This document shows, one piece after another, positions 1-64,000 of a stretch of DNA of 64,000 bases (position 1 is the stretch's first letter; each line of letters starts with the position of its first letter). This DNA is from Malacoraja senta (Eukaryota), in the NCBI GenBank assembly GCA_038087875.1, contig CM075995.1, forward strand, positions 5,272,001-5,336,000, in the 5' to 3' direction. A program made the translations under genes and the position numbers. The notes beneath the pieces were generated by a model. The model was not told the DNA's origin. It saw only the letters and a list, made by a program, of their open reading frames with translations, and searched no databases.

Positions 1-1059
1 CCTCTCCCTCAATACCACCAGCACTGAGGTCCTACACTGTGAGCAGAGGAAAATATTGAAGGATGCATTCAAACTTCCTTGCAGAATCGAGATACCCCAG
101 GCCCATGAATGTCCACAGTGCTTCCTGCGCGGCACTGGGGACCTCAAGACCATCACCAGGAGTGTGTGTAAGGGCAGCATAAGTGGAGGAAGGAGCGCAT
201 CGCATCCCCAACAACCCACTCATCCATCTTGTCAGAAATAGAGTCTGTAGGTCCCATATTGACCCCAGAGCCCAAAGAATTGGAGTGGGAGTAAGACATT
301 CTCAGTCCTGAGGGGCGATCTAAGAGCTGTTTCTCGAGCTAAACAATTGATAGATTGCAGGGTGAAGCTGGTCTCGGTGAAAGAATGTCAGGATACTGCA
401 CTTCACTTTCTTTGATAAGAAAAAGCCAAATTTTGTTTTCACTTAGCAAGTGCTTGTTAAAGGATGCAAGAATCCCAGATGCTTTAGTTGAACAATGAGT
501 TTTGAGGATTAGTACTTAAGAATATTTAAAAAGAGGCTAGTATAGGCTATTTGACCGCATGTGCCGAGGTTGACCTTCGTAAAGAATAGGATCGAGCTTC
601 TACCTCAGCGTCACATCTCTGACCTGCAGTTCACCGCTGGAAAGTATCCCTTTGTTTTTGCCCTCCGTCAACTGCTCTGATCAATCTATTAACCAGATGG
701 CTCCGAACAATATATATTACAACGGCAACCCTGGTTGCACACAATCATAAATATTCCCTTTGTCCTAAACATCTCTCCCCGGTCCTTTCTGCAACATGAA
801 ACTATTCCGCTATCTCATTTTTCCAGTTCTGACAATGGATCTTTAACCTGAAACAATACCTTGGTTTCCCTTTCCACTGATGTTACCTGACCTGCACTGG
901 ACCTGTACTCGCTGGAGTATAGAAGGATGAGGGGACACCTCATTGAAACTTACTGAATAGTGAAAGGCCTGGATAGATAGAGTGGATCCCTGGAGGAGTT
1001 TCAGGAACTAAGGATCAAACTAAAAAAAGGGGATCAGACGGGCAAAAAGGGGCCAGGAG

Positions 1060-2600
1060 ATAGCTCTGGCGGGTAGCATAAAAGACAATCCCAAAAGATT
1101 TTAATAAATACATTAGGGGGAAAAGGGTAACTAGAGAAAGAGTGGGACTTCTCAGGAATAAAAGCGGTCCTTAAGTCGTCCTTAAATACAGGTGCCAGAG
1201 GATTGGAGGGTGGCAAATGTCTTTTCAAGAAGGACTGCAGGGAAATGCTGGGAACTATAGGCCGGTTAGCTTAACATCTGTAGTTGGTAAGTTACTGGAG
1301 AGTATTCTGAGGGAGAGGACATACAGCCATTTGGACGGGCAAGGGCTGATTAAGAACAGTCAGCATGGTTTTGTACATGGGATGTCGTGTCTCACAAATC
1401 TGATTGATTTTTTTTGAAGATGTGAGCAAAAAGGTTGATGAGGGCAGAGCTGGAGATGTTCAACAAGGAGCCACATGGTAGGCTGCTCTGGAAGGTTAGA
1501 TCTCATGGGATCTAAGGAGAGATAGCTGAATGGATAGCAAACTGTATCCATGGAAGGAAGCAGAGGGTGATGGTGGAAGGTTGCTTCTCAGAATGGAGGC
1601 CTGTGACTAGTGGTGTGGCACAGGGTTTGGTGCTGGGCCCGTTACTGTTTGTCATCTACATCAATAATTTGGATGAGAGCATACAGGGCAAGATTAGCAA
1701 GTTTGCTGATGATACAAAAGTTGGTGGTTTTGCAGATAGTGAAGATGGTTGTGAACGATTGCAGCATCATCTGGATCGATTGTCCAGGTGGGCGGAGGAT
1801 GAAATTTAATACAGAGAAGTGTGAGGTGTTGCATTTTGGGACATCGAACAAGGGCAGGTCCTACACAGTAAATGATAGGCCTCTGGAGAGTGTTGTAGAA
1901 CAGAGGGATCTAGGAGTACAAGTGCGTGGTTCCATGAAGGTCGAGTCGAAGGTAGATAAGGTGGTCAAAAAGGCTTTTGGCACTTTGGCCTTCATCAGTC
2001 AGAGTATTGAGTATAGAGGTTGGGAGGTCATGTTGCAGTTGTATAAGACATTGGTGAGACCACATTTAGAATATTGTGTTCAGTTCTGGACACCATGTTA
2101 TAGGAAATATATTGTCAAGCTTGAAAGGGTTCAGAAAAGATTTACGAGGATGTTGCCAGGACTAGAGGGTGTGAGCTATAGGGAGAGGTTCAGTAGGCTG
2201 GGTCTCTATTCCATGGAGCGTAAGAGGATGAGGGGAGATCTTATAGAGGTATACAAAATCATGAGAGGAATAGATCGGGTAGATGTACAGAGTCTTTTAC
2301 CCAGAGTAGGGGAATCGAGGATCAGAGGACATCAGTTTAATGAGAAAGGGAAAATATTTAATAGGAATCCAAGGGGTCACTTTTTCCACACAGAGAGTGG
2401 TGGCTGCCAGAGGAGGTAGTTGAGGCTGGGACTATCCCATCATTTAAGAAACAGTTAGACAGGTACATGGAAAGGACAGGTTTGCAGGGTTATGGACCAA
2501 GTGCAGGCAAGTGGGACCAGTGTGGCTGGGACATGTTGGCCGGTGTGGGCGAGTTAGGCCGAAGGGCCTGTTTCCACACTGTATTACTCTATGACTCTAT
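1060..2600 (+). mobile_element. CR1 (HER1-like) LINE, 5'-truncated, frameshifted RT region plus 3' UTR
   Basis: ORF fragments with NYRPVSLTSVVGKLLE, VTSGVAQGLVLGP, FADDTK, LVRPHLEYCVQFW; 3' end gggcctgtttccacactgtattactctatgactctatg. Confidence 0.93.
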
Positions 2601-2601
2601 G

Positions 2602-3400
2602 TGAAGAGGATACTTCCACTAGTGGGAGAGTCTAGGACCAGAGACCATAGCCTCAGAATAAAAGGATGTTCCTTTAGGAAGGAGAGGAGGAGGAATTTCT
2701 TTAGTCAGAAGATGGTGAATTAGTGAAATTCATTGCCACAGACAGCTTTGGAGGCTAAGTCAATGTTTAAGGCGGAGACTGGCAGATTCTTGATTAGGAA
2801 GGGTGTTAGGGGTAATGGGGCGAAGGCAGGATAATGGGGTTGAGAGGGAAAGATAGTTCAGCCGTGATTGAATGGCGGAGTAGACATGATGGGCCGAATG
2901 GCCTAATTTTGTTCCTAGAACTAAGGAGGTCCTACTGCAGTTGTACAGGGCCCTGGTGAGACCGCACCCAGAGTATTGTGTGCAATTTTGGTCTCTTAAT
3001 TTGAGGAAGGACATTACTGCTATTGAGGGAGTGCAGCATAGGTGCATCAGGTTAATTCCCGGGATTGAGGGACTGACATACAGTATGATGAAAGAATGGG
3101 TAGACTGGGCTTATATTCACGGGAAATTAAAAAGATGAGAGGGGATCTTATAGAAACATATTAAATTCTCAAAGGATTGGACAGGCTAGATGCAGGAAAA
3201 ATGTTCCTGATGTTGGGGGAGTCACAGTTAAAGAATAAAAACTGGGGTAGGCCATTTAGGACTGAAATGAGGAAAAACTTCTTCACCCAGAGAGTTGCGA
3301 ATCTGTGGAATTCTCTGCCACAGAAGGCAGTGGAGGCCAATTCACTGGATGTTTTCAAGAGAGAGTTAGATTTAGCTCTTAGGGCTAACGGAATCAGTGA
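2602..3400 (+). mobile_element. Two further CR1 3' fragments
   Basis: RALVRPHPEYCVQFWS and FFTQRVANLWNSLP motifs; CR1 3' UTR gggccgaatggcct. Confidence 0.88.
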
Positions 3401-3744
3401 ACCCCATGGGCAATCACTACCGAAGTGTCTGCCCACACAGTCAATACACCTCTCCTACACTCGTCTCCCGTACTAAGTCACCCCAAACACCCCCCCTCCT
3501 CCCCCCCTCCCCCCCACCTTTCCCTCCCAACTCCAGTCCCGTCCCGACCCCCTGGGAAACTGAAGGGAGCGAAAATCAACTGCCACGGATACAAATAATG
3601 TCATACACAAGAAAGGGCAGATGCTGGTTGACAAAAAGTGAACACACAGAGCTGGAGTAACACAAAGACGCAGCAGAATTTTGGAAACGTCATCCCGTCA
3701 CCCATTCCTTCTCTCCAGAGATGCTGCCTGTCCCGCTGAGTTAA

Positions 3745-4031
3745 AGAGTGCCCACGGTAGACTCACGGGTCACTACGGTAAATTCACGGGCTACTACGTT
3801 CTTACAACAAGTTTAAAAGTTAAAACATTTTACTTCAAGAGTAAATTTGACTCGTGGAAATCTTTCATCATGTTGAAAGATTTTCACGAGTTAACAAGTT
3901 TCCCGAGTACCTGCCGTTAGCGTTACGAGTTCCGACGTTCCCGCTACGTTAATTCTACGTGATTACCACGAGTTTGATTTGTTTTAAACTCGGGATCACT
4001 CGTGGGTGGACTCGCACTGTGAGACAGGGGT
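3745..4031. mobile_element. Partial Harbinger-type MITE (one terminus visible)
   Basis: Ends gtgagacaggggt followed by TTA; CpG-rich interior with ctacg/cacg repeats, like the other MITEs in the window. Confidence 0.55.
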
Positions 4032-4704
4032 TTAAGGCAGCAACTCTACTGCTGTGCCAACGTGCCGCCCGTTCCTTCATATAATTTATCTTGTTCTGTC
4101 TATAAGGGGTGCTCATAGCATGTTGCTAACCTTTTCCAATCTGTTGCCAACCTTTAAGCTTTACCAACTATTTTTAGCTCACAGCTATGCACAGCGAGAG
4201 TTGATTGCAATCAAGAATTCTAGCAGTGAGTGCTACTTGTGAAAGGAAATCATAAGATCTACAAATTGTAATTGCCAACCATTCATATTCCTCACGGGTG
4301 CTAAGTGTGGCCCTATGCCCTACATCAAAATTACTAAACAACATAATGTGTCCTATAACGGTGGGCTTAGTGTCTCCTTTACAATAGACAATAGGTGCAA
4401 GAGTAGGCCATTCGGCCCTTCGAGCCAGTCAATGTGATCATGGCTGATCATCTCCAATCAGTACCCCTTTACAAGTCCATAAGATGTAGGAGCAGAATTA
4501 GGCCAATCAGCCCACAGAAATAAGGCAGCCTCAATCCTGAGGGACAATTTCAGATTTGTTTTCTCGAGCTAAACAGTTGATAAATTGCAGGATGAAAATG
4601 GTCTCAGTGAAAGAGTGCCAGGTTACCACATTTCAGCTTCTTTGATAAGAAAGCTGAGCACATTACTCAGTGAACTTCTGATTCTCTGATTTTCAGGGCC
4701 AAAG

Positions 4705-5234
4705 CTTCTACAGATGCACCATAGAAAACATTTTACCGGGATGCATCACAGCTTGGTTTGGGAACAGCTCCATCCAAGACCACAAGAAATTGTAGCGAAT
4801 TGTGGACGCAGCCCAGACCATCACACACACCAACCTCCCTTCTATTGGCTCCATTTATAGCTCATGCTGCCTCAGCACGGCCAGCAGCATAATCAAGGAT
4901 GAGTCGCACCCTGGCTACTCTCTCTTCTCCTCTCTCTCATCAGGCAAAAGGAATGGAAGTGTCAAAACGCACACCTCAAGATTCAAGGACAGTTTTATCC
5001 AGCTGTACCATAACTAGGGAGCTGTCCTGAACTACTATCTATCTCATTGGTAACCCTCAGACTATCTTTGATCGGACTTTACAGGCTTTACCTTGCACTA
5101 GACCTTATTCCCTTATCGTGTATCTATACATTGTAAATGGCTCGATTGCCTTTCCGCTGACTGGTTAGCACTCAACAAAAGCTTTTCCCTGTACCTCGGT
5201 ACACGTGACAATAAACTAAACTAAACTAAACTAA
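4705..5234 (+). mobile_element. Rex1/Babar-like LINE 3' fragment
   Basis: ORF remnant ...IIKDESHPGYSLFSSLSSGKR...HTSRFKDSF; ends gtgacaataaa(ctaaa)n. Confidence 0.75.
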
Positions 5235-5449
5235 AATGCTGCTGAATTATAGGTTATGGAGACAATCTGAAAGGTTTGGCCGCAGAAAGGCTACTAGATC
5301 GGAATATGTTTCCTGAGATTCTGCTTCTGGAGGGAAGGTTCTAAAATTGTTATTGGGAGAAGGACTAAATTGGGTGACAATGAATCAGATCTTTGTTTTT
5401 TGTTCCTTCCCATTCTCTTTTCCCTTTACGTTCTTTCCACAATTAGTTA

Positions 5450-6330
5450 GGACAGTACAGCGGCGTAATGGTATAGCTGCTGCCTTAGAACGCCAGAAAC
5501 CCGGGTTCGATCCAGACTACGGGAGTTTCTGTACAGATTTGTACGTTTTCCCTGTGACTACGTGGGTCTTCTCCAGGTGCTCCAGTTTCCTTCCACAATC
5601 CAAAGATGTGCAGGTTTGTAGGTTAATTGGCTTCGGTAAAATTATAAATGATCCCGAGTGTGTAGGATAGAGTTAAGGGCCTGTACCACTGAGGCAATTT
5701 TTTCGGCGACTGCTGGCGACTGTCACAGTTGTAGCAGGTTGCCGAAAAAGCAGCAACTGGGCCCCCCCCCACGACAATGTCTACAACAAGCTACAACAAC
5801 CTACCACCTAGTCGACGTCAAGCTATGGCAGGCTACCGACAACCGGTGACCCATTAGGACGTCCACCTACGACCACACCTGCGACAACCTGCGACAACCA
5901 AAGTCAACCTACGTCCACCCACGACAAGCTACGACAAGCAATGACCCTGTCGGCGACAACTGAAGACAATTCAGTCGCCAGTACCCGTCACTGGTTGACG
6001 TAGGTAGTCGCCAATGGAATTCACCGAAATCAGCACCCGGCAACAACTAACGTCACCGGACAACAACCTACGACAGCACCTACGACAGGAGAAGACAAGT
6101 TACATCAAGCTACGTCAAGCCCACAGTCGCCGAAAAGTTTTGAACATTTCAAAATCCAGTGGTGACCAGAAAAACGTTACGACTCATTAAGCGACTTGAG
6201 GAGACCACTCACGACCATACAGGCGTCACCCCTCAACCATGTGTCGCCTGTGGGACAGGGGCTTAAGTGTCACTGGTCGGCGTGGAATCGGTGAGTAGAA
6301 GGGCCTGTTTCCGCACCGTATCTCTAAAGT
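5450..6330 (+). mobile_element. HE1-type tRNA-derived SINE interrupted by a MITE
   Basis: Head with B-box ggttcgatcc; body ggtttgtaggttaattggcttc; tail gggcctgtttccgcaccgtatctctaaa resumes after the MITE. Confidence 0.85.
5676..6263. mobile_element. PIF/Harbinger-type MITE
   Basis: Termini agggcctgtaccact ... gtgggacaggggct; flanks TTA/TAA; internal cgacaa repeats. Confidence 0.75.
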
Positions 6331-8089
6331 TTAAAATGAGTCATTTTGCATTCTTACCTCCTGGCCATATAAGGCAGTACAAATTTGGTGCGATGTAACA
6401 GTGTTCAATGTGACTGACCAGCAAAGCTCGAGATTTGTCAGAGCTAAATCGCTAACATTACAGTATAAGCTTTCTCCATCAGATGAAAGCCTTCGCATCA
6501 TTTCCAAAAATATTGACATCAAGAAGTCAGGCAAATGCCTCACAGATGGACGATTGCCTGTTTAATTAAACTGACTGAATCTGACAAGTTCAATAATTGT
6601 GAAGCAAAATTCATCAGGCAGCAGACAGGGGGTCTTTATCCTTTGTATTAAGCTCTTCCAAATAAAGCATTTCATCAGCTCGGCTGGCTGTAAATTCTGA
6701 AATGACATTTCCTTGTTGATTTATGTCCCACACCTTAGGTCATTTTCTTTGTGTGCTCCCACTGATAAACTAGTGTGTTAACCCACCCCCTCACATGTCT
6801 CAAAATACTCCAGCGCTCGCTAAAACTAACGAACCCCTCTGACATCTGGGAGGCAAGTCAATTCTCAGCTCCTGGTTGTCAATTGGACAGTTGAGAAAAG
6901 ATAATTTATCTTTTTGATTGGTGTGTGCCTGCTCATAAAAATAAGTAATGACATTGGCTGGGAGTGAAAATATAATAGATTCAGACATTTCATGCTTCGG
7001 TACAAAATAGTGGACAAACAAAATAGAGCGAGTTGCCCGTGTATTAATCTGACAGCTAGCATTTAATAACTGTTCCTAAACCAAAGAAAATTGCTTTATG
7101 GAGTAAAGCCAGAGTCACAGTATATGAGTGATTCAATATATGATGTGTGTGGTAGGGATACAACATGTTTGGCAGGAAGAGCTAATATCCACTTCCCAAA
7201 GCTTTCCACCCGTAATATTTCATTGTGCTACGGCTCGTTCCACCGTAGGTTGATCAATAACCACTAATTGATTATTCAACAGCTTCATTATCTTTGTGTG
7301 CCTAATTGCCAGGACATGAATGACAAATTAGATGGACTGTGGCCTGCTCTCATCCATCAGCTCCAATGTTGTCAATGGATTAATCCTCTAACCAGTGTAT
7401 TGCCCGCGCTTCCCACATGCTCTATGTTTTATTAATAATCTCCTGTGGGGCGCCCTTTGGAAGGTCTTGTGAAAAGCCCAAATACACCATGTCAACTGGG
7501 GCACCTCTTGGTAAGCCACTGCTTGGGACGGCTTAATTATCCTGCTACTCAACAAGAAACGTTACCTGGCCTGGACTGCTGGCCTTTGAACATCCACAGT
7601 GCAGGCTCGAAGGGCCGAATGGCCTACTCCTGCACCTATTTTCTATGTATCTATGTACTTCTTCGAAGAAATTGAGTCACCATCGAACAGTACAGCATAA
7701 GAACAGTCCCTTTGGCCCACAATAGATGTGCCAATCATGATGTCAAGACCATCACGTATCTACCTGCACATAACCCATATACCTCCAACCCCTACATATC
7801 CATATGCCTGTCCACAAGTCTTTTTAAATCCCACCAACCTATCTGCCTCAAGTACCACCCTGGCAGCACATTCCAACATTCATCACCCTGCATGTAAAAA
7901 ACCTGCCCCGCACATCTCCTTTCAACTCTTGCCTAATAACATTGTAGTTTGTCTGACTCCAATTTTGCACCACCCTGCAAAGTCCAGCCTTCTCCCTATT
8001 CAAAGTAATCCTAAAACTTATATAGAGTGTGTAGAAAGGAACTGCAGATGCTGGTATATACCATAGACAAAGTCCTGGAGTAACAAGTT

Positions 8090-10355
8090 CACCAGTTCAC
8101 AAGTTATAGGAGTAGAATTAGGCCATGCGGCCCATCGAGTCTACTCCGCCATTCAATCGTGGCTGATCTCTGCCACCGAATCCCATTTTCCTGCCTTGCC
8201 CCCATAACCCTTTACACCCATTCTAATAAAGAATCTGTCTCTCTGTCTTAAAAATATCCACGGATTTGGCCTCCACAGCCCTCTGTGGCAATGAGTTCCA
8301 CAGATTAACTACCCTCTGACTAAATATGTTCCTCCTCACCTCCTTTCTAAAAGAGTGCCCTTTAATTCTGAGGCTATGATCTCTGGTCTTAGACTCTCCC
8401 ACTAGTGGAAATATCCTTTCCACATCCGCTCTATCTATGCCTTTCATTATTCTGTAAGTTTCAATGAGATCCCCCCCCTCAACCTTCTAAACTCCAGCAA
8501 GTAGAGACCCAGTGCAGTCAAACGCTCATCATATGCTAACCCACTCATTCCTGGAATCAGTCGTGTGAACCTTCACTGGACCCTCTCCAGAGCCAGCACA
8601 TCCTTCCTCAGATATGGGCCCCAAATTTGCTCACTGCAAATGCAGCCTGACCAGTGCCTTATAGAGCCTCAGCATTACATCGTAATTCAGTGGGTCAGGC
8701 AGCATCTTTGCAGAAAAAGGATGGGTGACATTTCGGGTTGGGTCCCTTCTTTAAACTTACAGAGATGTGATCACTATCCCTAAAATGCTCTTCCACTGAA
8801 ACACCGGTCACCTGGCCAGGCTAATTTCCCAATACAAGGTTCAGTATGTTCCCTTCTCGGTTTGGACTATCAACATACAGTTTCAAGAAACCTTTGTGGA
8901 TAAACCTCACAAATTCTGCCCCAGCTAAGCCTTTGGCACTGAGCAAGTCCCAGTCAAAATTGGGAAAGTTAAAATCACCTACTAAGGCAACCTTGTTGAT
9001 TTGGCATCTTGCGGTAATCTGCCTACATATCTGTTCCCCTATCTCCCACTTGCTATTGGGGGGCCTGTAGTACAATCCCATTCGAGTTCTTGCATTCTAC
9101 CCACACATCTCAGCAAACTAACGCTCCATTGTTTCCTCACTGAGTGCTGTTGTGACAGTCTCCTCGAGTAGTTGTGTAACTCCTCTACCTCTTTTATTTT
9201 TTTAGTTTAGAGATACAGCTCGGAAACAGGCCCTTCGGCCCACCGAGTCCACACCGACCAGCGATCCCCACACATTAACACTACCCTACACACACTAGAG
9301 ACAATTTTACACAAGCTGATTTAACTACATACCTGCACGTCTTTGGAGTGTGGGAGGAAAACGAAGATCTCGGACAAAACCCACGCGGTCACGGGGAGAA
9401 CGTACAAACTGCGTACAGAAATCACCCGTGGTCGGGATCGAACCCGGGACTCTGGCGCTGCAAGCGCTGTAAGGCAGCAACTCTACCACTGCGCCACCGT
9501 GCTGCCCTCTTTTGCCTCCCTCTCGATCACGTCAGAAACATCGAAACACTGAGCTGCCAGCCATGTCCTTCCTGCAACCACATTTCCACAATGGCCACAA
9601 CATCATAGTCCCAGGCAGTGCTCCAGGCCTTAGGTTCACCTGCGTCCTCCACAATTCTCTTTGCATTGAAATAAACACATCAGCTCATTAGCGTTACCCC
9701 TTCACCTCTCTCTGCCTTTTCTCCCTTTGACACTGGTCCTAAACTGTAGCCTCATAGCATCCTCATCGCGGCTCATACTGCCACCCAGCTTTGTGTCATC
9801 CACAAACTTGGAGATGTCACATTTGATTCCCTTGTCTAAATTGTTAATATATATATTGTAAATAACTGGGGTCCCAGCACCGAGCCTTGCGGCATCTCAC
9901 TAGTCACTGCCTGCCATTCTGAAAAGGACTCTTTAATTCCTACTTTTTGCTTCCTGTCTGCCAACCAGTTCTCTATCTATGTCAATACCCTACCCCCAAT
10001 ACCATGTGCTCTAATTTTACACACTAATCTCTTGTGTTGGACTTTGTCAAAGGCTTTTTGAAAGTCCAGCCACAATCTGAAGAAAGGTCCCAACTCGAAA
10101 CGGCACCCATTTTTTCTATCCAGAGATGCTGCCTGTCCCGCTGAGTTACTCCAGCATTTTGTGTCTATCCTCCTCATCTCCGTGGTCTCAGATTCTCCCA
10201 CTACTGGAAACATCCTCTCCACATCCACTCTATCTACCCTTCCATTATTCGGTAGGTTTCAATGAGATTCCCCTTTCTCCAACCTAACTCTATCGACCAT
10301 AGGCCCTGAGCCATCAAACAGTTCTCATACGTTAACCTAATCATCCCTGGGAACA
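8090..10355 (-). mobile_element. Cluster of CR1 fragments (RT, 3' UTR and APE endonuclease pieces)
   Basis: GLYYRPPNS...LVGDFNFP (APE), DFQKAFDKV, FSQRVVNLWNSLP on the minus strand; interleaved SINE and Penelope-type pieces. Confidence 0.85.
9200..9503 (-). mobile_element. HE1-type SINE
   Basis: Reverse complement begins gcacggtggcgcagtggtagagttgctgcctta, B-box ggttcgatcc, tail ctctaaactaaa. Confidence 0.9.
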
Positions 10356-10577
10356 TTCAATGGCACTTTCATTGCTATCCTCTGCTTTCTATCCTTTAAT
10401 GACTTATTTTACTTTTGCCTGTGCGTGCCCTTTGGTATGGTTCGTCACAATTAGCATGTACATTTTGACCACTGTGGATTAAAATATTCATCAGCACATG
10501 AAAAAATAAGAGTTTTATATTCACATCAGACTTTCAGGAACAGTTTGATACCGAGGGACTCAGCCTTGTGGAGTTAG

Positions 10578-12452
10578 ACATAACCATATAACCATAACCA
10601 TAACAGCACGGAAACAGGCCATCTCGGCCCTTCAAGTCCGTGCCGAACATTTAAATTTTTTTTATTTTTTTTAAAATTAAAAATAAATACTTCCCCCTAG
10701 TCCCATCTACCTGCACTCAGACCATAACCCTCCATTCCTTTCCCGTCCATATACCCATCCAATCTATTTTTAAAGGATAACATCGAACCTGCCTCCACCA
10801 CTTCACTGGAAGCTCATTCCACACAGCTACCACTCTCTGAGTAAAGAAGTTCCCCCTAATGTTCCCCCTAAACTTCTGTCCCTTAATTCTCAAGTCATGT
10901 CCCCTTGTTTGAATCTTCCCTACTCTCAATGGGAAAAGCTTATCCAAGTCCACTCTGTCTAACCCGCTCATAATTTTAAAGACCTCTATCAAGTCCCCTC
11001 TTAACCTTCTGCGCTCCAAAGAATAAAGACCTAACTTGTTCAACCTTTCTCTGTATCTTAGTTGCTGAAACCCAGGCAACATTCTAGTAAATCTCCTCTG
11101 TACTCTCTCTATTTTGTTGACATCCTTCCTATAATTAGGTGACCAAAATTGTACTCCATACTCCAGAATTGGCCTCACCAATGCCTTGTACAATTTTAAC
11201 ATTACATCCCAACTTCTATATTCAATGCTCTGATTTATAAAGGCCAGCACACCAAAAGCTTTCTTTACCACCCTATCTACATGAGATTCCACCTTCAGGG
11301 AACTATGCACAGTTATTCCTAGATCCCTCTGTTCAACTGCATTCCTCAATTCGCTACCATTTACCGTGTACGTCCTATTTTGATTTGTCCTGCCGAGATG
11401 TAGCACCTCACATTTGTCAGCATTAAACTCCATCTGCCATCTTTCAGCCCACTCTTCCAAATGGCCTAAATCTCTCTGTAGTCTTTGAAAATCTACTTCA
11501 TTATCCACAACACCACCTATCTTAGTATCATCTGCATACTTACTAATCCAATTTTCCACACCTTCATCCAGATCATTGATGTACATGACAAACAACAGTG
11601 GACCCAACACAGACCCCTGAGGCACCCCACTAGTCACCGGCCTCCAACCTGACAAACAGCCATCCACCATTACTCTCTGGCATCTCCCATTCAGCCACTG
11701 TTGAATCCATCTTGCTACTCCACCATTAATACCCAACAATTGAATCTTCTTAACCAACCTTCCATGAGGAACCTTGTCAAAGGCCTTACTGAAGTCCATA
11801 TAGACAACATCCACTGCTTTACCCTCATCAATTTCCCTAGTAACCTCTTCGAAAAATTCAAGAAGATTAGTCAAGCATGACCTTCCAGGCACAAATCCAT
11901 GTTGACTGTTCCTAATCAGACCCTGCTTATCCAGATGCTTATATATATTATCTTTAAGTATCCTTTCCATTAATTTGCCCACCACTGACGTCAAACTAAC
12001 AGGTCTATAATTGCTAGGTTTACTCTTCGAACCCTTTTTAAACAACGGAACAACATGCGCAGTACGCCAATCCTCCGGCACTATTCCCGTTTCTAATGAC
12101 ATTTGAAATATTTCTGTCATAGCCCCTGCTATTTCTACACTAACTTCCCTCAATGTCCTAGGGAATATCCTGTCAGGACCTGGAGACTTATCCGTTTTCA
12201 TATTTTTCAAAAGTGTCCGCACCTCCTCTTCTTTGAATCTCACAGTTTCCATTGCTACTCTGCTCGTTTCCCTTACCTCACATAATTCCATATCCTTCTC
12301 CTTCGTGAATACCGAAGAAAAGAAATTGTTCAATATCTCCCCCATCTCTTTTGGCTCTGCAGATAGCTGTCCACTCAGACTCTCTAATGGACCGATTTTA
12401 TTCCTTGTTATCCTTTTGCTATTAATATAGCTGTAGAAACCCTTTGGATTTA
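10578..12452 (-). mobile_element. CR1 LINE, 5'-truncated, with a 542-aa uninterrupted RT frame (10717-12345)
   Basis: [36 protein letters not shown] motifs in one frame; 3' tail of ttatgg/ttatat repeats. Confidence 0.95.
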
Positions 12453-12489
12453 CAATAGTTCAGTAATGGTTGTGGGACCATGTGCTATT

Positions 12490-13160
12490 TTAGCCACTTG
12501 AGCACAAATCTAGGTCACCACACTGTCACGTTGCATTGATGAATGCAACAATGTGCATCAGCAGAGATGTTATCCGGTGGCACAGCGGTAAAGTTTCTGC
12601 CTTACATCGAATGCAGCGCCGGAGACCCGGGTTCGATCCCAACTACGGGTGCTGTCTGTACGGAGTTTGTACGTTCTACCCGTGACCTGCGTGGGTTTTC
12701 TCCGAGATCTTCGGTTTCTTCCCACACTCCAAAGACGTACAGGTTTGTAGGTTAATTGGCTTGGTATAAATGTAAAAATTGACCCTGGTGTGTGAAGGAT
12801 AGTGTTAGTGTGCGGGGATCGCAGGTCGGCGCGGACCCGGTGGGCCGAAGGACCGTTTTCCGCTCTGTATCTCTAAACTAAACTAAACTAAACTAAACTA
12901 AGGTTTCATATGCCCTTCCTGCTGGGTGTAAAAATCCCATGCCACTCTGTTGAAGAGATGCAATAGGGCTCTCTCTGGGCTAACGATTATCCCACTTTCA
13001 TATTTATATTAACAACACCAGTCATGAATACCTAGTGGGTGCATTGGTGTTAGTGGGAGGGTGCTATTTTTAACTTAATTTTGTGTATCCCAAATTACCG
13101 CAAAGACTTACATTTTTGAATAACAATGTACATGGCATTCTAAGAATGTTTTGGGTGATA
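12490..13160 (+). mobile_element. Old DeuSINE (SacSINE1/AmnSINE1-like) remnant interrupted by an HE1 SINE
   Basis: ctgggtgtaaaaatcccatgccactctgttgaagag...ggctaacgattatccc resembles the Deu-domain core as I recall it. Confidence 0.55.
12575..12901 (+). mobile_element. HE1-type SINE, near full length
   Basis: ggtggcacagcggta A-box, ggttcgatccc B-box, (ctaaa)n tail. Confidence 0.92.
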
Positions 13161-13324
13161 TCTGAACCCTTTATTTCTTTATTCTTGTCTTGATGATTCA
13201 AAAGAGATTTCCGTGGGAAATCTGAGTTGGCTCTGTTACATTTTAAGTGATCTACTGGCTTCCTTACTTACAAGCATATTTGATCCCTGCATTAGTTATT
13301 TCCCATTCACTCAAGTGAACAAAG

Positions 13325-13710
13325 AACAAACTACTAGAGGAACTCAGCAGGTCAGACAGCCCTTCTGGAGAAAAGGAATAGGTGACGTTTCGGGTCGAGA
13401 CCCTTCTTCACATTGAACCCGAAACGTCACCCATTCCTTCTCTCCAGAGTTGCTGCCTGACCCGCTGAGTTACTCCAGCATTTTGTGTCTATCTGCGGTT
13501 TAAACCAGCGTCTGCAGCTCCTGGAGAAATTCAATGAGCGAGGCAGCATCTGTGGAAGGAAATGGACAAACAACGTTTCGGGTTGGCATCCTTTTTCAAC
13601 CCAACCCAACCCAAATGTTGTCTGTCCATTTCCCCCTGCAGATCCTGCCTGACCTGTTGAGGACCTCCAGCGGTTTGTTATTTGCCCAAGATTGCAGCAT
13701 CTGCAGTCCC
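13325..13710. mobile_element. Two inverted-pair arrangements of the Penelope-type terminal repeat
   Basis: aactcagc..ggtgacgtttcggg / cccgaaacgtcacc..gctgagtt mirror arrangement, followed by a second, more diverged one. Confidence 0.7.
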
Positions 13711-14237
13711 CATTTGGACTGAATACATCCTTGCATTTAACAGCCTTCGAGTTAGCCCCGGCTACAGTAAGAGCCCCAGATGTAGGGCTATGTAGTCACG
13801 GGGGAAACAATCAACTACAAGGGGTTCTTCTGCTACATCGAAAAATAGGAGCCTTCTCATGTTCATACAGTATATAGTTATAGGAGCAGAATTAGACCAT
13901 TCGACCCATCAAGTCAACTCTGCCATTCAATTATGGTTGATCTATCTTTCCCTCTCAACTCCATTCTTCTGCCTTCTCCCCATAACACCCGACACCCCTA
14001 CTAATCATGAATCTGCCTTAAAAATATCCATTGTCCTGACCTCCGCAGCCTTCTGTGGCAATGAATTCCACAGATAGACCACCCTCTGACTAAAGAAATT
14101 CCTCCTTATCTCCTTTCTAAAGGTATGCCCTTTTATTCTGAGGCTTTGTCCCCTGGTCATAGACTCTCCCACGAGTGGAAACATCCTCTCCACATTCTCA
14201 CTCTTACCCAAAATGACAAAAAGCAAGTGAAAAAAAA

Positions 14238-14372
14238 ATGTTTAAGAAGGAACTGCAGATGCGGGAAAATCGAAGGTAGACAAAAATGCTGGAGAAACTC
14301 AACGGGTGAGGCAGCATCTACGGAGCGAAGGAAATAGGCAACGTTTCGGGTCGAGACCCTTCTTCAGACTGA
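14238..14372 (-). mobile_element. Penelope-type terminal repeat with intact minimal hammerhead motif
   Basis: Minus strand reads gtCTGAAGAaGGGTctcgACCCGAAAcgTT (14367-14340). Confidence 0.7.
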
Positions 14373-15171
14373 TGTGACTTCAGCAAGCCTAATTCTTGGG
14401 CTGATGCTATGTGTTGTGAATTTCACACCTTAACTAGACATGAGCGTGGTTTAGAAGTAGACTGAAATATGTGCTGCACCATTTCTGCTCTGCATGCAGC
14501 TTATGTTTCTTCTGAAACAATGCAGTAGCAGTGCAGATGTTTGTAATCATCTTCTTCATGCTACAAGGGAAGAGTCCCCAATGGGGAATATTCTTTATTA
14601 TCTAAAATTAAGATTTACTTACAGCTAATGCTGCAGTTAATCAGCTGGAGATCAGTCTCAGGCAATCATCAGTTTTGTTTGGTAGGCACTAATACCATAT
14701 TAGTGGAATCTGCATATGCCTCGGAGGCTATTTGCACAATAAATATGTGATAATCATCTAAAGCTGCTTCGGAGGTAGGTTGTAGATTCAGACTTTACTC
14801 GGCGGTGTTGGGCGTGTTTTTGTAATATCCTCCAGCCCTGTAGAATTTAGAGAGCTTTGCATTCCTGCATTTCTGAACCGCTGATCCTCCTTGATTTCAT
14901 TCACTCCACAATCAGCAGCTGTGGCAAGGCCCAAAGCTACAAAATTACACACCTCTCTCTCATAGTCAGAAAAATGTAGAGTCGTACAGCATGGAAACAG
15001 GCCATTTGGCCCAATTCATCCATGCCAGCCAAGGTGCCTCATCTAAGCTAGTCCCACTTTCCCTGGTTTGATCCATATCCTTCTAAACCTTCCCCAGCCA
15101 CGTACCCGTCCAAATGTCTTTCAAATATTGTTAATGTACCTGCCTTAACTATTTCCTCTGGTTCCATATTC

Positions 15172-15692
15172 CCGGGGAACTGCGTGAGTATCCCGGAGAG
15201 CCACACAGCATGTAAAGACTGAGGACTCGCGCACTGAAGAACCGCGACGCGGACTGGAACCCGCCTGGTAGGCCCGACTCGCTCCCACAGGCCTCCCGTA
15301 AAGACACCAGGAGGCAAAGCCTGCCTGGGTCGATGGAGCCTCGGCGATGGTGATAGAGCCTCGGTGGTGGCGATGGAGGCTCGTGGCGACAGCAGTAATG
15401 CCCTGTGGGTCAACCGGTCGATGAGGGAGCGGGGGAACCACCGTGAAGGGCTGAGGGGGAAGGACAATGGGCCAGACGTTGGGGGACCGCTGTGAGGGAG
15501 GGAGGGGTGGGGGGGAAGAACAATGGAGGACGCAAAGTGGGGGAGGGGGGAGAACATAAGAGGAACCTGCGGGGGTACTTTGTAACTCTGTCTGCGCCCT
15601 TTATGTGGCAACTATTTGCATATCTTGGGAAAGCAAGCAAATAATTTCACTGTGTCTTGTCACATGTGACAATAAACTATTCTATTCCATTC
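15172..15692 (+). mobile_element. Unclassified GC-rich non-autonomous retroposon inserted in a CR1 3' fragment (host ~14980-15892, minus)
   Basis: Host CR1 sequence breaks at ttccatattcc and resumes at ccaccgccctct; insert ends gtgacaataaa(ctatt/ccatt)n like Rex1-type tails. Confidence 0.6.
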
Positions 15693-16499
15693 CACCGCCC
15701 TCTTAGTGAAAAAGTTGCCCCTCACGTTCCTTTTAAATCTTTCCCTTCTCACCTTAAACCTATGCCCGCTAGTCTCTGATTCCCCTATCCTGGGAAAAGG
15801 AGTCTCTGTGCAATCACCCTATCTATTCCCCTCAAGATTTTATACACCTCTATAAAATCGCCCCTCTGCCTTCTGCACTCCAAGGAATAAAACCCTCTCC
15901 TTCTTTAAGTTGCTCCATAAAATCTACCTCTTGGTTCAAGATTTTGGTTAGATGATCTTATATCCTGCAGTGTACATGTCGTTAAGTTTTGCCTGATATC
16001 TTCTCTGTGAGGTAACATGAGACATTTTCAATCATTATTACCATTGATTTCTTGGGCGAGAAGGTACTGCATTATAAGAAGTGTCATTTTGAAATTAAAC
16101 TGCTATCGAGAATGATCCCAGGTACGATCGGGTTTACAAATTATGAGCATTTGACGGCACTGGGCCTGTACTCGCTGGAGTTCAGAAGGATGAGGGGACA
16201 CCTCATTGAAACTCACTAAATAGTGATAGGGCTGGATAGAGTGGATGTGGAGAAGATGTTTTCACTGGTGGGAGAGTCTATAACCAGAGGCCATAGCTCC
16301 AGAATAAAAGGACGTACCTTTAGAAAGGAGATGAGGAATGTCTTTCGTCAGATGGTGGTGAATCTGTGGAATTAATTGCCACGGACAGCTGTAGAGGCCA
16401 AGTCGGGTATTTTTTAGGTGGAGATTAATAGATTCTTGATTAGTACGGGTGTCAAGGGTTATGGTGAGAAGACAGGAGAATGGGGTTGAGGGGGAATAG

Positions 16500-17854
16500 C
16501 ATTAAAGATGGGATAGCAGCACATTTGGAAAGTGGTGAAATCATTGGACAAAGTCAGCATGGATTTACGAAAGGTAAATCATGTCTGACGAATCTTATAG
16601 AATTTTTCGAGGATGTAACTAGTAGAGTGGATAGGGGAGAACCAGTGGATGTGTTGTATCTGGACTTTCAGAAGGCTTTCGACAAGGTCCCACATAAGAG
16701 ATTAATATACAAACTTAAAGCACACGGTATTGGGGGTTCAGTATTGATGTGGATAGAGAACTGTCTGGCAAACAGGAAGCAAAGAGTAGGAGTAAACGGG
16801 TCCTTTTCACAATGGCAAGCAGTGACTAGTGGTGTACCGCAAGGCTCAGTGCTGGGACCCCAGCTATTTACAATTTATATTAATGAACTGGATGAGGGAA
16901 TTGAAGGCAACATCTCCAAGTTTGCAGATGACACTAAGCTGGGGGGCAGTGTTAGCTGTGAGGAGGATACTAGGAGACTGCAAGGTGACTTGGATAGGCT
17001 GGGTGAGTGGGCAAATGTTTGGCAGATGCAGTATAATGTGGATAAATGTGAGATCCACTTTGGTGGCAAAAACAGGAAAGCAGACTATTATCTAAATGGT
17101 GGCTGATTAGGAAAAGGGGAGATGCAGTGAGACCTGGGTGTCATGGTACACCAGTCATTGAAAGTAGGCATGCAGGTGCAGCAGGCAGTGAAGAAAGCGA
17201 ATGGTATGTTAGCTTTCATAGCAAAAGGATTTGAGTATAGGAGCAGGGAGGTTCAACTGCAGTTGTACAGGGTCTTGGTGAGACCACACCTGGAGTATTG
17301 CGTACAGTTTTGGTCTCCAAATCTGAGGAAGGACATTATAGCCATAGAGGGAGTGCAGAGAAGGTTCACCAGACTGATTCCTGGGATGTCAGGACTTTCA
17401 TATGAAGAAAGACTGGATAGACTCGGCTTATACTCGCTAGAATTTAGGAGATTGAGAGGGGATCTTATAGAAACTTACAAAATTCTTACGGGTTGGACAG
17501 GCTAGATGCAGGAAGATTGTTCCCGATGTTGGGGAAGTCCAGGACAAGGGGTCACAGCTTAAGGATAAGGGGGAAATCCTTTCAGACCGAGATGAGAAAA
17601 AACGTTTTCACACAGAGAGTGGTGAATCTCTGGAACTCTCTGCCACAGAGGGTAGTTGAGGCCAGTTCATTGGCTATATTTAAGAGGGAGTTAGATGTGG
17701 CCCTTGTGGCTTAAGGGATCAGGGGGTATGGAGAGAAGGCAGGTACGGGATACTGAGTTGGATGATCAGCCATGATCATATTGAATGGCGGTGCAGGCTC
17801 GAAGGGCCGAATGGCCTACTCCTGCACCTATTTTCTATGTATCTATGTATCTAT
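16500..17854 (+). mobile_element. CR1 LINE 5'-truncated copy nested in the 3' UTR of an older CR1 (~16085-17925)
   Basis: [26 protein letters not shown]; tail ttttctatgtatctatgtatctat; host UTR resumes cagccatgattgaatgg. Confidence 0.93.
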
Positions 17855-20110
17855 CAGCCATGATTGAATGGCGGAATAGTCTTGATGGGCCGAATGGCCT
17901 AATTCTGCTCCTATCACTTATGAACTTTTGAATTTATGACTATGTGATACAATTTTTAAGGTGGAATTGAAAGATCCAATGACATGATTGAAAGAAGTAA
18001 CTGAGGGAACAATTCCCCTCTGCTGGTGGGAGTAGTCGTACCCAGGGATTGTGATGAAGGAGTCAAGCACATTGTCTGCACGTTATGATTAAGTAAGGAT
18101 AGTAATCTCAGTCTGTCGCTTGTCTCACCTGTCAGACAGCTCCCCCAACTTAAACACCAATCCTCAGATGTTTCCGAGTAGGATTCATTCAACTGGCAGC
18201 AGAATTTGCCCTGGCTGAATTCAGTGGCATTCAATGCCCATGTCTGTACAGTTTCATTTAATTTCTATGTGAGGATTGTGGTAAAACCGTGTTAGGCCTC
18301 TTTAAAGGGCATACGATACGATAGAACTTTATTTATCCCAGGAGGGAAGTTGATCTGCCTACAGTCATAAAATACAAGATACATAAAACATGAAATTAAA
18401 GTGATGAGTGGAAAGGATTGGGGATGTGCAAAGATATTGTGGAGTGAAGGGGGGGGGGGGGGGGGGGAGCATTTTAGGAGAACAATTTTGCTGTGGTCTG
18501 AAGTCGTAAAGCGAGTAATGATGACAGACTTTCTTCCCCTAGGATATTAATAAAGCAGATGCATTTTTATAACAGCCCGCAGTTTCTTGGTCCACAGTGC
18601 TAAGGCTAGTTGTCATTTTTCCCAAATCCCATATTAATTGAATTGAAATACCACAGCTGTCATGCTGAGGTTTGAACAAAGCCTCTGGACGCCGTCAATC
18701 CATGTTAACCGTCATGAAGGCCTTTGGAGATTTACTGTATCGGCCAAGTGACACAGTGCTGTGTAAATGCAAATTCCTGCTCTGATCCTGGATAGACACG
18801 CCATCCATGTCAATGCAACATTTCCAGCTTCTACATGGCGCAAGGTACAGGCTTGCAATAGAATTTAAAGGCAAAAGCACTTTTGGATGTTTTCTCAATT
18901 AACCTTTTGTTAATGAGCAGAGCTACATTTTTTTTGCATGATAATGTGAATGTTTAATGGACTGAAATACTGAGAAGTATAACCTTGAGGTTCAAAAGTT
19001 ATGGGTATTTTAATAAGGAGTTATTATAGAAAGGAAAAAAAGACCTGCATCTATGTTGCACCTTTTACAACCTCCAGACTTCAGTTTAGTTTAGTTCAGT
19101 TTATTATTACGTGTACCGAGGTACAGTGAAAAGCTTCTGTTGCGTGTTGACCAGTCAGTGGAAAGACAATACATGATTACAATCGATCCATTTACAGTGC
19201 ACAGATGCATGACAAGGGAAGGCTTTTACAGGAGAAATCAGATTGCTAGAACTTCAACAGAATGCTTGCAGCATCGCACAATGCTATTTGGCCCAACATG
19301 TCCCTACTGGCTCTTGATGGGCTGTTACTTTAGAATATCTCAGTGATATTGTTGGAAAGAAAAGTATTGTCAAGAGAGCCTTGTTGGCTGTATCGCCTGA
19401 AGAAACTTCTGTTTTCTTATCTGAGGCAAAATAAATCGAGTGGATGCTAACCTGGGACAAACAGTCAGCTGTTAGGAAAGAAAGATGAATATCGCAGATT
19501 GTCAAGATTTTTTGATGGGGTTTAAACATCTACTTTTCATAATTCAGAAGATTTCCAATTTTGGATTCTTCATTCATTCTATATGTTGTCATCTGAACTC
19601 ATATGAAACGTAAATGTATGGTATTGTACTTTATTTGTCACATGTACAGTGAAATTCATTACTGTATACAGTTCAGTACAAGTATCTTTGTACATGAGAA
19701 CTTAGATGCATATTAGATAAGCATTTCAGATACAGTACAAGTGTATAGCAATAGTACACTGAGACAGTGTACAGTCACCAGTTTGGAGCCGTTTTCAAGT
19801 CCCAGTTGTTGGCAGTGCAGGGTTCTTGATCTGACCATGAAGGTCTGTTGTCCAAAGTCACTCTCCTGAACGATCTTGCCCTAAAGCATTCCCTGACTAA
19901 GACTGGGGCATTATTAATAATTCCTACATTTCTCAGAGGGCAGATGCCAACCACACCATCTCGCACCATGCCAGTAAACAGGGAGCTAGTGCCTGCAATC
20001 ATTATATAGAAACATAGAAACATAGAACATAGAAAATAGGTGCAGGAGTAGGCCATTCGGCCCTTCGAGCCTGCACCGCCATTCAATATGATCATGGCTG
20101 ATCATCCTAC

Positions 20111-23000
20111 TCAGTATCCCATACCTGCCTTCTCTCCATACCCCCTGATCCCTTTAGCCACAAGGGCCACATCGAACTCCCTCTTAAATATAGCCAATGA
20201 ACTGGCCTCAACTACCTTCTGTGGCAGAGAGTTCCAGAGATTCACAACTCTCTGTGTGAAAAAAGTTTTTCTCATCTCGGTCCTAAAGGGTTTCCCCTCT
20301 ATCCTTAAGCTGTGACCCCTTGTCCTGGACTTCCCCAACATCGGGAACAATCTTCCTGCATCTAAACTGTCCAACCCCTTAAGAATTTTGTAAGTTTCTA
20401 TAAGATCCCCCCTCAATCTCCTAAATTCTAGCGAGTACAAGCCGAGTCTATCCAGTCTTTCTTCATATGAAAGTCCTGACATCCCAGGAATCAGTCTGGT
20501 GAACCTTCTCTGCACTCCCTCTAAGGCAATAATGTCCTTCCTCAGATTTGGAGACCAAAACTGTACGCAATACTCCAGGTGTGGTCTCACCAAGACCCTG
20601 TACAACTGCAGTAGAACGTCCCTGCTCCTATACTCAAATCCTTTTGCTATGAATGCTAACATACCATTCGTTTTCTTCACTGCCTGCTGCACCTGCATGC
20701 CTACTTTCAATGACTGGTGTACCATGACACCCAGGTCTCGTTGCATCTCCCCTTTTCCTAATCAGCCACCATTTAGATAATAGTCTGCTTTCCTGTTTTT
20801 GCCACCAAAGTGGATAACCTCACATTTATCCACATTATTCTGCATCTGCCATGCATTTGCCCACTCACCCAGCCTATCCAAGTCACCTTGCAGCCTCCTA
20901 GCATCCTCCTCACAGCTAACACTGCCACCCAGCTTAGTGTCATCTGCAAACTTGGAGATGTTGCATTCAATTCCCTCATCCAAATCATTAATATATATTG
21001 TAAATAGCTGGGGTCCCAGCACTGAGCCTTGCGGTACCCCACTAATCACTGCCTGCCATTCTGAAAAGGACCCGTTTACTCCTACTGTTTGCTTCCTGTT
21101 TGCCAGCCAGTTCTCTATCCACATCAATACTGAACCCCCAATACCGTGTGCTTTAAAAGTTTGTATACTAATCTCTTATGTGGGACCTTGTCGAAAGCCT
21201 TCCGAAAGTCCAGATATAACACATCCACTGGTTCTCCCCTATCCACTCTAGTAGTTACATCCTCGAAAAATTCTATAAGATTCGTCAGACATGATTTACC
21301 TTTCGTAAATCCATGCTGACTTTGTCCAATGATTTCACCACTTTTCAAATGTGCTGCTATCCCATCTTTAATAACTGACTCTAGCAGTTTCCCCACTACT
21401 GATGTTAGACTAACTGGTCTGTAATTCCCCGTTTTCTCTCTCCCTCCCTTTTTAAAATGTGCGGTTACATTAGCTACCCTCCAATCCTCAGGAACGACTC
21501 CAGAACCTAAAGAGTTTTGAAAAATTATCACTAATGCATCCACTATTTCTGGAGCTACTTCCTCAAGTACTCTGGGATGCAGCCTATCTGGCCCTGGGGA
21601 TTTATCGCCCTTTAATCCATTCAATTTACCTAACACCACTTCCCGGCTCACCTGGATTTCACTCAGATCCTCCATCTCCTTTGACCCGCGGTCCCCTGCT
21701 ATTTCCGGCAGATTATTTATGTCTTCCTTAGTGAAGTCGGAACCAAAGTACTTATTCAATTGGTCCGCCATGTCCTTTTCCCCATGATCAATTCATCTGT
21801 TTCTGACTGCAAGGGACCTACATTTGTTTTAACTAATCTCTTTCTCTTCACATATCTATAAAAACTTTTGCAGTCAGTTTTAATGTTCCCTGCCAGTTTT
21901 CTTTCATAATCTATTTTCCCTTTCCAAATTAAGCCCTTTGTCCTCCTCTGCTGGTCTCTGAATTTCTCCCAGTCCTCTGGTCGGCTGCTTTTTCTGGCTA
22001 ATTTATACGCTTCATCTTTTGCTTTGATACTATCCCTGATTTCACTTGTTATCCACGGATGCACTACCTTCCCTGATTTATTCTTTTGCCAAACTGGGAT
22101 GAACATTTTTTGTAGTTCATCCATGCAGTCTTTAAATGCCTTCCATTGCATATCCACCGTCGGATATTTAAGAATTAATCGCCAGTCAATCTTGGCCAAT
22201 TCACGTCTCATACCCTCAAAGTTACCTTTCTTTAAGTTCAGAACCATTGTTTCTGAATTAACCATGTCACTCTCCATCCTAATGAAGAACTCAACCATAT
22301 TATGGTCACTCTTGCCCAAGTGGCCACGTACAACAAGACTGTTAACTAACCCTTCCTCATTACTCAATACCCAGTCTAGAATAGCCTGTTCTCTTGTTGG
22401 TTCCTCTACATGTTGGTTTAGAAAACTATCCCGCATACATTCCAAGAAATCCTCTTCCTCAGCACCCCTGCCAATTTGATTCACCCAATCTATATGTAGA
22501 TTGAAGTCACCCATTATAACTGTTTTACCTTTGTTGCACGCATTTCTAATTTCCTGTTTGATGCCATCCCCAACTTCACTACTACTGTTAGGTGGCCTGT
22601 ACACAACACCCACTAGCGTTTTCTGCCCCTTAGTGTTTCGCAGCTCTACCCATATCGATTCCACATCCTCCAAGCTAATGTCCTTCCTTTCCATTGCGTT
22701 AATCTCCTTTCTAACCAGCAACGCTACCCCACCTCCTTTTCCTTTCTGTCTATCCTTCCTGAATATTGAATATCCCTGGATGTTCAGCTCCCAGCCTTGG
22801 TCACCCTGGAGCCATGTCTCCGTGATCCCAACTATATCATAATCATTAATAGCTATCTGCACATTCAACTCATCTACCTTATTACGAATGCTCCTTGCAT
22901 TGAGACACAAAGCCTTCAGGCTTGTTTTTACAACGCTCTTACCCCTTATACAATTTTGTTGAAAAGTGGCCCTGTTTGATTTTTGCCCTGGATTTGTCTG
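20111..23000 (-). pseudogene. CR1 ORF2 (APE endonuclease + reverse transcriptase) in four frame segments
   Basis: NARSIRNK, GITETWL, VYRPP, MGDFN, SDHN (APE); [27 protein letters not shown] (RT). Confidence 0.93.
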
Positions 23001-23229
23001 CCTGCCACTTTTACTTTTCACCATGCTACCTATTGCTTTTACCCCCATTTTACACCCCTCTGTCTCTCTGCTCACACATTTAAGAACCCCACCACCTCTT
23101 ATTCTCTGTTTATTATTGTTTTTTCTTCTTTCCCCCCTACATGTTGGGTCTGAGTGCTTCCCTTCTCTGCCTCCTGCCTCACACACTGTCTACTAGCTTT
23201 CTCTATTTGAGTCGCTCCCCCCAACCGTT

Positions 23230-24160
23230 CTAGTTTAAAGTCTCCGCAGTAGCCTTTGCAAATCTCCCCGCCAGGATATTGGTCCCCCTCGGGTTCAAGT
23301 GCAAACCATCCTTTTTGTACAGGTCGCACCTTCCACAAAAGAGGTCCCAATGATCCAGAAACTTGAATCCCTGCCTTCTGCACCAGTCCTTCAGCCACGC
23401 ATTTATCCTCCACCTCGTTCCATTCCTACTCTCACTGTCGCGTGGCACAGGCAGTAATCCCGAGATTGTTACCTTTGCGGTCCTTCTTTTTAACTCTCCT
23501 CCTAACTCCCTAAATTCTCCTTTCAGGACCTCTTCTCTTTTTCTACCTATGTCATTGGTACCTATATGTACCACGACCTCGGTCTCCTCTCCCTCCCATT
23601 TCAGGATATCTTGGACACGTTCAGACACATCCGAGACCCTGGCACCAGGGAGGCAAACTACCATCCGGGTCTCCCGACTGCGTCCACAGAATCGCCTGTC
23701 TGACCCCCTAACTATAGGGTCCCCTATTACTAATGCCCTCTTCTTTTCCTTACCCTTCTGAGCAACAGGACCGGTCTCTGTGCCGGAGGCCCGGCCGCTG
23801 TCGCGACCCCCAGGTAGGCTGTCCCCCCCAACAGTACTCAAACAGGAATACTTATTGTCACGGTGTACAGCCACCGGGGTACTCTCTCGTCCCTGCCTGT
23901 GCCCCTTGCCCCTCATAACCGTGACCCACTTGCCTGCCTCCTGTGGTCTTGGAGTGACCACCTCTCTGTAACTCCTCTCAATGACTTCCTCGCTCTCCCT
24001 GACCAGACGGGTCATCGAGCTGCTGCTCCAGGTTCCTAATACATTCCCTTAGGAGCCCCATCTCGACACACCTGGCACAGATGTGGACGTCTGGAAGGCT
24101 ATCAGATTCCTTGACCTCCCACATCTGACATCCAGAACAGTAAACTGCCCTGGCACTCAT
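23230..24160 (-). pseudogene. CR1 ORF1: zinc finger/leucine zipper plus SGNH esterase-like domain, one frameshift
   Basis: CSGC-x16-CARC followed by LL..IRNLEQQL; VIGDPIVRG, CLPGA, VHIGTND, DGLHLN blocks. Confidence 0.9.
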
Positions 24161-24338
24161 ACTCCCCTCTTACCTAGGATACAATACAAAGTACAGTACA
24201 ATACAATCAGCAAGGATCCGTCTCCCAATCAGCTGCTCCCTCTTGTCTGCTTCCACCAATCAGCGGCTTCCTCAAGCCCACTTGTTTTGAAATGCGAATG
24301 GAACTTGGAACGTTACAGATTTCTGTTCCTCCTCCCGC

Positions 24339-24529
24339 TGCGACCTCTCCAACGGCTCTCGGGCCTCTGTAAGAAGCAAGCCCTGCGCTCGAGTGTAGCT
24401 CCTCCCTCTGCGACCTCTCCAATGGCTCTCGGGCCTCTGTAAGAAGCAAGCCCCGCGCTCGAGTTTATCTCCTACCTCTCGGGTGTAGCTCCTCCCTCTG
24501 CGACCTCTCCAACGGCTCTCGGGCCTCTG
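24339..24529. repeat. GC-rich tandem repeat (~70-90 bp unit, about 2.5 copies) in the CR1 5' UTR
   Basis: tgcgacctctccaacggctctcgggcctctg begins at 24339, 24409 and 24499. Confidence 0.9.
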
Positions 24530-24909
24530 GGGCTTTGAAGTTTGACCTCCAAATTCCATTTAATGGCTATTGAATTATTTCAGGGTAGTTGACCAGGTAA
24601 ATTAGCCTTGTAAATCGCGGATCATCTTAATGCGCTGTGCTCTTCTCCATTCAACAAACTGATACTCTTGGGGCAATTCTCCTGGAGCAATTTACTCTTG
24701 TGGCGACTGCTCTTGGAACAATTTACAGTTGCCATTGCATTTACCAATTCATACATCTTTACAATATGGAAGTAAACCAGAGCATCGAGGTGAAGCCCAT
24801 GTGGTCACAGGGAGAACCTGCAAACTGCACACAGACAGCACCACAGGGCAGAATGCCACTGTGAGACGGTCTCTCCATCTGTGCAGATACAATTTAAATA
24901 ATTTGTTGA

Positions 24910-25612
24910 AGCAAGGAACTGCAGATTCTGGTTTACAAAGTGCTGGAGTACCTCAGCGGATCAGGCGGCATCTCTGGAGAATATGGACAAGTTACGTTTC
25001 GTGTTGGGATCATTCTGAAGGGTCCAGACCCAAAACGTCACCAGTCCATGTTCTCCAGAGATGCTGCCTGACCCGCTGAGTTACTCCAGCATTTTGTGTC
25101 TTTTTAAAAAACTCATTTATTGATCCTTTCAAAGAAGTTGCTCGTGGATGACCCTTATGCAATGTCCACTCTCATTTTATTTTGAGTAGTTTCTGCCGTC
25201 AATGTTTTGAGGGACGGCCTGGATTTCCATTCAAAGCTTTCCAGTAATTTATGAATTACGTGACGACTAGTCAAACACCAAACGCTGGAGTAACTCAGCG
25301 GGACAGGCAGCATCTCTGGAGAGAAGGAATGGGTGACATTTCGGGTCGACACCCTTCTTCAGATGTCTGAAGACGGGTTTTCTCCAGAGATGCTGCCTGT
25401 CCCGCTGAGCTACTCCAGCCTATCTTCGGTTTTAACCAGCATCTGCAGTTCCTTCTTACACCACTAGTTAAACTCCAGGTGTTAAAGAAGGAACACCAGA
25501 TGCTGGAAAATCGAAGGTAGACAAAAATGCTGGAGAAACTCAGCGTGTGAGGCAGCATCTTTGGAGCGAAGGAAATAGGCAATGTTTTGGGTCAAAACCC
25601 TTCTTCAGACTG
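24910..25612. mobile_element. Cluster of Penelope-type terminal-repeat fragments, two as inverted pairs
   Basis: gctggagtaactcagcgg / ccgctgagttactccagc mirror pairs at ~24940-25095 and ~25283-25420; further minus copy ~25480-25612. Confidence 0.7.
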
Positions 25613-26184
25613 TCCAGGTCCGTCTTATCTTTTCTCATCACTATGCTCTCCTTGATGCTCAAAGGGCTTTGAGTTAAGATGAGCTTACTGATTGTAAAGT
25701 GGCAGCACATCACTATTCATTGAATTACCCCTGCTTCGAGAAGACAAGAAGGAAAGGAATTACTTGCCAGCAGCTACCAAGTATTTAGTAAATTAAAAAA
25801 AAGCATTATATTTCTTTAATAGTGCAATAATTCTGCAATGCTTTCTTTAATAGTGCAAATGCTTTAATGATGAAAGATAGAGTCGGACATGTTGTCTGCC
25901 AGGACTGATTCTGTGAGTAAGATTTTTCCAAACTGTTGAGACTTGTCAAAGTGGCAGAAGTGAGACTGTATCAGGTCCAAAACAGCCATAAAATCTATTC
26001 ACATCAAATGTATATCCTCGCCAGTTTACATGAAGCCAGGCGCTAAAAAGGATATTAAAAATATATATAATCTGTGCTAATTCCATGGACTTCAAATGAA
26101 AATTTTGAATACTGCAAATCCACTGACATCAATGCTCATTCATACTCACAACTCACCACTAGCATCCACTTCCCAAGTCGTTAT

Positions 26185-26376
26185 AGTGGCACCACGGTAG
26201 AGTTGCTGCCTTACAACTTCAGGGTCCTCGGTTCGATCTTGACCACGGGTGCTTGTCCGTACATTCTCCCCGTGCCCTGCGTGGGTTTTCTCCGAGATCT
26301 TCATTTTCCTCCCACATTCCAAAGACGTCCAGTGGTATAAATATAAATTGTCCCTAATGTGTGTAGGATAGCGTTA
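26185..26376 (+). mobile_element. HE1-type SINE, 3'-truncated at a MITE insertion
   Basis: gtggcaccacggtagagttgctgccttac head; gtgtaggatagcgtta junction. Confidence 0.82.
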
Positions 26377-26629
26377 AGGGCCTGTCTCACTTGGCGATTT
26401 TTTCGGCGACTGCCGGCATCATTAACGTATCAGGTCACTGAAAATTTTGTGGCGTGGTGCGGCGGTGACGCGGCGTGACGCAACGTGATGACGTATGACG
26501 TGCGGTGTTTTTTCAAATGTCACAACAATTTTTTTTGTCGCTGCTGGATTTTGAAATGTTCAAAATCTTTTGGCGACACTGATATGACACAGGCAGGCGC
26601 CGAAAAAATCATCAAGTGGGACAGGCCCA
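26377..26629. mobile_element. PIF/Harbinger-type MITE
   Basis: ~35 bp imperfect TIR agggcctgtctcacttggcgattttttcggcg; TTA at 26374-26376 and 26630-26632. Confidence 0.85.
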
Positions 26630-26633
26630 TTAG

Positions 26634-28896
26634 TAGGAATGTTACAAAAGTTTGAGATTTTAAAAATCAAGCCTGTAATTTATCCCATCAGATAAAGCAT
26701 TAATAGAACTTTAATTTGATACCTAATTAACTTTCATATCAACAGTATTTAAAATGTTATGGTCATTTTCATACTCGGAAATTAACATCTTGTTCCCTAT
26801 TGCTTTTCCTTTGCTTAACACAAAAACTGTGATCGAGGACATTCAAAAGCCCATAACTTTCTTAAAAATTAAGGGAACTGAATGAAATTTTCAGTTATTA
26901 TAGATTGAAGCATTCTGAAACAAATATGAAACATCTTACCTGGATGACCTGAAATTAAAGCATATACTTAGTTAGTTACCTAATTATAGCTAATTACAAA
27001 ATTGACCGTTGTGACGGAAATAGTAATAAACACAGACTGCCTTGAAAATTGTAAACTACAAGTTTTTGCTCTTCAAACCATGCATGACATGCTTTTCTGC
27101 CCACTACTTTCCCATTAAGAATGTCCTGTAGATCATCATATTTGGAGTAGTCCAAATTCGGATAATCTCTGCGAATGCTGTCTAAATCACTTTTGCTGGG
27201 CATTTGGATTGACAATTTTGCATTTCTTCTTCAGAGACATCTGTTTAAAATGTAAAGAAAAAAACCCCACTGAACAGCATTAACAGAAACAAGTTAAGGG
27301 GCTGTCCCACTTGGGCGACCTAATCCGCGAGTTCTGGCGAGTTTGCGCTCGACTCATACTCGCAGCATGATCGACACGAGGTCGTAGGAGGTCTTCGTAA
27401 CTCTCCTTCATGCTCGAGAGTGGTCTCCACGTACTCGAGGCCTCAGCTAGGTCGCTGCATTTTTTTTCAATATGTTAAAAAATGTCCGCGAGTAAAAAAA
27501 GGTTGCATGGAAAAAATCGATACTTTTTTTACTCGTAGGTTTAGTCGTAGTAGGTCGGCATGTTAGTCGTAGGTAATCGAGGGTAGTCTAAGGTAGTCAA
27601 AGGTAGTCGTAGATAGGCTTCATCATAGTCGGAGGGAGGTCGAAGGGAGGTCGAAGGGAGGTCGAAGGGAGGTCGTCTTCACTCTCCACTATTTGGTGTC
27701 CATTTTTCCCGAAGTTAGTCGTAGCTAGTCGAAGCTGGTCTTCAACATAGTCGAAGGAGGTCTTCTACATAGTCGAAGGAGGTCTTCAACATGTCATTTT
27801 TTCAAACTCTTCTAAACTCGCCAATTAGGTCGCCCAAGTGGGACAGCCCCTTTAGTCGTAACTAATCGTAGCTAGTCGAAGCTAGTCTTCAACATAGTCG
27901 AAGGAGGTCTTCAACATTACATTTTTTCAAACTCTCCTAAACTCTTCTAAACTCGCCAATTAGGTCACCCAAGTGGGACAGCCCCTTTATTGACAAAGTT
28001 AAACGCAAAAACAAAGTAATTACCCAACAAAAAATTCATATTCATCAGTTTCATCAAATCTAAACATCTATCCATTTCTTAAGAAAAGGCTAAAATGTTT
28101 AAATAGCCTCAGCATCCAAATAACAAATAACAAACTGATCCCATTCACACAAGAATTCACAATATAACATGATTTTTTAAATCTCACTTTGTCAGGAATT
28201 TATATGCCAAATGGAGGGAATTTAATGTTTAATTCCCATAAATTAATCCAGAAACATCCACTCTCAAGATAATCAAAATCATTATTTTTTGCACAATACA
28301 TCTGACTAAAACTGTACTGTGGATATTTAGTATGAAAATATTGATCATGGATAGAAAATAACACAAAATGTAGGTGATTTAGATGTTCTTATGACATGAT
28401 TGTGCAAAAAAATAATGAATTTGATTATCTTGAGAGTGGACGTTTCTGGAATGTGATCGATTGGAATGTTGCCGTTGCCATAAATTTTAAGCCCATATCG
28501 GCAGGCAAGACATGGCCGATTCATATGGGGGCCTAACTAACATTTTTCGCATCATATGATTAAAATGAAGCCACACCAAAAAGCAAGATGAAATGTTAAA
28601 TAAACGACATACTTTTTGTTTTGTCCTGATATTGCTATCATTGATGTTGAAGGCATTGAAGGCGTTAGAAGTCACATTTAACTTCAATCCAACGATGCAA
28701 TCGTCCAGAAAGAAAAACGGGAACGGAAGCGCGAACGATTTTTCTTCATCAGCTAGCAGCCCAAGGAAATCCCTCTCCAACAACCAATACAAACCTGCAT
28801 TTTAATCCCCCCCACCCCCCCCAAAAGCCTCCGGAATCGCATGCACAGGCAGTGGCAGATCTGCAGTACCTGCAGGTAGGTTTTGTAACAACGCTA
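26634..28896. mobile_element. Unclassified AT-rich putative DNA transposon
   Basis: Imperfect terminal inverted repeat taggaatgttacaaaa / ttttgtaacaacgcta; no TSD visible. Confidence 0.5.
27297..27986. mobile_element. PIF/Harbinger-type MITE with duplicated right end
   Basis: 28-bp TIR aggggctgtcccacttgggcgacctaat; matching ends at 27824-27851 and 27959-27986, each followed by TTA. Confidence 0.88.
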
Positions 28897-29320
28897 CATT
28901 GTAGTGCATTGTTGTGCATCAGTCCCTTAGATAAAGTCCAATGTCCTCAATGGGGTGGAGGTGAATCAAACAGTACCTTAGCTTATGGAGGGACTGTTCA
29001 GAAGCTTGATAATGAAGAAGCTGTTCCTGGGTCTGGTGGTGTGCACTTTTAAGCTTGTGGACCTTCTGCCAGATGGAAGTAGGGAGAAGATGGAGTGTCC
29101 AGGGTGAAACGCGTCTTTGATTATATAGGCCGCTTTTCTGAGGCAGTGTGAAGTGTAGATGGGGTCAAAGTGGGAAGTCTGGTCTGTGTGATGGACTGGG
29201 CTTCATCCACATCTCCCAGCAGAGCTGTACCCAAAGCAAGCATTGGTGCAAGCTGACAGTGTACTATCTTTGGTGCATCTGTAGAAGTTTGTATGAGTTG
29301 CTGGCTGTGTGCATCTAGCC
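28897..29320 (-). mobile_element. Diverged Rex1/Babar-like 3' fragment
   Basis: Antisense similarity to 4705-5234 (gcccagtccatcacacagacc, ttctacagatgcacc). Confidence 0.65.
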
Positions 29321-29427
29321 TGCTATAATCGGGGGTCACCTATCCCTTTGCTGTCCATGTTGTAAGTCACACCTAATCCCTCTGACCCGTTAGTCATGCA
29401 ATTTTGACTTACTGCATTGGTTCTTAA

Positions 29428-29795
29428 GCTCATAAGTGATAGGGGTAGAATTAGGCCATTCGGCCCATCAAGTCTACTCTGCCATTCAATCATGGCTGAT
29501 CTATCTCTCCCGCCTAACCCCATTCTCCTGCCTTCTCCCCATAACCATTGACACCCGTACTAATCAAGAATCTATCTATCTCTGCCTTAAAAATATCCAT
29601 TGACTTGGCCTCCACAACCTTCAGTGGCAATTGAATTCCACAGATTCACCACCCTCTGACTAAAGAAATTCCTCTTCATCTCCTTCCTAAAGGTACATCC
29701 TTTTATTCTGAGGCAATGGCCTCTGGTCTTAGACTCTCCCACTAGTGGAAACATTATCTCCACATCCACTCTATCCTGGCCTTTCACTATTCGGC
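29428..29795 (-). mobile_element. CR1 3' fragment
   Basis: FFSQRVVNLWNS motif and CR1 3' UTR. Confidence 0.88.
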
Positions 29796-30178
29796 AATTA
29801 AACAATTGTTAGTTAAGAATGAGGTATTTTCAAACTGGCTGAGCACAAGCCAGTTGAGCCCATCAAATGTAGCTTCACCCCTGATTCCAACTGGTTTATT
29901 CCTGAAGGAGGGCTAAAAAAATATTATAAGAGAAATTTGGAGGAAGAAGGGCCTCGACCCGAAACGTTGCCTATTCCTTCACTCCTATTCCTTCACTGCC
30001 TCACCTTCTGAGTTTCTCCAGCATTTTTGTCTAACTTCGATTTTTCCAGCATATGCAGTTCTTTCTTAAACATAAGAGAAATTTGTGTGATTTTAGTTTC
30101 AAATGTCCCAACTCTGAAATGCCCTCTCTGCTCTTCTCTCCAATTTCCCTTTTGCCTTTAAGATGCTTTGTAAAGCTA

Positions 30179-31365
30179 CAGTGCCCTCCATAATGTTTGG
30201 GACAAAGACCCATCATTTATTTATTTGCCTCTGTACTCCACAATTTGAGATTTGTAATAGAAAAAATCACATGTGGTTAAAGAGCACATTGTCAGATTTT
30301 AATAAAGGCCATTTTTATACATTTTGGTTTCACCATGTAGAAATTACAGCAGTATATATACATAGTCCCCCCATTTCAGGGCACCATAATGTTTGGGACA
30401 CATGGCTTCATGGGTGTTTGTAATTGCTCAGGTGGGTTTAATTGCCTCCTTAAAATAGAATGGCCAGGTCACAGTTTGCCAAGAAGTACTTAAAAGAGCA
30501 ACCACAGTTCTGGAAAAAGGTCTTGTGGACAGATGAGACGAAGATTAACTTATATCAGAGTGATGGAAAGAGCAAAGTGTGGAGGAGAGAAGGAACTGCC
30601 CAAGATCCAAAGCATACCACCTCATCTGTGAAACATGGTGGTGGCGGTGTTATGGCCTGGGCATGTATGGCTGCCGAAGGTACTGGGTCACTTATCTTCA
30701 TTGATGATACAACTGCTGATGGTAGTAGCATAATGAATTCTGAACTGTATAGACACATCCGATCTGCTCAAATTCAAACAAGTGCTGCAAAACTCAGTGG
30801 CCTGCGGTTCATTCTACAGCAAGACAATGATCCCAAACATACTGCTAAAGCAACAAAGGAGTTTTTCAAAGCTAAAAAATTGTCAATTCTTGTGGCCAAG
30901 TCAATTACCCGATCTGAACCTATTTGAGCATGCCTTTTATATGCTGAAGAGAAAACTGGAGGGGACTAGCCCCCAAAACCAGCATAAGCTAAAGTTGGCT
31001 GCAATACATGCCTGGCAGAGCATCACCAGAGAAGACACCCAGCAACTGGTGATGTCCATGAATCGCAGACTTCAAGCAGTCATTGCATGCAAAGGATATG
31101 CAACAAAATACTAAACATGACTACTTCAATTTACATTACATTGCTGTGTCCCAAACATTATGGTGCCCTGAAATGGGGGGACTATGTGTAAACACTGCTG
31201 TAATTTCTACATGGTGAAACCAAAATGTATAAAAATGGTCTTTATTAAAATCTGCCAATGTGCACTTTAACCACATGTGATTTTTTCTATTACAAATCTC
31301 AAATTGTGGAGTACAGAGGCAAATAAATAAATGATGGGTCTTTGTCCCAAACACGGAGGACACTG
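30179..31365 (+). mobile_element. Tc1-family DNA transposon, IR/DR type, internally deleted
   Basis: TA flanks (30177-78, 31366-67); CAGTG termini; ~220 bp TIRs, each with two copies of ccataatgtttgggaca. Confidence 0.96.
30460..31114 (+). pseudogene. Tc1 transposase catalytic (DDE) region; N-terminal DNA-binding domain missing; frameshift near 30890
   Basis: VLWTDETKI, KHGGGGVMAW, QQDNDPKH, then WPSQLPDLNLFEH and GYATKY in a second frame. Confidence 0.93.
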
Positions 31366-31505
31366 TACCTCGCAAAGGAAGATTTTGCTCATCTGTCCTA
31401 ATTTATCATTGTGCTATTTCTTGCCTTACAGTGCCAGAGACTCGGATTCAATCCTGGCTATTTGGTGTAAATTTCCATCCTACAATGCCCCTATGTGATG
31501 CCTTA

Positions 31506-31751
31506 AGGGCCTGTCCCACTTAGGCGCCATTTGCGCGTCATTTACGCGATATCATTTATGCGTCACTACGCACGGAGCGCGCGTCGTGACGCGCACGTGA
31601 TGCGCGCATGGTGCACATTACGCGAGCATGGTGCGTGGTGACGTAGGCAGTGACGCGCGGTCATATGCGGCGCCCCAGGATTTTGGGATTCACAAATTCT
31701 TCGCGCGCCACCTGCATGACGCGCAAATGATGCTCAAGTGGGACAGGCCCT
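31506..31751. mobile_element. PIF/Harbinger-type MITE
   Basis: agggcctgtcccactt ... aagtgggacaggccct, TTA at 31503-31505 and 31752-31754. Confidence 0.88.
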
Positions 31752-32419
31752 TTAGTGTACTTTGCTATGTTAAAGGCATTATGTAAATGAATACGGTTGT
31801 TGTTAGTGTAGCAGGATCTTGCCTGCATTATGTTTGGCAATCGACCTTACCCTGAATAAAACATTCAGATAGAGTGGACCCACAGCGCTGATAGATTGTT
31901 GGACTGCCCCATTCCATTGCTCATCTATTTTGGACTCTCATTCAACTCCTGCAAAGCTAATGTAGGCCGCAGAGAGAGAAGAAAGACTCAATCTATAATG
32001 ATATGATTGAGTTTGAATAAATGCATCTTAATGAACCCCAGAATGGAAATCTAATGGATCAAATTATGTGTCATTCAGCCTCATTATTTAACATTCAAAT
32101 AGACAGTCACTTCTCATTTGCCCTTTAAATATATTGAAAACAAAAGCAAAATGCCCATGGAATCAATTTGAAATCGTGGCTTTGATCCATACAATTTCCT
32201 AAGACCACTATCTCACTAATCTCATTGTGTTCTGCAGAGACAGGGGGTGCAGAAATAATGTTATATTGATACTATCAAGTGTCTGGATATCTGCCAACAT
32301 TCACTTATTGCATCTAATATTAATGCCCAGCGCACATCTTTGGTGTAATGATCGTGAAGGGCAATTGGGTGCTCTGCAAAACAAAACACTAAATTGTTGA
32401 AGATCCAGTTTGGAATGAT

Positions 32420-32711
32420 AAGCGGTAGAGTTGCTGCTTTACAGTGCCAGGGACCCAGGTTCGATCCTGACCTACGGGTGCTGTCTGTACGCAGTTTGTA
32501 CTTTTTCCCCGTGACCTGGGTGGGTTTTCTCCGGGAGCTCTGGTTTCCTCCCACACTCCAAAGACGTGCAGGTTTGAGGACTAATTGGCTTGGTATAATT
32601 GTAAATTGTCCCTAGTGTGTGTAGGATAGTATTTAGTGTGCGGGGACTGCGGACCCGGTGTGCCGAAGGGCCTGCTTCCGCGCTGTATCTCTAAAGTTAA
32701 ATAAAACTAAA
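32420..32711 (+). mobile_element. HE1-type SINE
   Basis: agcggtagagttgctgc head, B-box, tail; ccagtttggaatga occurs on both sides (32405-32418, 32713-32726), a likely TSD. Confidence 0.9.
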
Positions 32712-32929
32712 CCCAGTTTGGAATGACAATCTGAGGTTCTGACATTATGAATGCTCACACCCTAAATTAAACTCTGAAACAGCAGGTGCAGGATTCTTGC
32801 TGGGATCTCACTCAATTTCATCCCTCTCCCTAGACTCTGCCAGGAAGCTACCAGGAAGGGAGCCAAACCACCAGCAATACACGTTTTAGTTGCTATGGAA
32901 GAGACAGGCGCTGCGGAGTGAGGGAAACG

Positions 32930-33250
32930 TTACGTTACGATACGATAGAACTTTATTTATCCCAGGAGGGAAATTGATCTGCCAACAGTCATAAAAACAC
33001 AAAATACATGAAACATGAAATTAAAGTGACAAGTGGAAAGGCTTGGGGGATGTGCAAAGATTGAGGAGGGTGGGGAGGGAAGTCAGTCTACCCCACGACA
33101 GAAGGGGGAGTAGTTGTAAAGTTTGATAGCAAAAGGGAAGAAGAATCTCCTGTGACGTTCTGTCCTGCATCTTGGTGGAACCAGTCTGTTGCTGGAGGTA
33201 CACCTCAGGATGACCTGTGTGTCATGGAGGGGGTAAGCTGTATTGTCCGG
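32930..33250 (-). mobile_element. Rex1/Babar-like 3' fragment with (tcgta)n tail; a shorter related copy lies at ~18310-18445
   Basis: tacgatacgatagaactttatttatcccaggaggg is shared between both sites. Confidence 0.6.
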
Positions 33251-33339
33251 CTCCCACATTCACTCAAAGGGATATGAAACAGGGGGGGGGTGGGAGTGCA
33301 AAGGCAGGGGACTCACTAATCATAGTCGTATGAATTTGG

Positions 33340-33655
33340 GTGGCATGGTGGCGCAGCGGTAGAGTTGTTGCCTTACAGCGCCAGAGACCCGGGATCGATC
33401 GTGGCTAGAGGGTTCTGCTGGGACGGAGTTTGTACGCTCTCCCTGTGATCTGCGTGGGTTTTCACTGAGAATTTTGGTTTCCTCCCACACTCCAAAGACG
33501 TACAGGTTTGTAGGTTAATTGGCTTGGTATAAATGTAAAAATTGTGGCTGGTGTAGGATAGTGCTAATGTGCGGGGATTGCTGGTCGGCGCGGACTCGGT
33601 GGGCGAAAGGACCTGTATCCGTGTTGTATCTCTAAACTAAATGAAATTAAACTAA
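33340..33655 (+). mobile_element. HE1-type SINE
   Basis: gtggcatggtggcgcagcggtagagttg head; ctctaaactaaa tail. Confidence 0.9.
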
Positions 33656-34109
33656 GGTGTTTACTTTAGTCTCATTTTGCACTGACCCACCCTATACACA
33701 ATGCAGAAAGAAATTTAATTTCTTTACAGGGTATATTCAGGTGATTTGTTTCTAATAGCCTACACCTGCTGAAGGGAGGCGTCACAAGAAAAACATTTTA
33801 TACAGAGGGCTGAGTTCACATAGAGATGTCGTATCATGCCACGAGCAGCATCACAGGTAGTAAAGGTTTTTGGTACATTGGCTTTCATCAGTGTGATGTC
33901 TCTGAAGGTATTTTTTTGCCTCCTGTCCTGAGGTTCTTGGTCTATGGTCAGCCCTGGTTACTGCAATGCCTACAGTACTGGAGTGCTGCCAGCTGTGATA
34001 CCTATGGAATAACATGCTGGGCAGCTACATTTTGGTTGAAAGATTTACCTGTCAGTTGTGGCACAGTATGTGCGGTTTGCATGCAGTCAGTTCTGAAGGT
34101 GCGGGTCGG

Positions 34110-34903
34110 GGGCGGCATGGTGGCACAGCGGTAAAGTTGCTGCTTTACAGCGCCAGAGACCCGGGTTCGATCCTGTACAGTTTGTACGTTCTCCCCGTGA
34201 AAAGAAAAGAAGCAAATAAAGGCAAACATAAGAACCAACCTTGGAGGGGGGAGAGAGAGAGAGATGGGGAAAAAATACCAAATAACGTGAGTGACCGTGA
34301 ATGAGGGACTTACCTGCAAGCCAGCCAGGAAACCCATTCGACCGGTGCCCTTAATGACCTGACCCATTTAAATCCGATAACCGTTTAATCTTTCCCATCC
34401 ACCAATACATCCAATTAGTTCAAATGGTAATTGTACCCGCATCAGACAGCTTTAAGAAATTCTCCGTGATTCTTCAGCAATACTTGAAGGTCAAAACACA
34501 ATTGGTGACACATCGTGTTAATACGATGTTAATAGGGATAGTTAACAAGCGCTTAACAGCGACACCCCCACAGTCTTGCGGAAAGCGGAGACTTTAATAG
34601 ATTTTTTTTCACCAAATTTCAAAATCCGAATTACAAAACATGTGGGGGGGGGGGGCTTATCCCCCACCTCTCAAGACATGGGAGTGATGCTTCCCACCTA
34701 ATCCCAACCGGGATTTCCGCCCATGCCACTGGTTGTTTCGGTTCCCTCCCACACTGCAAAGGCGTGAAGGTTTGTAGGTTAATTGGCTTCTGTAAATAGT
34801 TCCTAACGTGTAGCATAAAACTGGTGTATGGATGATCATGGTTGGTGTGGACTCGGTGGGCCAAAAGGCCTGTTTTCATGCTATATCTCTAAACTAAACT
34901 AAA
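34110..34903 (+). mobile_element. HE1-type SINE split by ~520 bp of foreign sequence (34200-34724)
   Basis: Head at 34110-34199; body and tail resume near 34730. Confidence 0.75.
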
Positions 34904-35849
34904 CCTAGTGGCAGTTGATGGTCCCTTTAAAAAGCACATTTAAAAAAGGCAAGACTTTAGTGCAATAATGTTTCTAATTCTACCATTGCTCTTCCACAAT
35001 GACCATGTACTGGAGTTTTCGGATTCCTTTCACATTGAATACGTTTGGAAATGTGACCTATATGATGTTGTTTGGGCTTTACCTCATATTGGGCGAGGCA
35101 GATGGGAAGCTCGGGTGTCAAGGGGTAGGGGGCAGAGATCAGCCATGATTGAATGGCGGAGAAGACTCGATGGGCCGAATGGCCTAATTCTACTCCTATA
35201 ACTTGTGAACATGTGAAGAAGTCCCTGCGCCCAGTACAAGCTCAGGTCTGGCATAACTTGATCTCCAAGGCCAAGTCCTCTTGGTAATGTAATGTCCAAA
35301 TTGGATCACATAGAACTTAAAGACGGGTATACACCAGCATCGAGGTGGCCGCATGCTATAAATATACATTCATTATCAGCTGCTGCAGTATTGTGTCGGG
35401 GCATGATATCGCACTTTATGTCCCTTCAATCTGCTTTCTAGTTACAAATAGCATTTGCATTCGCAGCTTTACTGGAGACAGCAGAAATAACACAATTTCT
35501 TTCACTTGTCAGTTGACCTTTTGTGAAAAGAAAAGCTTTGCTTTAATTGATGCCACTTTATTGTAAAATCTCGATTTAAAATTGATCCATTTGCTGAGGT
35601 TTAAGTTTAAGATTGCTGCATGTAACTGAGGTACAGTGAAAAGCTTTGCTTTGCACGGTATCCAAAAGCATCAGATAATACTATGCATAATGCATTAATA
35701 CAATGAAGTCAAACTCCAGTACAATCGGTATAGCAAAGTGCAAGATACAGAGAGCAGAATATTATTCTCAGCATTGTAGTGTATTGAATGATGCAATGTA
35801 ATTAATGATTACAGAGTACTGAATGATGGGATGTATCTGTAGTTCAGAA

Positions 35850-36213
35850 CGGGCGGCAGGGTGGCACAGCGGTAGATTTGCTGATAGTGTTGGGGTAAGA
35901 AAGCTAGAAGAGAGGAGGGACAAGACCATAGTCCGGCAAGCACAGTGTCTTACAACAACAGAGACCCATGTTCAATCCTGATAACGGGTGCTGTCTGTAC
36001 ATTCTCCCCGTGACCGCGTGGGTTTTCCCCGGGTGTTCCGGTTTCCTCCCACACTCCAAAGACGTACAGATTTGTAAGTTAAAATTAACTTTGGTAAATT
36101 GTAAAATGCCCCTAGTGTGTGTAGGATAGTGTTAGTTTGTGGGAATCTCTGGTCGAAGCAGACTCAGTGGGCCGAAGGGCCTGTTTTCGCGCTGTATCTC
36201 TAAACTAAACTAA
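35850..36213 (+). mobile_element. HE1-type SINE with a ~65 bp insertion in the head
   Basis: gggcggcagggtggcacagcggtaga ... ctctaaactaaactaa. Confidence 0.85.
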
Positions 36214-36669
36214 GCATGTTGAGGACATTCTTTTCAAGAAAATAACTGAAATGACAGACTTGCTGTACATTTAATTCTTTTATTGTATCTTCTATCTCTC
36301 TTCTCTCTTAACATCTGTGGGAATGGAATTGAACTTTAGTGGCAATCAAAAAGGGGCTCCTTGTTTTCTCTGCCCTTTGTGTCCTGCCAGTGTTTAATGC
36401 TATTGATGCCAATCGGACTGCATAGCCAGCTGGATGTCAGGAAGTATTGAAATTTCATCTGCTTTGCCTCTGCTGCCCTTTCCAATTTTACCCCCAGCTG
36501 AATTTCTTTTCTGTGTGGTGCCTAAAACAGCAATATCTACTTCTCCTTTAGGAGATCCTGCTTTTCTTTGGCTTAAATTACAAAATGGGAAACAGTCCTC
36601 ACACCAGCAGGTTGTGCTGTGCGTTTCAGTTCCACTTCAGCAAATTTAACGCACATATAACTGGACGGG

Positions 36670-36955
36670 CTTTTTGCTGCAGTGCTGATGGAGTGCTGTA
36701 CAGGAGGATGAGTGTCTCAGATGTAACATTAAATCAAACGTTAATCTTCTCTGTCACAGGGACGCAAAACAAAATCCCACATTCTGACCAGTATTTATCC
36801 CTCAGTAAGCATGAATAAAACTTCTGATTGTTATCGCGTTTAAGTTTGGAGAGCTTACAGTGTGGAAAGTAGCTCCAGCGATTTCCAAATTACAAAGACG
36901 TTTGCTGAAAGAGCTTTGGGATGAGAAGGGTGCTATAATATTTCAAGTGTTTTTT
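36670..36955 (+). mobile_element. Old DeuSINE-like remnant
   Basis: gcagtgctgatggagtgctg, ctgaccagtatttatccctca, gctttgggatg...gtgctatataa blocks resemble SacSINE1/AmnSINE1 as recalled. Confidence 0.55.
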
Positions 36956-37485
36956 CTTGGTGGAAAAAAGTGCTGGAATTTCCCTTGATTAGTTTTAGGC
37001 CCAGAGGAAATCGTGCCCGAGTTATCCTTTGGAAATTAAATCAATTAATGTTAAATACATGAATGGGTAGATTGCACAAATACTGTTGAACACAAATTTT
37101 TGGTCCCAATTACTCCTCTGTTCTTGTTCGGATGTGGTTAAATTTGGCAATGTCCTTTGAGTGGAGTTCAATTTTTAGCACAGATGCAGAACTGAATCTA
37201 GAAGATCAATGGCCTGTTTGGTTGATTTTCCAGTTTGTCAGATGGGAATCAGGTGCCGCACTTTAGCTCCCAAAACCTTACTAACTTTCAACTTCATTGA
37301 AGTTGCCTGATGCAAGCTCTTATACGAGTGCCTGAGTGCTTTCATACCACTTTCCAGGACTCAATGCTGATGTACTAAAAGTATCCTCTCAGGTTAATAA
37401 TCTTCTCCTCAATGAAATTTCCCTGGAGATTGGCCAGATTGAACTCCATATCTTGCAGATCACAGAACTCAATCACCAAAAATAT

Positions 37486-38398
37486 ATATATATATATATA
37501 TATTTTATTTTTATTAGAAGTATTGTACATTACAGTGATCTCCAATAAACGTAAGGTTATACTTTTCTTGTACCACTTCTTATTTTAAACTTTAATAAGA
37601 GAAAAGGATAGAAAGAGTTAGTAAAGATAGTAAGTGAGTGATTGAAAGAGTGGTCCAGGAACACCCATATGGACCTAAACCACAAGAAATAGTTTTTAAA
37701 AAAGGGAAAAACCAAAAGCAGGAAAAAGAAAAAAGAAAAAATAAGATAAGATAGGACAATATGAAAGGGATGTACCTACTTCATATCTTTACTCACCCCT
37801 CGCCAGGTCCTGAAACCATTTATTATCAACATTTTGTTGCACTCTATGTTTGTAATAAGTCGATAAATGGAGACCAAATCTTTTGGAATTGGTCTGGTTT
37901 ACCTGCTAAGAGGAATCTCATATCTTCTAGGTGTAACAATTCCGACATATTAGAAATCCACATTTTTGTCGTTGGCGTGGGAGCGTTTTTCCAAAATTTC
38001 AGGATATGTTTTTTGCCGTTATTAAGCCATAATTAAGAAAGCTCCTTTGAAACAAAGTCAGCTCCAAACTTGCTTCTATTGTTCCAAAAATAATCAGTTC
38101 TGCATTCGGTTTCAGTTTTATTTTAAATAATTTCGTGAAAATTTCAAACATTTCATTCCAAAATTTTTGAATTTTTATACAAAAAACAAAAGAATGTGCT
38201 ATAGTTGCTTCTTGTGCTAGGCATTTATCATAGATAGAAGAGGTATTTGGGTAAAATTTACTTAATTTAGCTTTTGAATAGTAAAATCTATGTAAAATTT
38301 TAAATTGAATTAGAGTATGTCTTACGTTAATCGAGCATTTATGCACATATAACAGGTGTTTATCCCAACTCTCTTTCGAGATTTTTATAGCTAGTTCT
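37486..38398 (-). mobile_element. L1-clade LINE 3' fragment
   Basis: IQFKILHRFYYS...DKC...HSFVFC ORF2 C-terminus; A-rich tail; TSD accaaaaatat (37475-37485 / 38399-38409). Confidence 0.88.
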
Positions 38399-38744
38399 AC
38401 CAAAAATATTTTCATTAGTGACATCCCACTAAAAAATCTCAGCGTTGGACAGTTGTTACGATTTCACAGCAGCGCAAGTGCATTCATGCCACTGAACCAT
38501 TTTCTGTGCATTCAAACAAGGGTGACAATCTACCAAATGTAAATCGGGACTTTCACTTCCTGCTTGACTTATCTAGCTTTCCACAGTTATAAAAGAGATG
38601 GAGATGAGACTCACTGGGCAGGAATGAAATGAGACCTTCTTTGGGTGAAAGGACAGAAAGATCAGAAGGGTGAAAATGCAAGATTATAGGAAAGAAAGCA
38701 CTTGGATCTGCAGAGAATTATGAGAAATGGATCATGTGTATTAC

Positions 38745-39908
38745 ATAGAAACATAGAAAATAGGTGCAGGAGTAGACCATTCGGCCCTTCGAGCCAGCAC
38801 CGCCATTCAATGTGATCATGGCTGTTCATCCACAATCAGTACCCCGTTCCTGCCTTCTCCCCATATCCCTTGATTCCGTTAGCACTAAGAGCTATATCTA
38901 ACTCGAAAACATCCAGTGAATTGGCCTCCACTGCCTTCTGTGGCAGAGAATTCCACAAATTCACAACTCTCTGGGTGAAAAGGTTTTTTTCTCATCTCAG
39001 TTTAAAATGGCCTCCCCTTTATTCTTAGACTCCCCCAACATTGGGACCATTTTTCCTGCATCTAGCTTGTCCATTACTTTTATAATTTTATATGTTTCTA
39101 TAAGATATCCTCTTATACTTCTAAATTCCAGTGAATACAAGCCCAGTCTTTCCAATCTTTCCTCATATGACAATCCCGCCATCCCGGGGATTAACCTCGT
39201 AAACCTACGCTGCACTCCCTCAATAGAAAGGATGTCCTTCCTCAAATTAGGAGACCAAAACTGCACACAATACTCCAGATGTGGTCTCACCATGGCCCTT
39301 TACAACTGCAGAAGAACCTCTTTACTCCTATAGTCAAATGCTCTTGTTATGAAGGCCAACATGCCATTAGCTTTTTTCACTGCCTGCTGTACCTGCATGT
39401 TTACTTTCAGTGACTGGTGTACAAGGATACCCAGGTCTCGTTGCACTTCCCTTTTTCCTAATCTGACACCATTGAGATAATAATCTGCCTCCTTGTTCTT
39501 GCCACCAAAATGGATACCCTCACATTTATCTACATTATTCTGCATCTGCCATGCATCTGTCCACTCACTGAAATTGTCCAAGTCACCCTGCAACCTCATA
39601 GCATCCTCCTCACAGTTCACACTGCCACCCAGCTATGTGTCATCTGCAAATTTGCTAGTGTTGCTTTTAATTCCATCATCTAAATCATTAATATATATTG
39701 TAAATAGTTGCGGCCCCAGCACCGAGCCTTGCGGCACTCCACTCGCCACTGCCTGCCATTCTGACAGGGACCCGTTTATTCCTACTCTTTGTTTCCTGTC
39801 TGCCAACCAATTGTCTATCCATGTCAATACCCTACCCACAATGCTATGTGCTCTAATTTTGCCCACTAATCTCCTGTGTGGGACGTTATCAAAGGCTTTC
39901 TGAAAGTC
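38745..39908 (-). mobile_element. CR1 LINE 5'-truncated copy
   Basis: [31 protein letters not shown]; (tttctatg)n tail. Confidence 0.93.
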
Positions 39909-40491
39909 TTTCCAAGTCCAGCACATCCCTCCTGTATTACCAAAATTACCAAATTTTATTTTTCATTTATATTAATAACTTAAATGACAGTTGTTATAGA
40001 TTGCTGAACTGAATTGGTAATCATTAATTGAAGAAAAAAAATAAGTTGCTTCAGAAGTTTCCACACTGTATCGCTCTATGAAATGTATTATTTACACAAG
40101 CACACTTTCACATATTTTATAAGACAATTATATGAATGAGCTGTAAGTTTTAAACAGGAAAAAAATGCAAAGTATCTAGGTTTTGCAATGAATTATTAAT
40201 CACGTTAAATATTTTCCGTGCCATTTTTACAAGTTAATTTTTCAAAAATAAACTGTGATAAATAATTCATCACCTCCTTATTTAAACTGTGCTCTAAATA
40301 TTGTAGCAGGTTGAGTTTAGTATTGAAGGTGCTGAAGAGGAACCAAATAGATTTACAAAAAAATAATAAGTCCAATTATTTTTCAAATTGTAATATAATG
40401 TGATGAACAATCCAAAATTCCTGCTCCTTGTTCTTCAGAAATGACTATCCATCGCTCAGGAAAAGGTGCAGAAATCTCTTAATGAGGATAT

Positions 40492-43400
40492 AATAGTAAG
40501 ATTAAACGAGAACTTACCAGTTTGAAGTTTGATCTTTATTTTATGAGGAGTTACGTTGGTGATTACGTGAAGAAGACCTGTCAGGGCGCATGCGCGTCAA
40601 TCTTCAAAGCAGCGGTATGAAATCACAGACACAATAATTGAAGTAACATATTAAGATGAGCAACATGAGAACTACCATATGACCTTTTTTTTTATGAGAG
40701 AGGGTTGGGCGTGGCGGGCACGTAATTACCAACGTAACTCCTCATAAAATAAAGATCAAACTTCAAACTGGTAAGTTCTCGTTTAATCTTACTATTTTAC
40801 TTCGGAGTCACGTGAGTGACTACGTGAAGATTTCAAAGCTCTATGATTTTATGCCGCAGATCCAAATCCCGGCCTCACTGCATTGATTGACTTTGGATGA
40901 GAAACAATCAATAATGCGTTAAACATGAAATGGTAATATCATGCAATAACAATTGATTTGAATAATCAAAACAAACAATAACCCGTCTATCCCAGGGGAA
41001 GTAAACAGGACTTAATACTGAATTTGCAAACAGCCTCTCTCCGATCGGCGATCGGCCGATGGTAAACATTAAAAAAAAAAAATCATTTGACCACGTAATC
41101 AAATAATTCATTTGACCACGACCTATAAAATATTGCCGCTGTGAACATCCATCGTCCTAGCCGACGACGTTGCTGCTGCACTAGTGGAAAACGGATATAT
41201 ACACTTCAGTGTTAATACCTGCCTTAATCAACATTTGTTTTAAACCACCTTGAGATAGTCTGCACTGACACTCTCCTGTGTGGCTTCATGTAACTGATAA
41301 ACAATGCTGTTTCCACATTTCTTAAGGTCTTTATAGCTTCAATATAATGAAAATAAATGTGCCATTACACATAAACATGGATCAGTAGGTTATGCTGAAA
41401 CACAATTTTAACAAACTTGTGACACCTGGCCTGCTCTGCTTAAGCAGGACGCAATTATATAACATAACATTCTCTTCAGCAACTTCCATCCTGTCTAGCA
41501 GAAGTTTTTTCAAAATCTGCACTTGCTATGCTGAACCAATGCCATGAGCATAACCACTTTCATGATTAGTTTGGCAAATTCAGAGACATGCCAGGAACCT
41601 ACTGTCGAAACATCTTGAGGACCTCACTTACATCCCAGATCGCCATATACCTGGGTTTAGGAGGTTTAGAGTTGAAATTCCTTTCATCAATCCAGCTATG
41701 ATATGCTGAAACTCAATAGGATCTTTCCTGACCACATCCAAACCATACGATGACAAAGCACTTAAAGCTGTATTAATGGTGCTATAACTGAGCCCCTCAT
41801 CATCATAGAGTGTCAACAGGAACTCTAAAATATCCACAATACCTATAGTATTATAGTCAGTATTATTTTGTACACAATAATTTTGCCCCATTTTATTACA
41901 TAAGTAATATACCCCTTTTGAGTACTCTTTCTCCAGGCTACAGTGAGCATGTCCACTGTAAACCCAGACAATCCTTGCTCCAGGTATGGCCTTCTTAAAA
42001 CCTGCAAATTAACAAGTCAATACAATCACATAACAGATGACTTTCCCCTATTAGCGGATGCTCCAGTCAATTCCTACGCTTGGGAGCCACCAAAAAGAGG
42101 TTGGATCCCTAACTGTAACATCAAAGGGAAACCATGCTTGATTCAGCCAATTAGGTATTACAAGCACCCCCAAAGCGGCATCCTGCTTGATTTCTTGCAG
42201 ACTCCGACCTATTAAGCAAAATGGTAGGAAAATATATAAAACATACCACCTCAATGTCAAAGTATTAATTGCAACGGCCACCTGGTCTGGTTCCCATGAA
42301 ACCTGATGGGAACAGGCATCTGATGGTTGACCTTGATGCAAAACAAATCGATATCTGGCATTCATATACAAGTACTATATTTTTGAACATCTCCTTGTTG
42401 AACATTCAATCTATGTTGTCATGGAACTTTCGTGACTTGGAATCTGCTACTATGTAGAATCTACCTGGTAGATAAATAGCTGAAATATCTTTTCCAATGC
42501 ACCAGGCCCAAATTTGATTAGCCAATCTGTCACAAAATATCGACTTGATTCCACCGATGTGATTAATAAAGATGCCACTTGCATAGTATTGTCAATCTGA
42601 AACTGAACATGCAGATTACATTTGTTAGAGCAATAAGCCTTGTCCATAAAAACCTCTTAATAGTTAATTGCCCATGTCTGCAGAAGTGATGCCTCTTGCT
42701 CAGTTCATCTGCCTCCACAGTTGAAACTCGTATCCGTGACACCCCACCCGAGTGCACTGACATTCATCTGCAAAATCATGGAAGGCTGGTCAAGCATTAC
42801 CTTGCTATAACTCCTGGACACATGGTGAATCCACCATTGCAAATCAGAATAGTCTTTACTGATAACTGCATAGGTCTATTATAATGACCCAAATGTATCC
42901 TTAATGCCTCAATTAGCTTGATACAGCTGTCAATTAGCTCTACCATTTTTCCCTGGGCAGAGCACTTAATTGAATCAATTGTGACCCAAATAGTCAGGTG
43001 TTAATTTGGATTTCTCTGGATGGATCAGCAATCAGCGACTGAGCAGCAATTTTAGAGGCAAATGCCCACTGCTTACCCTCATGCATTCAGCATGGGATCC
43101 CGGCACATAGCCATGTTTGGATTCGTGTTTGGAGTTAATCCATACTAACCTTAGACACTCTTTTAGAGTGGGACTTATCAAAGCTGAAGCAGGTATCACC
43201 ATCCATCTCCTCCATTTGCTTGTACATGCCTCTGTACCAAGCATCTTGTTCGACTCCATTCCCCACAATCTTATCACATATGTGTGTGGTTCCATCTTCA
43301 TCCACTATACATCCACGTGGGAGGACTTATGCAACCTGCAACAGGAGCTGCCCCAGGCCTGTGTGCCTGTATTTTAGCACCATCTCGAGTGGGAGTAATG

Positions 43401-45207
43401 GCAGCCCTGCAAACAGGTGTTGCTTCAGGCCCATGTGCATACTCCTGTAGCACTCTCTCGACCACTCCTCCATTTGAGTGGGAGAAATTTTTGGCAACCC
43501 TTTACTAGGCGTCACCTCAGGCATGTGTGCATGTACTTTAGCACTATCTCGACCACTGTGGTGCACCAAGTGGGAGGAATGGCAACCCTACAAACAGGTG
43601 TTGCTTCAGGCACATGTGCATCATTCTGTAGCACTCTCTCGACCACTCCGACCCTTGAGTGGGAGACTTTTGCAACCCTTTACTAGGTGTTGCTGCCTGA
43701 CATGCCTTACGATGGAGCGTTCTTGAATTGCAACGAGACGCAATGTTGTCTGACATTGATACCCCTGGCTTGGCACTCACTCTGAGTTGGGGTTATCAGG
43801 TCGCTGCCTACAGCAGCCGCCAGGACTAGCCATGCAATTCGATACTCTGTTGGTATCCTCCTTCCCCAAACAGGCTGCACGTGCTAGCGACTCCAAATCG
43901 TGCTCCTTCCCGATGCCAACGCCGTCTATAGGGAAGAATTGGAGCGCCTCTAGCCCCCGTACATCAGACATAGTGGGAAATGCTGGAACAAACTTAACAA
44001 TTATTTGTCATAGGCAAAGACATTTATGTGAATGAAGACGCCCATCCCAGTTAAACCTGGGATTTATTTACTTTTAATATGAGTAATCCGGCGTCTTGGG
44101 GAAGAAACCGTGCACAGTCCCTTTTAATTAGCAGCAATTACTATGACGCCACCTGGTGTAACTCCCACAGGTGACTGATAATACAGCTCTACAAGGCTTC
44201 CCATCTCCTTAATTGAATAAATGATCATCATCTATCTCAGTATAATAGTCGCAATGTGACCAAGTGGTAACTATAATGTCTACCCTTTTGAACGCTTCCC
44301 AAAATTGCGTTCGTCTTTAATTTGGAGGGCAACCTGAAACCTCCTCAGAATTAGCAGAAAATGCTACTTTTTCACCTCGACACATAAGGGTGATAAACCA
44401 CTAATCTCACTTCCTGAGTTGGGGTTGGAGTCAGCCACACACTGACCCTTTGTACTCCTCTCCACTGAGGACATACATATATAACAGAGGGGACACTCCT
44501 GGCCAGGCTCCACATAGTTCAAACTCATATTGGCTGCCAAAGTCGGGGTCCTTGCCTCAATGAGCCGGGTAGTAACCAGACGACCATGCTCAGTCTGCAC
44601 ACCCCCTCAGGAGTCGCTGACCTTACTGTGAGCGACTCTAACAAGAAATCCGATGGCCACCGGCTCCTCACTTTACCGCGGACCGTAACCAGTATCCCCG
44701 CGGTCTAGAGAAACCCAGCGGCCCCATATTTAAAACATTTCTCTGGAGTCGCTGACCTGCCTGTCAGCGACTCGAAATAACAAGCCTAACAGCCACCTCT
44801 ATGGTGACCGCAGCTTGCTTAACCCGCGGTCTATAAAAAACCTGCGGCTCGAATTAAACCTCGGGAGTCGCGGACCGTTCTGACCACGACTCAACCAGCA
44901 AAACCCACCGGCAGCCTGCTACCGCACTCCCGCGGTCCGAAGCCGACATCCCCGCGGTCCACAATTTCTCCGCGGTCCACCGGGTTTTGCTGAATTTTTC
45001 CCATGTCCAGCAGGAACCTGTGAAAATGATTCCTGCAATGGACAACCTGAAAAGTAAGTTTAAACTTACCTGCAGGATTTTTCAAACTTACCGCTGGAGA
45101 ACTCTGTTCCTCCCAGCCTGTCTGCGCCAATGCGACCGACGTAATGACGCGCATGCGCCCTGACGGGTCTTCTTCACGTAGTCACTCACGTGACTCCGAA
45201 GTAAAAT
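40492..45207 (-). mobile_element. DIRS1-like tyrosine-recombinase retrotransposon, structurally complete, coding regions decayed
   Basis: ITR 40564-40599 / 45145-45180; ICR 40719-40830 complementary to both termini; remnants of RT C-terminus (IHPEKSKLTP..YLG, ~42930-43025), RNase H (..SALGWG..GGR, ~42660-42770; QIDNT), MT-like (SWEPD...YIFLPFCLIGRSLQEI...PNWLNQAWFP) and recombinase (LEFL..L...GLSYSTINTALSALS). Confidence 0.92.
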
Positions 45208-45545
45208 GGCTCTTTTCCCCTTTAGTTTCGTTCCAGGCCATGGAGCAGAAGACTGATTTCTGATGTGATCCAGTAAAGTTTTCTGTGTTTTACTCAGGTT
45301 TCCAGTATCCACAGTTACTTATATGTAATAGGAGCAGAATTAGACCATTCGGCCATCAAGTCTACTCCGTCATTCAATCGTGGCTGATCTATCTCTCCCC
45401 CTCAACCCCATTCTCCTGCCTTCTCCCCATAACCCCTGACACCCATCGAGTCCTTGAATGATACAGTGTGGAATCTGGCCCTTCGGCCCAACTTTTAAAA
45501 ATATATATATATATTTTTTTTTAATCTTTTAAAATCTTTTTATTC

Positions 45546-46951
45546 TTCCCCTTTCAATATAGGAGCGATCCTTCTCTCACCAACAAAAATAAAGAATACA
45601 ATATATAGTAAAAATCCAATTATTCATAGTACAATTAGAATTTGGAAACAAATAAAATTAACGTTAAAATTAAGAAATCTATCACTACTTTCTCCTATAA
45701 TGAATAACCCTGCGTTTAAACCTTCTATGATAGATAGAGCTTTTATAAATTGGGAAAGAGTAGGAATTAAAACGTTTGGAGATATGTATGATAATGGAAG
45801 TTTTTAAACATTTAATCAATTACAACTTAAATACAACTTGAATAGTAATCAATATTTTAAATATTTTCAACTACGTGATTATTTGAAAAAGTATACACGA
45901 GAATATCAAAACATGTCTCCTGACCTATTAGATGGGATAATTAATATAAAAGCGGAATCAGCTAATTTAATATCATACCTATATAACTCCATTTTAAACA
46001 TAGAAATTCCAGCATCGGACGGGATTAGAAGAGAATGGGAACAGGAACTAGCTATAAAAATCTCGAAAGAGAGTTGGGATAGACATCTATTATATGTGCA
46101 TAAATGTTCGATTAACGTAAGACATACTCTGATTCAATTAAAAATTTTACATAGATTATATTATTCAAAAGCTAAATTAAGTAAATTTTACCCTAATACC
46201 TCGGCTAACTGTGATAAATGCCTAGTCCAAGAATCAACTATAGCACATTCTTTTGTCTTTTGTATAAAAATTCAAAAATTTTGGAATGACATTTTTGAAA
46301 TGTTCTCTAAATTATTTAAAATAAAATTGAAACCGAATGCAGAACTGATTATTTTTGGAACAACAGAAGCAAGTTTGGAGCTGACTGTGTTTCAAAGAAG
46401 TTTTCTTAGTTATGGTTTATTAACGGCAAAAAAACTGATATTGAAATTTTGGAAAACTGCCCCTACACCAACAATAAAAATGTGGACTTCTAATATGTCG
46501 GAATTGTTACATTTAGAAGATATGAGATTCCTCCTAGCAGGTAAACAAGACCAATTCCAAAAGATTTGGTCGCCATATATCGACTTATTACAAACATAGG
46601 GTGCAACAAAATGTTGATAGTAAATGGTTTTAGGACCTGGCGAGGGGTGAGTAAAGATAAGAAGTAGACACATCCCTTTCATATTGTCCTATCTTATTTT
46701 CTTTTTTCTCTTTTTTTCTTTTCTTCTTTAACTACTTCTTGTGGTTTAGGTTCACAAGAGTGTTCCCGGACCACTTTCATTCACTCACTGACTATCTTTG
46801 CGAGCTCTTTCTATCCTTTTTTCTATTAAAGTTGAAAAACAGAAGTGGTACAAGAATTGTATAAAATTATGTTATGTTATTGCAGATATGTTATTGTAAT
46901 GTAAAATACTTCTAATTTTTATTTTTTTTAAATAAATAAATAAATAAAATA
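45546..46951 (+). mobile_element. L1-clade LINE 3' fragment; 253-aa ORF2 C-terminus at 45838-46599
   Basis: YFKYFQLRDY, KILHRLYYS, CDKC-x7-H-x4-C zinc knuckle; (taaa)n tail; TSD aaaatctttt(t/a)attc at 45531-45545 / 46952-46966. Confidence 0.88.
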
Positions 46952-48304
46952 AAAATCTTTTAATTCGTTTATTAGCCCAACTTGCCCAAACCGGCCAACA
47001 TGTCCCAGCTACACTTGTGCCACTTGCCTGCGTTTGGTTCATATCCCTACAAACTTGTCCTATCCATGTACCCGTCTAACTGTTTTTTAAATGTTGGGAT
47101 AGTCCCAGCCTCAACTATCTCTTCTGGCAGCTCGTTCCATACACCCACCACCCTGGGTGGAGATGGAGGAGATTTATGTGCCACAACTTTCCATCAAAGC
47201 CAGTTTCCAAAACTAATCAATTGGAAAATTAAATCTTTGTTTTGTGAGATTATCAAATCTGGCTTCTCATATGCTGGAAATCTCATCACATAACTTGATG
47301 CACTATTAGAGTCATAGAATCATACAGCATGGCAACAGGCCCACCTTGACCATGCCGACCAAGATGCACCATCTCTGCTAGTCCCACCTGCGACTGCCCC
47401 ATATCCTTCTAAATCTTTCCTATCCACGTACCTGTCCAAATGTCTTTTAAATGTTGTGATTGTACTATACCTGCCTCAACTACCTCCTCTGGCAGCTTGT
47501 TCCATTTACGTACCACCAATATCATGGACTCACATCTGTCAGCCACAGTGTCTTCTTCAGCCAACTGCACACCTGACTGACCATTCATTACTCAGTTAGA
47601 TGACCAAGTTCAAACACTTTCTTTCACCCTTCGCCAATATTTTAGTAACTAATAAATATGCGATCAAAGTAAACAATACAAAATGTTTGAATGACATTCC
47701 CAGGATATTTTCTCCAACTTGCTTAAGATACCTCTGGCCTATTAATCTTTAATCCTAGGAGACTCCAAGACAATCCTGATGGGAAGAAGTGCAGTCACAG
47801 TTATAATGTGGTAAAAGTTCATACATTCTAGGAGCAGAATTAGGCCATTCGGCCCATCAAGTCTACTCTGCCATTCTATCATTGGCTGATCTATCTTTCC
47901 CTCTCAACCTCATTATCCTGCCTTCTCATCATAACCCCTGACACCCTTACATAGGAGCATAGGAAATAGGAGCAGGAGTAGGTCATCGGGCCCATCAAGC
48001 CCGCCCCGTCATTTAATATGATCATGGCTGATCCATGCTGACATGTTCTGTTCCATTCCCCCACCACCTTTCAATCCTCAATATTTATCTATCTCCGCCT
48101 TAAATATATCTAAAGGTCTGACCTCCTTCACCCTCAGGGACAGAGATCACTATCCTGTGAGAGAAATGCCTACACAACTCAGATTTAAATGACTGCCCTC
48201 TTATTTTGTAGTTCTGCTTTCCTGCCTATGAGACTATCCCTCTTGCAAAAATAATCAAACTCTGTCAACCACCATGGAATCTTAGACGCTCGTATAAGGG
48301 CAAC

Positions 48305-48404
48305 ACTCAGTCTGAAGAAGTGTCTCGACCCGAAACGTTGCCCATTCCTTCTCTCCAGAGATGCTGCCTCACCCGCTGAGTTACTCCAGCATTTTGTGTC
48401 TACC
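48305..48404 (+). mobile_element. Penelope-type terminal repeat with hammerhead-like motif
   Basis: CTGAAGAagtgtctcgacccGAAAcgTT at 48312-48339; taagggcaacac flanks both sides (48295-48306, 48405-48416). Confidence 0.72.
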
Positions 48405-48882
48405 TAAGGGCAACACAGTCTTCTAGACTCCAAGAAACATAGACCCAAACTACCTTGCATCTCTTGATAGGAAAATCCTCTCCTCCCAGAAATTAGCCCG
48501 ACGAATCTTCTCTGGACTGCCTCCAATGCTGCTACATATTTTTTTATGGTCAAGGCAAAAACCATGCACAGTATTCCAGGTGTGGTCTCAGGAACACTCT
48601 GTACAAGTGTAACAAAAACTCCCAATTCTTAAATAAAACACAGAACGGTAAAGCACAAATACAGGCCCTTTGGCCCACAATGTCATGATGCCAAGACCAA
48701 CTCTTGTCTACCTGCACGTAATCCATAACTCTTCATTCCCTGCATAGCCATAAGCCTATCCAAAAGTCTCTTAACCCCCCTATCTCAACTACTTCAACCC
48801 CCTGCAGTGCTTTCCAGGCACTCATCACCCTCTGTGTAAAATAACTTGCCCCGCTCATCCTTAAACCTATAAAACTCTGATC

Positions 48883-49526
<644 letters not shown>

Positions 49527-49948
49527 GATCACGTGCTAACTGGAAAACGTGCTAACAACGTGCTAACAGGAACATTTTTACACATTCCGGTAGAGACTTA
49601 CCCTCTGGAGTAAAAAATAGGCTTACCTGAAAATTTCGAGCTTTATTTCTTGAATAATTAATAAAAATGTTCACAAATCCGATCCAACTTTCAATTTAAA
49701 ACGACTGTTTTATTTGCTGATGACGTGACAATGGATCTGCCGTCTGCTCGCGTTGCGATTGACGTCACCTCCAAACCCTCCTCCCTCCCCCCGTTGTTCA
49801 AAAGTTGCCATGTCGAACTCTAGAGAGCTTTGGTCGAAGCACGCCCGCAGCCCGCCCAGACTGCTTCGGCCCAACCTGCACTCCTTTGGTCGACACTCGC
49901 TCGCCCGCTCACACCTCGGCTCGCGTCTCGGATCGAGCCTCGGCTCGG

Positions 49949-50980
49949 GGCTGACATGGATAGAAAATTGGTTGGCAGACAGCAAACAAAGAGTAGGAAT
50001 TAACGGGTCCCTTTCAGAATGGCAGGCAGTGACTAGTGGGGTATTGCAAGGCTCGGTGCTGGGACCGCAGCTATTTACAATATACATCAATGATTTGGAT
50101 GAAGGGATTCAAAGTAACATTAGCAAATTTGCAGATGACCCAAAGCTGGGTGGCAGTGCGTACTGTGAGGAAGATGCTATGAGAATGCAGGGTGACTTGG
50201 ACAGGTTGGGGGAGTGGGCAGATGCATGGCAGATGAAGTTTAATGTGGATAAATGTGAGGTTATCCAGTTTGGTAGCAAAAACAGGAAGGCAGATTACTA
50301 TCTAAATGGCGTCAAGTTGGGAAAAGGGGAAGTACAACGGGATCTGGGGGTCCTTGTACATCAGTCTATGAAAGTAAGCATGCAGGTACAGCAGGCAGTG
50401 AAGAAAGCGAATGGCATGTTGGCCTTTATAACAAGAGGAATCGAATATAGGAGCAAAGAGGCCCTTCTGCAGTTGTACAGAGCCCTAGTGAGACCACACC
50501 TGGAGTATTGTGTGCAGTTCTGGTCCCCTAATTTGAGGAAGGACATTCTTGCTATTGAGGGAGTGCAGCATAGGTTTACAAGGTTAATTCCCGGGATGGC
50601 GGGACTGTCATAAGCTGAGAGAATGGAGCAGCTGGGCTTGTACACTCTGGAGTTTAGAAGGATGAGAGGGAATCTCATTGAAACATATAAGATTGTTAAG
50701 GGCTTGAATAAGGAGTAAGTCATTTAGAACGGAGACGAGGAAACACCTTTTCTCACAGAGAGTTGTGAGTCTGTGGAATTCTCTGCCTCAGAGGGCGGTG
50801 GAGGCAGGTTCTCTGAATGCTTTCAAGAGAGAGCTAGATAGGGCTCTTAAAAATAGCGGAGTCAGGGGATATGGCAGGAACGGGGTACTGATTGGGGATG
50901 ATCAGCCATGATCACATTGAATGGCGGTGCTGGCTCGAAGGGCCAAATGGCCTTCTCCTGCACCTATTGTCTATTGTCTA
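49949..50980 (+). mobile_element. CR1 LINE 5'-truncated copy
   Basis: LTWIENWLAD, QGSVLGP, FADD, VRPHLEYCVQFW; tail tattgtctattgtcta. Confidence 0.93.
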
Positions 50981-51334
50981 AAACTCACATAATGTTTGCC
51001 TTCTTAACTATCCGTTGGACATAGCTACTAGCCTTTTGTGATCCATGCACCAGAATACCTGGATCCCTCTAAACTTCACTCATTTACAATTTCTCTCAAT
51101 TTAGAAGACAATTTCCTCAACAAAATTGAGTAAATTTGTCAAATGAATAAAATCATGTTGGCCATTTCTGATCAGCATAAATGACTATAAGATAAATGAC
51201 CACGCAATGGGCAAAAAGGTGGGTCTGAGCTGCCTTCTTAACTATCCGTTGTACAACTCTATGACTCCACAACTCTATAATAATGTTAAATAATTTTGTA
51301 AGTAATGCACAGATCCGATTTCCACTGCTCTTCC

Positions 51335-51838
51335 TAGGAAAGATAGTGTCATGCTTGAGAGGGCTCAGAGAAGATGTACGAGGATATTACCAGGACTAGA
51401 GGGTCTGAGCTGTAGGGAGAGTTTGAGTAGGCTGGGTCTCTATTCCTTGGAGCGCAGGAGGATGAGGGGCGATCTTATAGAGGTGTATAAAATCATAAGA
51501 GGAATAAATCGGGTAGATGCACAGAATCTCTTGCCCAGAGTAGGGGAATCGAGGACCAGAGGCCATAGGTTCAAGGTGAAGGGGAAAAGATTTAATAGGA
51601 ATCTGAGGGGTGACTTTTTCACACAAAGGGTGATGGGTGTATGGAACAAGCTGCCAGAGGAGGTAATTGAGGCTGGGTTTATCCCAACTGTTCAAGAAAC
51701 ATGTACATGGATAGGACAAGTTCAGAGGGATGTGGACCAAAAGCAGGCAGGTGGGACTAGTGTAGCTGGGACATGTTGGCTGGTGTGGGCAAGTTGGGCC
51801 AAAGGGCCTGTTTCCACACTGTATCACTCTATGACTCT
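51335..51838 (+). mobile_element. CR1 (HER1-like) 3' fragment
   Basis: LGLYSLERRRMRGDLIEVYKI; tail actctatgactcta. Confidence 0.9.
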
Positions 51839-51859
51839 AAATGTGCCATTTGATCTTTC

Positions 51860-52540
51860 ATAGAAACATAGAAACATAGAAAATAGGTGCAGGAGTAGGC
51901 CATTTGGCCCTTCGAGCCTGCACCGCCATTCAATATGATCATGGCTGATCATCCAACTCAGTATCCTGTACCTGCCTTCTCTCCATACCCCCTGATCCCT
52001 TTAGCCACAAGGGCCACATCTAACTCCCTCTTAAATATAGCCAATTAACTGGCCTCAACTACCTTCTGTGGCAGAGAGTTCCAGAGATTCACCACTCTCT
52101 GTGTGAAAAATGTTTTTCTCATCTCGGTCCTAAATGATTTCCCCTTTCTCGTTAAACTGTGACCCCTTGTCCTGGACTTCCCCAACATCGGGAACAATCT
52201 TCCTGCATCTAGCCTGTCCAACCCCTTAAGAATTTTGTAAGTTTCTGTAAGATCCCCCCTCAATCATATAACACCATATAACAATTACAGCACGGAAACA
52301 GGCCATCTCGACCCTTCTAGTCCGTGCCAATCTTCTAAATTCTAGTGAGTACAAGCCGAGTCTATCCAGTCTTTCTTCATATGAAAGTCCTGACATCCCA
52401 GGAATCAGTCTGGTGAACCTTCTCTGTACTCCCTCTATGGCAAGAATGTCTTTCCTCAGATTTGGAGAGCAAAACTGTACGCAATACTCCAGGTGTGGTC
52501 TCACCAAGACCCTGTACAACTGCAGTAGAACCTCCTTGCT
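51860..52540 (-). mobile_element. CR1 3' fragment containing a 62-bp insert
   Basis: Closely similar to 20006-20625; insert at 52266-52327. Confidence 0.92.
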
Positions 52541-53007
52541 CTTTCACATGCATTTGAGGGGGAAGGCATCGGAAAATCTAGAATCCTAATGCATCAGGGC
52601 CCAATTCAAACAGAGGGATATATTTTCCTGGTTTTATGGTGCTCTCAATTTTCTGATTACCAGAATGACACTGAAAGATCAGGTAATCTGTGAATCAGAT
52701 GGAATAACCTCTGTACCCAATCTTTCTGTCACCGTTCCCTTCAGACCAAATATCGTGCTAACCAAAGATGTCCTAAGTTCGGCCCAATGAATCTACTCCA
52801 CCATTCAATCATGACTGATCTATCTTTCCCTCTCAACCCCATTCTCCTGCCTTCTCCCCATAACCATTGACAACCATATTGATTATGAATTTGTCAATCT
52901 CCCCCTTAAAAATACCCAATGACTTGGCCTCCACAGTCTTCTGTGGCAATGAATTCCACAGATTTACCACCCTCTGACTAAAGAAATTTCTCCTCAACTC
53001 CTTTCTT

Positions 53008-54632
53008 CAGTTTGGAAGGGCTTGCAAGAAATCACCAGCTACAAGAGGAAAGCCCCCCGCTCTTTGGATAATCATCAGCTGATCAACGACCTGAATGAGT
53101 TCTACTGCACGTTTGACAAGCAGAAACGTAACGTTACTACCCCCTTCCCCCTCTCCCCAACCAACACAGCCTGACCCCAGTCTGACCCTCTACACCCATT
53201 TCTCCCCATTTACCACTTCACACCTACTTAAAGCAAGACTCCAGTCTGAAAAGACTGGATCCTTTCCCACCCCAACCAACACTTCACACCCACTCACAAC
53301 CTGACCCCAGTCTGCAAAGACTGAACCTTTCTACACCCACTCCTCCCCAATCACCACTTCACACCTACTTAAAGCAAGACTCCAGTCTGAAAAGACTGGA
53401 CCCTTTCCCACGCACCCCTCTCCAATCACCACTTAACACCCAATAACCCACCCCCTCCGTGCTGCACAACATCACTTCTCCATTATCAACAATAAAATTA
53501 GAGGAGGTGGAGAGGCTGTTCAGAAAAAAGAAAAGCCGGAAATCTCCAGGACTGGACAATGTTTCCCCCTCTACTCTCAAGCTCTGTGCCGAACAACTGG
53601 CACCGGTCTACACAGACATTTTCAACCAGTCCCTGCAAACCTGTACTGGCCCTGTCTGCTTCAAAGTCTCCATTAATGTCCCTTTACCCAAAAAGGCAAG
53701 GATAACTGGTCTTAATGACTACAGGCCAGTAGCACTGACCTCTGTAGTCATGAAGACCCTTGAAAGGCTTGTGCTGGTCAAGCTGAAAAACCCTCTGCAG
53801 TTTGCATATCGGGCCAATAGATCTGTGGATGACGCAGTCAACCTAGGCCTGCACTTCATCCTCCAGCACCTAGACTGCCAGGGGACCTATGCGAGGATTT
53901 TGTTTGTTGATTTTAGCTCTGCATTCAACACCATTGTGCCAGAGCTACTACACACCAAATTTTCCAAGTTGACGGTGCCTGAACCCCTCTGTCAGTGGAT
54001 CACCAACTTCCTGACAGACAGGAAGCAGCATGTGAGGTTGGGAAAGCACCTCAGACCCGCAAACCCTCAGCATAGGAGCACCGCAAGGCTGCGTACTCTC
54101 CCCTCTCCTCTACTCTCCCTACACCAATGACTGCACCTCCACTGATTCCTCTGTCAAGCTTCTCAAGTTTGCGGATGACACAACCCTGATTGGACTGATC
54201 CAGGATGGGGAGGAATCTGCCTATAGACAGGAAGTGACACAGCTGGCGTCCTGGTGCCATCGCAACAACCTGGAGCTCAATGCTCTTAAGACAGTGGAAT
54301 TGATTGCAGACTTTAGGAGAGCTCCCCCTCACCCCACTCACCATCAACAACAACACAGTCACATCTGTGGAGTCATTTAAATTAATGGGAAACATCATCT
54401 CCAAGGACCTTAAATGGGGGGCTACCATCGACTCCACAGTCAATAAGGCACCACAGAGGATGTATTTCCTGCGGCAGCTGAGGAAACACAATCTGCCACA
54501 GGCAATGATGGTCCAATTCTATACGGCCATCGTAGAGTCTGTTCTCACCTTCTCCATCATGGTCTGGTTTGGCTCAACCACCAAGCACGACATCCGGAGG
54601 CTGCAGCGAATTGTCCGATCAGCTGAGAAGGT
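53008..54632 (+). mobile_element. Rex1/Babar-like LINE RT fragment
   Basis: LNDYRPVALTSVVMKTLER, QFAYRANRSVDDA, LFVDFSSAFNTI, FADD (ttt gcg gat gac), QRMYFLRQL, FYTAIVESVLT. Confidence 0.88.
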
Positions 54633-54633
54633 T

Positions 54634-57600
54634 AATAGAAACATAGAAACATAGGAACATAGAAAATAGGTGCAGGAGGAGGCCATTCGGCCCTTTGAGC
54701 CAGCCATTCATTGTGATCATGGCTGATCGTCCACAATCAATAACCCGTGCCTGCCTTCTCCCCATATCCCTTGATTCCACCAGCCCCTAGAGCTCTATCT
54801 AACTCTCTCTTAAATCCATCCAGTGATTTGGCCTCCATTGCCCTCTGTGGCAGGGAATTCCACAAATTCACAACTCTCTGGGTGAAAACGTTTTTTCTCA
54901 CCTCAGTCTTAAATGGCCTCCCCTTTATTCTAAGACTGTGGCCCCTGGTTCTGGACTCGCCCAACATTGGGAACATTTTTCCTGCATCTAGCTTGTCCAG
55001 TCCTTTTATAATTTTATATGTTTCTATAAGAATCTCCCTCATCCTTCTTAACTCCAGTGAATACAAGCCTAGTCTTTTCAATCTTTCCTCATATGACAGT
55101 CCCGCCATCCCAGGGATCAATCTCGTGAACCTACGCTGCACTGCCTCAATCACAAGGATGTCCTTCCTCAAATTAGGAGACCAAAACTGTACACAATACT
55201 CCAGATGTGGTCTTACCAGAGCCCTATACAACTGCAGAAGAACCTCTTTACTCCTATACTGAAATCCTCTTGTTATGATGGCCAACATTCCATTAGCTTT
55301 CTTCACTGCCTGCTGTACCTGCACGCCAACTTTCAGTGACTGGTGTACAAGGACACCCAGGTCTCGATGCACCTCAACCTTACCTAACTAACCCCATTGA
55401 GATAATAATCTGCCCCCTTGTTTTTGCCGGCAAAGTGGATAACCTCACATTTATCTATATTATACTGCATCTGCCACGCATCTGCCCACTCACTCAACCT
55501 GTCCAGGTCACCCTGCAACCTCCTAACATCCTCTTCACAGTTCACACTGCCACCCAGCCTTGTGTCATCCGCAAACTTGCTAGTGTTGCTCCTAATTCCC
55601 ACTTCCAAATCATTAATATATATGGTAAACAGTTGCGGCCCCAGCACCGAGCCTTGCGGCACTCCACTCGCCACTACCTGCCATTCTGAAAAGGACCCGT
55701 TCACTCCTACTCTTTGCTTCCTGTCTGCCAACCTATTTGCTATCCATGTCAACACCCTACCCCCAATACCATGTGCTCTAATTTTAGTCACCAGTCTCCC
55801 GTGCGGGACCTTATCAAAGGCTTTCTGAAAGTCTACATCCACTGGCTCCATTTTACTTGTCACATCCTCAAAAAATTCCAGAAGATTAGTCAAGATTTCC
55901 CTTTCATCAATCCATGTTAACTTGGACTAATCCTTTTACTGCTATCCAAATGCCCCATTATTACCTCTTTGATCATTGACTCCAGCATCTTTCCCACCAC
56001 CGGTCAGGCTAACTGGTCTGTAATTCCCCGTTTTCTCTCTCGCACCTGTCTTGAAAAGTGGGACAACATTAGCTATCCTCCAATCCACAGGAACTGATCC
56101 ACCATTGGAAAATGATCACCAATGTGTCCACTATTTCTAGAGCCACCTCCCTGAGGACCCTGGGATGCAGACCATCAGGCCCAGAGGATTTATCATCCTT
56201 CAGTCCCATTAGCCTACCCATTACTATTTCTCGCCTAATGAAAATTTCTTTCAGTTCCTCTACCCCCTTAGATCCTCTGTCCTCCAGTACATCTGGGAGA
56301 TTGTTTGTGTCTTCCTTAGTGAAGACAGATCCGAAGTACCTGTTCAACTCTTCTGCCATTTCCTTGTTACCCATAATAATTTCACCCGTGTCTGCCTTCA
56401 AGGGACCCACATTTGACTTTGCTACTCTATTTCCCATAACATATCTAAAGGAGCTTTTACTGTCCTTCTTTATATTCCTGGCCAGCTTCACCTGGTACTT
56501 CATCTTTTCAGCCCTTATTGCCCGTTTTGTTTCATCAGTTGTCCTATGAAAGTTTCCCAATCCTCTGGCTTCCGGCTACTCTTTGCTGTGTTATACATCT
56601 TTCTTTTCGTTTTATTCTATCCCTAACTTCTCTTGTCAGTCACAGTTGCCTCCTACTCCCCTTAGAATCTTTCTTCCCATCCCAAGTTAGCATTCCATAT
56701 TAAATCTTATAGAGGAATTCGGTTCCTTTTCAGGATATAGAATAAACTGGAACAAAAGTGAAATTATGGCAATAAAACTGCAAGAACCGACACACCTTTT
56801 AAAATTCCCTTTCAGAATTGCTACAGAAAAATTTAAATATCTGGGTGTTCAGGTAACCAGAAAATATACTTCTTTATTCAATGCAAACTTCCCGCCTTTA
56901 GTTACTAAATTAAACGCTCTTATTCAATTCTGGAAAACACTTCCGATGTCTCTAATAGGCAGAATAAATGCTATAAAAATGATCTTCCTCCCACAAATTC
57001 TCTATTTATTTCAATACCAATATACCTACTTAAATTTTTTTTTTTAATCTTGATTCTCGGATTACAAACTTTATCTGGGATTATAAAACACATAGAATTC
57101 ATAAACGACATCTATGCAAACCCAGAGAAATGGAGGGATTGGCTCTCCCCAATTTCTTATGCTATTATTGGGCAACGAATTTTAAAAATGTAATTTATTG
57201 GCTGGATAATGCATGCCAACAGGTAGACTGGTTAATAATGGAGAGAGATGATTGCTCGCCTTTTAATATAGGTGCAATTCTTCTCTCCCCAACAAAGTTG
57301 AAGAACACACTATATGATAAAAATCCGATTATTCGCAGCACTTTACGAATCTGGAGACAAGTAAAATCAACTTTTAAACTAAGAGCTTTATCTCTTCTTT
57401 CACCAATAGCTAATAACCCTTTGTTTAAGCCATCTATTGTAGATAAAACTTTTACTTATTGGGAAAGACTAGGAATTAAAAAACTTGGAGATCTCTACGA
57501 GGTGGGAAATCTTCTGTCATTTCAGAAATTACAGTCAAAATACAATCTGAAAGGTAATCAATATTTTAGATTTCTTCAAATTCGAGATTATTTGAAAACA

Positions 57601-59404
57601 TATACCCATGACTATCAAACTCTGCTGCCAGATATATTAGACGAAGGTATGAATAGAAACTCAGAGTCAAACAATCTAACATCATACTTGTATAATACCC
57701 TTCTAAATATCGTCTGACGCAAATAGAAATCTTTTATATATGCACAATTGTTCGATTAATGTTAGACACATTTTAAACCAATTTAAAACACTGCACAGAC
57801 TCTACTACTCAAAGACTAAACTGAATAAGATGTTTTTCAAATGTATCTCTTATTTGTGACAAATGTCTCCTTCAAGAAGCAACTATAACACATTCCTTTG
57901 CCTCTTGCATAAAACTACATAACTTTTGGAAAGGAATTTTTGAAATTTTCTCAAAAACATTAAAAACAAAACTGGACCCCCATACGGAACTGATTATTTT
58001 CGGAACATCAGAAGCCTGCCCTGAGCTTTCAATATTTCAAAGACGTTTCCTCAATTATGGCCTGATAACGGTGAAAAAACGAATACTTACATTTTGGAAA
58101 AATACATTTGCCCCTACTCTTAAAATGTGGATTACAAACATGTCTGAGACGCTACATCTTGAAAATATGAGACTTGTCTTAGCAGGTAAACCAGAGCAAT
58201 TTTTGAAAACATGGATTCCATCCATTGATTTATTACAAGGATAGTATGGTGCAACACAACGTCGCAATTAAACCGACTTACGGGTTGGGTGATGGGTGGG
58301 GAGAGATATGAAGCAGGTATATCATCACTTTTTGTTTTTCTTTCTGTTTTTGTATTTTTATTTCTTTACGATTTTCTCATTTCTTTTACTTACTCACTCT
58401 TCGACTACACTTATTTGGTAGTCTAGGGGTTCTATTCTTACACATTCACTTTCTCTTTCATTTTCTCTCTTTCTTGCTTTTTCTCTCTTTTTCTATTTCA
58501 TCTTAGCTAAAAATTAAAATTGAAGCTGTACAATAAATGTATTATGTCATATGCCGCGGTTTATACTTTTGTACATTGCTTCTAAAAAAAATAAATTTAA
58601 AAAAAGAATCTTTCTTCCTTTTTGGAATGAAATGATCCTGCGTCTTTTGGATTATCCCAGAAGTTCCTGCCATTGCTGTTCCACCGTCATTCATGCTAGG
58701 ATCCCTTTCCAGTCTACCTTGGCCAGCTCCTCTCTCATGCCTTCATAGTCCCCTTTGTTCAACTGCATCACTGACACTTCCGATTTAACCTTCTCCTTCT
58801 CAAATTGCAGATTAAAACTAATCATATTATGATCACTACCTCCAAGCGGTTCCTTTATCTCGAGTTCTCTTATCAAATCTGGTCGGCTCCATTACAAGCT
58901 GCTCTAAGAATCCATTTTGGAGGCACTCTACAAACTCTCTTTCTTGGGGTCCTGAACCAACCTGATTTTCCCAGTCTACCTGCATATTGAAATCCCCCAT
59001 CACCACAGTGGCATTACCTTTGTTTTAACAGGAGTTTAACCAGTTTTAACTCCTGCTGCAACTTACACCCTACATCCAGGCTACTATTTGGGGGTCTGTA
59101 GTTAACACCAATTAGTGTCTTCTTGCCTTTGCAATTCCTCAACTCAATCCACAGTGACTCTACCTCGTCAGTCCCTATGTCTTCCTTCGCAAGGGACTGA
59201 ATTCCATCCCTCACCAGCAGAGCTACCCCCCCCCCCCCTCCTCTGCCCACCTGCCTGTCCTTTCTATAGGATGTATAACCCTGAATATTAAGTTCCCAGA
59301 CCCGATCCTCCTGCAGCCACGTCTCAGTAATCCCCACAATGTCATATCTACCAACCTCTAACTGAGCCTCAAGCTCATCTACTTTACTTCTTATACTTCG
59401 CGCA
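54634..59404 (-). mobile_element. Long CR1 ORF2 copy (APE to 3' tail), with internal deletions, interrupted by an L1
   Basis: ARSIRSKV/GITETWL/YRPP at the 5' end, [16 protein letters not shown]; tail at 54634-54665. Confidence 0.93.
56678..58604 (+). mobile_element. L1-clade LINE 3' fragment nested in CR1
   Basis: FKYLGVQV, SLIGRINAIKMIFLPQILYLFQ, GLALPNF..YYWA; A-rich tail; exact 14-bp TSD agaatctttcttcc (56664-56677 / 58605-58618). Confidence 0.92.
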
Positions 59405-59820
59405 GTTGGCTTATTGGCTGCAACCTTCCCTCCATTGACGGACTGTACACTGCAAGGTCCAGGAAGCGAGCGGGTAAGATCATCTCTGGCCCCTCTTACC
59501 CTGGCCACAAACAATTTGAATCACTTCCCTCTGGAAGGTGACTCCGGACTGTCAAAGCTGCCACAGCCAGACATAAAAACATTTTTTTTCCCATGAGTAG
59601 TAGCTTTTCTCAATAACCAAAAATCTGTAGCCTCCTTTTGCTCTGGTATTTTATTTAATTCACATGTTTAATCAATAATGTTTTAATATTAATGTTTAAT
59701 GTTTTATGTGTCATTCCTAACTGTTACTGTATGTCATGTTGTCACTTGCGGGCGGAGCACCAAGGCAAATTCCTTGTATGTGAATACTTGGCCAATAAAC
59801 ATTCATTCATTCATTCATTT
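59405..59820 (+). mobile_element. Rex1/Babar-like 3' fragment with (attc)n tail
   Basis: ccctggccacaaacaatttgaatcacttccctctggaagg (HPGH..F..LPSG-like); aataaa(cattc)n end. Confidence 0.6.
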
Positions 59821-59829
59821 ATAATTGTA

Positions 59830-61115
59830 CGTTATTTTATTCTGAGGCTATGGCCTCTGGTCCTAGACTCTCCCACTAGTGGAAACATCCTCTCCACATC
59901 CACTCTATCCAGGCCATTCACTATTCGATAAGTTTCAATGAGGTGCCCTCTCATCCTTCTAAACTCCAGCAGGTACAGGCCCAGTGCCGACAAATGCTCA
60001 TCATTAACCCAATTATCCCCGGGATCATTCTTGTACACCTCCTTTGGACCCTCTCCAACACCAGCACAACCTTGTGTAGGAAGGGACTGCAGATGCTGGC
60101 TTAAACTCAAGATAGCCACAAAATAGTGGAGTAACTCAGCATGGACAGGCAGCATGTCTGGATAGAAGGAACTGAAGAAGGGTCTCGACCCAAAATATCA
60201 CCCGTTCCTTCTCTCCAGAGATGCTGTCTGTCCCGCTGAGATACTCCAGCATTTTGTGTCTATCACCAGTACAACCTTCCTCAGTTATAAGACCCAAAAC
60301 TGCCCACAATACTCCAAATGAGGTCTGACCAGTGCCTTATAAAGTCTCGGCATTAATGTGGATAAATGTGAGGTTATCCACTTTGGTGGCAAAAACAGGA
60401 AGGCAGATTATTATCTGAATGGTGTCAAGTTGGGAAAAGGGGAAGTATAATGAGATCTGGGGGTTCTTGTTCATCAGTCAATGAAAGTAAGCATGCAGGT
60501 ACAGCAGGCAGTGAAGAAAGCGAATGCCATGTTGGCCTTCATAACAAGAGGAGTTGAGTATAGGAGCAAATAGGTCCTTCTGTAGTTGTACAGGGCCCTA
60601 TTGAGACAACACCTGGAGTATTGTGTGCAGTTTTGGTCTCCAAATTTGAGGAAGTACATTCTTGCTATTGAGGGAGTGCAGCTTAGGTTCACGAGGTTAA
60701 TTCCCGGGATGGCGGGACTGTCATATGTTGATAGAATGGAGCGGCTGGGCTTGTGTACTCTGGAATTTAGAACGATGGGAGGTGATCTTATTGAAACATA
60801 AGATTATTAAGGGTTTGTACACGCTAGAGGCAGGAAACATGTTCCCGATGTTGGGGGAGTCCAGAACCAGGGGCCACAGTTTAAGAATAAGGGGTAAGCC
60901 ATTTAGAACAGAGATAAGGAAAAACTTTTTCACACAGAGGGTTCTGAATCTGTGGAATTCTCTGCCTCAGAAGGGTTAGATAGAGCTTTTAAAGGTAGCG
61001 GAGTCAGGGGATATGGGGAGCAGGCAGGAACAGGGTACTGATTGTGGATGATCAGCCATGATCACAGTGACTAGCTCAAAGGGCCGAATGGCCTACTCCT
61101 GCACCTATTGTCTAT
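59830..61115. mobile_element. CR1 fragments in opposite orientations (minus ~59830-60350, containing a Penelope-type inverted pair at ~60075-60264; plus 60354-61115)
   Basis: LEFRRMRGHLIETY (minus); LEYCVQFWSPNLRK (plus); ggagtaactcagc/gctgagatactcc mirror. Confidence 0.85.
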
Positions 61116-61159
61116 TACATCCCTATTTTTATAGCCTAGTCTTCCTGAAATAAATGCTG

Positions 61160-61915
61160 AAGTTCAAGTTCAAGTTACATTTATTGTCACACGCACCAAT
61201 TGGTACAGTGACATTTGGGTTATACTACTGCCATACGAATAAAAAAGAACGCAACACACGATAGACTTTAACATAAACATCCCCACACAGCGGAATCAAA
61301 GTTTCCCACTGTGAGAGAAGGCACCAAAGTTCAGTCATCCTCCTCTTTGTTGTTCACCCGTGGTCGGGTCCTCCCGACCCCCCCGCAGGGTGGCCCGATG
61401 TTCAGGCCCGATGTTCAGGCCCGATGTTCAGGCCCTCTCGCCGGGATGATGGAACTCCGACGTCGGATTGGAAGAACATTCCCAGCGGCTTGGACTTCCG
61501 AATCGGCCCCTTCCTACCGGAGACCGCAGCTCCCGAAGTCCACAGGCCGAGCTGGGCGGAGATTCACACTGGCGGCCCTCGGCAAAGGGATCCCAGGACT
61601 CCGCGATGTTGAAGTCAGCGCCGCCCGCGGCTGGAAGCTGCGCAAACCACAGCTCCACGATGTTGAAGCAGCAGGCCCAACGCTCCGGAGCTTCAAACGG
61701 CGATCCCCGGTAAGGCATCGTCCGCTCCGCGATGAATCCAGTGCTGCGCCGCCGCTGAAGCTCTGGTCGGTCTCCGGCAGGAATGGCCGCGCCAATCCAG
61801 TTGGTAGGTCGCGAGGGGGGGAGGCGAGGACGCGACTCGGAGAATAGTCGCATCCTCGCCAGGAAGTGACTGGGAAACGGTTTCCCACTTCCCCTACATA
61901 AAAATACTACGTAAA
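61160..61915 (-). mobile_element. Unclassified GC-rich non-autonomous retroposon
   Basis: Minus strand ends gtgacaataaatgt(aacttg)n; CpG-rich body; internal (ggcccgatgttca)x3. Confidence 0.55.
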
Positions 61916-62613
61916 AAATGCTAACATTGCATTTGCCTTCTTTACTGTTGATTCAACTTGCAAATTATCCTTTTGGGAATCCTGCACCAGCTGTCCCAGG
62001 TCCCTTTGCCCGTATTTCCAGAATCCCTTCCCTGATCCACCTGGTGGGTTTTAAATTAGACTGATGTTATTCGGTGTGTTTGAGCACATCTTTTTCTTTA
62101 CGCATAGATTTAAAATAAAAACTGCTGGCGTGGGATTTAAATGCATGATTACTGCGAAGGGCCACCATTATGCCGTGTGACTTCAGTAGTTCCAAAATTA
62201 TATTAATAACTCTTTCAAACGTATGCACATTTGGATGATTGGCACAAATTACCCCGAGAGAGAGAGAGAGTACTACCTACTTAAATCCTGTTCATTAACA
62301 CAATTCTCTGTCAGGCTATAGGGTATAAAACTGTAGTGAGGAGAGGTAAAACTATTGCTCACTTCCCTGAGCAACTGCAGGCTTATTCCCAGAATGGTCC
62401 ACAGCATATTCAAACACTTGCATCCATTTTAGTCTCTGATCTTAAGGGCTAATTACATGTTGGTTTTAATTGAGCACATTTTAGTCGGAGATTTTTATTT
62501 TGTTCCACTGGGGGAGATGAAGAGAGATTGAGAAAAAGAGAAAAAAGAAAAAAGAACTTTGCATCTATCATGTTGTCCAAATGGCTCCAAATGCTTGGGA
62601 AGAAATGAACTAA

Positions 62614-62895
62614 TTTTAGTTTTAGTTTAGAGCTACAGCACGGAAACAGGCCCTTCGGCCCACCGAGTCCGTACCCGAGCAGCGTTCCCCGCACATTAAC
62701 GCTGCCCAACACACACACACACGGGACAATTTACATTTATACCAAGCCAATTAACGTAATGTTATGTCTTTGGGGTGTGGGAGGAAAAAGAAGATCTCAG
62801 AGAAAACCCACTCAGGTCACGGGGAGAAGGTACAAACTCCGTACAGGCAGCACCCGTAATCAGGATTGAATCTGGCGCTGCAAAGCAGCAACTTA
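62614..62895 (-). mobile_element. HE1-type SINE
   Basis: tttagtttagag...cggaaacaggcccttcggcccaccgagtcc tail on the minus strand. Confidence 0.85.
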
Positions 62896-62903
62896 CTGTC
62901 ACT

Positions 62904-63172
62904 TTGCACCTATTGGTCTATTGTCTATTGTTGTGTGCCGAGTTGCTGAGTTGTCGAGGAGGCCCTGCAGTAGCCTGGGCTCACCTAGATCGGGAACGGC
63001 TCAAGTATATCGAGCACGTGAATGCCGCCAAGTTGCCATATATTTGGCGGCATTCACGTGCTCGATATACTTGAGCCGTTCCCGATCTAGGTGAGCCCCA
63101 GGCTACTGCAGGGCCTCCTCGACAACTCAGCCAACTCGGCACACAACAATAGACAATAGACAATAGGTGCAA
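62904..63172. repeat. Long near-perfect inverted repeat (~128-bp arms, 12-nt spacer)
   Basis: 62904-63031 is the reverse complement of 63044-63172 except for three 1-bp indels. Confidence 0.97.
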
Positions 63173-63433
63173 GAGTAGGACATTCGGCCCTTCGAGCCAG
63201 CACTGCCATTTAATGTGATCATGGCTGATCATCCACAATCAGTACCCCGTTCCTGCCTTCTCCCCATATCCCTTGACTCCGCTATCTTTAAGAGCCCTAT
63301 CTAGCTCTCTCTTGAAAGTATCCAGAGAACCGGCCTCCACCGCCCTCTGAGGCAGAGAATTCCAGACTCACAACACTCTGTGTGAAAAAGTGTTTGCTCA
63401 TCTCCATTCTAAATGGCTTACCCCTTATTCTTA
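63147..63433 (-). mobile_element. CR1 3' fragment
   Basis: caatagacaatagacaataggtgcaagagtagg tail and UTR. Confidence 0.9.
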
Positions 63434-63434
63434 A

Positions 63435-64000
63435 AGGCCTGTCTCACGAGTCTGCGGTCATTGGTGGCGAAATGGGAAGAATCTGACGCCATAGGCCGCG
63501 CACTCGTGAGAACGTACAATTCCGGGGCTGTGCGTCGGTGTTCCTAACACCGCACGGTGCTAAAATAAAACCGACAATGTCGAAAACTATATACTCACCG
63601 CACAACCTCCACCAGTGATGCACGAGTGCGGCACGGCCGCCCGCACGGGCCGCCGCCAGTGTGGCTCGAGCGCCGTGCGTCAAACCTCCACTGCCATAGC
63701 CTCCGCCAGTGAGGCACGTGCCTCCGCCAGTGAGGCACGTGTGCGGCACGGCCGCAGGCACAGCCACCGCTACAGCGCCGCGATCAGGATGGCCGCCGCC
63801 ACAGCCGCCGCTCGTGAGTCACGTGCGGCGGGCCGACGTCATCGCAGTTGGCCCGCCTATTTTTTTACTTACCGCAAGCACGTGGGACACGCCGTGTTTG
63901 AATTACTCGGCCCCCGCGCAGCATCCGTGCGGCGCTCCAGTGGCTAGGCTTGGCGCTCTCGCCGTTGCCGCGCGGTCCCCGCTACCGGCGACACCGCGCT
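63435..64000. mobile_element. Probable left part of a CpG-rich Harbinger-type element running off the window
   Basis: aggcctgtctcac directly after TAA, interrupting a CR1; resembles the other MITE termini. Confidence 0.5.

What the first reader, a model, noticed from the sequence alone, without database searches (positions are those of the whole stretch)
40492..45207. Complete DIRS1-type terminal architecture with an internal copy of the circle junction
Seen: 40492-40569 is the reverse complement of 40719-40796 (1 mismatch in 78). 40794-40830 is the exact reverse complement of the far terminus, 45171-45207. The two halves overlap on ATT, and the same trinucleotide sits at both element ends (AAT at 40492-40494 and 45205-45207). 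A 36-bp ITR (40564-40599 / 45145-45180, 1 mismatch) is also present. Known: ITRs plus an internal complementary region (ICR) are the DIRS1 hallmark, linked to a circular cDNA integrated by a tyrosine recombinase. Inference: ATT is the crossover core, and the empty site should read gagccATTatatcc on the minus strand.
Basis: partly seen in the sequence, partly recalled or inferred. Interest (0 to 1): 0.72.

Follow-up and report, generated by a model that had tools for sequence, protein, structure and literature searches.

The report
Non-autonomous DIRS retrotransposon with intact ends
This is a young copy of a jumping gene of the known DIRS type that has lost its copying enzyme but kept near-perfect ends, and its empty landing site and folded end-junction suggest a testable model for how such elements insert.

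Summary
All repeats are real at the stated coordinates. The element (minus strand, 45207-40492) has the known DIRS1 layout of ITRs plus an ICR. Its RNase H, methyltransferase and tyrosine-recombinase remnants lie nearest a little-skate protein.

The ends differ from the ICR at 1 of 115 sites, yet the genes carry 13-14 frameshifts, some shared with contigs of another run. So this is most likely a non-autonomous family moved in trans.

In 21 distinct sequences the junction strand folds into two stems around the triplet, usually with a 6-nt spacer. End variants place the exchange after the first base (N|TT). This resembles integron attC x attG recombination, but it is inferred, and the recombinase folds like Cre. 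The scan noted similar folds on other DNA.

The parts
40492..45207 (-). Whole element, 4716 bp, non-autonomous DIRS1-like derivative
   Evidence: Ends; empty site in X6 record 17
45205..45207 (-). Left (5') junction triplet ATT
   Evidence: retained in the empty site
45181..45207 (-). Divergent part of the left ITR, 27 nt
45145..45180 (-). Conserved left ITR, 36 nt
   Evidence: 1 mismatch to 40564-40599
43030..45144 (-). 2.1 kb with no detectable gag or RT homology, standing where gag and RT lie in intact relatives; multi-copy in runs X1, X6, X7
   Evidence: depth; length comparison
44597..44985 (-). Three ~127-nt units, each with a 28-nt hairpin (44611-44638, 44746-44773, 44865-44892)
43350..43690 (.). 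Tandem array of ~89-nt units
42960..43028 (-). Remnant of the RT C-terminal tail, followed by a deletion of about 40 codons in the RT-RH connection
   Evidence: profile score 81 vs shuffles ~34
42373..42913 (-). RNase H remnant
   Evidence: Profile scores 236 and 217
41998..42372 (-). Methyltransferase (Dam-like) remnant
   Evidence: Profile score 294; homologues carry PF05869, mostly below cut-off
41040..41995 (-). Tyrosine recombinase remnant, 8-9 frameshifts and 3 stops, catalytic R and HxxR positions not kept
   Evidence: (PF13495, E 0.034)
40719..40830 (-). ICR: 40794-40830 complements the left end, 40719-40796 the right end; overlap 40794-40796
40744..40800 (-). Folded core of the junction strand: stem 1 (40800-40794 with 40750-40744) holds the triplet; stem 2 (40789-40781 with 40761-40753)
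40564..40599 (-). Conserved right ITR, 36 nt
40538..40563 (-). Divergent part of the right ITR, 26 nt
40492..40537 (-). Right extension, 46 nt; includes the 6-nt spacer 40495-40500 and the right triplet 40492-40494

Best explanation
A recently inserted copy of a non-autonomous, high-copy DIRS1-like retrotransposon family, probably in a cartilaginous fish. The master element lost its RT core and apparently gag, carries 2.1 kb of other DNA there, and let RH, MT and YR decay, but kept the cis-acting ends. Steps: (1) transcription from the left ITR (inferred); (2) reverse transcription by proteins of an autonomous relative acting in trans (inferred; shown for Dictyostelium DIRS-1); (3) both ends rebuilt on the ICR, which makes ends and ICR identical at each cycle (ICR shown essential in Dictyostelium; near-identity shown here); (4) ends joined at the shared triplet (inferred; no circle seen); (5) a tyrosine recombinase joins the junction to one genomic ATT, leaving the triplet at both ends with no further duplication (empty site shown). 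The exchange falls after the first base of the triplet (inferred from 10 end variants), and targets favour AT after the triplet.
For: Repeats. Domains: (1407 proteins at E<=0.001, best 5e-26); 10 of the 14 scanned carry RVT_1 and 2 carry Phage_integrase. Skate XP_055488383.1 aligns at 256/530 and groups with the window at 100/99. Empty site: X6 record 17. RT and gag absence: profile scores 29, 39 and 30-34 against shuffle means of 32-37, while RH and MT score 217-294; 9 of 9 control loci still gave gag 55-261 and RT 79-260 after 20% substitutions and 2% indels. Young: 1 mismatch in 115 ICR pairs, 0.4% per site (95% range 0.01-2.4%), against 4.4-4.7% flank divergence to organisms C and D. Decay older than the insertion: 13-14 frameshifts; X3 record 9 spans 7 of the YR frameshifts with only 3 gaps, and X3 record 15 spans the fusion point 43028 with 4 differences in 272. 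Multi-copy: X1 summed depth is 13.5 on flank bin 40097-40293 and 31,000-400,000 inside (not a copy number). Trans action of DIRS-1 RT and need for the ICR: PMC7192593.
Against: No genome was held, so no second full copy was read end to end. The family-level claim rests on short contigs, mainly of one low-depth run (X3), whose contigs could be an orthologue of this copy with uncovered flanks. Some breaks are private to this copy: indels at 42305 and 42310, and the base at 42406. Gag of the nearest lineage was not available, so a very divergent gag cannot be excluded. No autonomous partner was identified; P0094 (82/108 identical) is only a 126-aa piece. The empty site is shown with both flanks in one contig of one run of four, and its letters were not printed. 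The host group is inferred.
Confidence: 0.78

Rival explanations
1. An autonomous DIRS copy inserted long ago and decayed in place; the 2.1-kb segment is a later replacement at this locus, and the ends stayed alike by chance or local gene conversion.
For: Heavy decay; several breaks are private to this copy; no second full copy was read.
Against: The site is empty in an organism only ~4.7% diverged. Ends and ICR differ at 1 of 115 sites. At least 4 of 7 YR frameshifts are not corrected in X3 record 9, and the fusion point is spanned by X3 record 15. The 2.1-kb segment is multi-copy in X1, X6 and X7.
Confidence: 0.12
2. On the integration step, the published model: the cDNA becomes a double-stranded circle that the recombinase integrates as ordinary duplex DNA. 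The fold-back of the junction strand then reflects ITR complementarity or serves priming and end repair, not recombination.
For: It is the standing model (PMC7192593 Introduction; PMC3266345). Stem 1 follows from the known divergent-ITR pairing. The clade's recombinase folds most like Cre (TM 0.70) and less like the integron integrase 2a3v (0.53); the integron-integrase model scores 16.6 bits against a cut-off of 265 in 1 of 5 proteins. Shuffle-corrected stability favours the antisense strand in only 9 of 14.
Against: The Dictyostelium cDNA found was single-stranded, and junction PCR failed (PMC7192593 section 29). Targets do not share the 6-nt spacer, and no spacer swapping is seen in 17 right and 31 left ends; two-step duplex exchange would predict one or the other (reasoning as in bioRxiv 2022.09.11.507474). 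Stem 2 lies wholly in the right extension and keeps pairing through compensatory change.
Confidence: 0.55
3. The copy moved as DNA (Crypton-like excision of a circle, or segmental duplication), with no RNA step.
For: No RT core in this copy.
Against: Flanks are single-copy and join cleanly in a relative, which excludes segmental duplication. Near-identity of ends and ICR is what ICR-templated repair gives. Intact relatives with the same ends encode RT.
Confidence: 0.06

Closest known systems
DIRS1-like retrotransposons with short conserved ITR (AcaDIRS1/2, LgDIRS1/3; PMC3266345 Table 3, section read in full)
   Same: ATT at both ends; ICR overlap on the triplet; conserved ITR 36 (31-36 there); right extension 46 (48-49); ICR halves 37/78 (39-45/86-88); RH-MT-YR order.
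   Different: No RT core, no detectable gag, 2.1 kb of other DNA with two repeat arrays. The host is probably a cartilaginous fish, while the bony-vertebrate elements in that table have GTT, TTT or CTT and conserved ITRs of 102-148 nt.
Leucoraja erinacea XP_055488383.1 (DIRS RH-MT-YR, annotated as uncharacterised)
   Same: Best named match, 256/530 identical; same clade at 100/99.
   Different: A different family at 48% identity; its ends were not available.
TOC1 of Chlamydomonas, an active non-autonomous DIRS-order element, and the RT-less INT1 (bioRxiv 2022.06.16.496473, two passages read)
   Same: Non-autonomous tyrosine-recombinase retrotransposon; INT1 also keeps RH, MT and YR without RT.
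   Different: TOC elements have split direct repeats (PMC3266345), not ITR plus ICR.
Integron attC sites recombined with attI or genomic attG sites (PMC5027507; bioRxiv 2022.09.11.507474; passages read)
   Same: Imperfect hairpin with two paired boxes split by an unpaired spacer; conserved triplet in the outer box; exchange after the first base; loose genomic targets (GWT there, NWT-like here); no spacer homology.
   Different: The spacer is about 5-6 and 2-4 nt on the two arms (5-6 on each in attC); no extrahelical bases inside stem 2; the sequence is conserved, not only the structure; the recombinase is Cre-like, not IntI; no recombination was tested.

Membership tests
DIRS1-like retrotransposon | Inverted terminal repeats | tested here: met
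DIRS1-like retrotransposon | ICR complementary to both ends, overlapping on a 3-bp junction | tested here: met
DIRS1-like retrotransposon | Insertion at a matching trinucleotide without further target duplication | tested here: met
   X6 record 17, by coordinates
DIRS1-like retrotransposon | RNase H, methyltransferase and tyrosine recombinase in that order | tested here: met
   As broken remnants
DIRS1-like retrotransposon | Reverse transcriptase domain with YL/IDD motif | tested here: not met
   Only the C-terminal tail is left, power control 57
DIRS1-like retrotransposon | gag ORF | tested here: inconclusive
   Not detected with two profiles; controls detect it, but gag of the nearest lineage was not held
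DIRS1-like retrotransposon | Circular cDNA intermediate | not testable with these tools
   Only assembled contigs were available; the ICR itself mimics the junction
PAT-like / Ngaro-like YR retrotransposons | Split direct repeats at the ends | tested here: not met
   Terminal repeats are inverted
Integron attC site | Single strand folds into two paired boxes with an unpaired spacer and the crossover triplet in the outer box | tested here: met
   (predicted fold with covariation)
Integron attC site | AAC/GTT triplet and extrahelical bases | tested here: not met
   Triplet is AAT/ATT; stems are unbulged in alignment A3
Integron attC site | Recombined by an integron integrase | tested here: not met
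   TIGR02249 far below cut-off; fold nearest Cre
Integron attC site | Strand-selective recombination of the folded single strand | not testable with these tools
   G.T pairs favour the antisense strand 23 to 2, but 16 of the 23 are one column

The most novel reading that the evidence does not exclude
DIRS recombinases integrate the single-stranded antisense cDNA directly. Its joined ends fold into an attC-like site (stem with the triplet, 6-nt spacer, second stem), one strand is exchanged after the first base of a loose genomic N-W-T target, and replication resolves the junction, so no double-stranded circle is needed. The ends alone would then be enough for mobility, which lets gag/RT-less families such as this one amplify in cartilaginous fish.
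Probability: 0.3. Interest if true: 0.8.

Novelty: new variant of a known kind. Interest (0 to 1): 0.5.

Why it matters
The terminal layout itself has long been described. What this locus adds is, first, a filled/empty pair across species that matches the trinucleotide rule. Second, it appears to be a natural gag/RT-less ITR-ICR family amplified in trans, which shows which sequences are enough in cis. Third, it offers a specific prediction for an untested step: PMC7192593 states that the specificity of the DIRS recombinase has not been investigated experimentally. If the folded single strand is the substrate, a eukaryotic retrotransposon would use the integron-type route, and a recombinase needing only a three-letter genomic target would be of interest for DNA insertion tools.

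Tried and rejected
No whole genome was held, so copies could not be listed.

Searches that gave little or nothing:
- Pfam on the six frames gave only PF13495 at E 0.034.
- A word-seeded search with the MT piece found nothing among 143 candidates.
- Viral contigs held no relative or terminus match; metagenome contigs held no exact ICR match.
- Rfam: no match in 40300-45500.
- No RNA holder was listed among 24 runs; this says nothing about expression.
- Earlier findings by sequence and by place: none.

Readings rejected:
- Gag-like words I first saw by eye in 43700-44400 were not supported by any alignment.
- An RT-like 14-mer at 44058-44017 is at chance level and out of order.
- A motif hit at 34531 is chance.
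- Loci L049/L050 and L054/L055, where the right end runs on into the left end, look like palindromic assemblies through the ICR. They are not counted as circles, and L049 and L054 were dropped from the flank count (15 of 17 kept).
- L072 is probably a mis-called ICR; it was kept in the count of 14.
- Horizontal transfer from invertebrates could not be tested: no named bony-vertebrate DIRS protein was held for the tree.

What the 2.1-kb segment derives from remains open.
Full report
OBSERVATION. The repeats score 140, 75 and 69 bits against a best of 36 in 50 shuffles. Read on the minus strand, the element starts and ends with ATT. In the terms of PMC3266345 (section 10 read in full) it has a 63-nt left terminus, a 108-nt right terminus with a 46-nt right extension, and ICR halves of 37 and 78 nt. 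These sizes match the mollusc elements of that table better than its fish, frog and lizard elements. The window is rich in CR1/L2-like ORFs (family labels from my own knowledge), which with the skate hit below suggests a cartilaginous fish; this is inference.

CODING CONTENT. A search with one minus-strand frame found 1407 proteins at E<=0.001. Of 14 scanned, 10 carry RVT_1, 2 carry Phage_integrase and 6 have Dam hits, one above cut-off. Frameshift-aware alignment places an RT tail at 43028-42960, RNase H at about 42913-42373, methyltransferase to 41998 and recombinase at about 41995-41040. The best named match is Leucoraja erinacea XP_055488383.1 (256/530); an unnamed 126-aa piece, P0094, is closer (82/108). 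In a 50-row tree the window groups with the skate protein and two unnamed proteins at 100/99; no named bony-vertebrate row was available. Six reference proteins per region agree on 5 frameshifts and 3 stops in RH-MT and on 8-9 frameshifts and 3 stops in the recombinase.

WHAT IS MISSING. Profiles of the RT N-terminal and catalytic parts score 29 and 39, and two gag profiles score 30 and 34, all at shuffle level (means 32-37), while RH and MT score 217-294. Thirty single RT cores gave 31-43 against shuffles of 26-42. In 9 of 9 control loci, gag and RT stayed at 55-261 and 79-260 after 20% substitutions and 2% indels (gag rows over 50% identical were left out of the profile, RT rows were not). 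So the RT core is absent and gag very probably so. The distance from the left end to the RT tail is 2185 nt, within the 1993-2388 of 8 intact relatives. The DNA was therefore replaced, or deleted and re-expanded; two repeat arrays lie there. Its origin is unknown.

EMPTY SITE AND AGE. Four of 24 listed runs were laid, all as contigs. In X6, record 17 (769 nt) matches 45343-45205 at letters 4-142 (5 differences, no gap) and 40491-39900 at letters 143-734 (29 differences, 4 gaps): the flanks abut with exactly one triplet, as predicted. The letters at the join were not printed. In X7, record 24 matches the same flank from letter 144 and stops at 40491; its first 143 letters were not displayed. 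X1 has flank contigs with 0/325 and 1/258 differences, so it is the window's species or nearly so; X3 does not cover that flank. Flank divergence to organisms C and D is 4.7% and 4.4%. Ends and ICR differ at 1 of 115 pairs, 0.4% per site (95% range 0.01-2.4%). The insertion is younger than these splits.

A FAMILY MOVED IN TRANS. Thirteen or fourteen frameshifts in 2 kb do not fit so young a copy. X3 is a low-depth run that covers only the parts that are deepest in X1, so its contigs probably stand for majority sequences of repeats (inference). Its record 9 (41189-42015; 24 differences, 3 gaps) spans 7 recombinase frameshifts, so at least 4 are shared. Record 15 (42983-43254; 4 differences) spans the point where RT homology ends. 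X1 depth is 13.5 on a unique flank bin and 31,000-400,000 inside the element, including the 2.1-kb segment; this is not a copy number. Against this, some breaks are private (42305, 42310, 42406), most rows of the difference tables were not shown (709 letter rows and 141 indel rows), and no full second copy was read. Dictyostelium DIRS-1 RT acts in trans and the ICR is essential (PMC7192593: abstract, Introduction, first part of the Discussion, section 29 and passages read). Non-autonomous DIRS-order elements are known (TOC1, passages).

THE JUNCTION IN RELATIVES. A metagenome scan kept 80 of 458 related loci. Twelve of 80 show both ends and the ICR with the same plan, and 46 of 80 carry an ICR-like motif (the motif was drawn from the first cases, so core conservation is partly by construction). 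The right triplet is ATT in 17 of 17 ends and the left in 29 of 31, with GTT in 2 (counts include the window). In Table 3 of PMC3266345, 10 of 28 elements have unequal triplets, and 8 can be scored: six differ at base 2 and one at base 3 of the end triplet, and one at base 1 of the start triplet. All 8, and my 2, fit an exchange after the first base, though later mutation could explain single cases. After the right triplet the host bases are AT in 9 of 15 ends against 5.6% background (two palindromic assemblies dropped; ends treated as independent). The window's own flank fits.

THE FOLD. The ICR strand, equal to the joined ends of the antisense cDNA, folds at -19.5 kcal/mol as DNA (z -4.7), against -16.1 (z -3.0) for the other strand. 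In 14 distinct ICRs the triplet is paired in 13. All 14 are more stable on this strand, but the z-score is lower in only 9. I aligned 21 of the 46 loci, picked by hand as non-redundant and uncut, with the window. Two stems hold in 95% of 336 cells, with double changes at 6 of 16 pairs (0 of 500 shuffles; slid controls 31-49%), and RNAalifold finds the same stems. Two of the main double changes split along one clade boundary and may be single events. G.T pairs favour the antisense strand 23 to 2, but 16 sit in one column. The spacer between triplet and second stem is 6 nt in 17 of 22 ICRs. It stays with the element's right end in 17 of 17 (14 exact) and is matched by host bases at 1 of 31 left ends, in a T-run.

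READING OF THE FOLD. This anatomy parallels integron attC sites: a folded single strand, two boxes, an unpaired spacer, a cut inside a conserved triplet, and replicative resolution (PMC5027507, passages). attC also inserts at genomic GWT sites by a single cleavage (bioRxiv 2022.09.11.507474, passages). The Dictyostelium cDNA found was single-stranded, and its authors note the junction's self-complementarity only as a possible PCR obstacle. Against the parallel: stem 1 follows from known ITR pairing, there are no extrahelical bases, the triplet differs, and a model of the clade's recombinase (pLDDT 89) is nearest Cre (TM 0.70), with the integron integrase at 0.53. I give the folded-substrate model 0.3. 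The lead came in part from two earlier notes of this scan on other DNA, which are unchecked and not support.

LITERATURE. Ten searches found no paper on DIRS in skates, none joining DIRS with attC, and one hit for non-autonomous DIRS. PMC9210276, PMC6817897, PMC2685390 and PMC12901181 were seen as passages only. The papers of Cappello, Goodwin and Poulter, and Poulter and Butler, as well as Repbase and Dfam, were not seen, and no supplements were read. The family or the fold may be described there.

VERDICT. The observation and the DIRS reading are right, and the layout is known. The copy fails the RT test, so it is filed as a non-autonomous derivative, a new variant of a known kind. Interest 0.5, carried by the empty site, the trans-mobilised family and a testable model of the integration step.

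Noticed in passing
window 44597-44985: Three ~127-nt units, each ending in a 28-nt hairpin; one compensatory change between units, and unit 3 folds better on the element's sense strand (z -2.0 vs -0.5) while unit 1 folds better on the other. Possible cis signal; no Rfam match.
   Followed up: partly
window 43350-43690: Array of ~89-nt units (z -3.0 as sense RNA); joints in X1 and X7 suggest that unit number varies among copies.
   Followed up: partly
window 40491-40884 and 45022-45218: In runs X6 and X7 the ends and ICR are about 25 to over 1000 times deeper than interior bins, with a drop from 2.6 million at 40843 to 2,900 at 40873 in X6: sister families sharing only the ends, or short non-autonomous forms.
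   Followed up: no
window 45145-45207: The left terminus holds an E-box-like CACGTG and a GCGCATGCGC palindrome like an NRF1 site (labels recalled, no call); fits a promoter role.
   Followed up: no
window 40492-40537 and L001-L005, L012, L027: The right extension is nearly identical between the window and these loci, whose pol proteins are only about 50% identical to P0155, the window's nearest intact pol.
   Followed up: yes
L049/L050 and L054/L055: Contigs that read through the ICR into the opposite orientation; such assemblies can be mistaken for circles.
   Followed up: partly
window 30194-31353: 209-nt inverted repeats (97%) around a broken transposase-like ORF at 30454-30927; looks like a Tc1/mariner element (label recalled).
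   Followed up: no
P0020: A DIRS-like RT protein that also carries a PARP catalytic domain; fusion or gene-model artefact.
   Followed up: no
window 48885-49527: (TG)n run of 322 units.
   Followed up: no
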